DNA from: an uncultured Campylobacterales bacterium
GTDB lineage: Bacteria; Campylobacterota; Campylobacteria; Campylobacterales; CAZXTK01
Length of the DNA stretch: 35,086 bases
Assembly: GCA_964643665.1 (NCBI GenBank)
Contig: CAZXTK010000004.1
Location: 1 to 35,086 of the forward strand
Direction of reading: 5' to 3'
The notes beneath the pieces are model-generated. The model worked only from the letters and a program-made list of their open reading frames with translations, had not been told where the DNA came from and did no database searches. Of this stretch, positions 1 through 35,086 are shown one piece after another. The position numbers were made by a program, and so were the translations under genes. Position 1 is the first letter of the stretch; each line of letters starts with the position of its first letter.

Positions 1-102
1 ATGAAAGGTTATCGTTTTTTCTTCTTTTCAAGAGAAGAACTAAGACAACATATCCGTATATAATGTCAGCATGGCAAAGCAAAATTAAACCAAAGTTATT
101 GA
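1..102 (+). pseudogene. Degenerate DUF4160-family (DhiT-like toxin) fragment, possibly cut by the window edge
   Basis: Frame 1 reads MKGYRFFFFSREELRQHIRI*CQHGKAK. This resembles the DUF4160 N-terminus as I recall it (GYRFFFFSREE..HVHV...GEAKFW). In-frame TAA at 61-63 and TGA at 100-102. Confidence 0.6.
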
Positions 103-427
103 TGAATAATTTATAGCTCCATCTTCCAAAGTAGTTGCAGATATTTTGATACAACATAGTTACCCCATTATGGTTACAGAAAATTTAACTTCAGTCTTTA
201 TCGACTTTATTGAATATTAGTTGCATATCTACTAAGATTCTCAATATTGCAAACAAATACATTATCGCAGACCCAACTTATATAATGCAAGTGCTGGTAT
301 GTTTATGCCACTGCACAAAAACGCAAACTATAAAATCATTAGCCAAGATTAGGAGTAGTCACATTTATTTGGCAAGATTAAATAATTTTATAATCGCTAT
401 TTTATGAAGTAATTATGCCATCTACGC

Positions 428-533
428 ATAAACCAAACCAAGAATCATAATGAAAAATATAATTAAAGCTAAACTAAAATTAGATACAATTTATAAACCA
501 AAAGGAGAATTATAATGAAAAATATAATTAAAG
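428..533 (+). repeat. 41-bp imperfect direct repeat (428-468 and 493-533) duplicating the RBS/start region of the 515 gene
   Basis: ATAAACCAAACCAAGAATCATAATGAAAAATATAATTAAAG versus ATAAACCAAAAGGAGAATTATAATGAAAAATATAATTAAAG: 37/41 identical, 65-bp period. Confidence 0.85.
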
Positions 534-1459
534 TGTTTTTGCTAATTGTGCTTACTTCTGAGCTCTCACTGTTTGCAAAAGAGTATCATTTTGAAAAACT
601 AATCAAAAATGTATATATAATGTATGGACCATTAGAAGAGCCAAATGCTAAAAATAAAGGTTTTATGAACAACCCTGTTGCGATAATAGACAAAAAAGGC
701 ATTATTATTATAGACCCAGGTGGCTCTTTGATTGCAGGTAGAATGGTTTTAAGAGAATTAGAAAAAATAAGCAAAAAGCCAGTAATAGCAGTTTTTAATA
801 CACATATACATGGCGATCATTGGCTTGGCAATGGCGCTATAAAAGAAAAATACCCAAAAGCAGTGATTTATGCCGACCCGCTTATGATAAAGCGTGCAAA
901 AAATGGCGAAGGCGAAAAATGGGTTAAAATTATGAATAAATTAACCAATAATGTAACAAAAGATACCAAAGCAGTATATCCTACTAACTCAGCTGCCAAT
1001 TTGCAAAAAATAAAAATATCTAATCAAGTGTTTATAATTCATCATTTTAAGCCAATAGCACACACAAATACAGATATTCTAATAGAACATAAAAACTCCA
1101 ACACTATGCTTATGGGTGATACATCAATGATAAAGAGAATGGGGGATTTTAGAGGGGTTTCTAGTATTTATGGAAATATAGATGTTTTAAAGTATGCGCT
1201 CAAACAAAAAATGAGTATATATATTCCAGGACATGGGCAAGCAGGAAGCGCAAAAATTGCAATTTTGCCATATTTGAATTATTTAACCAAATTAGAGCAA
1301 ATCACCAAGCAAGGCTACAAGAATGAATTAGAAGACTACCAAGTAAAAAAAATAGCTATAAAAAAGTTAGATAGTTACAAAAATTGGCACGGGTTTTCTA
1401 AAAATATAGGCGCTCAAGTAATTAAAATGTATGCAGAAATAGAAGATAAAGATATGTAA
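515..1459 (+). CDS. Exported MBL-fold metallo-hydrolase, SoxH-like
   Basis: N-terminal signal-peptide-like segment; THIHGDHWLGN metal motif, AHT, GD and PGHG motifs; NKGFMNNP segment typical of SoxH-like proteins; AGGAG RBS at 503-507. Confidence 0.75.
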   Translation: MKNIIKVFLLIVLTSELSLFAKEYHFEKLIKNVYIMYGPLEEPNAKNKGFMNNPVAIIDKKGIIIIDPGGSLIAGRMVLRELEKISKKPVIAVFNTHIHGDHWLGNGAIKEKYPKAVIYADPLMIKRAKNGEGEKWVKIMNKLTNNVTKDTKAVYPTNSAANLQKIKISNQVFIIHHFKPIAHTNTDILIEHKNSNTMLMGDTSMIKRMGDFRGVSSIYGNIDVLKYALKQKMSIYIPGHGQAGSAKIAILPYLNYLTKLEQITKQGYKNELEDYQVKKIAIKKLDSYKNWHGFSKNIGAQVIKMYAEIEDKDM

Positions 1460-1489
1460 TGTCTATTTGTTTTTGCGGGTAAAAAATAG

Positions 1490-2509
1490 ATGTATCAAAA
1501 TGAGTTTGATGTATATCTAAACTCCAATAGGCATTTTAATACTTATATGCTGTGGGGTGATGAGCCTTATTTGATAGATCTATACACTCAAAAAATATTA
1601 AAAAATTTATGCCCAATTGAAGAAGTAAATTCAATGTATTTCAAAGAATACGATTTTGATAAAGCTTTAACCTACTTAATGAGTAATTCATTATTTAGCG
1701 ATTGCAATGTTGTTTTTATAAAAACTAACAAAGCAATACCCAAAAAAGAACTCCAATCAATGCAACAAGCCTGTAAGCAAAATAGCAATAGTTTTTTGAT
1801 TATAAATTGTTTTGATGATAAAAGCGATAAATATTTAGCAGGCAAATTAAAAACCATGTCTAATTATTTTAATGATAAGGGCAATGAAATTGATAATGTA
1901 AATATTAGGTTTTTTTCTCCAAATAGATATCAAGCATTAGAGTATTTAAAAACAGAAGCTACAAATATATCAATGGTTGCAAATGAACAATCTCTGGGGT
2001 ATTTGTTAGATGAGCTTAATGATGATATATATATGTGTGTAAATGAGCTTAAAAAATTATCCCCTTTAAACGAGCCCTTAAACAAAGAAATGATAAATAA
2101 ATATTGTTTTAATTTACACAATGTAAACACACAAGATTTTGTATTTGATTTTTTTGTAAGCGATGACAAAAACTTAATTAAGCGCAAATTGCAAGATATG
2201 CTTTTGGCTGGCTATGAGGAAGTGTTGCTAATAAATCAATTTAATTCATTTATTAGCATTTTAATAAAAATCAAACTATATACCAATGCAAAACCATTTA
2301 ATGTTAGAGCCATATGGGGCTATCCTTTGCCTTTGCAAGTGGCAAATATGCACAAAGATATTGCAAATAAATATACCCTAAATACTCTACATAAGCTTTT
2401 GAGATTTTTTTTAAAATTAGATTTAGAGTTAAAAACAACATTATCAAGCAATAAAGATAGCTATGTTGTCGTTAAATTATTAAAACTTTTTAATTTTATT
2501 AATAAATAA
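1490..2509 (+). CDS. holA: DNA polymerase III delta subunit
   Basis: MYQNEFD start, YMLWGDEPYLI, SLF, NELKKL, IWGYPLP segments; lies upstream of rpsF-ssb-rpsR as in Helicobacter. Confidence 0.85.
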   Translation: MYQNEFDVYLNSNRHFNTYMLWGDEPYLIDLYTQKILKNLCPIEEVNSMYFKEYDFDKALTYLMSNSLFSDCNVVFIKTNKAIPKKELQSMQQACKQNSNSFLIINCFDDKSDKYLAGKLKTMSNYFNDKGNEIDNVNIRFFSPNRYQALEYLKTEATNISMVANEQSLGYLLDELNDDIYMCVNELKKLSPLNEPLNKEMINKYCFNLHNVNTQDFVFDFFVSDDKNLIKRKLQDMLLAGYEEVLLINQFNSFISILIKIKLYTNAKPFNVRAIWGYPLPLQVANMHKDIANKYTLNTLHKLLRFFLKLDLELKTTLSSNKDSYVVVKLLKLFNFINK

Positions 2510-2572
2510 CAAATTCTTAATTATTATTAGAATATATAAGCAAACTTATGCAATAATGTCGCTTACAAAAAA

Positions 2573-2604
2573 CCTTGCTTGATTTTTGAGCAAACCCAAA
2601 AGGA
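2573..2604 (+). promoter_or_regulatory. Putative S6:S18 ribosomal-protein autoregulatory leader
   Basis: CCTTGCTTGATTTTTGAGCAAACCCAAAAGGA: inner hairpin, an unpaired CCC, and a 5' CCT able to pair with the SD AGG, directly upstream of rpsF. Confidence 0.55.
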
Positions 2605-2609
2605 TGAAA

Positions 2610-3077
2610 ATGCAAAATATAAAAAGAGAACGATGTTATGAGACTATGTTTATTATTAAACAATCTCTAAGTAAAGAAGAAATACAAAATAAAATTACAA
2701 TTATAAAAGATAATATTGAAAAAAATAATGGTGTGATTGTAAGTGAAGTTGATATGGGAATGAGAACTTTGGCATATCCAATCAATAAAGACAACAAAGG
2801 GTATTATTACCTAATTTATTTTAAAATAGATAGCAAAAACATAGAAGAGCTTAATAGGCTTAATAGAATAGATGAAGATCTTATTAGATTTATTTTTATT
2901 AAATATGAAACAAAAGGTGAAATAGAGCATTGGAATACAAGAAGTGAAATGGCAAAAAAAGGTCAAATAGAGATTAAGCCTCCAAAAAAAGAGCAAAAAA
3001 AAGAAGTTTCAAAACCATATGCAAATAAAGGCGAAAGTAAAGATGCTCAACCTGAGCAAGCACAAGAAGTAAAATAA
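2610..3077 (+). CDS. rpsF: 30S ribosomal protein S6
   Basis: YETMFII, MGMRTLAYPI, GYYYLIYF and RIDEDLIRF motifs. Start moved from the ORF-track 2586 to ATG 2610, which follows the SD AAGGA at 2600-2604. Confidence 0.95.
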   Translation: MQNIKRERCYETMFIIKQSLSKEEIQNKITIIKDNIEKNNGVIVSEVDMGMRTLAYPINKDNKGYYYLIYFKIDSKNIEELNRLNRIDEDLIRFIFIKYETKGEIEHWNTRSEMAKKGQIEIKPPKKEQKKEVSKPYANKGESKDAQPEQAQEVK

Positions 3078-3078
3078 A

Positions 3079-3534
3079 ATGTATAACAAAGTAATAATGA
3101 TAGGTCATCTCACAAGAGATATAGAGCTAAGACATATACCAAGTGGCACAGCTATAGCTAACAGCTCTATTGCTACAAGTTATAAATATGGCGATAGGGA
3201 AGAGACTTGTTTTTTAGATTTTAGTTCTTTTGGCAAGCCAGCTGAAATTATGCACCAATATTTGAAAAAAGGTAGCAAAGTTATGCTTGAAGGAAGGCTT
3301 ATCCTTGAGCAATGGGATGACAAAAATACAGGCACGAAAAGAAGCAGGCACACATTAAGAGTAGAGAATTTTAAATTTTTAGACAACAAAGGTGGGAGCA
3401 ACCCACAAGAGCATTCTAATACCTCTACTCCTCAAAATACTTATGAGCAGCACAAACCCAATACTGCTCCTCAAGAACCAAAAAAAGAAGAGTTGCCATC
3501 AATAGATATTGATGATGATGAAATACCATTTTAG
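3079..3534 (+). CDS. ssb: Single-stranded DNA-binding protein
   Basis: MYNKVIMIGHLTRDIELR N-terminus; acidic DDDEIPF C-terminus; position between rpsF and rpsR. Confidence 0.98.
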   Translation: MYNKVIMIGHLTRDIELRHIPSGTAIANSSIATSYKYGDREETCFLDFSSFGKPAEIMHQYLKKGSKVMLEGRLILEQWDDKNTGTKRSRHTLRVENFKFLDNKGGSNPQEHSNTSTPQNTYEQHKPNTAPQEPKKEELPSIDIDDDEIPF

Positions 3535-3569
3535 ACATTAAATAAAATATACACACAAAGGATAATATA

Positions 3570-3866
3570 ATGGAAACAAAAACAATACCTACAAAAAAAT
3601 ACACAAAAAAATACACAAAAAAATATTGCAAATATAGTGCAATGAAAATAGGCACAATAGACTACAAAGATTTAGGTTTAATATCAATGAGTATGAGTGA
3701 GAGAGGCAAAATAATGCCAAGAAGACTAACAGGCACTTCTAAAAAATATCAAGAGCAAGTATCAAAAGCAATCAAAAGAGCAAGAGCCATGGCTCTTATT
3801 CCTTATATTGTAGATAGAAAACAAGTAACATCTGCTGCTTTTAACATAAATAAATCACATAAATAA
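3570..3866 (+). CDS. rpsR: 30S ribosomal protein S18
   Basis: [20 protein letters not shown] and [13 protein letters not shown] motifs. Confidence 0.98.
3591..3626 (+). repeat. In-frame 12-bp tandem repeat, three copies (TKKY x3), in the rpsR 5' end
   Basis: ACAAAAAAATAC-ACAAAAAAATAC-ACAAAAAAATAT. Confidence 0.85.
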
Positions 3867-3885
3867 GTCAAAAACAAGCAATTAA

Positions 3886-4917
<1,032 letters not shown>

Positions 4918-4974
4918 TCTTATATTTTAAATTTTTTCTTTAATTGCCAATCTATGCTTTTAGGGTAGATAATA

Positions 4975-4996
4975 AATAAGCCCTTAAAGGTTTATT
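4975..4996 (+). terminator. Possible hairpin downstream of ilvC
   Basis: AATAAGCC-CTTAAA-GGTTTATT stem with one G-U pair; no clear U tract. Confidence 0.25.
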
Positions 4997-5029
4997 GCAA
5001 AACATCAAAATAAACACAATTAAAACAAA

Positions 5030-5836
5030 TTGAATAAACTCCCAAAAACACATAGACTCATCAGCCATATAAAAGAGCTTGATGCTATGAAAAAATATCC
5101 AAAAGAGCTTTATTATATGGGCAATTTGGATCTTTTAAATAAACCAAAAATATCTATTGTCGGCACAAGAAAGCCAAGCCAATATACTAAAAATGCAATA
5201 GCATCTATAAGCTCATCTCTTAGCAATAGCGGAGTATGCATTGTAAGTGGTGGGGCAATGGGTGTAGATGCTATCGCTTCTTTAAATGCAGGTGCTAATA
5301 ATACTATTGTAGTTTTAGCATCCTCGCTTGATTATTTATATCCTGCAACGAATAAAAAACTACTCGCTCAAATTGCAAATGAAGGGCTAATTATTAGCCA
5401 GTTTGATATAAATCATAAGCCTCGTGCATATGATTTTGTAGCCAGAAATGAAATTGTAGTAGCCTTAGGCGAGGCTTTAATTGTCGGCGAAGCAGATCGT
5501 AAAAGCGGAACATTACATTCTGCATCGTATGCATTAAATATGCAAAAAGATATATATGCCCTGACTCATAGATTAAACGAGAGCAAAGGAACAAATGATC
5601 TTTTAGCAGACAATAAGGCTAAAGCAATTTATGATATAGATAATTTTATATCTAATATCTGCTTTATGTTTGGTATCAAAGATAAATCAAATAAAAAAAT
5701 AAATAGCATAGATGAGTTTTTTAAAACCACTCCAAGCTATGAAGATGCCCTTTTAAAATACCCAAATGAAGTTTTAGAATATGAAATGCAAGGCAAGATA
5801 AAAATACAAAACAATTGCATAATTTATCTAAAATAA
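5030..5836 (+). CDS. dprA: DNA-processing protein DprA
   Basis: SIVGTRK, IVSGGAMGVD, FVARNEIV and SGTLHSA motifs; ilvC-dprA neighbourhood as in Campylobacter. The TTG start is uncertain. Confidence 0.93.
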   Translation: MNKLPKTHRLISHIKELDAMKKYPKELYYMGNLDLLNKPKISIVGTRKPSQYTKNAIASISSSLSNSGVCIVSGGAMGVDAIASLNAGANNTIVVLASSLDYLYPATNKKLLAQIANEGLIISQFDINHKPRAYDFVARNEIVVALGEALIVGEADRKSGTLHSASYALNMQKDIYALTHRLNESKGTNDLLADNKAKAIYDIDNFISNICFMFGIKDKSNKKINSIDEFFKTTPSYEDALLKYPNEVLEYEMQGKIKIQNNCIIYLK

Positions 5837-5869
5837 GATATTATTGCATACAATTAAAAGGGATAAAGA

Positions 5870-6826
5870 GTGTTTGAGAATTTAGGAAACTTCGTTGCTT
5901 ATGATATTTTAGCTCTAAATCAAGATGCGCAAATTGGTAGCGTAGTTCAGTTTTTTGTAATGGATATTGCAAAAATATTTTTTATGTTAGCTATTATTAT
6001 CTACTTTATGGGGTTACTTAGGTTTAATATATCGCCTGAAAAGGTTAGAGATTATTTAAAAGGCAAATCAAAATTTGTATCTCAGATTTTAGCCATTATT
6101 TTAGGCTCTGTTACGCCTTTTTGCTCTTGCTCTTCTATACCTTTGTTTTTGGGGTTTTTAAGAGCGGGCATACCGCTTTGTGTGGTTTTTACTTTTTTGA
6201 TAGCAAGCCCTATGATAAATGAAATTGCCGTTATTATTTTATTTGGTATTGTTGGTTTTAAAGCGACAATAATGTTTGTTTTAGCAGGAGCTACCATAGC
6301 GTTTTTTGGTGGTATTATTATGCAAAAAGCCGGAGTTGAGAAATATATTCTAAACTACGAAGCTATCAAAAATGCAAAACCAATACGCAGTGCAAGCCCG
6401 CAAGAAAAAGCAAGCTTTGGTGTTATGCATAATTATGCAATAAATGAATCTAAACAAATAATAAAAGATATATACAAATGGGTGTTTTTGGGTGTTGGAG
6501 TTGGTGCATTGTTTCATGGATATTTTCCTAATGATTGGGCAACTAGCCTTAGTAGTGATAATATATTTGCAGTTCCTATGGCAGTAGCCGTTGGTGTGCC
6601 TCTTTATTCTGATGAAGTTGGTATAATACCATTAGTAGAGGCCATGCTTTTAAAAGGTGTTGCCACTGGAACAACTTTGGCGTTTATGATGAGTGTAGCA
6701 GCAATATCACTGCCAGAGCTGATGATTTTAAAACAAGCAATGCATTGGAAGGCTTTGGCTTTGTTTGTTGCCATAGTGTCAATTTCTATAATGATTGTAG
6801 GCGTATTGTTTAATTTATTTCTATAA
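5870..6826 (+). CDS. DUF318/ArsP-family permease
   Basis: Multiple hydrophobic segments; TPFCSCSSIPLF, ASPMINE, GVPLYS and SLPELMILK signatures. Confidence 0.85.
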   Translation: MFENLGNFVAYDILALNQDAQIGSVVQFFVMDIAKIFFMLAIIIYFMGLLRFNISPEKVRDYLKGKSKFVSQILAIILGSVTPFCSCSSIPLFLGFLRAGIPLCVVFTFLIASPMINEIAVIILFGIVGFKATIMFVLAGATIAFFGGIIMQKAGVEKYILNYEAIKNAKPIRSASPQEKASFGVMHNYAINESKQIIKDIYKWVFLGVGVGALFHGYFPNDWATSLSSDNIFAVPMAVAVGVPLYSDEVGIIPLVEAMLLKGVATGTTLAFMMSVAAISLPELMILKQAMHWKALALFVAIVSISIMIVGVLFNLFL

Positions 6827-6838
6827 GAGGAGAGTGAA

Positions 6839-7075
6839 ATGGATATCAAAGTATTAGGAACGGGCTGTAAAGGTTGCACAAAAACATATGAGCTTTTAGA
6901 GTCAATTTGCAAAGAGTTAAATATTGATGCAAATTTGCAAAAAGTGCAAGATGCAATGGAGATTATGGACTTAGGCGTTATGTCAACTCCAGCTGTTATT
7001 ATAGATGACGAGATTGTTCATAGTGGTGGCACACCAGATGAAAGCACTATTAGATTGTGGCTTGAGAACAAATAA
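6839..7075 (+). CDS. Small thioredoxin-family redox-active disulfide protein (MTH895-like)
   Basis: IKVLGTGCKGC (CxxC) and GVMSTPAVIID motifs; usual partner of DUF318 permeases; GAGGAG RBS. Confidence 0.9.
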   Translation: MDIKVLGTGCKGCTKTYELLESICKELNIDANLQKVQDAMEIMDLGVMSTPAVIIDDEIVHSGGTPDESTIRLWLENK

Positions 7076-7109
7076 CACTTATAGCGAGCAAGAGTATAGT
7101 AGAGGCATT

Positions 7110-7865
7110 ATGCAAAATAAACAAACAGCTACAACAAAAGAGAATAATAAGCCAAAATCTCTATGGTGGCAGATTAAAAATGATTTTAGATGTGTCAAAA
7201 AAGATGACCCATCATTTGAGTCTAAATTTGAGTTTTTGTTCAATCACCCAGGTGTTTTAGCTATTGTTACTTATAGAATATCTAATAGAATATACAACAG
7301 GGGTTTTAGAATTATTGCAAGAATGTTAAGTGGCATTGTGCAAATAATCACCAATATAGATATACATCCAGCTTGTAGCATTGGCAATTGTGTGTTTATA
7401 GACCATGGTTTTGGTGTGGTTATAGGGCAAACTGCAATTATAGAAGACAATGTTTTAATTTATCAAGGTGCCACATTAGGTGGGGTTAGCCTAAACAAAG
7501 GCAAAAGACACCCAACAATAAAAAATGGATGCGTAATAGGGGCCGGAGCAAAAGTTTTAGGAAATATTACAATTGGCGAAAACTCTAAAATAGGAGCCAA
7601 TTCTGTAGTTATCAAAGATGTCCCACCACACTCAACTGCTGTTGGAGTTCCTGCGCGGATTGTAGTTAGAAAAAATAAGAGAGTAAATCAATTTGATCAT
7701 AATAAATTACCTGATGTTGACAAAGAATCATTTATGCAAATAATACAAGAGTTAAATGCAATCAAAAAAGACCTAAAAGAAAATAATATTACACTAAAAC
7801 ACTCATCAATAAATGCCAAATATAATTATAGTGATAACACAATGACTAGCAAAAAGAAGGGATAA
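7110..7865 (+). CDS. cysE: Serine O-acetyltransferase
   Basis: IDIHPA, FIDHGFGVVIGQTA, KRHPTI and hexapeptide repeats. Start moved to ATG 7110 (GAGG upstream), which removes the overlap with the thioredoxin gene. Confidence 0.95.
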   Translation: MQNKQTATTKENNKPKSLWWQIKNDFRCVKKDDPSFESKFEFLFNHPGVLAIVTYRISNRIYNRGFRIIARMLSGIVQIITNIDIHPACSIGNCVFIDHGFGVVIGQTAIIEDNVLIYQGATLGGVSLNKGKRHPTIKNGCVIGAGAKVLGNITIGENSKIGANSVVIKDVPPHSTAVGVPARIVVRKNKRVNQFDHNKLPDVDKESFMQIIQELNAIKKDLKENNITLKHSSINAKYNYSDNTMTSKKKG

Positions 7866-7870
7866 ATTTT

Positions 7871-8635
7871 ATGGAAGTTATTTTATTATCATCAATAGGT
7901 GTTTTGGTAGGGCTTCTTAGTGGCTTTATGGGAATAGGGGGTGGTATTTTGCTAACCCCTTTGCTTTTGCTGTTGGATTATACATTTAAAAGCGCTATTG
8001 GTATAGCTGTTTTTCAAATGTTTTTAGCATCTGTGTATGGCACTTATTTGCATTTTAAAAAGTATGATGATATTTTAAAAGTGTTGGCAATTATTGGTGT
8101 TGGTGGTTTTATCGGTGGTAACTTAGGTGCTTATAGCATTATGTTTATACCAACAATTTATCTCAAAATGCTATTTATGGGCATATTACTTTATTCTATT
8201 TATTCGCTAATAACAAAAAGAGAAAACAATGATGATCAAAAGCTACCACAACGAGAGATAAAGAGTATTTTTATATATTTGATTATATTTTTCTTTGGTA
8301 TGTTTGTTGGGGCTTTGGGCGCTTCTATTGGTGTTGGCGGAGGATTGTTGATTATTCCTTTTGCTCATTTGTATTTGAGATATGATCTAAAAAAATCATC
8401 CACACTCTCTTTGGCCTTTATAATGTTTGGCTCACTTGGTGGGGTTATATCTCACTATCAAATAGGAAACATAGAGCTATACGAGGCTAGCATAATAACC
8501 ATAGGCTCGTTAGTTGGCGTTTATGTAGGTTTAAAGCTAAAAGACATAGTGCATATTGACTCTTATAAAAACTATTTATTAATTTTAAATATTATAATAT
8601 TGTGCATTATTTCTTATAAAACATTTTATAATTAG
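7871..8635 (+). CDS. TauE/SafE (TSUP) sulfite-exporter family membrane protein
   Basis: Two repeats of the G-x-G-G-G motif (GFMGIGGGILLTP and SIGVGGGLLIIP); hydrophobic throughout. Confidence 0.85.
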   Translation: MEVILLSSIGVLVGLLSGFMGIGGGILLTPLLLLLDYTFKSAIGIAVFQMFLASVYGTYLHFKKYDDILKVLAIIGVGGFIGGNLGAYSIMFIPTIYLKMLFMGILLYSIYSLITKRENNDDQKLPQREIKSIFIYLIIFFFGMFVGALGASIGVGGGLLIIPFAHLYLRYDLKKSSTLSLAFIMFGSLGGVISHYQIGNIELYEASIITIGSLVGVYVGLKLKDIVHIDSYKNYLLILNIIILCIISYKTFYN

Positions 8636-8644
8636 TTTGCCTAT

Positions 8645-9475
8645 ATGACTTACAAGCAAGTTGTGTGCAAATATTCCAAAAAAATAGCACACGCTACCTC
8701 TTCATCTCAAAAAGAGATTATTAATTATTTAGCTTTTATATCAAAAACTGATAATACCAATATTTTAAAAAACTACGATGATGAGATAGAAGATAAAAAT
8801 ATAATAAAAAAAATCAAAAAATTTGCCCAAAAAAGAGCAAAGCATTTCCCATATGAATACATTACAAAAGAGGTGTTTTTTTATGAATATAATTTTTGCA
8901 TAAAAAAAGGTGTGCTAATACCAAGAAGCGAGAGTGAAATACTTTTAGGGTTAGCAGTGGATATTATAAAAAAGCACGATCTAAACAATGCAATAGATAT
9001 GTGTTGTGGTAGCGGAATATTGGGGATTTGTCTAAAAAAACAAATAAAACATCTAAATACAACTCTTAGTGATATAAGCAAAAAAGCTATTAAGCTTAGT
9101 GTAAAAAATGCTTGTAATTTGCAAGTTGGTGATGATGTTAGGATAATCAAAAGCGATTTATTTGATGGTATAGATGAGAGCATAAGCTTTGATATATGCA
9201 TATCTAACCCACCTTACATAAAAGATGACTATGCATTGCCCAAAAATGTTCAATATGAGCCAAAATTAGCATTATTTGGTGGCAATGATGGATGTGATAT
9301 TATTTTTGCTCTAATAAAACAATGCCAAAAAAGAAATATTAGATTTTTGCTATGCGAGATTGGTTATGATCAAAAAGAGCTGGTAAATGATTTTGTGAAA
9401 GACATAAGCCATAAAAGCATTAGTTTTTATAAAGATTATAGTGGGTTTGATAGGGGCTTTATTTTAGAGTTTTAG
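8645..9475 (+). CDS. prmC: Release-factor glutamine N5-methyltransferase
   Basis: GVLIPRSESE, DMCCGSG SAM motif, SNPPY and EPKLALFGG motifs. Confidence 0.93.
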   Translation: MTYKQVVCKYSKKIAHATSSSQKEIINYLAFISKTDNTNILKNYDDEIEDKNIIKKIKKFAQKRAKHFPYEYITKEVFFYEYNFCIKKGVLIPRSESEILLGLAVDIIKKHDLNNAIDMCCGSGILGICLKKQIKHLNTTLSDISKKAIKLSVKNACNLQVGDDVRIIKSDLFDGIDESISFDICISNPPYIKDDYALPKNVQYEPKLALFGGNDGCDIIFALIKQCQKRNIRFLLCEIGYDQKELVNDFVKDISHKSISFYKDYSGFDRGFILEF

Positions 9476-9523
9476 CAATTTTACATTAGAGTGTTCTTAT
9501 TGCTTTTTGGGTATGATTATTGT

Positions 9524-10660
9524 ATGAAATTCAACAAAGCATTAAAAAATATTTCTGTATATGAAGCTGGCAAACCAATAGAGCTTGTAATAAAGAAATA
9601 TGGCATCAAAAGCAAAGATATCATAAAACTTGCATCAAATGAAAATCCATATAAAACAAACAAAAAAGTCCAAAAAGCAATTAAAGATAGTGCCATAAAT
9701 GCATATAGATACCCAGACGATAGTATGAGCGAGCTAAAAAGATTATTGGCAAAAAAACATAATGTCGCACAAGAGAATATAATTATAGGTGCAGGCAGTG
9801 ATCAGATTATATTTTTTGCAATAAATGCAAAATGCAAAGAAGGTAGCAATATACTTATATCTAAAACTACTTTTGCAATGTATGAAATATATGCCAAGCA
9901 AATAGGTTGTAATGTAATAAAAACCCCATCTAATGAGCATAAATTAGATGAATTTTATGAAATATACAAAAAAAACCTTAATACAAAAAATAAAATAGAT
10001 ATTATATTTTTATGTCTGCCAAATAACCCACTTGGCGAGTGTGTAGGAGCAAAAGAAGTTGCAAGTTTTTTAGACAAAATCGATGATGACACATTGGTTG
10101 TTTTAGATTTGGCATACAATGACTATGCCACTTTTAAAGATGCAAAAAAACAAATAGAGCCTAAAAAAATTATAAAAAAATACAATAATGTATTGAGTTT
10201 AAATACATTTTCTAAATCATACGCTCTTGGCGGTATGAGGGTAGGTTATGGCATTAGCACCAAAGAGATAATATCAAGCCTTTATAAAATACGCCCACCA
10301 TTTAATATAACAACTCTATCTTTATCATCTGCAATTTGCGCCCTAAAAGATAAAAAATTTGTCCAAAAAAGCATATCAAAAAACTTCCAACAAATGAAAA
10401 AATACGAAAAATTTGCAAATGATAATGATATATCTTTTATCAACTCATATACTAATTTTATAGTTTTTATATTTGATAGTAAAAATTATAAAACACAAAA
10501 TATAGCAACTTTTATATGTCAAGAGTTACTTAAAAAAGGCATTATTATACGAGATATAAGCTATTACAAACCAAATGCGATACGAATAACAATAGGCACT
10601 AAAAAACAAAATAAAATTGTATTAAAAGAGCTAAAAACCCTCATAAGCACACTAAGTTAG
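9524..10660 (+). CDS. hisC: Histidinol-phosphate aminotransferase
   Basis: IKLASNENP, RYPD, PNNP and TFSKSYALGGMRVGY (PLP lysine). Start moved to ATG 9524 (MKFN..., matching Campylobacterota HisC). Confidence 0.95.
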   Translation: MKFNKALKNISVYEAGKPIELVIKKYGIKSKDIIKLASNENPYKTNKKVQKAIKDSAINAYRYPDDSMSELKRLLAKKHNVAQENIIIGAGSDQIIFFAINAKCKEGSNILISKTTFAMYEIYAKQIGCNVIKTPSNEHKLDEFYEIYKKNLNTKNKIDIIFLCLPNNPLGECVGAKEVASFLDKIDDDTLVVLDLAYNDYATFKDAKKQIEPKKIIKKYNNVLSLNTFSKSYALGGMRVGYGISTKEIISSLYKIRPPFNITTLSLSSAICALKDKKFVQKSISKNFQQMKKYEKFANDNDISFINSYTNFIVFIFDSKNYKTQNIATFICQELLKKGIIIRDISYYKPNAIRITIGTKKQNKIVLKELKTLISTLS

Positions 10661-10666
10661 TATCTT

Positions 10667-12565
10667 ATGCAATTTGACATTAAAAATAAAAACACTAAAC
10701 AATTAGAAGATATTGCTTTCAAGATTAGAGATAAAATAATAAATACTGTATCAAAAACAGGCGGACATTTAAGCTCGCCTCTTGGGGCGGTTGATCTTAT
10801 TATTGGTATGCATAAGGTTTTTGATGTAAATAAAGAGCCATTTATTTTTGATGTTTCTCATCAAGCTTATGCGCATAAATTGCTAACTGATAGATGGGAT
10901 AGGTTTGATAATTTGCGAGTATATGGAGGAATATCTGGATTTACAAACCCAAATGAGAGCAAATATGACTCTTTTGTAGCAGGGCATAGCTCAACATCTT
11001 TGTCTTTGGCGGCAGGTTGCGCAAAAGCTTTTAGGCTAAAAAACAAAAAACTAACACCAGTTGTTATGATAGGCGATGGCTCTATGAGTGCTGGTATGGT
11101 ATATGAAGCTCTAAATGAAATAGGGGATTTAAAATTACCAATAGTTATTGTTTTAAATGATAATGAAATGAGCATATCAAAACCAATTGGAGCAATATCA
11201 AAATACCTAAGCAAAATATTAGCAGGTTCACTCTATCAAGGCATAAGAAAGAAAGTTGATTTTGTTTTAAAAAGATATTTCTCAAACACATTTATATATT
11301 TAGCGCAAAAATTTGAAGAGAGTCTAAAACTAATCACCCCGGGTATATTGTTTGAAGAGTTAGGTATTGATTATATTGGCCCCATAGATGGGCATAATAT
11401 TGATGAGATAATAAAAGTGCTAACTATTGCAAAAGAGTTACAAAAGCCAGTTATTGTGCATGCAAAAACATTAAAAGGCAAAGGCTACAAGATTGCAGAG
11501 GGTAATTTTGAGAGCTGGCATGGAGTAGGTGCTTTTGATATTGCAACAGGAGAGCCAATTGTTAGCAATATCAAACAAAAGCAAGAGCAAAACAAACAAA
11601 TTGCAAAAGGCAATATAAAAAACGCAATAATGCAAAAAGATGCCACAAGTGTGTTTTCAAGTGCTTTGTTGAAGCTTGCAAAAAAATACAAAAATGTTGT
11701 AGGTGTATCAGCTGCGATGCCTGTTGGAACAGGAATTGACAATCTTATGTCTTGTATTCCTGATCGTTTTTGGGATGTTGCAATAGCAGAACAACATGCA
11801 GTTACTTCTATGGGTGCTATGGCAAAAGAAGGCTTTAAACCATTTATTGCAATTTATTCTACTTTTTTGCAAAGAGCATATGATCAAATAATTCACGATA
11901 TTGCAATTTCAAATCTAAATGTAGTTTTTGCAATAGATAGAGCCGGCATAGTCGGTGCAGATGGCGAAACACATCAAGGCGCATTTGATATATCTTTTTT
12001 AAGAGCTCTGCCGAATATGGTATTGTTTGCACCTTGCTCTAATGAGGGGCTTGTTGATTGTGTAGAGTTTGCATATCATTACAAGGGCGTGTGTGCTTTT
12101 AGGTATCCAAGAGGTAATTTTAAACAATTGCCATTTAAGCATAGCAAATTTGTTTTTGCAAAAAGCGTATGGCTAAATGAATGCAAAAAAAGTGTAGATT
12201 TAAATAAGCAAAAAATAGCATTGATAGGCTATGGCAAGGGGGTAGAGCTTGCCTATGATGTTGGTGAGATTTTGGGAGGGGAATTTAATCTTGTAGATTT
12301 GAGATTTGTAAAACCATTAGATAAAGATTTTCTGCTTGATTTATCTAAAAAATGCAACAAATGGTTTGTGTTTAGCAATAGTGCAAAAATAGGCGGAGTA
12401 GGCGCAGCTTTAATGGAGTTTATTAGTGATAATAATTTAAATGTTAGAGTTATTAGTTTCGAGTATGAAGATAAATTTATAACACATGGCGATAGCAAAG
12501 AGGTAGAAACAAGCTTAGGGATAGATGCAAAAACTATCGCAAGCAAAATCAAAAAAATACTCTAA
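10667..12565 (+). CDS. dxs: 1-deoxy-D-xylulose-5-phosphate synthase
   Basis: GGHLSS, FDVSHQAYAHKLLT, GDGSMSAG...LNDNEMSI (TPP motif), IAEQHA and DRAGIVGADGETHQG motifs. Confidence 0.98.
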   Translation: MQFDIKNKNTKQLEDIAFKIRDKIINTVSKTGGHLSSPLGAVDLIIGMHKVFDVNKEPFIFDVSHQAYAHKLLTDRWDRFDNLRVYGGISGFTNPNESKYDSFVAGHSSTSLSLAAGCAKAFRLKNKKLTPVVMIGDGSMSAGMVYEALNEIGDLKLPIVIVLNDNEMSISKPIGAISKYLSKILAGSLYQGIRKKVDFVLKRYFSNTFIYLAQKFEESLKLITPGILFEELGIDYIGPIDGHNIDEIIKVLTIAKELQKPVIVHAKTLKGKGYKIAEGNFESWHGVGAFDIATGEPIVSNIKQKQEQNKQIAKGNIKNAIMQKDATSVFSSALLKLAKKYKNVVGVSAAMPVGTGIDNLMSCIPDRFWDVAIAEQHAVTSMGAMAKEGFKPFIAIYSTFLQRAYDQIIHDIAISNLNVVFAIDRAGIVGADGETHQGAFDISFLRALPNMVLFAPCSNEGLVDCVEFAYHYKGVCAFRYPRGNFKQLPFKHSKFVFAKSVWLNECKKSVDLNKQKIALIGYGKGVELAYDVGEILGGEFNLVDLRFVKPLDKDFLLDLSKKCNKWFVFSNSAKIGGVGAALMEFISDNNLNVRVISFEYEDKFITHGDSKEVETSLGIDAKTIASKIKKIL

Positions 12566-12599
12566 AACTAATCACTAAGCATAGTATAATAGATGTAAA

Positions 12600-12968
12600 T
12601 TATGCCTTTTTTGTTATTTTACTAAATACGCTTGGTAGTTTGTTAGGGCAATTTATTCTTAATTGTTTATTTACATTCATTCTGCCAAAAACAACCTCTA
12701 TGTCTTTTATTTTTACACCAAACTCACTCGCTAAAAATTTGACTAAATGATCTGTTGCTTTGCCGTTTATGGGTGCTGCGGCAACTGATATTTTGAGCTG
12801 ATTGCCAAAAGGCTTGCCTATTTTTGTAATTTTAGATGATGGTTTGCCTAGTATATTAAACACCAAAACATCATCTTCCCACCAAGCCCATTTGTTTTTG
12901 TCTTTGTATATGTGAGGCTTTTGCTCTTTTAGCTTTTTGCTATCTTGTTTGTTTTGATTTTTTGCCAA
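12600..12968 (-). CDS. DUF167 (YggU/UPF0235) family protein
   Basis: LKISVAAAPINGKATDHLVKFLASEFGV..IEVVFG...NKQLRI pattern. The TTG start is uncertain and has no clear RBS. Confidence 0.8.
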   Translation of the reverse strand: MAKNQNKQDSKKLKEQKPHIYKDKNKWAWWEDDVLVFNILGKPSSKITKIGKPFGNQLKISVAAAPINGKATDHLVKFLASEFGVKIKDIEVVFGRMNVNKQLRINCPNKLPSVFSKITKKA

Positions 12969-13001
12969 TGTGTTAGATTTTTTGCTATTTTGTTTTAGAA
13001 T

Positions 13002-13020
13002 AGTAGCATTTGATGCTACT
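13002..13020. repeat. Perfect 8-bp inverted repeat with 3-bp spacer
   Basis: AGTAGCAT-TTG-ATGCTACT between the orphan ORF and the DUF167 gene. Confidence 0.6.
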
Positions 13021-13100
13021 TTGAGAGCCCGCTATAATGCGCATGAATGGATAATTTGTAAGTTTCTAAAATTCTAATCATCAAAAACTGCAAAGGTTTT

Positions 13101-13361
13101 TTATGTATTGCTATTTAAAAATTCCATATATCGTTTAAATTTGTCAATAGTGCTTTGTCGAATAGCTTTTGATTTACCAAATCTATTTTTGTGCTTTTTT
13201 AGCCCGTCATAAATTCTTCTAAGATCGCACTCTTCATGTGTGCCTTCTTTCCCATATTTACTTGAAAAACCATACAAGGTTAGTCCTTCAAATTCTAATT
13301 TTTCATTAAATTCTATCCATAATTTATTAAATTCTTCCAACGTGTTTTTTGGTTTGCTCAC
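13101..13361 (-). CDS. Hypothetical 86-aa protein
   Basis: GTG start 5 nt after a strong AAGGAG RBS; natural-looking charged, helical composition; no family recognised. Confidence 0.65.
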   Translation of the reverse strand: MSKPKNTLEEFNKLWIEFNEKLEFEGLTLYGFSSKYGKEGTHEECDLRRIYDGLKKHKNRFGKSKAIRQSTIDKFKRYMEFLNSNT

Positions 13362-13521
13362 AAAATCTCCTTATTTTATAGTATTCTTGTGTTATTGTTG
13401 TAACAGCAAGGACATTAAAGATATATTTTACCATAAAATGCAAAAAATAATAAAAATATTTAGATTTATTTGAGAATTTATAAATATAAAATTCAAAAGT
13501 GCATAAAAGCCAAACTATTAC

Positions 13522-13541
13522 AAGCTTTTTTAGAGTATAAT
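13522..13541 (+). promoter_or_regulatory. Putative housekeeping promoter for the MFS-panD unit
   Basis: TATAAT at 13536-13541 preceded by AAG-N11, 43 nt upstream of the MFS start. Confidence 0.5.
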
Positions 13542-13584
13542 TAGCACTAAATATTTTTAATTTTATTTAAACAAAGGCTTATTT

Positions 13585-14904
13585 ATGCTTAAATCAATTT
13601 TGCCATTAGGTTTAATTATTTCTCTAAGATTTTTTGGATTATTTGTAATATTGCCTGTTGTATCAATTTATGTTCTAAAATTCAACGAGGACTCAGCAGT
13701 GCTTTTGGGGTTAGCAGTTGGTGTTTATGCTATATCTCAAATGGCTTTTCAAATACCTTTTGGAATGGCAAGTGATAAATTTGGCAGAAAAAAAATAATA
13801 GCATTAGGTATTTTGATATTTATAATAGGCTCTTTTGTTTGTTTTTATGCAGACGATATTTACACCTTTATATTGGGTAGATTCTTGCAAGGTCTTGGCG
13901 CAATATCTAGCTCAATAATGGCATTTGTGAGTGATTTAGTAAAAGAAGAGCAAAGAGCAAAATCTATGGCAACCATAGGCTCATTTATTGCACTATCTTT
14001 TATGGTGGCTATGTTTGTATCTCCATTTTATGCGCATTATTTTAGTGTTAGCTCATTATTTTTGCTCACAGCTGCTCTTGGGGTTGTTTCTTTGTATATT
14101 TTGTTTGCTTACACTCCAAACCCACCAAGCGTACAACACTCGTATAAAAACGCAAACCAAAGCCTAAAAGAAGCACTAAGCTCAAATGTTTTGATAATGT
14201 CTCTTACTAACTTTTTACAAAAATTATTTTTGAGTATGTATTTTGTAATTATTCCAATAGTTTTAACTAAAAATTTTCATTGGGAGATAGTAGAGTTGTG
14301 GAAAATATATGTTCCTGCTATATTTTTGGGCATTTTCTCTATGGGTGGTGGAGCGTTTTTAGCAGAAGCAAAATTCAAATTTAAACAAGTTTTAGCGTTT
14401 GGTATTTTATGTTTTGGAGCATCTTTTGGATTGATAGCATTTAGTTGGGATGTATCTTTGTTTATTATGGGTGTTTTAGTGTTTTTTATAGGGTTCAATA
14501 CTCATGAGCCAATTATGCAATCTTTGGTTACAAAATACATAAAGACTTCTAATAGGGGTAAGGTTTTAGGTTTCTTTAACTCTTGTGGGTATTTAGGAAC
14601 ATTCTTAGGCGCAATTATTGGAATGGCATTTGTTGCTTATTATGAGCATATATTTTTGCTCTCTCTTATCATTGTATTTGTTTGTATTCTTTGGTTAGTG
14701 TTTATTTACTTTTTAGATAAACCTGCAAAAAATAAAAATCTATATATGGATATTAGTACACTAGATATATCAAAATACTCACATTTAGATGGTTATTCTT
14801 GGTGTAAGGATTGGTATATAAATAATAGCGAAAAACTGTTAGTGGTAAAATACGATAGTGATGAAATAGATGAAAACCAAGCGCAGAAATTAGCTTTAAA
14901 ATAA
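13585..14904 (+). CDS. MFS transporter, YajR-like
   Basis: About 12 TM segments; [23 protein letters not shown] (MFS motif A) and GRFLQGLGA. Confidence 0.9.
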
Positions 14905-14915
14905 GAGGGTTATAT

Positions 14916-15266
14916 ATGCTAATTGAAGTAATGCAAGCTAAAATACACAGAGCAAAAGTAACACAGAGCAATCTTGATTATAATGGATCTATTGGTATAG
15001 ACGAAGATCTTTTAGAAGCTAGTGGGATTTTGCCTAATCAAAAAGTAGATGTTTTAAACATAAATAATGGTGAGAGATTTACAACATATGCAATAAAAGA
15101 GCCACGAGGTAGTGGAGTTATATGCATAAATGGTGCAGGGGCAAGAAAGGCTCAGGTTAATGATTTGATTATCATTGTAGCGTATGGGGCAATGCCGTAT
15201 GAGAGCGCTAAAAGCCATACACCTAAGGTTGTACAAGTAGATAGCAAAAACGCTATTATAAAATAA
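14916..15266 (+). CDS. panD: Aspartate 1-decarboxylase
   Basis: [16 protein letters not shown] (Gly-Ser autocleavage site), NGERFTTY and INGAGAR. Confidence 0.97.
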
Positions 15267-15309
15267 TCAGCATTAGCTCAATATAGCAAATATAGGCAAA
15301 TTAAATAGA

Positions 15310-15984
15310 TTATTTTATTATATCCCTAAAACTATCAAATACCTTATCGGGGTTGTTTTCTCTAATATCTTGCCCCATATTATAGCCGTAGGTTAAAACC
15401 CATACATCTATATTTGCATTTCTTGCTGTTTTGATATCAATAGATGAATCACCTACAAACAATAAATTACTTACATCCACACCCATTTGCTCAGATATAT
15501 AGCCCAGCCCCTTTGGGTTAGGTTTTTTAACATCTAATGTATCACCACTTACAATACAATCAAACATTTTTGTCATATCGTGAAGCTCCAATACTTTATT
15601 AGTAAATCTACCTTCTTTATTGGTCATTACGGCTAATTTCAACCCTTTTTCTCTTAGCTCTACTAGCACTTCTTTTACGCCATCATAGGGCATACCCTTT
15701 GTTGCACATCTTGCGTCGTAATGCTTTTTAAATATCGTATATCCATCATCAAAATAATCTGATTTTTCTATATCGCTTATGCTATCGCCCTTTATGTAAG
15801 ATAGAGCTTCCAAAAACAATGTTTTAGTCCCAAGTCCAATCCATGTACATACTAACTCATTTTTAATAGTTGGCAAGTTCATATCTTTTAGTGTATCGTT
15901 TAGCCCATCTGCTATCTCTTCACATGTTTGAATCAAAGTGCCATCTAAATCAAATACAATACCTTTGTAATCATATGTATTCAT
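15310..15984 (-). CDS. cbbZ: Phosphoglycolate phosphatase (HAD), CbbZ/Gph
   Basis: FDLDGTL, TNK, SGDTLDVKKPNP, VGDSSID and YGYN motifs; last gene of the CBB cluster. Confidence 0.88.
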   Translation of the reverse strand: MNTYDYKGIVFDLDGTLIQTCEEIADGLNDTLKDMNLPTIKNELVCTWIGLGTKTLFLEALSYIKGDSISDIEKSDYFDDGYTIFKKHYDARCATKGMPYDGVKEVLVELREKGLKLAVMTNKEGRFTNKVLELHDMTKMFDCIVSGDTLDVKKPNPKGLGYISEQMGVDVSNLLFVGDSSIDIKTARNANIDVWVLTYGYNMGQDIRENNPDKVFDSFRDIIK

Positions 15985-16012
15985 TTTTTATTCCTTTTAT
16001 TTGTTGTATTTT

Positions 16013-16702
16013 TTAGAGCGATTTTAGTTTTTCTATATTTATATCTGATAAATTATCAACAACCATAAATGCATTGCCAAAATCATGCGCCTTTGTGTAT
16101 ATTGTAGGTGTTATAATTGTCTTTATGTTTGCTTGAGTTGTGGCTTTTATTCCATTGATAGAATCCTCAAAAGCTATTGCTTGAGATGCATCTACGCCTA
16201 ATCTCTCCAAAGCTTGCAGATAAACTTGCGGATGTGGCTTTTTGATAGGTGCGCTATGCCCATCTTCTATAACATCAAAAAAACTCTCCCAATTAGAGCC
16301 TAGATTATAGCTTAGTAGGGCACTTATATTATCTGGCGTGGTAGTTGTTGCAATTGCAATTTTATATTTTTTATCATATGCTTCTTGTATTAGCTCTTCT
16401 ACACCATCTCGTAGTTTTAGAGCACCTTTTGCCACACAATCAGCATAGTTTTGCGTTTTTATAGCGTGAAGCTCTTTTATTAGCTCATCGCTTAAGCTCT
16501 CATTTATATTGCTAGCATGTTTTGCAATTCTCTCTTTGCCTCCTGATACTTCAAGAAGTCGTGTGTATAGCTCATCATTCCAGCACCATTTGTTGACACC
16601 TAATCCTTTTGCTCTAAATGCATAATTAAATGCCTCTAAGTGTAGTCTTTCTGTGTCCGCCAAAGTTCCATCTACATCAAAAATCAATGCTTTTAAATCC
16701 AT
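16013..16702 (-). CDS. cbbY: CbbY HAD phosphatase (xylulose-1,5-bisphosphate phosphatase family)
   Basis: ALIFDVDGTLADTE..HLEAFN, W-x-W...Y..LL.VSGGKER, IATTTTP, KKPHP and EDS motifs diagnostic of CbbY. Confidence 0.9.
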   Translation of the reverse strand: MDLKALIFDVDGTLADTERLHLEAFNYAFRAKGLGVNKWCWNDELYTRLLEVSGGKERIAKHASNINESLSDELIKELHAIKTQNYADCVAKGALKLRDGVEELIQEAYDKKYKIAIATTTTPDNISALLSYNLGSNWESFFDVIEDGHSAPIKKPHPQVYLQALERLGVDASQAIAFEDSINGIKATTQANIKTIITPTIYTKAHDFGNAFMVVDNLSDINIEKLKSL

Positions 16703-16728
16703 TTTATAGCCTTTACCTTGTTTAAATA

Positions 16729-16758
16729 ATTATAATAATCGTTATTTGAGATTGTCAA
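16729..16758 (-). promoter_or_regulatory. Consensus sigma70-type promoter for cbbY-cbbZ
   Basis: Minus strand reads TTGACA (16758-16753), 18 nt, TATAAT (16734-16729), 26 nt upstream of the cbbY start. Confidence 0.65.
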
Positions 16759-16827
16759 TATGAGCTTTATATGATTTATAATTAGTTAAAAAAGATTTCA
16801 TAGTGTTTTTGAGTTTTTGATGCAATT

Positions 16828-16857
16828 AAGCACCCAAGCCAAAAGGCTTAAATGCTT
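16828..16857 (-). terminator. Stem-loop after cbbA (terminator or mRNA-stabilising hairpin)
   Basis: Minus strand AAGCAUUUAAGCC-UUUU-GGCUUGGGUGCUU: 13-bp stem whose three U-G pairs form only on the minus-strand RNA; weak U tract. Confidence 0.65.
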
Positions 16858-16878
16858 GTTAAATTATTTAGATGCTAA

Positions 16879-17922
16879 TTATTTTTGGTTAGCATACATA
16901 TCTACATAAAATTGTAGAGATTTTGCTTTTATTTTGCTTGCTTGACCAGCACATCCAAATGCTTCAAATCTATCTTCACATATACCTTGAGCTGCTTCTT
17001 TTGCTGCTGCAAATAGTTTTCTTGGGTCAAACTCACCTGGGTTTTGTGTACAAAGTCTTCTAATAGCACCAGTCATTGCAAGTCTTAAATCTGTATCAAT
17101 ATTTACTTTTCTAGCACCATTTTTAATGCCTTCTACAATTTTATCAACTGGAACACCATAAGTATTTGCTATATCGCCACCATTTTCTCTGATGATTTTC
17201 AACCATTCTTGTGGAACAGAAGAAGAACCATGCATTACAATATGAGTGTTAGGTATTTTCTCAGAAATTGCTTTAATTCTTTTAATATCTAATACATCGT
17301 CACCTGGCTCTTTTGTAAATTTATATGCACCATGACTTGTTCCAATAGCAACAGCCAATGCATCAACACCAGTTTTCTTTACAAAATCCAAGGCTTCATC
17401 AGGGTCTGTAAGCATTTGATCGTGGCTTAATTTACCAACTGCACCAACACCATCTTCTTCACCAGCTTCACCAGTTTCTAACGAACCTAGACATCCTAAC
17501 TCTCCCTCAACACTCACACCAATAGCATGAGCCATATCTACTACTGTTTTTGTAACATCTACATTGTATTCATAACTTGCTGGAGTTTTACCATCTTCTC
17601 TTAGAGATCCGTCCATCATTACAGAAGTAAAACCACTTCTCATACTTTGTTGACAAACTGCTGGGCAAGAACCATGATCTTGATGTAAAACCACAGGAAT
17701 ATCTGGGTTGGCTTCAACAGCTGCCTCAACCATTTTTCTTAAAAATTCTTCTCCTGCATATTTTCTTGCACCTGCTGATGCTTGAAGTATTACAGGGCTA
17801 TCACATTTTTTAGCTGCATCCATAATAGAGTGAATTTGCTCCATATTGTTTATGTTAAACGCTGGAACACCATAAGAGTTTTCCGCTGCGTGGTCTAATA
17901 ATTGTTTTAATGAAATTAACAT
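16879..17922 (-). CDS. cbbA: Class II fructose/sedoheptulose-bisphosphate aldolase, Calvin-cycle subtype (CbbA)
   Basis: [65 protein letters not shown] and FDPRK. Confidence 0.95.
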
Positions 17923-17973
17923 TTTTTATCCTTTTATATTTATTTATTTAATTTGCTTTATGATTTTATATTT

Positions 17974-18000
17974 TTTTTGCTTACTTTTTGCTTACTTTTT
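17974..18000. repeat. 11-bp tandem duplication in the cbbT-cbbA spacer
   Basis: TTTTTGCTTAC twice, followed by TTTTT. Confidence 0.5.
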
Positions 18001-18010
18001 AAATATGCTT

Positions 18011-19987
18011 TTATTTTATTAACTTTTTAGCAGTAGTTACAATATTTTCAGTAGTAATGTTGAAGTGTTTATATAAATCATCTATTGGAGCACTTGCACC
18101 AAAAGTATCAGTCATACCAATAAACACATCACTTCTATCTAAGTATTGATGCCATCCAAAGCCAGTCATTGCTTCTATTGCTATTCTTGGAGCGTTTCCT
18201 AAAACATCATCTTGATATTCTTTGCTTTGAGCATTAAATTTTTCAAAACAAGGGAAAGACACAACCTCTGCTTTTATTCCGTCGTTTGCCAACTCTTGAG
18301 CTGATTTTAAAGCTAATTCAACTTCTGAACCACTAGCTAATAAAGTAATATCTGGGTTTTTAATATTTTTTAGTTTATAAGCACCCAAAGCTACTTTGTT
18401 TTCTTTTGTTTTTTTATCAAATCTAACAAGCGGTAAACCTTGTCTTGATAATGCCAATGCAGATGGAGTGTTTTCGCTCATTAAAGCACATTCCCAAGCC
18501 TCAGCAGTTTCTACAACATCACATGGTCTATAAACATTGATATTTGGTGTAGCTCTTAATGTTGCAACTTGCTCTATTGGTTGGTGAGTTGGACCATCCT
18601 CTCCTAAACCTATACTATCATGAGTTAATACATAAATAACTCTTTGTTTCATTAGAGCAGATAATCTAATAGAGCCTTTCATGAAGTCACTAAAGATTAA
18701 GAATGTTCCACCATAAGGAATAATACCACCATAAAGACTAAGACCATTCATCATAGCACCCATTACATGTTCTCTAATTCCGTAGTGTAAATATCTACCT
18801 TTGAAGTTTGTTCTTGTGATAGAGGCAGTATAAGGCGTTTTTGTTAAGTTAGAGCCTGTAAGGTCAGCACTACCGCCAACTATAAAGTTAAACTTTTTAG
18901 TAATAGCTTCAAGCGCCATTTGGCTTGCTTTTCTTGTTGCTACTTTTGTGTTGTTAGCAATTACTTCTTTTTTGAACGAGCTTATAACTCTATTAAGAGA
19001 GCTTAAATCTTTTTTGAAAGTTTCTTCAAATTTTTTCTTTTTAGGAGAGTTGTTTAGCTCATCATTCCAAGCATTATATGCCTTAATACCTCGTTCTTTT
19101 ACGCACTCCCAAGATTTGATAATATCATTTGGTATCTCAAATGGCTTATGGCTCCATCCTAGAGCTTTTCTTGTAGCATTTGCTTCTTCTTCGCCTAGTG
19201 GGGCACCGTGAACATCGTGAGTTCCAGCTAAGTTAGGTGAGCCAAAACCAATTTGTGTTTTACAAGCTATCAATGTTGGTTTTGTAGATTTTTTTGCTTT
19301 TATTATTGCTTCGTTAATTTCTTCGTAATTGTGTCCATCAATTTTGATTGTATTCCAATTAGACGCTTTAAATCTGGCAATTTGGTTTGTAGAAGTAGAA
19401 ACAGAAGTGTGACCATCGATTGAAATTTCATTATCATCCCAAAACAAAATTAATTTGCTTAGTTTCAGGTGTCCTGCCATATCTATGGCTTCTTGCGATA
19501 TACCTTCTGCCAAACAACCATCACCAGATATTACATAAGTGTAATGATCTACTAAGTTTTTGCCAAATCTAGTAGCAAAGTATTTTTGCGCAACTGCCAT
19601 ACCAACAGCAGTGCTAAGACCTTGACCTAATGGACCAGTTGTTGTCTCAACTCCTAATGTGTGACCATATTCTGGGTGACCCATAGTTACGGAGTTTAGT
19701 TGTCTGAAGTTTTTAATGTCCTCAATGCTTATATCTTTGTATCCAACTAAAAAGTTTAATGCATAATGTAGCATAGAACCATGTCCAGCCGATAGAATAA
19801 ATCTATCTCTGTTTGGCCATTTAGGATTATCTGGGTTTATGTTGATGTGCTCGCTAAAAAGAACAGTAGCAACATCTGCCATACCCATAGGCATACCAGG
19901 GTGACCCGAAGAAGCTTTATTTACAGCATCAATTGCCAAAAATCTAATAGCATTAGCCATATTTTTTAATTCATTTGTATTTTTCAT
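18011..19987 (-). CDS. cbbT: Transketolase (CbbT)
   Basis: SGHPGMPMG, RDRFILSAGHGS, GHPE, TTGPLGQG, GDGCL.EG and THDSIGLGEDGPTHQP. Confidence 0.97.
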   Translation of the reverse strand: MKNTNELKNMANAIRFLAIDAVNKASSGHPGMPMGMADVATVLFSEHININPDNPKWPNRDRFILSAGHGSMLHYALNFLVGYKDISIEDIKNFRQLNSVTMGHPEYGHTLGVETTTGPLGQGLSTAVGMAVAQKYFATRFGKNLVDHYTYVISGDGCLAEGISQEAIDMAGHLKLSKLILFWDDNEISIDGHTSVSTSTNQIARFKASNWNTIKIDGHNYEEINEAIIKAKKSTKPTLIACKTQIGFGSPNLAGTHDVHGAPLGEEEANATRKALGWSHKPFEIPNDIIKSWECVKERGIKAYNAWNDELNNSPKKKKFEETFKKDLSSLNRVISSFKKEVIANNTKVATRKASQMALEAITKKFNFIVGGSADLTGSNLTKTPYTASITRTNFKGRYLHYGIREHVMGAMMNGLSLYGGIIPYGGTFLIFSDFMKGSIRLSALMKQRVIYVLTHDSIGLGEDGPTHQPIEQVATLRATPNINVYRPCDVVETAEAWECALMSENTPSALALSRQGLPLVRFDKKTKENKVALGAYKLKNIKNPDITLLASGSEVELALKSAQELANDGIKAEVVSFPCFEKFNAQSKEYQDDVLGNAPRIAIEAMTGFGWHQYLDRSDVFIGMTDTFGASAPIDDLYKHFNITTENIVTTAKKLIK

Positions 19988-20023
19988 TTTTTTCCTTTGT
20001 ATTTTTTAGTTTTAGTTTAAACC

Positions 20024-20902
20024 CTAATCTCTAAGCTTTTTACTCTCAGATATCATTTTTGAAAGCATTGGAGTTAGTATAAGCTCTAATGCAAGTTCAA
20101 ATTTACCACCAGGAACAACCAATGTATTAGCATTTGTCATATAACTTTCATGTATTAAGCTAAGCAAATATGGGAAATCTACATTTTTAGCATCTTTAAA
20201 TGAGATGATAACGATACTCTCGCTAGGTCCTGGCACACTTGTTGCATCAAATGGGTATGAAGTATCTACTACTGGCGCTCTTTGGAAGTTTATATCTGTT
20301 AGTTTAAATTGAGGACAAATAACATTAACATAATCAGGCATTCTTCTTAATATTGTGTCTGTGATAGCCTCGTGAGAATATCCTCTTGCATTGTGATCTC
20401 TGTATATTTTTTGTATCCATTCAAGGTTTATTATAGGAACAATACCTAATTTTAAATCTACATATTGAGCTATATTTACACTATCAGTCCCAACAGCACC
20501 ATGCAAACCTTCGTAAAATAGCATATCGCTATCAGGGTCTAAATCTCTCCAAGGTGTAAAAGTCCCGCTAGGGCAACCGTATTGCTCTGCTTCTTCGTCG
20601 TTGTGTATGTAAGTTCTAGTTTTACCTGTTCCTGTTTTAGAATAGCTTGCCATAGTTTCTTCTAGCTTGTCTAGAATATTAGCATCTAAACCAAAGTGAG
20701 AAAAATGATGATTGCCTTTTTCTAACTCTTTTTGAGATTGTTCTTTCATAGCCGCTCTATCATATTTATGAAAAGCATCTCCTTCTATTTCTGCTGGTTT
20801 TATATTTTCTTTTTCGCAAATATTATGAAATATTTTTTGCGCAAATGAAGTTCCAGCTCCTGATGAGCCTGTTATTGACATTATTGGATGTTTTTTTGAC
20901 AT
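20024..20902 (-). CDS. cbbP: Phosphoribulokinase, proteobacterial type (CbbP/PrkB)
   Basis: MSKKHPI.SITGSSGAGTS P-loop, EGDAFH, FSHF, FYEGLHG, NLEWIQKI.RD, ILRRM and DINFQR. Aligns without gaps to my recollection of R. sphaeroides PRK. Confidence 0.97.
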   Translation of the reverse strand: MSKKHPIMSITGSSGAGTSFAQKIFHNICEKENIKPAEIEGDAFHKYDRAAMKEQSQKELEKGNHHFSHFGLDANILDKLEETMASYSKTGTGKTRTYIHNDEEAEQYGCPSGTFTPWRDLDPDSDMLFYEGLHGAVGTDSVNIAQYVDLKLGIVPIINLEWIQKIYRDHNARGYSHEAITDTILRRMPDYVNVICPQFKLTDINFQRAPVVDTSYPFDATSVPGPSESIVIISFKDAKNVDFPYLLSLIHESYMTNANTLVVPGGKFELALELILTPMLSKMISESKKLRD

Positions 20903-20931
20903 TTTCTACCTTTTTATTTGTGTTTTATTTA

Positions 20932-21891
20932 TTATTTGAAGTTTTTAAAATAATCTAAAATAACTTCTACTTCTTTTTTAGAACCAAATATCAAAGGAGT
21001 TCTTTGATGAATTGTTGTTGGCTCAATATCTAATATATCCTTATGACCATTAGTGGCTATACCACCAGCTTGCTCCACCATAAAAGCAACAGGATATGCC
21101 TCATAAATTAGTCTCAATCTTCCGTTTTCATAACCTTCTCTTTTATCGCTTGGATACAAGAAAACTCCACCTCTACTAAAGATTCTTGATAAATCAGCTA
21201 TCAAAGAAGCAATCCATCTCATATTGAAGTTTTCTCCTCTTTTACCATCTTTACCAGCCATTACATCTTTTATGTATTCGCTAACATTTTTATGCCAATG
21301 TCTTTGGTTAGATGCATTGATTGCAAATTCATTATAGCTTGGAGCTATTTTTAAATCTTTTTGTGCAAGTTCAAATTTGCCACTATTAGTGTTTAGTCTA
21401 TACATATGTGCACCCGCACCAGCTGTTACAAGAGCAGTTGTTTGTGGACCATACACAACAAGCATAGAAGCAACTTGCTCTCTACCACTGCTAAAAGGCA
21501 TACCATTATCGTTTTTTGCTTTTGTTTTAAAAATTGCAATAATTGTTCCAATTGAAACATTAGAAGCAATATTAGAAGAGCCATCAAGTGGGTCTATAGC
21601 AACAATATATGGTGCATCAGCGTTAATGTCTACTTCGCTTTCTTGCTCTTCTGAATAATAAGCACTTACTTGTTTGCTATCTTTACAAGCATCATAAAAT
21701 AAATCATCTGCTATTACATCAAGAGCTTTTTGAGAGTCACCATCTTGGTTTGTTTCGCCTATTTCGCCACCAAGTTCCCCGCCATTTCGTATTGTATCGC
21801 TTAGCTTTGCGGCCGCCGTACTCATTTTGCATATTAAATCATTTAATGATTCATCTACATTTTCTAATTTGTTTTTCGAACATATTCCCAT
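20932..21891 (-). CDS. cbbF: Class I fructose-1,6-bisphosphatase (CbbF; probably also SBPase)
   Basis: QKALDV, SEE, IDPLDGSSN, YGPQT, FNMRWIASL, GGVFLYP and GRLRLIYEA; first gene of the cluster. Confidence 0.95.
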   Translation of the reverse strand: MGICSKNKLENVDESLNDLICKMSTAAAKLSDTIRNGGELGGEIGETNQDGDSQKALDVIADDLFYDACKDSKQVSAYYSEEQESEVDINADAPYIVAIDPLDGSSNIASNVSIGTIIAIFKTKAKNDNGMPFSSGREQVASMLVVYGPQTTALVTAGAGAHMYRLNTNSGKFELAQKDLKIAPSYNEFAINASNQRHWHKNVSEYIKDVMAGKDGKRGENFNMRWIASLIADLSRIFSRGGVFLYPSDKREGYENGRLRLIYEAYPVAFMVEQAGGIATNGHKDILDIEPTTIHQRTPLIFGSKKEVEVILDYFKNFK

Positions 21892-22006
21892 TTATTATCC
21901 TTTGTTAATTTAGGTAGCCATAGTAACTAATATATGCTTTTAAGCCATAAAGCAAACACAATAATTCCTGTTATTTTTACATTAATGTTAGAAATACAGC
22001 TTTCCC

Positions 22007-22040
22007 ATTATCCAATATATTTGCTTAAAGTAAGCTTAAA
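22007..22040 (-). promoter_or_regulatory. Candidate host-type promoter of the cbb operon
   Basis: Minus strand TTTAAG-N5-TTTAAG-N11-GATAAT. The same AAG-N11-(-10) spacing occurs before the MFS gene, nifS and rpsF. Confidence 0.35.
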
Positions 22041-22277
22041 TTTGCATTCAAGTTGTAATTTATACATTTTTTATGGTATTTTTTAGCTTTTTATTTGCTT
22101 TTGGAACTCGTGTTGAAAGTTTAGCTTGTTATAATATGCAAATAAAACAAAATAGTTAAAACAAAATAAATTTAATATTTTTAATGTATTATTAAATAAA
22201 AAACAATTAGTGTATAATCCGTTATTGTTTGAAAAAGAGCAAAAAATAAGACTAAAAATAATCAATAAGGATAATAT

Positions 22278-23147
22278 TTGAGCAATATATGCAAACCATT
22301 AACAAAATGCTTGTTTCCTGTTGCAGGATATGGCACAAGATTTTTGCCAATAACAAAAACAATCTCAAAAGTTATGTTGCCAATAAACACTAAGCCAATA
22401 ATAGCCTATGGAGTAAATGAGGCATATAATAGTGGGTTTGATAGTATGAATTTTGTTACAAATCAACAAGATGTGCAAATAGAGAACTACTTTAAACCAT
22501 ACAAAGAATTAGAAAAACTGCTCAAAGATAAAAACAAGAAAAATGAATTAAATATGTTAGAAAGCATAAACAATATTTCAAATAATTGCAAATTCTCTTA
22601 TATTAAGCAAAAAAAAATACAAGGTTTAGGTGATGCTATTTTAAATGCCAAAGAGCTTGTAGGTAGCGAGGATTTTGGTGTTATTTTGGCTGATGATTTA
22701 TGTTTTAATGCAGATGATAGCGTGTTAAAACAAATGAAAGAAGTATATGAAAAATACCCTAATTATTGCATTGTGGCTGTAGAAGAGATCGAACTTAAAA
22801 ACTCGCATAAATACGGAATAGTATCTGGTAAGCAAATAGAAGATAATGTTTTTTTACTTGATGAGATGGTAGAAAAACCTTCAAGGCAAGAAGCACCGAG
22901 CAATCTTGCAATAATAGGCAGGTATATTTTAAAAAATGAGATTTTTGATGTGTTAGAGCATACAAAAATAGGAGTAGGTGGAGAACTGCAAATAACAGAT
23001 GCACTAAATTCGCTTGCAAAAAAACAAAAAGTATTAGCTTATAAATTTAAAGGTGTTAGATACGATTGTGGGTCAATAGATGGCTATATGAAGGCTCAAA
23101 ACTTTTTTTATAACCTATCAAAAGAGGCAAAAATTAGCAATGATTAA
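22278..23147 (+). CDS. galU: UTP--glucose-1-phosphate uridylyltransferase
   Basis: PVAGYGTRFLP.TK, GLGDAI, LADD, VEKP, GRYIL, GELQITDA and YDCG; TTG start after AAGGA. Confidence 0.93.
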   Translation: MSNICKPLTKCLFPVAGYGTRFLPITKTISKVMLPINTKPIIAYGVNEAYNSGFDSMNFVTNQQDVQIENYFKPYKELEKLLKDKNKKNELNMLESINNISNNCKFSYIKQKKIQGLGDAILNAKELVGSEDFGVILADDLCFNADDSVLKQMKEVYEKYPNYCIVAVEEIELKNSHKYGIVSGKQIEDNVFLLDEMVEKPSRQEAPSNLAIIGRYILKNEIFDVLEHTKIGVGGELQITDALNSLAKKQKVLAYKFKGVRYDCGSIDGYMKAQNFFYNLSKEAKISND

Positions 23148-24864
23148 ATTTATAAAACACTATGCACCACATTACACAAACTATAAGTTTCAGATATTTC
23201 TTGTTATTGTAGGTGCTATCTTTGTAGCATTAGGCGAGAGTGGAACAGCTTATGTAATTCAGCCACTTTTAGATGAAATATTTATAAACAAAGACGAACA
23301 AAAGCTTTTTTATCTTCCTTTTTTGGTAGTTATTTTATATAGTGCAAAAGGGCTTGGCAGATATTGGCAAGGATACTACACTGCATATATCGGCGAGGAT
23401 ATTTTAAGAAAAATACAAGATAAGTTATTAACCCACATGGTTGATTTAGATTTATCGTTTTTTCAACAAAACCATAATGGAGAAATGATTAGCCGTATTA
23501 CAAATGATATAAGCAGAATAAAAACTGCCGTATCTGAGACCATAGCGCTTTTTTTTCAAGAGAGTTTGGTTATTGTCGGCTTAATTGGGGTTGTAGTATA
23601 TCAAAACCCATTGCTTGCTTTTTATGGTTTGGTTGTTATGCCACTTGCTCTTTATCCGCTATCATTGCTAGCTAAAAGAATGAAAAAGCTCTCTTTTAAA
23701 TCGCAAGAGAAAAACTCTACAATACTATCCTCGCTTAGTGAGATATTTAACAATATAGAAATTATAAAAGCAAACCACACAAATAAATACGAAGTAGATA
23801 GGTTTAAAGAGCATAATTTAGAGTTTTTTCATATCAATATGAAAAGTATTAAAACTAATCTTATAGTATCACCTTTTATGGAAGTTATTGGCTCATTTGC
23901 AGTAGCTGGAGTTATTATTGTTGGTGGTAAGCAAGTTATTGATGGTGAGATGAGTGTTGGGGCATTTTTTTCGTTTTTGACGGCTTTGTTTTTGTTGTAT
24001 ACCCCAATAAAGCGTCTATCTCGTGCATATAATTCGTTTCAAGATGCATTAGCTGCGCATGAGAGAATAGGTGAACTTTTCAACCTACAATCAACCATAA
24101 AAGACGGCAGATTAAACATAAAACAAGACATAAAAAGCATTTGTTTTGATGGTGTTTCACTAAAATATGCAGATAATTTAGCCCTAAATAATGTCAATTT
24201 GCAAGTTAGCGTTGATGAAAAACGCAAAAACAATATAATAGCACTTGTTGGAGATAGCGGTAGCGGTAAAAGCTCTTTGGTGTCGCTACTTCTTAGATTT
24301 TATCAAAGCAATAGTGGTAGCATAAAAATAAACGACAAAGATATTAAAAACTTTAAAATAAGCTCATTAAGAGACTCTATTGCTTTTGTAACCCAAAGAG
24401 TGTATATTTTTAATGATAGCATTCTAAACAATGTAGCCTATGGTAAAAAGCCAAATAGAGCAAAGGCAATGAAAGCTCTTAAAAAAGCACATTGTGATGA
24501 GTTTGTAGATAAGTTAGAAAATGGCGTTGATACAATATTAGATGAGTTTGGGCTAAATTTAAGTGGCGGTCAAAGACAGCGAATAACCTTAGCAAGAGCT
24601 TTTTACAAAGAGCCAAAAGTTTTGATACTAGATGAAGCAACAAGTGCGTTAGATAATAAAAGCGAATCTTTGATAATAAATTCAATAAATAAATTTGGTG
24701 AAAAAAACTTAGTATTTATAATAGCTCATCGTCTAAGTAGCATTAAAAATGCATATAAGATTGCACTTTTAAAAAATGGCGAGATTATAGCATTTGATAC
24801 TCAAAATAATTTGCTAAAAAACTCAAAAGAATATCAGCAATTACATAAAAAAGGGCTATCTTAA
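23140..24864 (+). CDS. msbA: ABC exporter, fused permease/ATPase, MsbA-like
   Basis: TM domain plus GDSGSGKS (Walker A), LSGGQRQR and ILDEATSALD; upstream of pyrD as in C. jejuni. Confidence 0.8.
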   Translation: MIKFIKHYAPHYTNYKFQIFLVIVGAIFVALGESGTAYVIQPLLDEIFINKDEQKLFYLPFLVVILYSAKGLGRYWQGYYTAYIGEDILRKIQDKLLTHMVDLDLSFFQQNHNGEMISRITNDISRIKTAVSETIALFFQESLVIVGLIGVVVYQNPLLAFYGLVVMPLALYPLSLLAKRMKKLSFKSQEKNSTILSSLSEIFNNIEIIKANHTNKYEVDRFKEHNLEFFHINMKSIKTNLIVSPFMEVIGSFAVAGVIIVGGKQVIDGEMSVGAFFSFLTALFLLYTPIKRLSRAYNSFQDALAAHERIGELFNLQSTIKDGRLNIKQDIKSICFDGVSLKYADNLALNNVNLQVSVDEKRKNNIIALVGDSGSGKSSLVSLLLRFYQSNSGSIKINDKDIKNFKISSLRDSIAFVTQRVYIFNDSILNNVAYGKKPNRAKAMKALKKAHCDEFVDKLENGVDTILDEFGLNLSGGQRQRITLARAFYKEPKVLILDEATSALDNKSESLIINSINKFGEKNLVFIIAHRLSSIKNAYKIALLKNGEIIAFDTQNNLLKNSKEYQQLHKKGLS

Positions 24865-25940
24865 TGAGCGATATTATCTACAAACACATAATACGAAGAG
24901 TGCTTTTTTGCTTTGATTGCGAGAGAGTGCATACTTTTGTGATGTGTTTGCTAAAAAAAACATCTTTTATAGCTAACCCATTGTTTAATATCTTATACAA
25001 TTATGAAAACAAAACATTGTCTCAAAAACTATTTAACACAAAAGAGGCGCAAGTGTTGTTTAAAAACCCGATAGGTTTAGCAGCTGGGTTTGATAAAAGC
25101 TGTGATTATGCAGATATTTTGCAAAATTTTGGATTTGGCTTTTTGGAGTTTGGAACAGTTACGCCAAAAGAGCAATACGGAAACGACAAACCTAGAATTT
25201 TTAGGCTAATTAAAGATAAATCACTTCAAAACTCCATGGGTTTTAGCAATTTGGGATATAAATATTTTCTAAACAATATCAAAAATATAAAAAACACAAA
25301 TAATGTAGCAATCGGTATAAATATCGGCAAAAATAAAACCACAAGAGATGCCACAAAAGATTATAAATTTTTATTAAAAAAATTTGATAATAAAAGCAAT
25401 TATATTGCAATAAATATAAGCTCGCCAAACACAAAGGGGCTAAGAGACTTACAAAATGCAGACTTTTTGAAAGATATATTTAACTTTGTAAAAACAAATA
25501 ATATAAACTCACCCGTGCTTGTAAAAATATCACCTGATATGAGCAAAAAAAGCACTCTTGCTTTGTGCAAAAACGCCATAAAAGTAGGCGTAGATGGTAT
25601 TATAATATCAAATACCACAATAGATTATTCACTATCAAGTGATTGCTTGGATAATGGTGGGGTAAGTGGTGAGCTCTTGTGCGAAAAATCACGAAATATG
25701 CTTGAATATATAGCTTCAAACATTGATTACAAAAAGACAATTTTGATATCTTGTGGCGGTATAAGCAATGCCAATGAAGCATACAGGCGAATAAGACTTG
25801 GTGCTTCTTTGGTGCAAATTTACACTGCTTTAATATATGAGGGTGTTGGTGTATGTAGCGATATAAATAAAAATTTAGCCAAGCTATTAAGACAAGATGG
25901 TTTTAGTAATATATCTGAGGCAATTGGTGTAGACTTATAA
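24864..25940 (+). CDS. pyrD: Dihydroorotate dehydrogenase (quinone), class 2
   Basis: NPIGLAAGFDK, INIGKNK, NISSPNT.GLR, VKISPD and GASLVQIYT. Confidence 0.96.
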   Translation: MSDIIYKHIIRRVLFCFDCERVHTFVMCLLKKTSFIANPLFNILYNYENKTLSQKLFNTKEAQVLFKNPIGLAAGFDKSCDYADILQNFGFGFLEFGTVTPKEQYGNDKPRIFRLIKDKSLQNSMGFSNLGYKYFLNNIKNIKNTNNVAIGINIGKNKTTRDATKDYKFLLKKFDNKSNYIAINISSPNTKGLRDLQNADFLKDIFNFVKTNNINSPVLVKISPDMSKKSTLALCKNAIKVGVDGIIISNTTIDYSLSSDCLDNGGVSGELLCEKSRNMLEYIASNIDYKKTILISCGGISNANEAYRRIRLGASLVQIYTALIYEGVGVCSDINKNLAKLLRQDGFSNISEAIGVDL

Positions 25941-25950
25941 AGGATAGTTA

Positions 25951-27309
25951 ATGAGAACTCTCAAACAAATTAAAACATTTAAAACAATATTATTCATAGG
26001 AGCATTTATAATGTGTAGTAGTTTAAATTTGGAAGCTAAAACAAAAAATAGCTTTATTCCAAAATATTATAAAAAAACTCTAAAAAATGGCTTGCAAATT
26101 GTAGCCGTTCCTTATGGGGACAAAACAAAAGTCGTTAGTGTAAATATATTTTATAAAGTTGGCTCAAAAGATGAATTTATGGGCAAAAGTGGCATAGCTC
26201 ATATGTTAGAGCATCTTAATTTTAAATCAACCAAAAACCTAAAAGCAGGGGAGTTTGACAAGATCGTAAATAGTTTTGGTGGTTCAAACAATGCAGCTAC
26301 TGGTTTTGATTATACGAATTATTACATCAAATGCGCTAATAAAAATTTAGATAAATCTTTGTATTTATTTAGTGAGCTTATGGCTAATTTAAAGCTAAAA
26401 GATTCGGAATTCCAAACAGAGAGAAAAGTTGTATTACAAGAGCAAAAAATGAGAGTAGAAAACGACCCTCATGGGTTTTTGTATTTTAAAATGTTTAGTA
26501 ATTTATATGAATACAGCTCTTATCACTGGATGCCAATTGGTTTTAGCGAAGATATAAAGCACTGGAATATCAAAGACATAAGAGAGTTTCACGATAGATA
26601 CTATTCTCCAAACAATGCCATTTTGGTGGTAGCTGGCGATATTTCAAAAGATGAAGTTTTTAAATTAGCTAAAAAGCATTTTAAAAATATAAAAAACAAA
26701 TACCCTAAACCACCAAAAAGAAACCATATGATAGAGCCAATAATAAAGAGCGAAAAAAATGCCATATATTACAAGAATGTAAGAGTTGAATCTTTCATTG
26801 TGGCATATAGAGTGCCAAAAACAAATGCAAAAACACAAGCGGCTCTTGATATGATTGGAGAGATTTTATCATCTGGAAAAAGCTCTAAATTATATAAGCC
26901 TCTAATGCAAGATAAACAGCTTTCTACATCTTTTTATGCTTATAATATGGAATTAGAGCAAGAGAGCGTATTTTTATTTTTTGCAAAGGCAAATATTAAT
27001 GTAGATGCTAATATTATAAAAGATGAGTTTTTTAAAGCCATCAAAGCCATCAAAACAACACTCGTCAAACAAGAAACAATAGATAAAATAAGAAAAAACA
27101 ATAAAAAAGATTTTGTATTATCACTACAATCTGCTTCTAGCCTTAGCGATACTTTTGGCTCATACTTGATAAAAAACAATATAAATTCATTATATAATTA
27201 TGAAAAAAACATCAATTCAATCACACCAAAATTTATTCAAAAAGTGGCAAATGAATATTTAAAATATCCAACCACTATTATATTAAAAAATGAAAAACCA
27301 AAACAATAA
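25951..27309 (+). CDS. M16 (pitrilysin/PqqE-like) zinc peptidase, probably exported
   Basis: GIAHMLEH inverted zinc motif (HxxEH), NAATGFDYTNY, YYSPNNA.LVVAGD; hydrophobic N-terminus. Confidence 0.92.
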   Translation: MRTLKQIKTFKTILFIGAFIMCSSLNLEAKTKNSFIPKYYKKTLKNGLQIVAVPYGDKTKVVSVNIFYKVGSKDEFMGKSGIAHMLEHLNFKSTKNLKAGEFDKIVNSFGGSNNAATGFDYTNYYIKCANKNLDKSLYLFSELMANLKLKDSEFQTERKVVLQEQKMRVENDPHGFLYFKMFSNLYEYSSYHWMPIGFSEDIKHWNIKDIREFHDRYYSPNNAILVVAGDISKDEVFKLAKKHFKNIKNKYPKPPKRNHMIEPIIKSEKNAIYYKNVRVESFIVAYRVPKTNAKTQAALDMIGEILSSGKSSKLYKPLMQDKQLSTSFYAYNMELEQESVFLFFAKANINVDANIIKDEFFKAIKAIKTTLVKQETIDKIRKNNKKDFVLSLQSASSLSDTFGSYLIKNNINSLYNYEKNINSITPKFIQKVANEYLKYPTTIILKNEKPKQ

Positions 27310-27379
27310 AGATAATTAATATTGTTTTTTGCAAAATTGTTATATAATAGAGGCAGTAATCAAAGGATAGTGTAAAAAA

Positions 27380-28279
27380 ATGAACAACAAAACCAACAAA
27401 CCAATTGGAGCTATGACTGCTTTAATTACTCCTTTTAAAGATGGTAAAGTAGATTTTAAAGCTTATGAGAGGCTTATAAACAGACAAATTGAGTGCAATA
27501 TTAACTGCGTAATTCCAGCGGGCACAACCGGAGAGAGTCCAACACTTAGCACAAGCGAACATAAGCAGTGCATAGAAGTTGCAATTAATGTTTGTAAAAA
27601 TACTAATACCATGGTTTTAGCAGGTGCAGGCTCTAATTGCACAAATGAAGCCATAGAAATTGCCAAATTCGCACAAAAAGCAGGTGCTAATGGTGTTCTT
27701 AGTGTTTGTCCTTATTACAACAAGCCAAACCAAAGAGGGCTTTATGAGCATTTTAAATCTATTGCAAATAGTATAGATATTCCTCTTATGGCTTATAATG
27801 TGCCTTCACGAACATCTAGCGATCTTCAAGCAGATACATTGGTTTCACTATATAACGATATAGACAATATTTATGCCATAAAAGAAGCAAGTGGTTGTGT
27901 TGAGCGATGTGTTGAAATATCTTCTAAATGCAAAGATATAGTCATAATAAGTGGTAATGATGCCTTAGATTATCCACTAATGGCAAGCGGAGCTAGTGGA
28001 TTTATATCTGTAACCTCTAATTTATTACCAGATGTTAAGGTTAGATTGTATAATTTAGTAATGGATGGCAATTTCAAAGAAGCAAGAGCATTAAATGAAG
28101 AGCTATACGAGCTAAATTGCTTACTTTTTAAGGAACCAAACCCTACAATGGTAAAAAAGGCAATGCAACTTGCAGGGGTTATGGAGACTTGCGATGTTAG
28201 GCTTCCTTTAGTTGAAGTGAGCAAAGAATCAGAAGGGGAACTTAAAAAAATATTAACAAAATTGGAGATAGCAAAATGA
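27380..28279 (+). CDS. dapA: 4-hydroxy-tetrahydrodipicolinate synthase
   Basis: TALITPF, GTTGES, PYYNKP, YNVPSRT and IKEASG. Confidence 0.97.
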   Translation: MNNKTNKPIGAMTALITPFKDGKVDFKAYERLINRQIECNINCVIPAGTTGESPTLSTSEHKQCIEVAINVCKNTNTMVLAGAGSNCTNEAIEIAKFAQKAGANGVLSVCPYYNKPNQRGLYEHFKSIANSIDIPLMAYNVPSRTSSDLQADTLVSLYNDIDNIYAIKEASGCVERCVEISSKCKDIVIISGNDALDYPLMASGASGFISVTSNLLPDVKVRLYNLVMDGNFKEARALNEELYELNCLLFKEPNPTMVKKAMQLAGVMETCDVRLPLVEVSKESEGELKKILTKLEIAK

Positions 28280-29046
28280 GTCAATCAAAAACATTAGTAA
28301 TTAGCGGTGCAACAAGAGGAATAGGGCGAGAGATTGCTCTAAGATTTGCAAAAGAGGGCATAAATGTAGCTTTTACATACAATACCAACGAAGAGATTGC
28401 AAATGAGTTTATAAAAGAGTTAGAAAATAATTATAAGATTAAAGCACGAGCCTATAAGCTAAACATATTAGAGCCAAATGAATACAAAGAAGTATTTGCA
28501 AAAATAGATGAAGATTTTGATAGAGTTGATTATTTTGTATCTAATGCTATCATATCGGGCAGAAGCGTTGTCGGAGGTTTTTCTACTTTTATGCGATTAA
28601 AGCCAAAAGGACTTAACAATATCTACACTGCTACGGTTTTAGCCTTTGTTGTAGGCGCACAAGAAGCAGCAAAAAGAATGCAAAAAAATGGCGGTGGTGC
28701 AATAGTATCTCTAAGCTCTACGGGTAATTTAGTTTTTACTCCAATGTATACAGGGCACGCAAACTCAAAAAATGCAGTTGAGACAGTTGTTAAATATGCA
28801 GCAGCCGAATTAGGTGAGATGGGAATTAGAGTGAATGCTGTTAGTGGTGGCCCAATAGATACTGACGCTCTTAAAAAGTTTCCAAATTACGAAGAAGTAA
28901 AAGCAGAAGTATGCGCAAGAAGCCCACTTAGCAGAATGGGAGAAGCCAAAGATTTAGCAGGAATGGTTTATTTTGTGTGCTCAGATGAGTGTTCTTGGCT
29001 AACTGGTCAAACTATCATAATAGATGGTGGAACTTCTTTTCAATAA
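28276..29046 (+). CDS. SDR oxidoreductase (FabL-like enoyl-ACP reductase / HdhA-like, Cj0807 family)
   Basis: ISGATRGIG, YTGHANSK, IRVNAVSGGPIDTDAL and TGQTIIIDGG; conserved position after dapA. Confidence 0.88.
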   Translation: MSQSKTLVISGATRGIGREIALRFAKEGINVAFTYNTNEEIANEFIKELENNYKIKARAYKLNILEPNEYKEVFAKIDEDFDRVDYFVSNAIISGRSVVGGFSTFMRLKPKGLNNIYTATVLAFVVGAQEAAKRMQKNGGGAIVSLSSTGNLVFTPMYTGHANSKNAVETVVKYAAAELGEMGIRVNAVSGGPIDTDALKKFPNYEEVKAEVCARSPLSRMGEAKDLAGMVYFVCSDECSWLTGQTIIIDGGTSFQ

Positions 29047-29068
29047 ACAAGCGTTACCCAATTAATAT

Positions 29069-29605
29069 ATGCTCAAACACATACCAAATACAATAACCAT
29101 TTTTAGGATACTGCTTGTTCCTTTGATGGTGCTATTTTTGTGTTATAGAGACTTACCGATATTTGAGAACATTCATCCAAGCTGGTTGGATTATTTTGCT
29201 GCTTTTGTGTTTGTTGTTGCTTCTATTAGTGATTTTTTTGACGGATATATTGCAAGATTATTTAAAATAGAGAGCAAATTAGGCGAGATATTAGATCCAT
29301 TTAGTGATAAAATTCTAACAATGGGTGCTTTTATATCCTTGCTTTATGTGGGTAGGGCAGATGTTTTTTGTGTATTTTTAATTTTGGGGCGAGAGTTTTT
29401 TGTAACTACTCTTAGAATTGTAGCAATATCACAAAATAAAGAAATAAAATCAGACTTTTTTGGCAAGGTTAAGACCGTTGTTCAAATGTTTGCTATTGGT
29501 TTTTTAATAATGGATTGGCAAGGTGGAGATGTTTTACTCTATATTGCAGTCGGTGTTACTTTGCTATCTGCTATATCTTATGCGATAAATTACATAAAAA
29601 GCTAA
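29069..29605 (+). CDS. pgsA: CDP-diacylglycerol--glycerol-3-phosphate 3-phosphatidyltransferase
   Basis: PNTITIFR, DFFDGYIAR...GEILDPFSDK (CDP-alcohol phosphotransferase motif) and GKVKT. Confidence 0.95.
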   Translation: MLKHIPNTITIFRILLVPLMVLFLCYRDLPIFENIHPSWLDYFAAFVFVVASISDFFDGYIARLFKIESKLGEILDPFSDKILTMGAFISLLYVGRADVFCVFLILGREFFVTTLRIVAISQNKEIKSDFFGKVKTVVQMFAIGFLIMDWQGGDVLLYIAVGVTLLSAISYAINYIKS

Positions 29606-29631
29606 TATATCAAAGCGCATTAGAGGAAAAT

Positions 29632-30693
29632 ATGAGTAGTGTTTTAATTTTTTTATTTGCATTTTCTTTGCTTGTTTTCATGCACGAATTAGGGCATTTT
29701 TTAGTAGCAAGATATTTTGGTGTAAAGGTAGAAGTGTTTTCCATCGGATTTGGCGCAAAAATATACAAAAAGCAAATAGGCGACACTCTTTGGAGCATCG
29801 GTATTATCCCTCTTGGTGGATATGTAAAAATGAAAGGTCAATCAGACACAGCCACACATATATCCACGAACAAAGATATAGACTCTTATGTCTGTAAAAC
29901 TCCACTACAAAGAATAGCCATTTTGCTTGCTGGCCCATTGGCTAATTTCGTATTGGCTGTTTTTTTATATTTTATTGCCTCTCTTTTGGGGATAAATGTT
30001 CTATCACCAGTCATAGGGAAAGTCAAAAAAGACTCCCCTGCCTTTAATGCCAAATTGCAAAAAGGGGATGAGATTGTTAAAATAAATGATAAAAGTATAG
30101 TCATATGGCAAGATATCAGCAAACATATTCAAAAAAGCGATATCAACCAAAACATAAAGTTTTTAATCAAAAGAAACAACACTCTAAAAACAATATTTAT
30201 AAAACCTAAAATACTGCAAACCAAAAATATTTTTGGCGAAGTAGTGCATAAAAAAATGATAGGAATAGGTGCTAATGGCGATAGTAAAGTGGTTTATTAT
30301 TCTTTTTTTGAGGCAATTATTTATGGTGTTTCTCAAACTTATGAATCAAGCAAGCTTATATTTTTGAGCGTGCAAAAACTACTCACAGGCGTAGTATCCA
30401 CCAATGAAGTAGGCGGGGTTATTACAATTGGCAAGCTAATTGGAGAGGCTAATACTTTTGTAACATTTTTAGTTATAACTGCTTTAATATCTGTAAATTT
30501 GGGCGTTCTTAATCTGTTGCCAATACCCGCACTTGATGGTGGGCATATTATGTTCAATCTTTATGAGCTTATATTTAAAAAAGCACCAAATGATGTAGTT
30601 TTTATGTACCTTACAATAATGGGCTGGGTAATATTGGCCTCACTTATGTTTCTTGGGCTTTATAATGATATAAATAGGTGGTTTATCAACTAA
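29632..30693 (+). CDS. rseP: RIP metalloprotease RseP
   Basis: HELGH, FSIGFG, PLGGYV, AGPLAN, a PDZ segment and NLLPIPALDGG. Start moved to ATG 29632 after GAGG. Confidence 0.95.
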   Translation: MSSVLIFLFAFSLLVFMHELGHFLVARYFGVKVEVFSIGFGAKIYKKQIGDTLWSIGIIPLGGYVKMKGQSDTATHISTNKDIDSYVCKTPLQRIAILLAGPLANFVLAVFLYFIASLLGINVLSPVIGKVKKDSPAFNAKLQKGDEIVKINDKSIVIWQDISKHIQKSDINQNIKFLIKRNNTLKTIFIKPKILQTKNIFGEVVHKKMIGIGANGDSKVVYYSFFEAIIYGVSQTYESSKLIFLSVQKLLTGVVSTNEVGGVITIGKLIGEANTFVTFLVITALISVNLGVLNLLPIPALDGGHIMFNLYELIFKKAPNDVVFMYLTIMGWVILASLMFLGLYNDINRWFIN

Positions 30694-31400
30694 TGAGCCA
30701 AGATGAGCTAAACATAGAGCAAGCCAAAGCCAATTTGCAAGAAGTAGTAGAAAACATAGAGTCATCAAGATGCGCTTTTGATGAACATCATATTGTCCAA
30801 ACCATAGCTATTAGCAAATACAACACCGCTGATGAGATAAAAGCACTTTATCAAGCAGGGCAAAGAGCTTTTGGTGAGAGCAAGGTTCAAGATTTGCAAA
30901 AAAAGCAAAAGCTTTTAGATAATCTACCAATTGCATGGCATTTTATAGGTAGATTACAAAGCAACAAGATAAATGCACTATTAAAATGCAAGGTAGTATT
31001 GTTTCACTCTCTTAATAGTTATGAATTAGCATTAAAATTAGATAAAAAACTAAAAGAGCAAAAAACACTAAATACACTAAACGCACTAATGCAAGTAAAT
31101 ATATCTAATTCAGATACCCAAGGTGGTATTTACCCAAAAGAGCTTATGAATGTAGTAGATAATATTTACAAAAACTGCACAAGCATAAAACTAAAGGGTC
31201 TTATGTGTATAGGCAAAAACACAAAAAATAAAGATGAGATAAATAAATGTTTTGCACAAATGTATGAGCTACACAAACAAGTAAAAGGCAAATATCCACA
31301 AATGACAATACTATCAAGCGGTATGAGCTATGATTACACTTATGCTATTAAAAATGGCTCAAATATGATAAGAATAGGTAGTGTTTTATTTAAAAAATAG
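30693..31400 (+). CDS. yggS: YggS-family PLP homeostasis protein
   Basis: AISK, FGESKVQ, WHFIGRLQSNK, GLM and SSGMSYDY..AI..GS.MIRIG; start coupled to the rseP stop (TAATG). Confidence 0.93.
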   Translation: MSQDELNIEQAKANLQEVVENIESSRCAFDEHHIVQTIAISKYNTADEIKALYQAGQRAFGESKVQDLQKKQKLLDNLPIAWHFIGRLQSNKINALLKCKVVLFHSLNSYELALKLDKKLKEQKTLNTLNALMQVNISNSDTQGGIYPKELMNVVDNIYKNCTSIKLKGLMCIGKNTKNKDEINKCFAQMYELHKQVKGKYPQMTILSSGMSYDYTYAIKNGSNMIRIGSVLFKK

Positions 31401-31426
31401 CATAATTAAATATAAGAATAATAATT

Positions 31427-31446
31427 AAGTTTAATTAAGATAAAAT
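31427..31446 (+). promoter_or_regulatory. Putative promoter of nifS-nifU-rmuC
   Basis: AAG-N11-TAAAAT (31441-31446) upstream of the AAGGA RBS. Confidence 0.4.
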
Positions 31447-31473
31447 TTATCCTAATTAAAAAAAAGGAAGTTT

Positions 31474-32646
31474 ATGGAAGTTTATTTAGACAATAATGCC
31501 ACCACAAAAGTAGATGAAAAAGTAACAAAGGCAATGGAGCCATTTTTCTCAAAAATATACGGAAATCCTAATTCATTGCATAAGTTTGGCTCACAAACCC
31601 ATAGCGCAATAAACAAAGCAATAAATCAAATATATGCAGGAATAAATGCGAATGATAGCGACGATATTATTGTAACTGCAAATGCAACAGAAGCAAATAA
31701 TAGTGTATTAAAGAGTGTATGGATAAATGATATATTAAATGGCGATAAAACAAATATTGTAATAAGCGAAGTTGAGCATCCATCAATTAGTGTGCCTGCT
31801 TCGTTTCTAAAAGCACAGGGTGTGGATATAAAATATGCCAAAGTAGATGAAAACGGCGAGTTAGATTATGATGAGCTTGTAAAATTGATAGATGACAATA
31901 CTGCTTTAGTTAGCATTATGTGGGCAAATAATGAAACAGGCAAAATATTCCCTGTTGCCAAAATTGGCGATTATTGCAAAAGTAAAAATATACTCTTTCA
32001 TACTGATGCAACACAAGCTATTGGTAAAGTCGTAGTAGATGTTAGCACTTTTCATTGTGATTTTTTATCTTTTAGTGCGCATAAATTTCATGGTCCAAAA
32101 GGTGTTGGTGGGCTTTATATTAAAAAAGGTGTCAAATTTACCCCACTTTTGCACGGCGGAGAGCAAATGAACTCGCTTAGATCTGGCACAATAGATGTGG
32201 CTTCTATTGTCGGTATGGGCGAGGCTATGGAGCTTGGCACAAGCACAAATGCCATAAGATACGAAAACACAGTAGTAAAAGAGCTAAGAGACAAGCTAGA
32301 AAATGCACTTTTAGATATTGATGACACTATACTAATAGGCGGCAAACAAAACAGAACCCCAAACACAAGCCTGATAAGTTTCAAAGGTGTTGAAGGCGAG
32401 GGTATGATTTGGGATCTAAACAAGCAAGGCGTTGCAGCTAGCACTGGCTCTGCTTGTGCATCTGAGAGCTTAGAGGCTAATCCTGTTATGAATGCATTTG
32501 GCGATGATAGCGAACTAGCTCATACGGGAATTAGGTTTTCTTTAAGTAGATTTAACGATGAAGCGCAAATCAACTATGCTATCAAAGTTGTAAAAGACGC
32601 CGTAGCAAGACTAAGAGAAATATCAAGCTCTTATGCCAAAAATTAA
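31474..32646 (+). CDS. nifS: Cysteine desulfurase, NIF-type housekeeping Fe-S system
   Basis: YLDNNATT, GNPNS, HTDATQ, SAHKFHGPKG (PLP lysine) and STGSACAS (catalytic cysteine). Confidence 0.95.
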   Translation: MEVYLDNNATTKVDEKVTKAMEPFFSKIYGNPNSLHKFGSQTHSAINKAINQIYAGINANDSDDIIVTANATEANNSVLKSVWINDILNGDKTNIVISEVEHPSISVPASFLKAQGVDIKYAKVDENGELDYDELVKLIDDNTALVSIMWANNETGKIFPVAKIGDYCKSKNILFHTDATQAIGKVVVDVSTFHCDFLSFSAHKFHGPKGVGGLYIKKGVKFTPLLHGGEQMNSLRSGTIDVASIVGMGEAMELGTSTNAIRYENTVVKELRDKLENALLDIDDTILIGGKQNRTPNTSLISFKGVEGEGMIWDLNKQGVAASTGSACASESLEANPVMNAFGDDSELAHTGIRFSLSRFNDEAQINYAIKVVKDAVARLREISSSYAKN

Positions 32647-32663
32647 CAAACAAGGGAGTTACA

Positions 32664-33644
32664 ATGGCTAAAAATGATTTAATGACAAAATCGATGTGGG
32701 ATGAGTATTCTAATAAAGTAGTAGATAGAATGAATAACCCAAAAAACAAAGGCGAGATAACACAGCAAGAAGCTAAAAAAATGAATGCTAAATTGGTAGT
32801 GGCTGATTTTGGAGCTGAGAGTTGTGGTGATGCTGTTAGGCTTTATTGGGCAGTAGAAAAGGACACTCACAAGATTGTAAAAGCAACTTTCAAATCTTTT
32901 GGGTGTGGCACTGCTATTGCTTCAAGTGATGTTATGGCGGAGCTTTGCATTGGCAAAACAGTAGATGAAGCGGTAAAAATTACAAATATAGATGTAGAAA
33001 AAGCTCTAAGAGATGATGAAAATACTCCAGCTGTGCCACCACAAAAAATGCATTGTTCTGTTATGGCTTATGATGTTATTAAAAAAGCAGCTTCAATATA
33101 CAAAAATGTAGATATTGAGAGCTTTGAAGAAGAGATAATAGTTTGTGAATGTGCAAGAGTTAGCCTATCTACTCTAAAAGAAGTAATAAAATTAAATAAT
33201 TTAGAAACAATAGAGCAAATAACTGATTACACAAAAGCAGGGGGGTTTTGTAAATCTTGCATAAAACCGGGCGGACATGAAGAGCGAGAGTATTATTTGG
33301 TAGATATTTTAAAAGAAGTAAGAGAAGAAATGAAGCAGGAAGTTCTAAAAAAAAGTGCTGATTTAAGCGAGAGTGGCAATATATCATTTGGCGAGATGAC
33401 ATTAGTGCAAAAAATAAAAGCAGTAGATAAATGTTTAGATGAGCATATACGAGAAATGCTTATTGCGGATGGTGGAAATATTGAGATTATAGATATAAAA
33501 GAGCAGTTGCCTTATTATGATGTGTATGTTCGTTATTTGGGTGCTTGTAGTGGGTGTGCATCATCTGCGAGTGGCACATTGTATGCCATAGAGGCTGCAC
33601 TACAAAACAAGGTAGATGAAAACATAAGAGTATTGCCTGTTTAA
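32664..33644 (+). CDS. nifU: Three-domain Fe-S scaffold NifU
   Basis: IscU-like domain (SCGD, FGCG, KMHCS), central CEC...GGFCKSC ferredoxin-like domain, C-terminal GACSGC. Confidence 0.96.
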   Translation: MAKNDLMTKSMWDEYSNKVVDRMNNPKNKGEITQQEAKKMNAKLVVADFGAESCGDAVRLYWAVEKDTHKIVKATFKSFGCGTAIASSDVMAELCIGKTVDEAVKITNIDVEKALRDDENTPAVPPQKMHCSVMAYDVIKKAASIYKNVDIESFEEEIIVCECARVSLSTLKEVIKLNNLETIEQITDYTKAGGFCKSCIKPGGHEEREYYLVDILKEVREEMKQEVLKKSADLSESGNISFGEMTLVQKIKAVDKCLDEHIREMLIADGGNIEIIDIKEQLPYYDVYVRYLGACSGCASSASGTLYAIEAALQNKVDENIRVLPV

Positions 33645-33645
33645 A

Positions 33646-34959
33646 ATGAGTGATATTTTATTATTGATAAACAACATTGATGCAATTACTTTTATCTTAG
33701 TTTTTGTTTGTGGTTTGTTGCTTTATTTATATATTTTATACAAAACCAAAAATGCAAAAATAATACAAGAAAATATAAATCTAAAATACAATTTAGCAAA
33801 TTCTAAAAACGACAATGTGGCTTTAAAACAAGAGCTTTTAGGACTTCAAAATGAGCAAAAAGAATATATAAGGCTAAACTCTGAGCTAAAAGTCAAACTT
33901 CAAGAGCAAAATCTATCTTTAAATCAGCAAATAAAATTATTAGAGCAAAGTGAGAAAAGATTAAAAGTGGAGTTTGAAAATTTGGCAAATAGAATTTTTG
34001 AAACAAATTCAAAAAATCTAAAAACTCAAAATATAGAGAGTATGAGCCATATTTTAAGCCCTATAAAAGAGCAGATGAATAGTTTTAGAAAAAAAATAGA
34101 AGATGTGTATGACAAAGAATCAAAAGACAGAAGTGCTCTTGCAAATGAGCTAAAAAACCTAAAAGAGCTAAATATAAAAATAAGCACAGATGCTAACAAT
34201 CTAACAAATGCGCTAAAAGGCGATAACAAAATACAAGGCAATTGGGGCGAGATGGTGCTTGATAGGGTGTTAGAGAGCTCGGGGCTAACAAAAGATAGAG
34301 AATACAAAAAGCAAGTTGTGCTAAAAGACAATAAAGGAGGCAGATATATGCCAGATGTTATTGTGTATTTGCCAGACAATAGACAAATAATTATAGATGC
34401 CAAGACATCTCTTAGTGCTTATAATGAATATATCTCTTGCAAGGATGCGGATTTAAAACAAGAGTTACTAAAAAAACATATAAAATCTATAAAAAACCAC
34501 ATAGATGAGTTATCTAATAAAGAATATAATAAATTAGAAGGCATAAATAGTTTAGATTTTGTGTTTATGTTTGTATCTATTGAGGGGGCATTATTGTTAG
34601 CATTAGATAATGATAGTAGCTTATATGATTATGCTTTTAAAAACAAAATAATACTTGTTAGCCCTACAACTTTGCTTGTTAGCCTAAGAGCAGTTGAGAA
34701 TACTTGGCGATACGAAAACCAAGCCCAAGATATAAAAAAAGTTTATAAAAGGGCAGATGAGCTATATAAAAAGTTTGTGGGTTTTGTAGACGATCTAAGC
34801 AAGGTTGGGGTAGGTTTAGATAATGCACAAAAAACTTATGACGCGGCATTTAAGAAGCTAAAATCAGGCAATGGAAACCTTGTATGGCAAAGTGAGCAAT
34901 TAAAAAAGGACTCTCATATAAAACCAAAAAAAGACTTGCCTTCTAATTTGATAGGATAA
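33646..34959 (+). CDS. rmuC: DNA recombination protein RmuC
   Basis: N-terminal TM plus coiled coil; QGNWGEMVL, PDVIV.LP, IIIDAK, DFVFMF and SPTTL. Confidence 0.95.
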   Translation: MSDILLLINNIDAITFILVFVCGLLLYLYILYKTKNAKIIQENINLKYNLANSKNDNVALKQELLGLQNEQKEYIRLNSELKVKLQEQNLSLNQQIKLLEQSEKRLKVEFENLANRIFETNSKNLKTQNIESMSHILSPIKEQMNSFRKKIEDVYDKESKDRSALANELKNLKELNIKISTDANNLTNALKGDNKIQGNWGEMVLDRVLESSGLTKDREYKKQVVLKDNKGGRYMPDVIVYLPDNRQIIIDAKTSLSAYNEYISCKDADLKQELLKKHIKSIKNHIDELSNKEYNKLEGINSLDFVFMFVSIEGALLLALDNDSSLYDYAFKNKIILVSPTTLLVSLRAVENTWRYENQAQDIKKVYKRADELYKKFVGFVDDLSKVGVGLDNAQKTYDAAFKKLKSGNGNLVWQSEQLKKDSHIKPKKDLPSNLIG

Positions 34960-35045
34960 GACTTAATTTATTTTTCTCACACTTTTTGTCTTCGTTCGCT
35001 TTGCTCACTTAGAAAGAAGTATATTTTCATTTTTATTTTCTTTAC

Positions 35046-35063
35046 CTTCTTTTTGGAAAGAAG
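35046..35063. repeat. Perfect 7-bp inverted repeat near the window end
   Basis: CTTCTTT-TTGG-AAAGAAG. Confidence 0.4.
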
Positions 35064-35086
35064 CAAAACATTTTACACGGCTTAAT

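What the first reader, a model, noticed from the sequence alone, without database searches (positions are those of the whole stretch)
15310..21891. Calvin-cycle (CBB) gene cluster cbbF-P-T-A-Y-Z inside a Campylobacterota chromosome
Seen: six intact, co-oriented minus-strand ORFs (FBPase, PRK, transketolase, CbbA-type aldolase, CbbY, phosphoglycolate phosphatase) contiguous with panD and galU-msbA-pyrD, with housekeeping genes of Campylobacterota type on both sides. Established: PRK is one of the two CBB-specific enzymes, and Campylobacterota autotrophs canonically fix CO2 by the reverse TCA cycle. The exception I recall is 'Ca. Thiobarba' (Bathymodiolus epibiont) and a related vent bin (Assie et al. 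2020, ISME J; from memory, verify). Inference: a horizontally acquired CBB module in a lineage that has switched or supplemented its carbon-fixation pathway. It could be Thiobarba itself or an independent case; my recollection is that the Thiobarba cluster includes rpe, which is absent here.
Basis: partly seen in the sequence, partly recalled or inferred. Interest (0 to 1): 0.92.

Follow-up and report, generated by a model that had tools for sequence, protein, structure and literature searches.

The report
Independent Calvin cycle in vent Campylobacterales
A small-genome, sulfur-oxidising hydrothermal-vent bacterium from a group that normally fixes CO2 by the reverse TCA cycle instead carries a complete Calvin cycle built from foreign genes, with a form II RuBisCO, and it seems to have gained it separately from the one known precedent.

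Summary
Six intact minus-strand genes (cbbF-P-T-A-Y-Z) sit at the stated coordinates between panD and galU-msbA-pyrD. The genome (G000: 1.21 Mb, 114 contigs, 96.6% complete) is the only member of its family among the Campylobacterales sampled. It also encodes form II RuBisCO (contig C41), CbbQ/CbbO (C5) and GAPDH, PGK, TPI, RPE and RpiB, which makes a full CBB enzyme set. ATP-citrate lyase and OorA were not found, although both searches found them in relatives. SoxB and a cbb3 oxidase are present. PRK and RuBisCO occur in 1 of 401 sampled genomes of the phylum (G000 itself). Across 26 families of the order they occur only in G000 and in G007, which matches published Ca. Thiobarba (form I RuBisCO, 2.2 Mb). 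G000 is not Thiobarba: its RuBisCO form differs, its transketolase is Alpha-type while G007's is Beta/Gamma-type (a shared clade is rejected, p-AU 8e-9), and RpoB rejects a sister relationship (p 0.019). PRK alone cannot reject a common origin. Codon usage is host-like, and an independent contig bridges the right junction. No expression data were available. Verdict: a second, probably independent replacement of rTCA by CBB in this phylum, and I found no description of it in the literature I searched.

The parts
20932..21891 (-). cbbF, class 1 fructose-1,6-bisphosphatase, presumably also acting on sedoheptulose bisphosphate; first gene of the cluster
   Evidence: NF006780 360 bits and NF006779 357 bits, both over their cut-offs. 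Best named relative 53% identical (alphaproteobacterial locus L016). Lies outside the 99* Beta-dominated clade that holds G007's enzyme. A second, very divergent FBPase lies on C20.
20024..20902 (-). cbbP, phosphoribulokinase (CBB-specific enzyme)
   Evidence: NF011997 449 bits, model positions 1-288 of 290. Single copy in the genome. In 5.8 billion proteins there is one 95% cluster of 4 members, then nothing above 63%. Found in 1 of 401 genomes of the phylum.
18011..19987 (-). cbbT, transketolase; the only transketolase in the genome
   Evidence: TIGR00232 845 bits. Single copy. 58% identical to alphaproteobacterial cbbT against 40-50% to the TKTs of 40 relatives. Nested in an Alpha-type clade (97*, 100*). 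AU tests.
16879..17922 (-). cbbA, class II (CbbA-type) fructose/sedoheptulose-bisphosphate aldolase; the only aldolase found
   Evidence: TIGR01521 590 bits. Single copy by tblastn. 73% identical to the Variovorax locus L052. Placed in the Beta/Gamma-type clade at 100*, but an Alpha-side placement is not rejected (p-AU 0.19).
16013..16702 (-). cbbY, a HAD phosphatase of the CbbY type; the solved relatives are, from my recollection, xylulose-1,5-bisphosphate phosphatases
   Evidence: Best solved structures are 'Protein CbbY' 4uar/4uat, E 1e-44, residues 3-221. 41-51% identical to HAD genes inside proteobacterial cbb loci. Below all NCBIfam equivalog cut-offs.
15310..15984 (-). cbbZ, phosphoglycolate phosphatase; last gene, convergent with panD
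   Evidence: NF009695 213 bits (cut-off 225) and TIGR01449 165 bits (cut-off 180), so just below both cut-offs. 43% identical to the PGP in cbb locus L063 and 39% to G007's.
21892..22277 (.). 386-nt divergent intergenic region between cbbF and galU, the presumed promoter region of the cluster; no cbbR gene lies here
   Evidence: Gap computed. Promoter-like hits here are no better than chance for the region (36 found against 35.9 in shuffles). No LysR-family protein was found anywhere in the genome.
16703..16878 (-). 176-nt gap between cbbA and cbbY holding a perfect sigma-70 consensus (TTGACA-18-TATAAT, 16758 to 16729); possible internal promoter for cbbY-cbbZ
   Evidence: The only 12-of-12 match in the scan. 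This is a consensus match only and shows no function.
14916..15266 (+). panD, left flank, 43 nt from the end of cbbZ
   Evidence: TIGR00223 156 bits. Host-typical codon usage.
22278..23147 (+). galU, right flank; its nearest named homologues are Campylobacterota
   Evidence: TIGR01099 324 bits. Named hits. One 8.8-kb Logan contig spans 19722-25000.

Best explanation
The window is a chromosomal contig of a deep-branching Campylobacterales bacterium from hydrothermal-vent metagenomes, the sole member of its family in the collection searched. It carries a horizontally acquired, fully ameliorated six-gene CBB module, cbbF-cbbP-cbbT-cbbA-cbbY-cbbZ. Together with a form II RuBisCO (cbbM, contig C41), a CbbQ/CbbO-type pair of the kind found beside RuBisCO genes (C5), and GAPDH, PGK, TPI, RPE and RpiB elsewhere, this gives the organism a complete Calvin-Benson-Bassham cycle. 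The two diagnostic rTCA enzymes sought, ATP-citrate lyase and 2-oxoglutarate:ferredoxin oxidoreductase, were not found. Inferred mechanism: Sox-based sulfur oxidation coupled to a cbb3 oxidase, and probably Nap, supplies ATP and reductant. PRK makes ribulose-1,5-bisphosphate and CbbM carboxylates it. The acquired TKT and FBA are the only copies in the genome, so they also serve central metabolism. CbbZ removes 2-phosphoglycolate from the oxygenase side reaction and CbbY removes the inhibitor xylulose-1,5-bisphosphate. No CbbR was found, so control is not of the classical LysR type. The module came from Pseudomonadota: cbbT is Alpha-type and cbbM groups with marine Gammaproteobacteria. It was most likely acquired independently of the Beta/Gamma-type, form I-based set in the Thiobarba-like lineage. 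Shown here: gene content, placement, foreign affinity and non-monophyly of TKT. Inferred: activity, autotrophy and the loss of an ancestral rTCA cycle.
For: Genes and coordinates. Full enzyme set: cbbM NF010002 887 bits, positions 1-459 of 459, best solved match 'Form II RubisCO', KPKLG at 166 and DFIKNDE at 188, no small subunit. CbbQ (AAA_5 + CbbQ_C) plus a 743-aa VWA protein that is 44% identical to the ORF following cbbM-cbbQ in L081. GAPDH, PGK and TPI, RPE, RpiB. rTCA: ACL found in 0 of 1 (G000) but in 66 of 301 genomes of the phylum. OorA found in 3 of 3 rTCA relatives and not in G000 or G007. porGDAB is retained. Energy: SoxB 808 bits, ccoN 688 bits, a NapA fragment at a contig end. 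Rarity: PRK in 1 of 401 and RuBisCO in 1 of 401 genomes of the phylum. Across 26 families, PRK over its cut-off in 2 of 41 genomes and RuBisCO in 2 of 61, namely G000 and G007. Residency: codon-usage z-scores -0.45 to +1.01 and GC3 0.16-0.27 against a genome mean of 0.24. Contig tetranucleotide correlations 0.998, 0.995 and 0.993 against a median of 0.993. GalU's named hits are Campylobacterota. An 8.8-kb Logan contig spans 19722-25000, and a 90-95% relative in another run covers the FBPase-galU interval. A 27,198-bp JGI contig is listed for variant PGP and variant GalU. Foreign origin: TKT 58% to Alpha cbbT against 40-50% to 40 relatives. The CBB genes lie in the low tail of tetranucleotide fit. 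Independence from G007: G007 has rbcL-rbcS-hyp-cbbQ, form I. A shared TKT clade is rejected (dlnL 168, p-AU 8.4e-9). G000's TKT cannot be moved to the Beta/Gamma side (p 0.0016). G007's FBPase sits in a 99* Beta-dominated clade that excludes G000's. RpoB puts G000 with family f9 (98*) and rejects a G000+G007 sister pair (dlnL 20.5, p 0.019).
Against: No expression, protein or isotope data were available, so activity is inferred. The genome is a 114-contig MAG. The CBB genes lie on at least seven contigs (C4, C41, C5, C15, C17, C20, C58), which are linked only by binning, composition and flanking genes. No listed contig piece bridges the left junction at 15286-15365, and all four runs come from one study, one of which may be the source sample. 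Read support for C41 and C5 was not examined. For PRK, the tree that holds G000 and G007 together was 5.6 lnL better than the free quick tree (p-AU 0.60), so a shared origin of PRK is not excluded. All trees are 'quick' searches. G000 and G007 rows have deviant amino-acid composition. The reference set is the 80 loci most similar to G000's PRK, which biases sampling. The species tree rests on one gene and its rejection is moderate (p 0.019). The groups for the AU tests were defined after the trees were seen. ACL and OOR could lie in the missing ~3.4% of the genome. PGP and CbbY score below NCBIfam equivalog cut-offs. That G007 is Thiobarba is inferred from its match to the paper's description, because the tools give it no name.
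Confidence: 0.75

Rival explanations
1. Single ancient acquisition: a common ancestor of this lineage and the Thiobarba-like lineage acquired PRK, or a whole cbbF-P-T block, once. Later replacements swapped TKT, FBPase and the RuBisCO form in one of the lineages.
For: The PRK tree constrained to hold G000, its 95% relative and G007 together is 5.6 lnL better than the free quick tree, p-AU 0.60. Both clusters begin cbbF-cbbP-cbbT. Both genomes lack OorA and keep POR. CbbQ is 63% identical between them.
Against: TKT monophyly is rejected (p 8.4e-9). G007's FBPase sits in a 99* clade that excludes G000's. The RuBisCO forms differ. RpoB rejects a sister relationship (p 0.019) and puts G000 with f9, where PRK and RuBisCO were found in 0 of 23 sampled genomes. 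The F-P-T order is the general proteobacterial order: FBPase immediately precedes PRK in 78 of the 80 named loci, and TKT is detected directly after PRK in most of them, so it says little. Both PRK branches are long and AT-biased, which favours artificial attraction.
Confidence: 0.1
2. Binning or assembly artefact: the CBB contigs, or the cluster within C4, belong to a co-occurring proteobacterium and not to the Campylobacterales genome.
For: The genome is a fragmented MAG of 114 contigs. The CBB genes' closest relatives are Pseudomonadota. The cluster, cbbM and cbbQO fall below the 5th percentile of tetranucleotide fit for same-sized windows. The left junction is not bridged by a listed piece.
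Against: GC3 and synonymous codon usage of all seven genes match this 31% GC genome. Their best protein identities to any named proteobacterium are only 43-73%, apart from the highly conserved cbbM, so they are not fresh proteobacterial DNA. Each CBB locus is embedded among housekeeping genes on contigs whose whole-contig signature fits the bin. GalU beside the cluster is Campylobacterota-type. An independent 8.8-kb contig crosses the right junction, and a 90-95% relative shows the same adjacency. TKT and FBA are the only copies in a 96.6%-complete genome. Estimated contamination is 1.44%.
Confidence: 0.04
3. The genes are real and resident, but the pathway is not used for net autotrophy. PRK and form II RuBisCO might serve as a redox or electron sink or a pentose-salvage shunt in a mixotroph or host-dependent organism with a reduced genome.
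For: From my recollection, form II RuBisCO acts as an electron sink in some phototrophic Alphaproteobacteria. The genome is small, 1.21 Mb, which would fit dependence on a host or community. No hydrogenase was found. No CbbR was found. There are no expression data.
Against: All enzymes of the cycle plus CbbQ/O, CbbY and CbbZ are intact and under host codon usage. A Sox system and a cbb3 oxidase provide a lithotrophic energy source. The alternative autotrophic pathway of the group was not found. In the published precedent the same gene set is highly expressed and gives a CBB isotope signature (PMC6908604, abstract).
Confidence: 0.15

Closest known systems
   Same: A Campylobacterales genome with a complete, horizontally acquired 'patchwork' CBB cycle. 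It has a cluster beginning FBPase-PRK-TKT with a PGP, has CbbQ, keeps POR, lacks OOR and has Sox sulfur oxidation. Its CBB genes are ameliorated to a ~30% GC genome.
   Different: Form II RuBisCO with no small subunit, against form I rbcL-rbcS-hyp-cbbQ. cbbM, cbbQO and the six-gene cluster are at three unlinked loci. The order is F-P-T-A-Y-Z with a CbbY and no rpe. TKT is Alpha-type, against Beta/Gamma-type. Protein identities to G007 are only 39-57%. The family is different and RpoB shows it is not a sister. The genome is 1.21 Mb against 2.2-2.3 Mb. The runs holding it are labelled hydrothermal vent metagenome, and no mussel-gill association is known.
Manus Basin Campylobacterota bin (Assie et al. 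[quoted passage not shown]
   Same: A vent-derived, low-GC Campylobacterota MAG that carries RuBisCO. In the paper it branches near Arcobacteraceae. G000 groups with family f9, whose name the tools do not give.
   Different: That bin has form I RuBisCO plus CbbQ with a full rTCA cycle, and the section read mentions no PRK cluster. G000 has form II, PRK and the full cycle, and no ACL or OorA was found.
Proteobacterial cbb operons, for example the cbbF-P-T-(G)-A-M...Y-Z arrangement in Rhodobacteraceae-type loci L044 and L076, and cbbF-P-T-A-L-S in Bradyrhizobium and Ancylobacter loci
   Same: Same gene order cbbF-cbbP-cbbT-cbbA, with CbbY and PGP genes in the same locus. The TKT nests among these Alpha-type sequences.
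   Different: No divergent cbbR, and no LysR protein in the genome at all. No RuBisCO gene in the cluster. cbbM groups with marine Gammaproteobacteria and not with L044 or L076 (72-73% identity). All genes are recoded to a 31% GC genome.

Membership tests
Complete Calvin-Benson-Bassham cycle | Form I or II RuBisCO | tested here: met
   cbbM on C41: NF010002 887 bits, positions 1-459 of 459. Best solved match is 'Form II RubisCO'. KPKLG and DFIKNDE motifs are present (the motifs are recalled).
Complete Calvin-Benson-Bassham cycle | Phosphoribulokinase | tested here: met
   NF011997 449 bits, over the 362 cut-off, full length.
Complete Calvin-Benson-Bassham cycle | The remaining enzymes: PGK, GAPDH, TPI, FBA, FBPase/SBPase, TKT, RPE and RPI | tested here: met
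   SBPase activity of the FBPase and SBP aldolase activity of CbbA are assumed, not tested.
Complete Calvin-Benson-Bassham cycle | The pathway is expressed and fixes carbon | not testable with these tools
No RNA, protein or isotope data were examined.
Candidatus Thiobarba / Thiobarbaceae | Form I RuBisCO in an rbcL-rbcS-hypothetical-cbbQ cluster | tested here: not met
   G000 has form II and no small subunit. G007 has the form I cluster.
Candidatus Thiobarba / Thiobarbaceae | Same family-level lineage as the Thiobarba-like genome | tested here: not met
   Different family codes, f1 against f8. RpoB places G000 with f9 (98*) and rejects a G000+G007 pair, p-AU 0.019. This rests on one marker gene.
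Candidatus Thiobarba / Thiobarbaceae | CBB accessory cluster of Betaproteobacteria-like genes that includes rpe | tested here: not met
   TKT is Alpha-type and a shared clade with G007 is rejected. rpe lies elsewhere, on C17. Figures S4 and S5 of the paper, which show the physical gene order, could not be seen.
Proteobacterial cbb operon (CbbR regulon) | Gene order cbbF-cbbP-cbbT-cbbA | tested here: met
   Same order as in many of the 80 named loci.
Proteobacterial cbb operon (CbbR regulon) | Divergently transcribed LysR-type regulator CbbR | tested here: not met
   galU lies upstream of the cluster. PF03466 gives 0 matches in G000 and rings in 10 of 14 control genomes. The genome is 96.6% complete.
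CbbY (xylulose-1,5-bisphosphate phosphatase, HAD family) | Closest relatives are characterised CbbY proteins, not other HAD phosphatases | tested here: met
   4uar/4uat 'Protein CbbY', 156 and 154 bits over residues 3-221, and a plant homologue at 111 bits, against beta-PGM at about 60 bits. Substrate-specificity residues were not examined.
Phosphoglycolate phosphatase (CbbZ/Gph) | Score over an equivalog cut-off | tested here: inconclusive
   NF009695 213 bits against a cut-off of 225, and TIGR01449 165.5 against 180. The best-scoring families are all PGP, and the gene sits in a cbb cluster.
CbbQ/CbbO RuBisCO activase | An AAA+ CbbQ with the CbbQ_C domain, followed by a ~750-aa protein with a C-terminal VWA domain | tested here: met
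   The pair is 63% and 44% identical to the pair that directly follows cbbM in L081. A NorQ/NorD role was not formally excluded.

The most novel reading that the evidence does not exclude
Replacement of the reverse TCA cycle by a Calvin cycle has happened at least twice, convergently, in Campylobacterales. This vent lineage is a previously undescribed, family-level, genome-reduced sulfur oxidiser (1.2 Mb). It assembled its own version from different donors: an Alpha-type cbbFPT block and a gammaproteobacterial form II RuBisCO with its own CbbQ/O. It dispersed these over three loci, let the foreign TKT and aldolase take over central metabolism, and runs the pathway without any CbbR-type regulator. 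If so, pathway replacement is a recurrent, selectable route in this phylum and not a one-off of mussel epibionts. It would also mean that cbbM sequences at vents cannot be assumed to be proteobacterial.
Probability: 0.6. Interest if true: 0.8.

Novelty: new variant of a known kind. Interest (0 to 1): 0.72.

Why it matters
From what I recall and from the papers read, Campylobacterota are the textbook rTCA autotrophs of sulfidic habitats. Carbon-isotope budgets and marker-gene surveys at vents (aclB read as Campylobacteria, cbbM and cbbL read as Proteobacteria) rest on that assignment. One exception, the mussel epibiont Thiobarba, has been known since 2019, and a 2026 global survey preprint still cites only that case. 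A second lineage that did the same thing with different parts would make wholesale pathway replacement a repeatable evolutionary outcome. It would also provide a natural replicate for asking what drives the switch, such as oxygen exposure or genome streamlining. It shows which genes are minimally needed: no CbbR, no carboxysome genes looked for, and foreign TKT and FBA replacing native ones. It would also warn that some form II RuBisCO at vents belongs to Campylobacterota. The 1.2 Mb genome is additionally the smallest among the relatives sampled, so it is of interest as a minimal CBB chemolithoautotroph.

Tried and rejected
1. SUP05 or vesicomyid-symbiont Gammaproteobacterium. I considered this because the genome is 1.2 Mb, 31% GC and has cbbM. 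I rejected it on the GalU named hits, the ACL distribution in the phylum, the Helicobacter-type four-subunit POR, fused rpoBC frames in relatives and the RpoB tree.

2. First ACL search. No control genome rang, so it was uninformative. I repeated it over the phylum, which validated it.

3. The search for related loci with PRK. It returned no Campylobacterota.

4. PRK phylogeny as a test of independent origin. The free quick tree separated G000 and G007, but the AU test did not reject their union, and the constrained tree was in fact better. I dropped PRK as evidence for independence.

5. 'The cluster is itself a mosaic' (Alpha-type TKT next to Beta-type FBA). The FBA tree gives 100* for a Beta/Gamma placement, but forcing FBA to the Alpha side costs only 6.9 lnL (p 0.19). 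I keep this as a suggestion only.

6. G007 ORF downstream of PGP (L088:19369-19950). I assumed it was the aldolase, but it matches no NCBIfam family. I make no claim about G007's FBA position.

7. cbbM donor as Thiotrichales specifically. The 90% cluster includes Leucothrix and Cocleimonas, but there is a broad 84-88% plateau that also holds Granulosicoccus, Gallionella and Sideroxydans. Only a marine-gammaproteobacterial clade is supported (96*).

8. Mobile-element traces. There are 0 tRNAs and no meaningful flanking repeats. No integrase or transposase appeared among the window ORFs scanned. Promoter-like sites are at chance level.

9. Left junction. No listed contig piece covers 15286-15365 in any of the 4 runs. 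The output says that a hole proves nothing, so I do not count it for or against.

10. Two recalled motif patterns did not match: a strict Walker-A pattern for PRK and a C-terminal GGG.[FH]GH pattern for RuBisCO. I draw no conclusion from this, because the patterns came from memory.

11. Not used: structure prediction, fold search, complex prediction, the protein-atlas search, the search of protein representatives, the RNA tools and search_dna_similar. Nothing in the question needed them.

12. Supplements of Assie et al. (Figs S4-S5, Tables S2 and S6) are closed. They may hold the exact Thiobarba gene order and identities.

Full report
OBSERVATION. The window is the whole of contig C4 of a 1,209,327-base, 114-contig genome (G000), estimated 96.63% complete and 1.44% contaminated. 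One search lists six minus-strand ORFs at exactly the coordinates in the finding. HMM searches identify them as follows:
- class 1 FBPase (NF006780, 360 bits, cut-off 358)
- phosphoribulokinase (NF011997, 449 bits, cut-off 362)
- transketolase (TIGR00232, 845 bits)
- CbbA-type class II aldolase (TIGR01521, 590 bits)
- a HAD phosphatase
- a phosphoglycolate phosphatase that falls just short of its equivalog cut-offs (NF009695, 213 against 225)

The HAD protein's best solved-structure relatives are the 'Protein CbbY' entries (E 1e-44, 156 bits, against about 60 bits for beta-phosphoglucomutases), so the cbbY label holds. Intergenic gaps are 29, 36, 88, 176 and 28 nt. The flanks are panD on one side and galU, an MsbA-like exporter and pyrD on the other. 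The rest of the window is housekeeping: rpsF, ssb, ilvC, dprA, dxs, dapA, pgsA, NifS/NifU, rmuC and others. The cluster and one DUF167 gene are the only minus-strand genes among about 30 plus-strand genes.

WHOSE GENOME.
(i) In the GTDB-based genome collection G000 is the only member of its family and genus. All relatives offered are 'same order', spread over 25 other families with genomes of 1.3-3.0 Mb.
(ii) ATP-citrate lyase (PF16114) occurs in 66 of 301 sampled genomes of the phylum. It is all-or-none by family: 23/23, 12/12, 7/7 and 6/6 in some, and 0/90 and 0/124 in two large families of ~1.6-Mb genomes. From my knowledge this is the pattern of Campylobacterota, with Sulfurovum- and Sulfurimonas-type autotrophs set against Helicobacter and Campylobacter.
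(iii) Five relatives, including one from the 0/90 family, have a fused rpoB-rpoC frame of ~2,900 aa. I recall this as a Helicobacter/Wolinella trait.
(iv) Of 120 listed homologues of GalU, the gene next to the cluster, 5 carry an organism or metagenome label. Four are Campylobacterota and one is 'hydrothermal vent metagenome'. The best identity outside the query's own cluster is 59%.
(v) G000 has a four-subunit POR with three subunits over the pyruvate:flavodoxin oxidoreductase equivalog cut-offs.
(vi) Relative G007 matches the published description of Ca. Thiobarba (see below).
All four public runs that hold the region belong to one study and are labelled hydrothermal vent metagenome.

IS THE CLUSTER REALLY PART OF THIS CHROMOSOME? 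Synonymous codon usage of all six genes and of cbbM lies within about one SD of the genome's 1,066 ORFs (z from -0.45 to +1.01). GC3 is 0.16-0.27 against 0.241 +/- 0.041. Whole-contig tetranucleotide correlation with the rest of the bin is 0.998 (C4), 0.995 (C41) and 0.993 (C5), against a median of 0.993 for 65 contigs of 5 kb or more. In Logan's independent contigs of run X1, which may be the source sample, one 8,807-nt contig spans 19722-25000. It therefore crosses from PRK and FBPase into galU and msbA. The listed X1 pieces have depths mostly of 10-17. In X4, from another sample, a 90-95% identical relative has a contig covering 21752-22206 and indels reported up to 22283, so it has the same FBPase-galU neighbourhood. 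A 27,198-bp JGI contig is listed for variant copies of both PGP and GalU, the genes at opposite ends of the cluster. No listed piece bridges the left junction at 15286-15365, so that junction remains to be checked. There is no tRNA, flanking repeat, integrase or transposase.

THE REST OF THE PATHWAY. Contig C41 carries a 459-aa form II RuBisCO: NF010002 887 bits, positions 1-459 of 459; best solved match 'Form II RubisCO'; KPKLG at 166 and DFIKNDE at 188. It lies next to uvrC, der and pyrE. No small subunit was found. Contig C5 carries CbbQ (AAA_5 + CbbQ_C) followed by a 743-aa VWA protein, among yidC, mnmE and smpB. This pair is 63% and 44% identical to the pair that directly follows cbbM in the named locus L081. 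GAPDH, PGK and TPI are on C15, RPE on C17 and RpiB on C58. A complete CBB enzyme set is therefore encoded.

The cluster's TKT and aldolase are the only copies detectable in the genome. A second, very divergent FBPase (NF006784, 407 bits) lies on C20.

ACL was not found in G000. OorA (NF007206) is over its cut-off in 3 of 3 ACL-bearing relatives and was not found in G000 or G007. porGDAB is kept.

SoxB (808 bits), ccoN (688 bits) and a NapA fragment cut by a contig end are present. No [NiFe] hydrogenase was found. No LysR-family protein, and hence no CbbR, was found in the genome.

HOW RARE. PRK over its cut-off occurs in 1 of 401 sampled genomes of the phylum, and RuBisCO in 1 of 401. In both cases that genome is G000 itself. 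That sample drew on 14 families. In samples spanning 26 families, PRK over its cut-off occurs in 2 of 41 genomes and RuBisCO in 2 of 61, namely G000 and G007. Among 5.8 billion proteins, the PRK has one close cluster (95% identity, 4 member sequences) and nothing else above 63%.

RELATION TO THIOBARBA. I read the abstract and the sections on assemblies, carbon fixation, free-living bins and gene origins of Assie et al. (PMC6908604). They describe Thiobarba as 2.2-2.3 Mb and 30% GC. It has form I rbcL-rbcS-hypothetical-cbbQ, and a second cluster of FBPase, PRK, TKT, PGP, FBA and RPE with Betaproteobacteria-like affinities. It has POR but not OOR. G007 is 2.2 Mb, 270 contigs and 96% complete. 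It has rbcL (NF003252, 797 bits), rbcS (PF00101, 130 bits), a hypothetical ORF and cbbQ. It has FBPase-PRK-TKT-PGP in that order, and POR without OorA. I therefore take G007 as Thiobarba or close kin, which is an inference. G000 differs in RuBisCO form, genome size, family code, gene order and content. Its proteins are only 44% (FBPase), 57% (PRK), 49% (TKT) and 39% (PGP) identical to G007's. For each of these four, that is less than to the best proteobacterial homologue: 53, 62, 58 and 43%.

PHYLOGENIES. All are IQ-TREE 'quick' searches under LG+C20 PMSF. The references are the named cbb loci after removing near-duplicates: 50 of 80 kept for PRK, 33 of 56 for TKT, 43 of 57 for FBPase and 27 of 57 for FBA.
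- TKT (36 rows). G000 nests in an Alphaproteobacteria clade (97*, 100*) beside Ancylobacter, Rhizobium and Sphingomonadales sequences. G007 nests in the Beta/Gamma clade (100*) as sister to a Pseudomonadales sequence (95*). Holding G000 and G007 together costs 168 lnL, p-AU 8.4e-9. Moving G000's TKT to the Beta/Gamma side costs 40 lnL, p 0.0016 (that group was named after the tree was seen).
- FBPase (47 rows). G007 is inside a 99* Beta-dominated clade of 14 rows. G000 lies outside it on an unresolved long branch.
- PRK (53 rows). The free tree separates them, but the constrained tree is 5.6 lnL better, p-AU 0.60. PRK is undecided.
- FBA (29 rows). G000 falls in the Beta/Gamma-type clade (100*, nearest Variovorax, 73% identity). 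An Alpha-side placement is not rejected (p 0.19). A mosaic within the cluster is therefore only suggested.
- cbbM (32 rows). G000 and a 98% relative fall in a 96* clade of 15 rows whose named members are all marine Gammaproteobacteria (Granulosicoccus, Leucothrix, Cocleimonas). This clade is apart from a 99* Gallionellales clade.
- RpoB (31 rows, one or two per family; G000's two fragments merged in the alignment). G000 groups with family f9 (98*, 68% identity). G007 is a separate long branch. A G000+G007 pair costs 20.5 lnL, p-AU 0.019. In f9, PRK and RuBisCO were found in 0 of 23 sampled genomes.
The rows for G000 and G007 have deviant, AT-driven amino-acid composition. That bias would tend to pull the two together, so their separation on TKT is conservative, while their non-rejection on PRK is weak evidence.

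FOREIGNNESS. G000's TKT is 40-50% identical to the TKTs of all 40 relatives, against 58% to Alpha cbbT. The flank gene GalU finds Campylobacterota first. Despite the host-like codon usage, the cluster (0.968), cbbM (0.791) and cbbQO (0.929) lie below the 5th percentile of tetranucleotide fit for random windows of the same size (0.974, 0.897 and 0.947). That is what an old, ameliorated transfer of conserved genes would leave.

MECHANISM (inferred). Reduced sulfur is oxidised by Sox, with oxygen (cbb3 oxidase) or nitrate (Nap) as acceptor. PRK and CbbM run the carboxylation arm, and CbbQ/O keeps CbbM free of inhibitors. CbbY and CbbZ clear xylulose-1,5-bisphosphate and 2-phosphoglycolate. The acquired TKT, aldolase and FBPase do the regeneration steps and, for TKT and aldolase, all other cellular needs. 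Transcription probably starts in the 386-nt cbbF-galU spacer. A perfect sigma-70 consensus in the 176-nt cbbA-cbbY gap may drive cbbYZ separately, although this is only a pattern match and promoter-like sites overall are at chance level. Control is not by CbbR.

LITERATURE. Five searches and passages from seven further papers turned up CBB-bearing Campylobacteria only as Thiobarba-type mussel epibionts with form I RuBisCO (PMC6908604; PMC9841196, passages). A 2026 global survey preprint cites only that case (10.64898/2026.09.02.748891, passages). I found no description of a form II RuBisCO Campylobacterota.

VERDICT. The organism is not Thiobarba. It is best read as a second, probably independent switch from rTCA to CBB in Campylobacterales, using form II RuBisCO in a 1.2-Mb genome. 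The kind of event is already known, and this instance is a new variant. The main gaps are expression or isotope evidence, read-level confirmation of the left junction and of the C41 and C5 loci, and a multi-marker species tree.

Noticed in passing
whole genome G000 (window = C4): At 1.21 Mb and 96.6% completeness, G000 is smaller than every relative of at least 90% completeness listed (1.3-3.0 Mb). It may be one of the smallest chemolithoautotroph genomes in the phylum. Whether it is free-living or host-attached is unknown.
   Followed up: partly
window 15310-21891 against the rest of the window: The CBB cluster and one DUF167 gene (12600-12968) are the only minus-strand genes among about 30 plus-strand genes. 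GC skew flips sign exactly over the cluster. This fits an inserted block that lies against the prevailing gene orientation.
   Followed up: no
G000:C41 (L002) 4391-6838: About 2.5 kb from cbbM, just beyond uvrC, lies a 586-aa protein with two DUF1538 halves (UmpA/UmpB-like) followed by a P-II-like 119-aa protein and a 108-aa ORF with no family. A transporter paired with a P-II-like protein near RuBisCO could be an inorganic-carbon or ion uptake system. This was not tested.
   Followed up: no
G000:C5 (L100) 4422-5975: A SulP/STAS transporter with a weak BicA-like score (148 bits, cut-off 880) lies about 2 kb upstream of cbbQ-cbbO. A 213-aa MORN-repeat protein sits directly before cbbQ.
   Followed up: no
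relatives G001, G007, G020, G021, G025: rpoB lies in an open frame of ~2,880-2,920 aa, which means a fused rpoB-rpoC, in five relatives from five family codes including the Thiobarba-like G007. G000's rpoB is split over contigs C76 and C89 and its frame ends soon after rpoB, so it looks unfused.
   Followed up: partly
whole genome G000: No LysR-family substrate-binding domain (PF03466) was found anywhere in the genome, while 10 of 14 control genomes ring. This is unusual even for a small genome.
   Followed up: no
window 16729-16758, minus strand: A perfect TTGACA-18-TATAAT lies in the 176-nt cbbA-cbbY gap. It is the only 12-of-12 match in the 7.6-kb scan.
   Followed up: no
runs X2-X4 and proteins P0001, P0140, P0143, P0285: At least one further member of the lineage exists in public data. 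One NCBI 6,523-bp contig carries PRK (95%), TKT (97%) and FBA (99%). One ENA 18,395-bp contig carries cbbM (98%). Run X4 holds pieces of the cluster at 90-95% nucleotide identity.
   Followed up: partly
G002 (family f3), C10:47673-49586: Apart from G007, G002 has the TKT most similar to G000's among the relatives (50% identity, 632 bits, against 43-47% for most). It has only a weak PRK-family hit (40 bits) and no RuBisCO. I did not examine whether its TKT is also foreign.
   Followed up: no
protein P0286: An unnamed NCBI protein on a 43-kb contig is 90% identical to G000's cbbM and branches just below the G000 pair in the cbbM tree. It could be the donor lineage or another recipient.
   Followed up: no

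What the first reader, a model, noticed from the sequence alone, without database searches (positions are those of the whole stretch)
20132..20815. PRK keeps its catalytic residues but has lost all five allosteric-site arginines
Seen: numbering from Met1 gives D42, H45, R49, K53, H69, Y98, H100, E131, K165, R168, D169, R173 and R187, matching without gaps the substrate and catalytic residues of R. sphaeroides PRK as I recall them. Positions 30, 31, 221, 234 and 257 are E, K, T, S and N (ICEKE, PFDATSVP, VIISFK, YMTNAN). Established (recalled from R. sphaeroides structure and mutagenesis work, e.g. Kung et al. 1999): these are Arg in IFRRE, PFIARWIP, VIRFR and MSRAN, and line the inter-subunit site for NADH activation and AMP inhibition. 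Inference: concerted loss of that site in an otherwise conserved enzyme suggests a PRK uncoupled from NADH/AMP control, possibly an adaptation to the new host's redox metabolism. I am not aware of this being described.
Basis: partly seen in the sequence, partly recalled or inferred. Interest (0 to 1): 0.8.

Follow-up and report, generated by a model that had tools for sequence, protein, structure and literature searches.

The report
Calvin-cycle kinase missing its regulatory arginines
A sulfur-vent bacterium that borrowed the Calvin cycle carries an intact phosphoribulokinase whose four conserved arginines, thought to bind the on/off signals NADH and AMP, have all been replaced; similar losses turn up in several other AT-rich lineages.

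Summary
The ORF 20024-20902 (-) is a type I phosphoribulokinase (PRK) that aligns without gaps to R. sphaeroides PRK (1a7j). All catalytic residues are kept. R30, R31, R221, R234 and R257 are E, K, T, S and N.

R31, R221, R234 and R257 are near-invariant in 198 distinct close homologues (198, 194, 198, 198). R30 is not conserved. The window keeps all 7 other invariant arginines, so the loss is specific. It is also derived: the gene nests inside an alphaproteobacterial-type clade in which every other member has the full set. A sister strain differs mostly at synonymous sites, so the gene is not decaying.

The host is a 1.2-Mb, ~31% GC Campylobacterota genome. It has RuBisCO but no ATP-citrate lyase domain match and no LysR/CbbR regulator match.

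The loss is not unique:
- At least 7 state changes occur on a 52-row tree.
- They include a second Campylobacterales PRK, the sole PRKs of four RuBisCO-bearing gammaproteobacterial-class genomes, and E. coli PrkB.
- Incomplete sets occur mostly at low-GC loci.

Best reading: an active PRK without the canonical NADH/AMP site, lost through relaxed selection plus AT pressure rather than proven adaptation. No enzyme assay exists. The site's identity rests on recalled literature.

The parts
20024..20902 (-). Type I (bacterial) phosphoribulokinase gene, 292 codons plus stop
   Evidence: ORF. NCBIfam NF011997 scores 448.8 bits against a cut-off of 362. Ungapped match to PDB 1a7j at E 3.7e-108. It is the only PRK match in the genome.
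20849..20869 (-). P-loop GSSGAGT, residues 12-18
   Evidence: Read from the translation. Identical letters in 1a7j in the printed alignment.
20810..20815 (-). Codons 30-31, GAA AAA = E K, where 1a7j has R R
   Evidence: R31 is 198/198 in close homologues. R30 is variable.
20240..20242 (-). Codon 221, ACA = T, where 1a7j has R
   Evidence: R in 194/198.
20201..20203 (-). Codon 234, TCA = S, where 1a7j has R
   Evidence: R in 198/198.
20132..20134 (-). Codon 257, AAT = N, where 1a7j has R
   Evidence: R in 198/198. N also in the other Campylobacterales PRK from G007.
20117..20257 (-). Residues 216-262, a remodelled C-terminal segment around the lost arginines
   Evidence: 13 of 28 columns conserved at 95% or more are changed here, against 9 of 98 elsewhere (Fisher p = 3.2e-5). 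6 of the 10 non-synonymous differences to a sister strain fall in residues 238-259.
20932..21891 (-). Class 1 fructose-bisphosphatase (cbbF-like), first gene of the cluster
   Evidence: NCBIfam NF006780 scores 360 bits against a cut-off of 358. The FBPase-PRK-transketolase order is the same as in the C. necator, C. azotoformans, A. carboxidovorans and S. meliloti records.
18011..19987 (-). Transketolase (cbbT-like)
   Evidence: TIGR00232, 845 bits.
16879..17922 (-). Class II fructose-bisphosphate aldolase (cbbA-like)
   Evidence: TIGR01521, 590 bits.
15310..16702 (-). Two HAD-family phosphatase genes. The distal one (15310-15984) is just under the cut-off for phosphoglycolate phosphatase.
   Evidence: The gene at 15310-15984 matches NF009695 at 213.4 bits against a cut-off of 225. 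The gene at 16013-16702 is below the cut-offs of the named phosphatase models (e.g. TIGR02009, 105 bits against 153.35) and passes only the generic HAD-IA family model TIGR01509 (64.3 bits against 29.4).

Best explanation
This is a working type I phosphoribulokinase whose canonical NADH-activation/AMP-inhibition pocket has been dismantled. The ATP/Ru5P catalytic machinery is untouched. The four conserved arginines, which by recalled structural and mutagenesis work hold the effector phosphates at a subunit interface (R31 from one chain; R221, R234 and R257 from the other), are now K, T, S and N, and the surrounding segment 216-262 is remodelled. I infer that the enzyme no longer responds to NADH or AMP through that site and runs as an essentially unregulated kinase. 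The likely cause is relaxed selection on regulation. The host is a small, AT-rich Campylobacterota genome in which the acquired Calvin cycle seems to be the only CO2-fixation route, since no ATP-citrate lyase domain match was found. No LysR/CbbR-type regulator match was found either. Strong AT mutation pressure has purged every arginine that is not indispensable. Shown: the residue states, their conservation elsewhere, the derived and specific nature of the loss, the operon and genome context, and the excess of synonymous differences to a sister strain. Inferred: loss of effector binding, retained activity, and the evolutionary cause.
For: Ungapped alignment to 1a7j with all catalytic residues kept. 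NF011997 score above its cut-off. 4 of 4 'site' arginines lost against 0 of 7 other invariant arginines. Three of the four replacements are uncharged (T, S, N). 13 of 28 conserved columns are changed in residues 216-262, against 9 of 98 elsewhere. In the careful tree the window and its 95% sibling sit inside a 14-row clade (support 100/99) whose other 12 rows all carry R31/R221/R234/R257, on a stem of 0.64 against a median tip of 0.22. A sister strain in run X4 shows 25 synonymous against 10 non-synonymous codon changes among the 40 of 74 differences that were listed. Genome context: one RuBisCO large subunit, one PRK and no class II PRK, and no match to the ATP-citrate lyase citrate-binding domain, which 30 of 40 relatives have. 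No LysR substrate-domain match in a 96.6%-complete genome. Both named PRKs from organisms reported as NADH-activated keep the four arginines: 1a7j and the C. necator plasmid copy.
Against: There is no biochemical measurement. That these residues are the NADH/AMP site comes from recall of Kung et al. 1999, which I could not read. K31, K236 and K239 leave some positive charge, so weak effector binding is not excluded. In R. sphaeroides PRK, activity is said to depend strongly on NADH (recalled), so simple loss of the site could give a sluggish enzyme unless compensated, and compensation is not shown. Only 40 of 74 strain differences were visible, and they come from short contigs that may mix strains. 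No RNA run holds the gene, so expression is untested. The link with low GC is only a trend: in 6 independent pairs the direction is consistent, with a median sign-test p of 0.125.
Confidence: 0.58

Rival explanations
1. Regulation is kept but rewired. The interface pocket still binds a phosphorylated effector (NADH, AMP, PEP or another) through lysines (K31, K236, K239) and the remodelled 216-262 segment, or control has moved to another site.
For: K31 is a conservative replacement. K236 and K239 lie in the same segment. The 216-262 segment is changed in a concentrated way rather than at random, which could reflect reshaping rather than decay.
Against: Three of the four invariant arginines became T, S and N. 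The same segment carries 6 of the 10 non-synonymous differences between two close strains, which looks like relaxed constraint rather than a newly tuned site.
Confidence: 0.2
2. Slightly deleterious drift. In a reduced, AT-rich genome, mutation pressure and weak selection eroded the site, leaving a PRK that is poorly activatable or otherwise compromised and merely tolerated.
For: Arg is 3.1% against a mean of 8.0%, and Lys 7.2% against 3.7%. All 9 remaining Arg codons are AGA and GC3 is 0.205. 12 of 13 loci with GC under 0.45 have an incomplete set, against 8 of 28 at higher GC. The genome is only 1.21 Mb.
Against: All seven other invariant arginines and every catalytic residue survived the same pressure. 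Synonymous changes dominate between strains. This is the only PRK in a genome that has RuBisCO and no detected ATP-citrate lyase domain, so a crippled enzyme would be costly.
Confidence: 0.12
3. The protein has left Calvin-cycle duty and works like the enterobacterial PrkB-type homologues, which also lack the arginines and occur without RuBisCO.
For: E. coli PrkB reads A30 Q31 K221 H234 H257 and Proteus reads Q Q K R T. Genomes G416 and G417 carry PRK homologues without the arginines and gave no RuBisCO match.
Against: The window gene lies between cbbF-like and cbbT-like genes. The genome has RuBisCO. On the tree the gene is nested in the alphaproteobacterial-type cbb clade, far from PrkB.
Confidence: 0.04

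Closest known systems
Rhodobacter sphaeroides PRK (PDB 1a7j), the reference type I PRK
   Same: Same length class, ungapped alignment over 1-288 at E 3.7e-108, and identical P-loop and catalytic/substrate residues.
   Different: 1a7j has R30, R31, R221, R234 and R257; the window has E, K, T, S and N. Type I PRKs of such bacteria are described as NADH-activated and AMP-inhibited (passages in PMC4806589, and in preprint 10.1101/422709).
Cupriavidus necator plasmid-borne PRK (cbbP) in its cbb operon
   Same: Same FBPase-PRK-transketolase-phosphoglycolate phosphatase neighbourhood. 162 of 292 residues are identical (about 55%).
   Different: It keeps R31, R221, R234 and R257, with C at 30. NADH activation of this enzyme is recalled, not read here.
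PRK of the second Calvin-cycle Campylobacterales genome (G007); compare the 'Ca. Thiobarba' PRK described in PMC6908604
   Same: AT-rich Campylobacterales host. PRK lies between FBPase and transketolase genes. RuBisCO is present and the ATP-citrate lyase domain was not found. R31 and R257 are lost, with N257 identical. The paper reports the Thiobarba PRK on a long, poorly placed branch and never mentions NADH (passages). I did not establish whether G007 is that organism.
   Different: Only 57% identical. It keeps R221 and R234. It groups with gammaproteobacterial-class PRKs, not with the window. A single clade of the two is rejected on the better-sampled data set (p-AU 0.0097) but was not rejected on the first one (p-AU 0.141).
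Stand-alone PRKs of RuBisCO-bearing genomes of a gammaproteobacterial class (G569, G735, G487, G684)
   Same: Each is the sole PRK of a genome with RuBisCO. The arginine set is missing (VQQSN, HKQTN) or reduced to R31 (ARLHT, KRQHN). The loci are of low to moderate GC.
   Different: 41-46% identical to the window. They form a separate clade. The two whose surroundings I examined are not in a cbb operon: G735's lies beside coaBC-like and solute-symporter genes and G487's beside gyrB. They also differ at residue 186.
Enterobacterial PrkB-type PRK homologues (E. coli, Proteus)
   Same: Type I PRK fold family, scoring over the NF011997 cut-off in the E. coli control. The arginines are absent.
   Different: 48-50% identical. 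They form the outgroup on the tree and are not in a Calvin-cycle context.

Membership tests
Type I (bacterial, R. sphaeroides-type) phosphoribulokinase, NCBIfam NF011997 | Profile score over the curated cut-off, full length | tested here: met
   448.8 bits against a cut-off of 362, residues 1-289 on profile positions 1-288 of 290.
Type I (bacterial, R. sphaeroides-type) phosphoribulokinase, NCBIfam NF011997 | P-loop and catalytic/substrate residues (D42, H45, R49, K53, H69, Y98, H100, E131, K165, R168, D169, R173, R186, R187) | tested here: met
   All present. The roles of H45, K165 and R168 are stated in PMC5241800 (passage); the roles of the others are recalled.
Type I (bacterial, R. sphaeroides-type) phosphoribulokinase, NCBIfam NF011997 | Calvin-cycle context: cbb gene cluster and RuBisCO in the genome | tested here: met
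   FBPase-PRK-transketolase-aldolase-HAD-phosphatase cluster on one strand. RuBisCO large subunit on contig C41.
Type I (bacterial, R. sphaeroides-type) phosphoribulokinase, NCBIfam NF011997 | Conserved arginines assigned to the NADH/AMP allosteric site (R31, R221, R234, R257) | tested here: not met
   K, T, S and N, against 194-198 of 198 R in close homologues.
Type I (bacterial, R. sphaeroides-type) phosphoribulokinase, NCBIfam NF011997 | Allosteric activation by NADH and inhibition by AMP | not testable with these tools
   Needs an enzyme assay. The literature statement that all type I PRKs have it was seen in preprint 10.1101/422709 (passage).
Type I (bacterial, R. sphaeroides-type) phosphoribulokinase, NCBIfam NF011997 | Homo-octamer of ~32-kDa subunits | not tested
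   No oligomer prediction was run. Subunit size fits (292 aa).
Type II (cyanobacterial/plant/archaeal) PRK, NF005655 | Profile score over the curated cut-off | tested here: not met
   53.2 bits against a cut-off of 236. The whole-genome search finds only this same gene, at 52.2 bits.
Enterobacterial PrkB-type PRK homologue | Groups with E. coli/Proteus PrkB and lies outside a Calvin-cycle context | tested here: not met
   Nested in the alphaproteobacterial-type cbb clade, with PrkB as outgroup. Located in a cbb cluster.

The most novel reading that the evidence does not exclude
Dismantling of the PRK NADH/AMP pocket is a convergent, repeatable step when the Calvin cycle becomes the sole, always-on carbon pathway of small, AT-rich sulfur-oxidising autotrophs. 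It happened independently in two Campylobacterales lineages that obtained PRK from different donors, and in gammaproteobacterial-class lineages. Here it goes together with the absence of any detected CbbR-type regulator. If so, the textbook statement that all type I PRKs are NADH-activated and AMP-inhibited is wrong for whole clades of chemolithoautotrophs, and flux control in their Calvin cycle sits elsewhere.
Probability: 0.3. Interest if true: 0.6.

Novelty: new variant of a known kind. Interest (0 to 1): 0.42.

Why it matters
Type I PRK is treated in the literature as uniformly NADH-activated and AMP-inhibited (preprint 10.1101/422709, passage seen). This is how many bacteria tie Calvin-cycle flux to reducing power and energy charge. 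The window shows a clean, recent case in which the four conserved arginines assigned to that control are gone while the enzyme is otherwise intact. The host replaced the reductive TCA cycle with an acquired Calvin cycle. The survey made here shows the same loss in several other lineages, including the sole PRKs of RuBisCO-bearing genomes. If biochemistry confirms insensitivity, these are natural, effector-independent type I PRKs. That would be useful for understanding how obligate chemolithoautotrophs control, or do not control, carbon fixation, and as deregulated parts for engineered CO2 fixation. If instead they are still regulated, the accepted site assignment needs revisiting.

Tried and rejected
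- **Mis-sliced first count.** The ORF was cut without its start codon, so the positions were off by one. I discarded it and repeated the count.
- **Literature on the site.** Kung et al. 1999 and Runquist & Miziorko 2006 are not held. Searches for the residue names with 'phosphoribulokinase' gave nothing relevant. Searches found only general statements. I therefore found no printed description of a type I PRK lacking these arginines in those six searches (and 21 for Thiobarba). Subscription journals are not covered.
- **Sibling DNA.** The metagenome scan returned 80 PRKs at 55-60% identity but not the 95% sibling, so no full-length dN/dS could be computed. I used run contigs instead. Only 40 of 74 differences were listed.
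- **Expression.** No RNA holder was listed.
- **'NADH is not this host's redox currency'.** A NuoF-type subunit is present, so I dropped that idea.
- **One shared Campylobacterota PRK clade explaining N257 in both lineages.** Not rejected on the first data set (p-AU 0.141). Rejected on the second (p-AU 0.0097). I favour independent acquisition but it is not settled.
- **GC association.** The independent-pairs test has too few pairs to reach significance.
- **Earlier notes of this scan.** Nothing found.
- **Not run.** Structure and complex prediction, because they return no coordinates or ligand verdict that would bear on the site.

Full report
**What is there.** The finding lies in an ORF at 20024-20902 on the minus strand, 292 codons. 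Its coordinates, 20132-20815, run from codon 257 to codon 30. The protein matches NCBIfam NF011997 (phosphoribulokinase) at 448.8 bits against a cut-off of 362.

It also matches the R. sphaeroides PRK chain 1a7j at E 3.7e-108 as one ungapped stretch, 1-288 on 1-288. R. sphaeroides numbering therefore applies directly.

At the five positions in question 1a7j reads R30, R31, R221, R234 and R257.

**Is it more than chance?** I aligned two sets of homologues and pooled them.
- The 119 nearest database homologues other than one 95% sibling.
- 80 PRKs translated from metagenome contigs.
- Together these give 198 distinct rows.

Twelve columns are arginine in at least 90% of those rows. The window keeps R49, R96, R168, R173, R186, R187 and R208. 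It has K at 31 and 46, T at 221, S at 234 and N at 257.

| Position | Arg among 198 close homologues | Window |
|---|---|---|
| 31 | 198 | K |
| 221 | 194 | T |
| 234 | 198 | S |
| 257 | 198 | N |

R30 is different. It is R in 103 of 119, 61 of 80 and 22 of 30 rows in three samples, and it is Cys in the C. necator plasmid PRK. The conserved unit is a tetrad, not a pentad.

Changes in otherwise conserved columns pile up around the tetrad. In residues 216-262, 13 of 28 conserved columns are changed, against 9 of 98 elsewhere (p = 3.2e-5).

**Host and context.**
- The gene lies between a class 1 FBPase gene and a transketolase gene. A class II aldolase gene and two HAD phosphatase genes follow, all on one strand.
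- This is the FBPase-PRK-transketolase order of proteobacterial cbb operons.
- The rest of the window carries Campylobacterota-type markers: nifS_epsilon and the PRK08487 and PRK08416 models.
- The genome (G000) is 1,209,327 bases in 114 contigs and 96.6% complete.
- It has one PRK and one RuBisCO large subunit.
- It gave no match to the ATP-citrate lyase citrate-binding domain, which 30 of 40 relatives have.
- It gave no match to the LysR substrate domain, so no CbbR-type regulator was detected.
- PRK is rare in the phylum. It was found in 0 of 400 other sampled Campylobacterota genomes. Among 40 relatives a second genome gave only a weak, 28%-identity match, so just one, G007, has a true PRK.
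- This matches the published picture of Campylobacterota that acquired a Calvin cycle (PMC6908604; passages and section 9 read). That paper never mentions NADH.

**The loss is derived.** I built a careful tree of 52 rows with the five trait columns masked.
- The window and its sibling sit inside a 14-row clade (support 100/99) with A. carboxidovorans, S. meliloti and C. azotoformans PRKs.
- All 12 other rows of that clade carry the full tetrad.
- The stem leading to the window is 0.64 changes per site, against a median tip of 0.22.
- An earlier 53-row tree gave the same placement.

**The gene is not decaying.** Contigs of a related strain in run X4 cover residues 42-292. Of the 74 differences, 40 were listed. 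They fall in 35 codons, 25 synonymous and 10 non-synonymous, and six of the ten non-synonymous ones lie in residues 238-259. Four database proteins at 94-100% identity all keep the frame, the catalytic residues and E/K/T/S/N. Expression could not be tested.

**The loss is not unique.**

| PRK | Residues 30/31/221/234/257 | RuBisCO in genome |
|---|---|---|
| Window | E K T S N | yes |
| G007 (other Calvin-cycle Campylobacterales) | K A R R N | yes |
| G418 | K K R H R | yes |
| G569 | V Q Q S N | yes |
| G735 | H K Q T N | yes |
| G487 | A R L H T | yes |
| G684 | K R Q H N | yes |
| E. coli PrkB | A Q K H H | not searched (PF00016 did not ring in the E. coli control) |
| G416 | K K K T S | no match |
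| G417 | A I K S N | no match |

- G007 groups with gammaproteobacterial-class PRKs, next to a full-tetrad sequence. Forcing it into one clade with the window is rejected on this data set (p-AU 0.0097). It was not rejected on the first, more poorly sampled set (p-AU 0.141).
- In a sample of 400 genomes of the class of G418, 220 hold a PRK. That tally includes four genomes flagged unpublished, which I did not use. The 30 best-scoring PRKs all have the tetrad.
- I chose 20 genomes from the low end of the best E-values. Twelve have a full-length PRK with the catalytic set largely intact (residue 186 varies, and residues 53 and 131 in some); none of the 12 has the tetrad. Three more have altered catalytic residues and five are cut by contig ends.
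- Four of those twelve are the sole PRK of a genome with a strong RuBisCO match: G569, G735, G487 and G684. The two whose surroundings I examined, in G735 and G487, stand alone rather than in a cbb operon.
- On the 52-row tree the state 'full tetrad or not' changes at least 7 times.

**Composition.** The window protein has 3.1% Arg and 7.2% Lys, against means of 8.0% and 3.7%. All nine remaining Arg codons are AGA and GC3 is 0.205. Among 41 rows with DNA, 12 of 13 loci below 45% GC have an incomplete tetrad, against 8 of 28 above. In phylogenetically independent pairs the direction is always the same, but the pairs are too few (median sign-test p 0.125). AT pressure therefore removes arginines wherever selection allows. 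The informative point is that it was allowed at the tetrad and nowhere in the catalytic set.

**Most likely mechanism.** The protein is an active PRK whose canonical NADH/AMP pocket is gone. It should not be activated by NADH or inhibited by AMP through that site (confidence about 0.58).

The cause is more likely relaxed selection on regulation than a specific redox adaptation. The organism appears to depend on the Calvin cycle alone and shows no detected CbbR. A NuoF-type NADH module is present, which argues against a redox-specific explanation.

The rivals, with my confidence in each, are:
- Retained or rewired effector binding through lysines: about 0.2.
- Mildly deleterious drift: about 0.12.
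- A PrkB-like change of role: about 0.04.

**Limits.**
- That R31, R221, R234 and R257 (with R30) line the inter-subunit NADH/AMP site is recalled from Kung et al. 1999. I saw that paper only in two reference lists and it is not held.
- General statements that type I PRKs are NADH-activated and AMP-inhibited were read in PMC4806589 and in preprint 10.1101/422709.
- NADH activation of the C. necator enzyme is recalled.
- No assay, structure or expression data exist for this protein.

Noticed in passing
whole genome G000 (window = contig C4): No match to the LysR substrate-binding domain anywhere in a 96.6%-complete genome. The acquired cbb cluster therefore has no detectable CbbR-type activator. 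The gene divergent from the cluster is a galU-like gene at 22278-23147, just under the TIGR01099 cut-off (324 bits against 326.8), not a regulator.
   Followed up: partly
window 16729-16758 (-): A perfect sigma-70 consensus (TTGACA, 18 nt, TATAAT; 12 of 12) lies in the 176-base gap between the aldolase gene and the two HAD phosphatase genes. The phosphatase pair may have its own promoter. Promoter-like sites in the region are not more frequent than in shuffles (35 against a mean of 32.2).
   Followed up: no
L145 (G788) and L148 (G637): Two PRK-like proteins of RuBisCO-negative genomes keep all five arginines (RRRRR) but have lost most catalytic residues (EYRKYLKERLA-GR at the catalytic columns). 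This is the reverse of the window. They could be effector-binding pseudo-kinases.
   Followed up: no
L092 (G416), L093 (G417): Gammaproteobacterial genomes, one labelled 'uncultured Thiomicrospira sp.' in its record title, carry a PRK homologue over the NF011997 cut-off but gave no RuBisCO large-subunit match. This resembles E. coli PrkB. The role of PRK homologues outside the Calvin cycle is open.
   Followed up: partly
relatives G001-G040: The ATP-citrate lyase citrate-binding domain is found in 30 of 40 relatives. It was not found in G000 or in G007, the two relatives that carry PRK and RuBisCO. This is consistent with replacement of the reductive TCA cycle by the Calvin cycle in both.
   Followed up: partly
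window 20120-20123: In the related strain of run X4 one base is left out at 20120 and an A is put in behind 20123. The paired change restores the frame within about one codon, near residue 260, inside the remodelled segment. It may also be an alignment or assembly artefact of a 277-base contig.
   Followed up: no
window 515-1459 (+): A SoxH-related metallo-beta-lactamase-fold hydrolase, below the cut-offs of the quinoprotein-relay models (135 bits against 280). It would fit a sulfur-oxidiser but was not examined.
   Followed up: no
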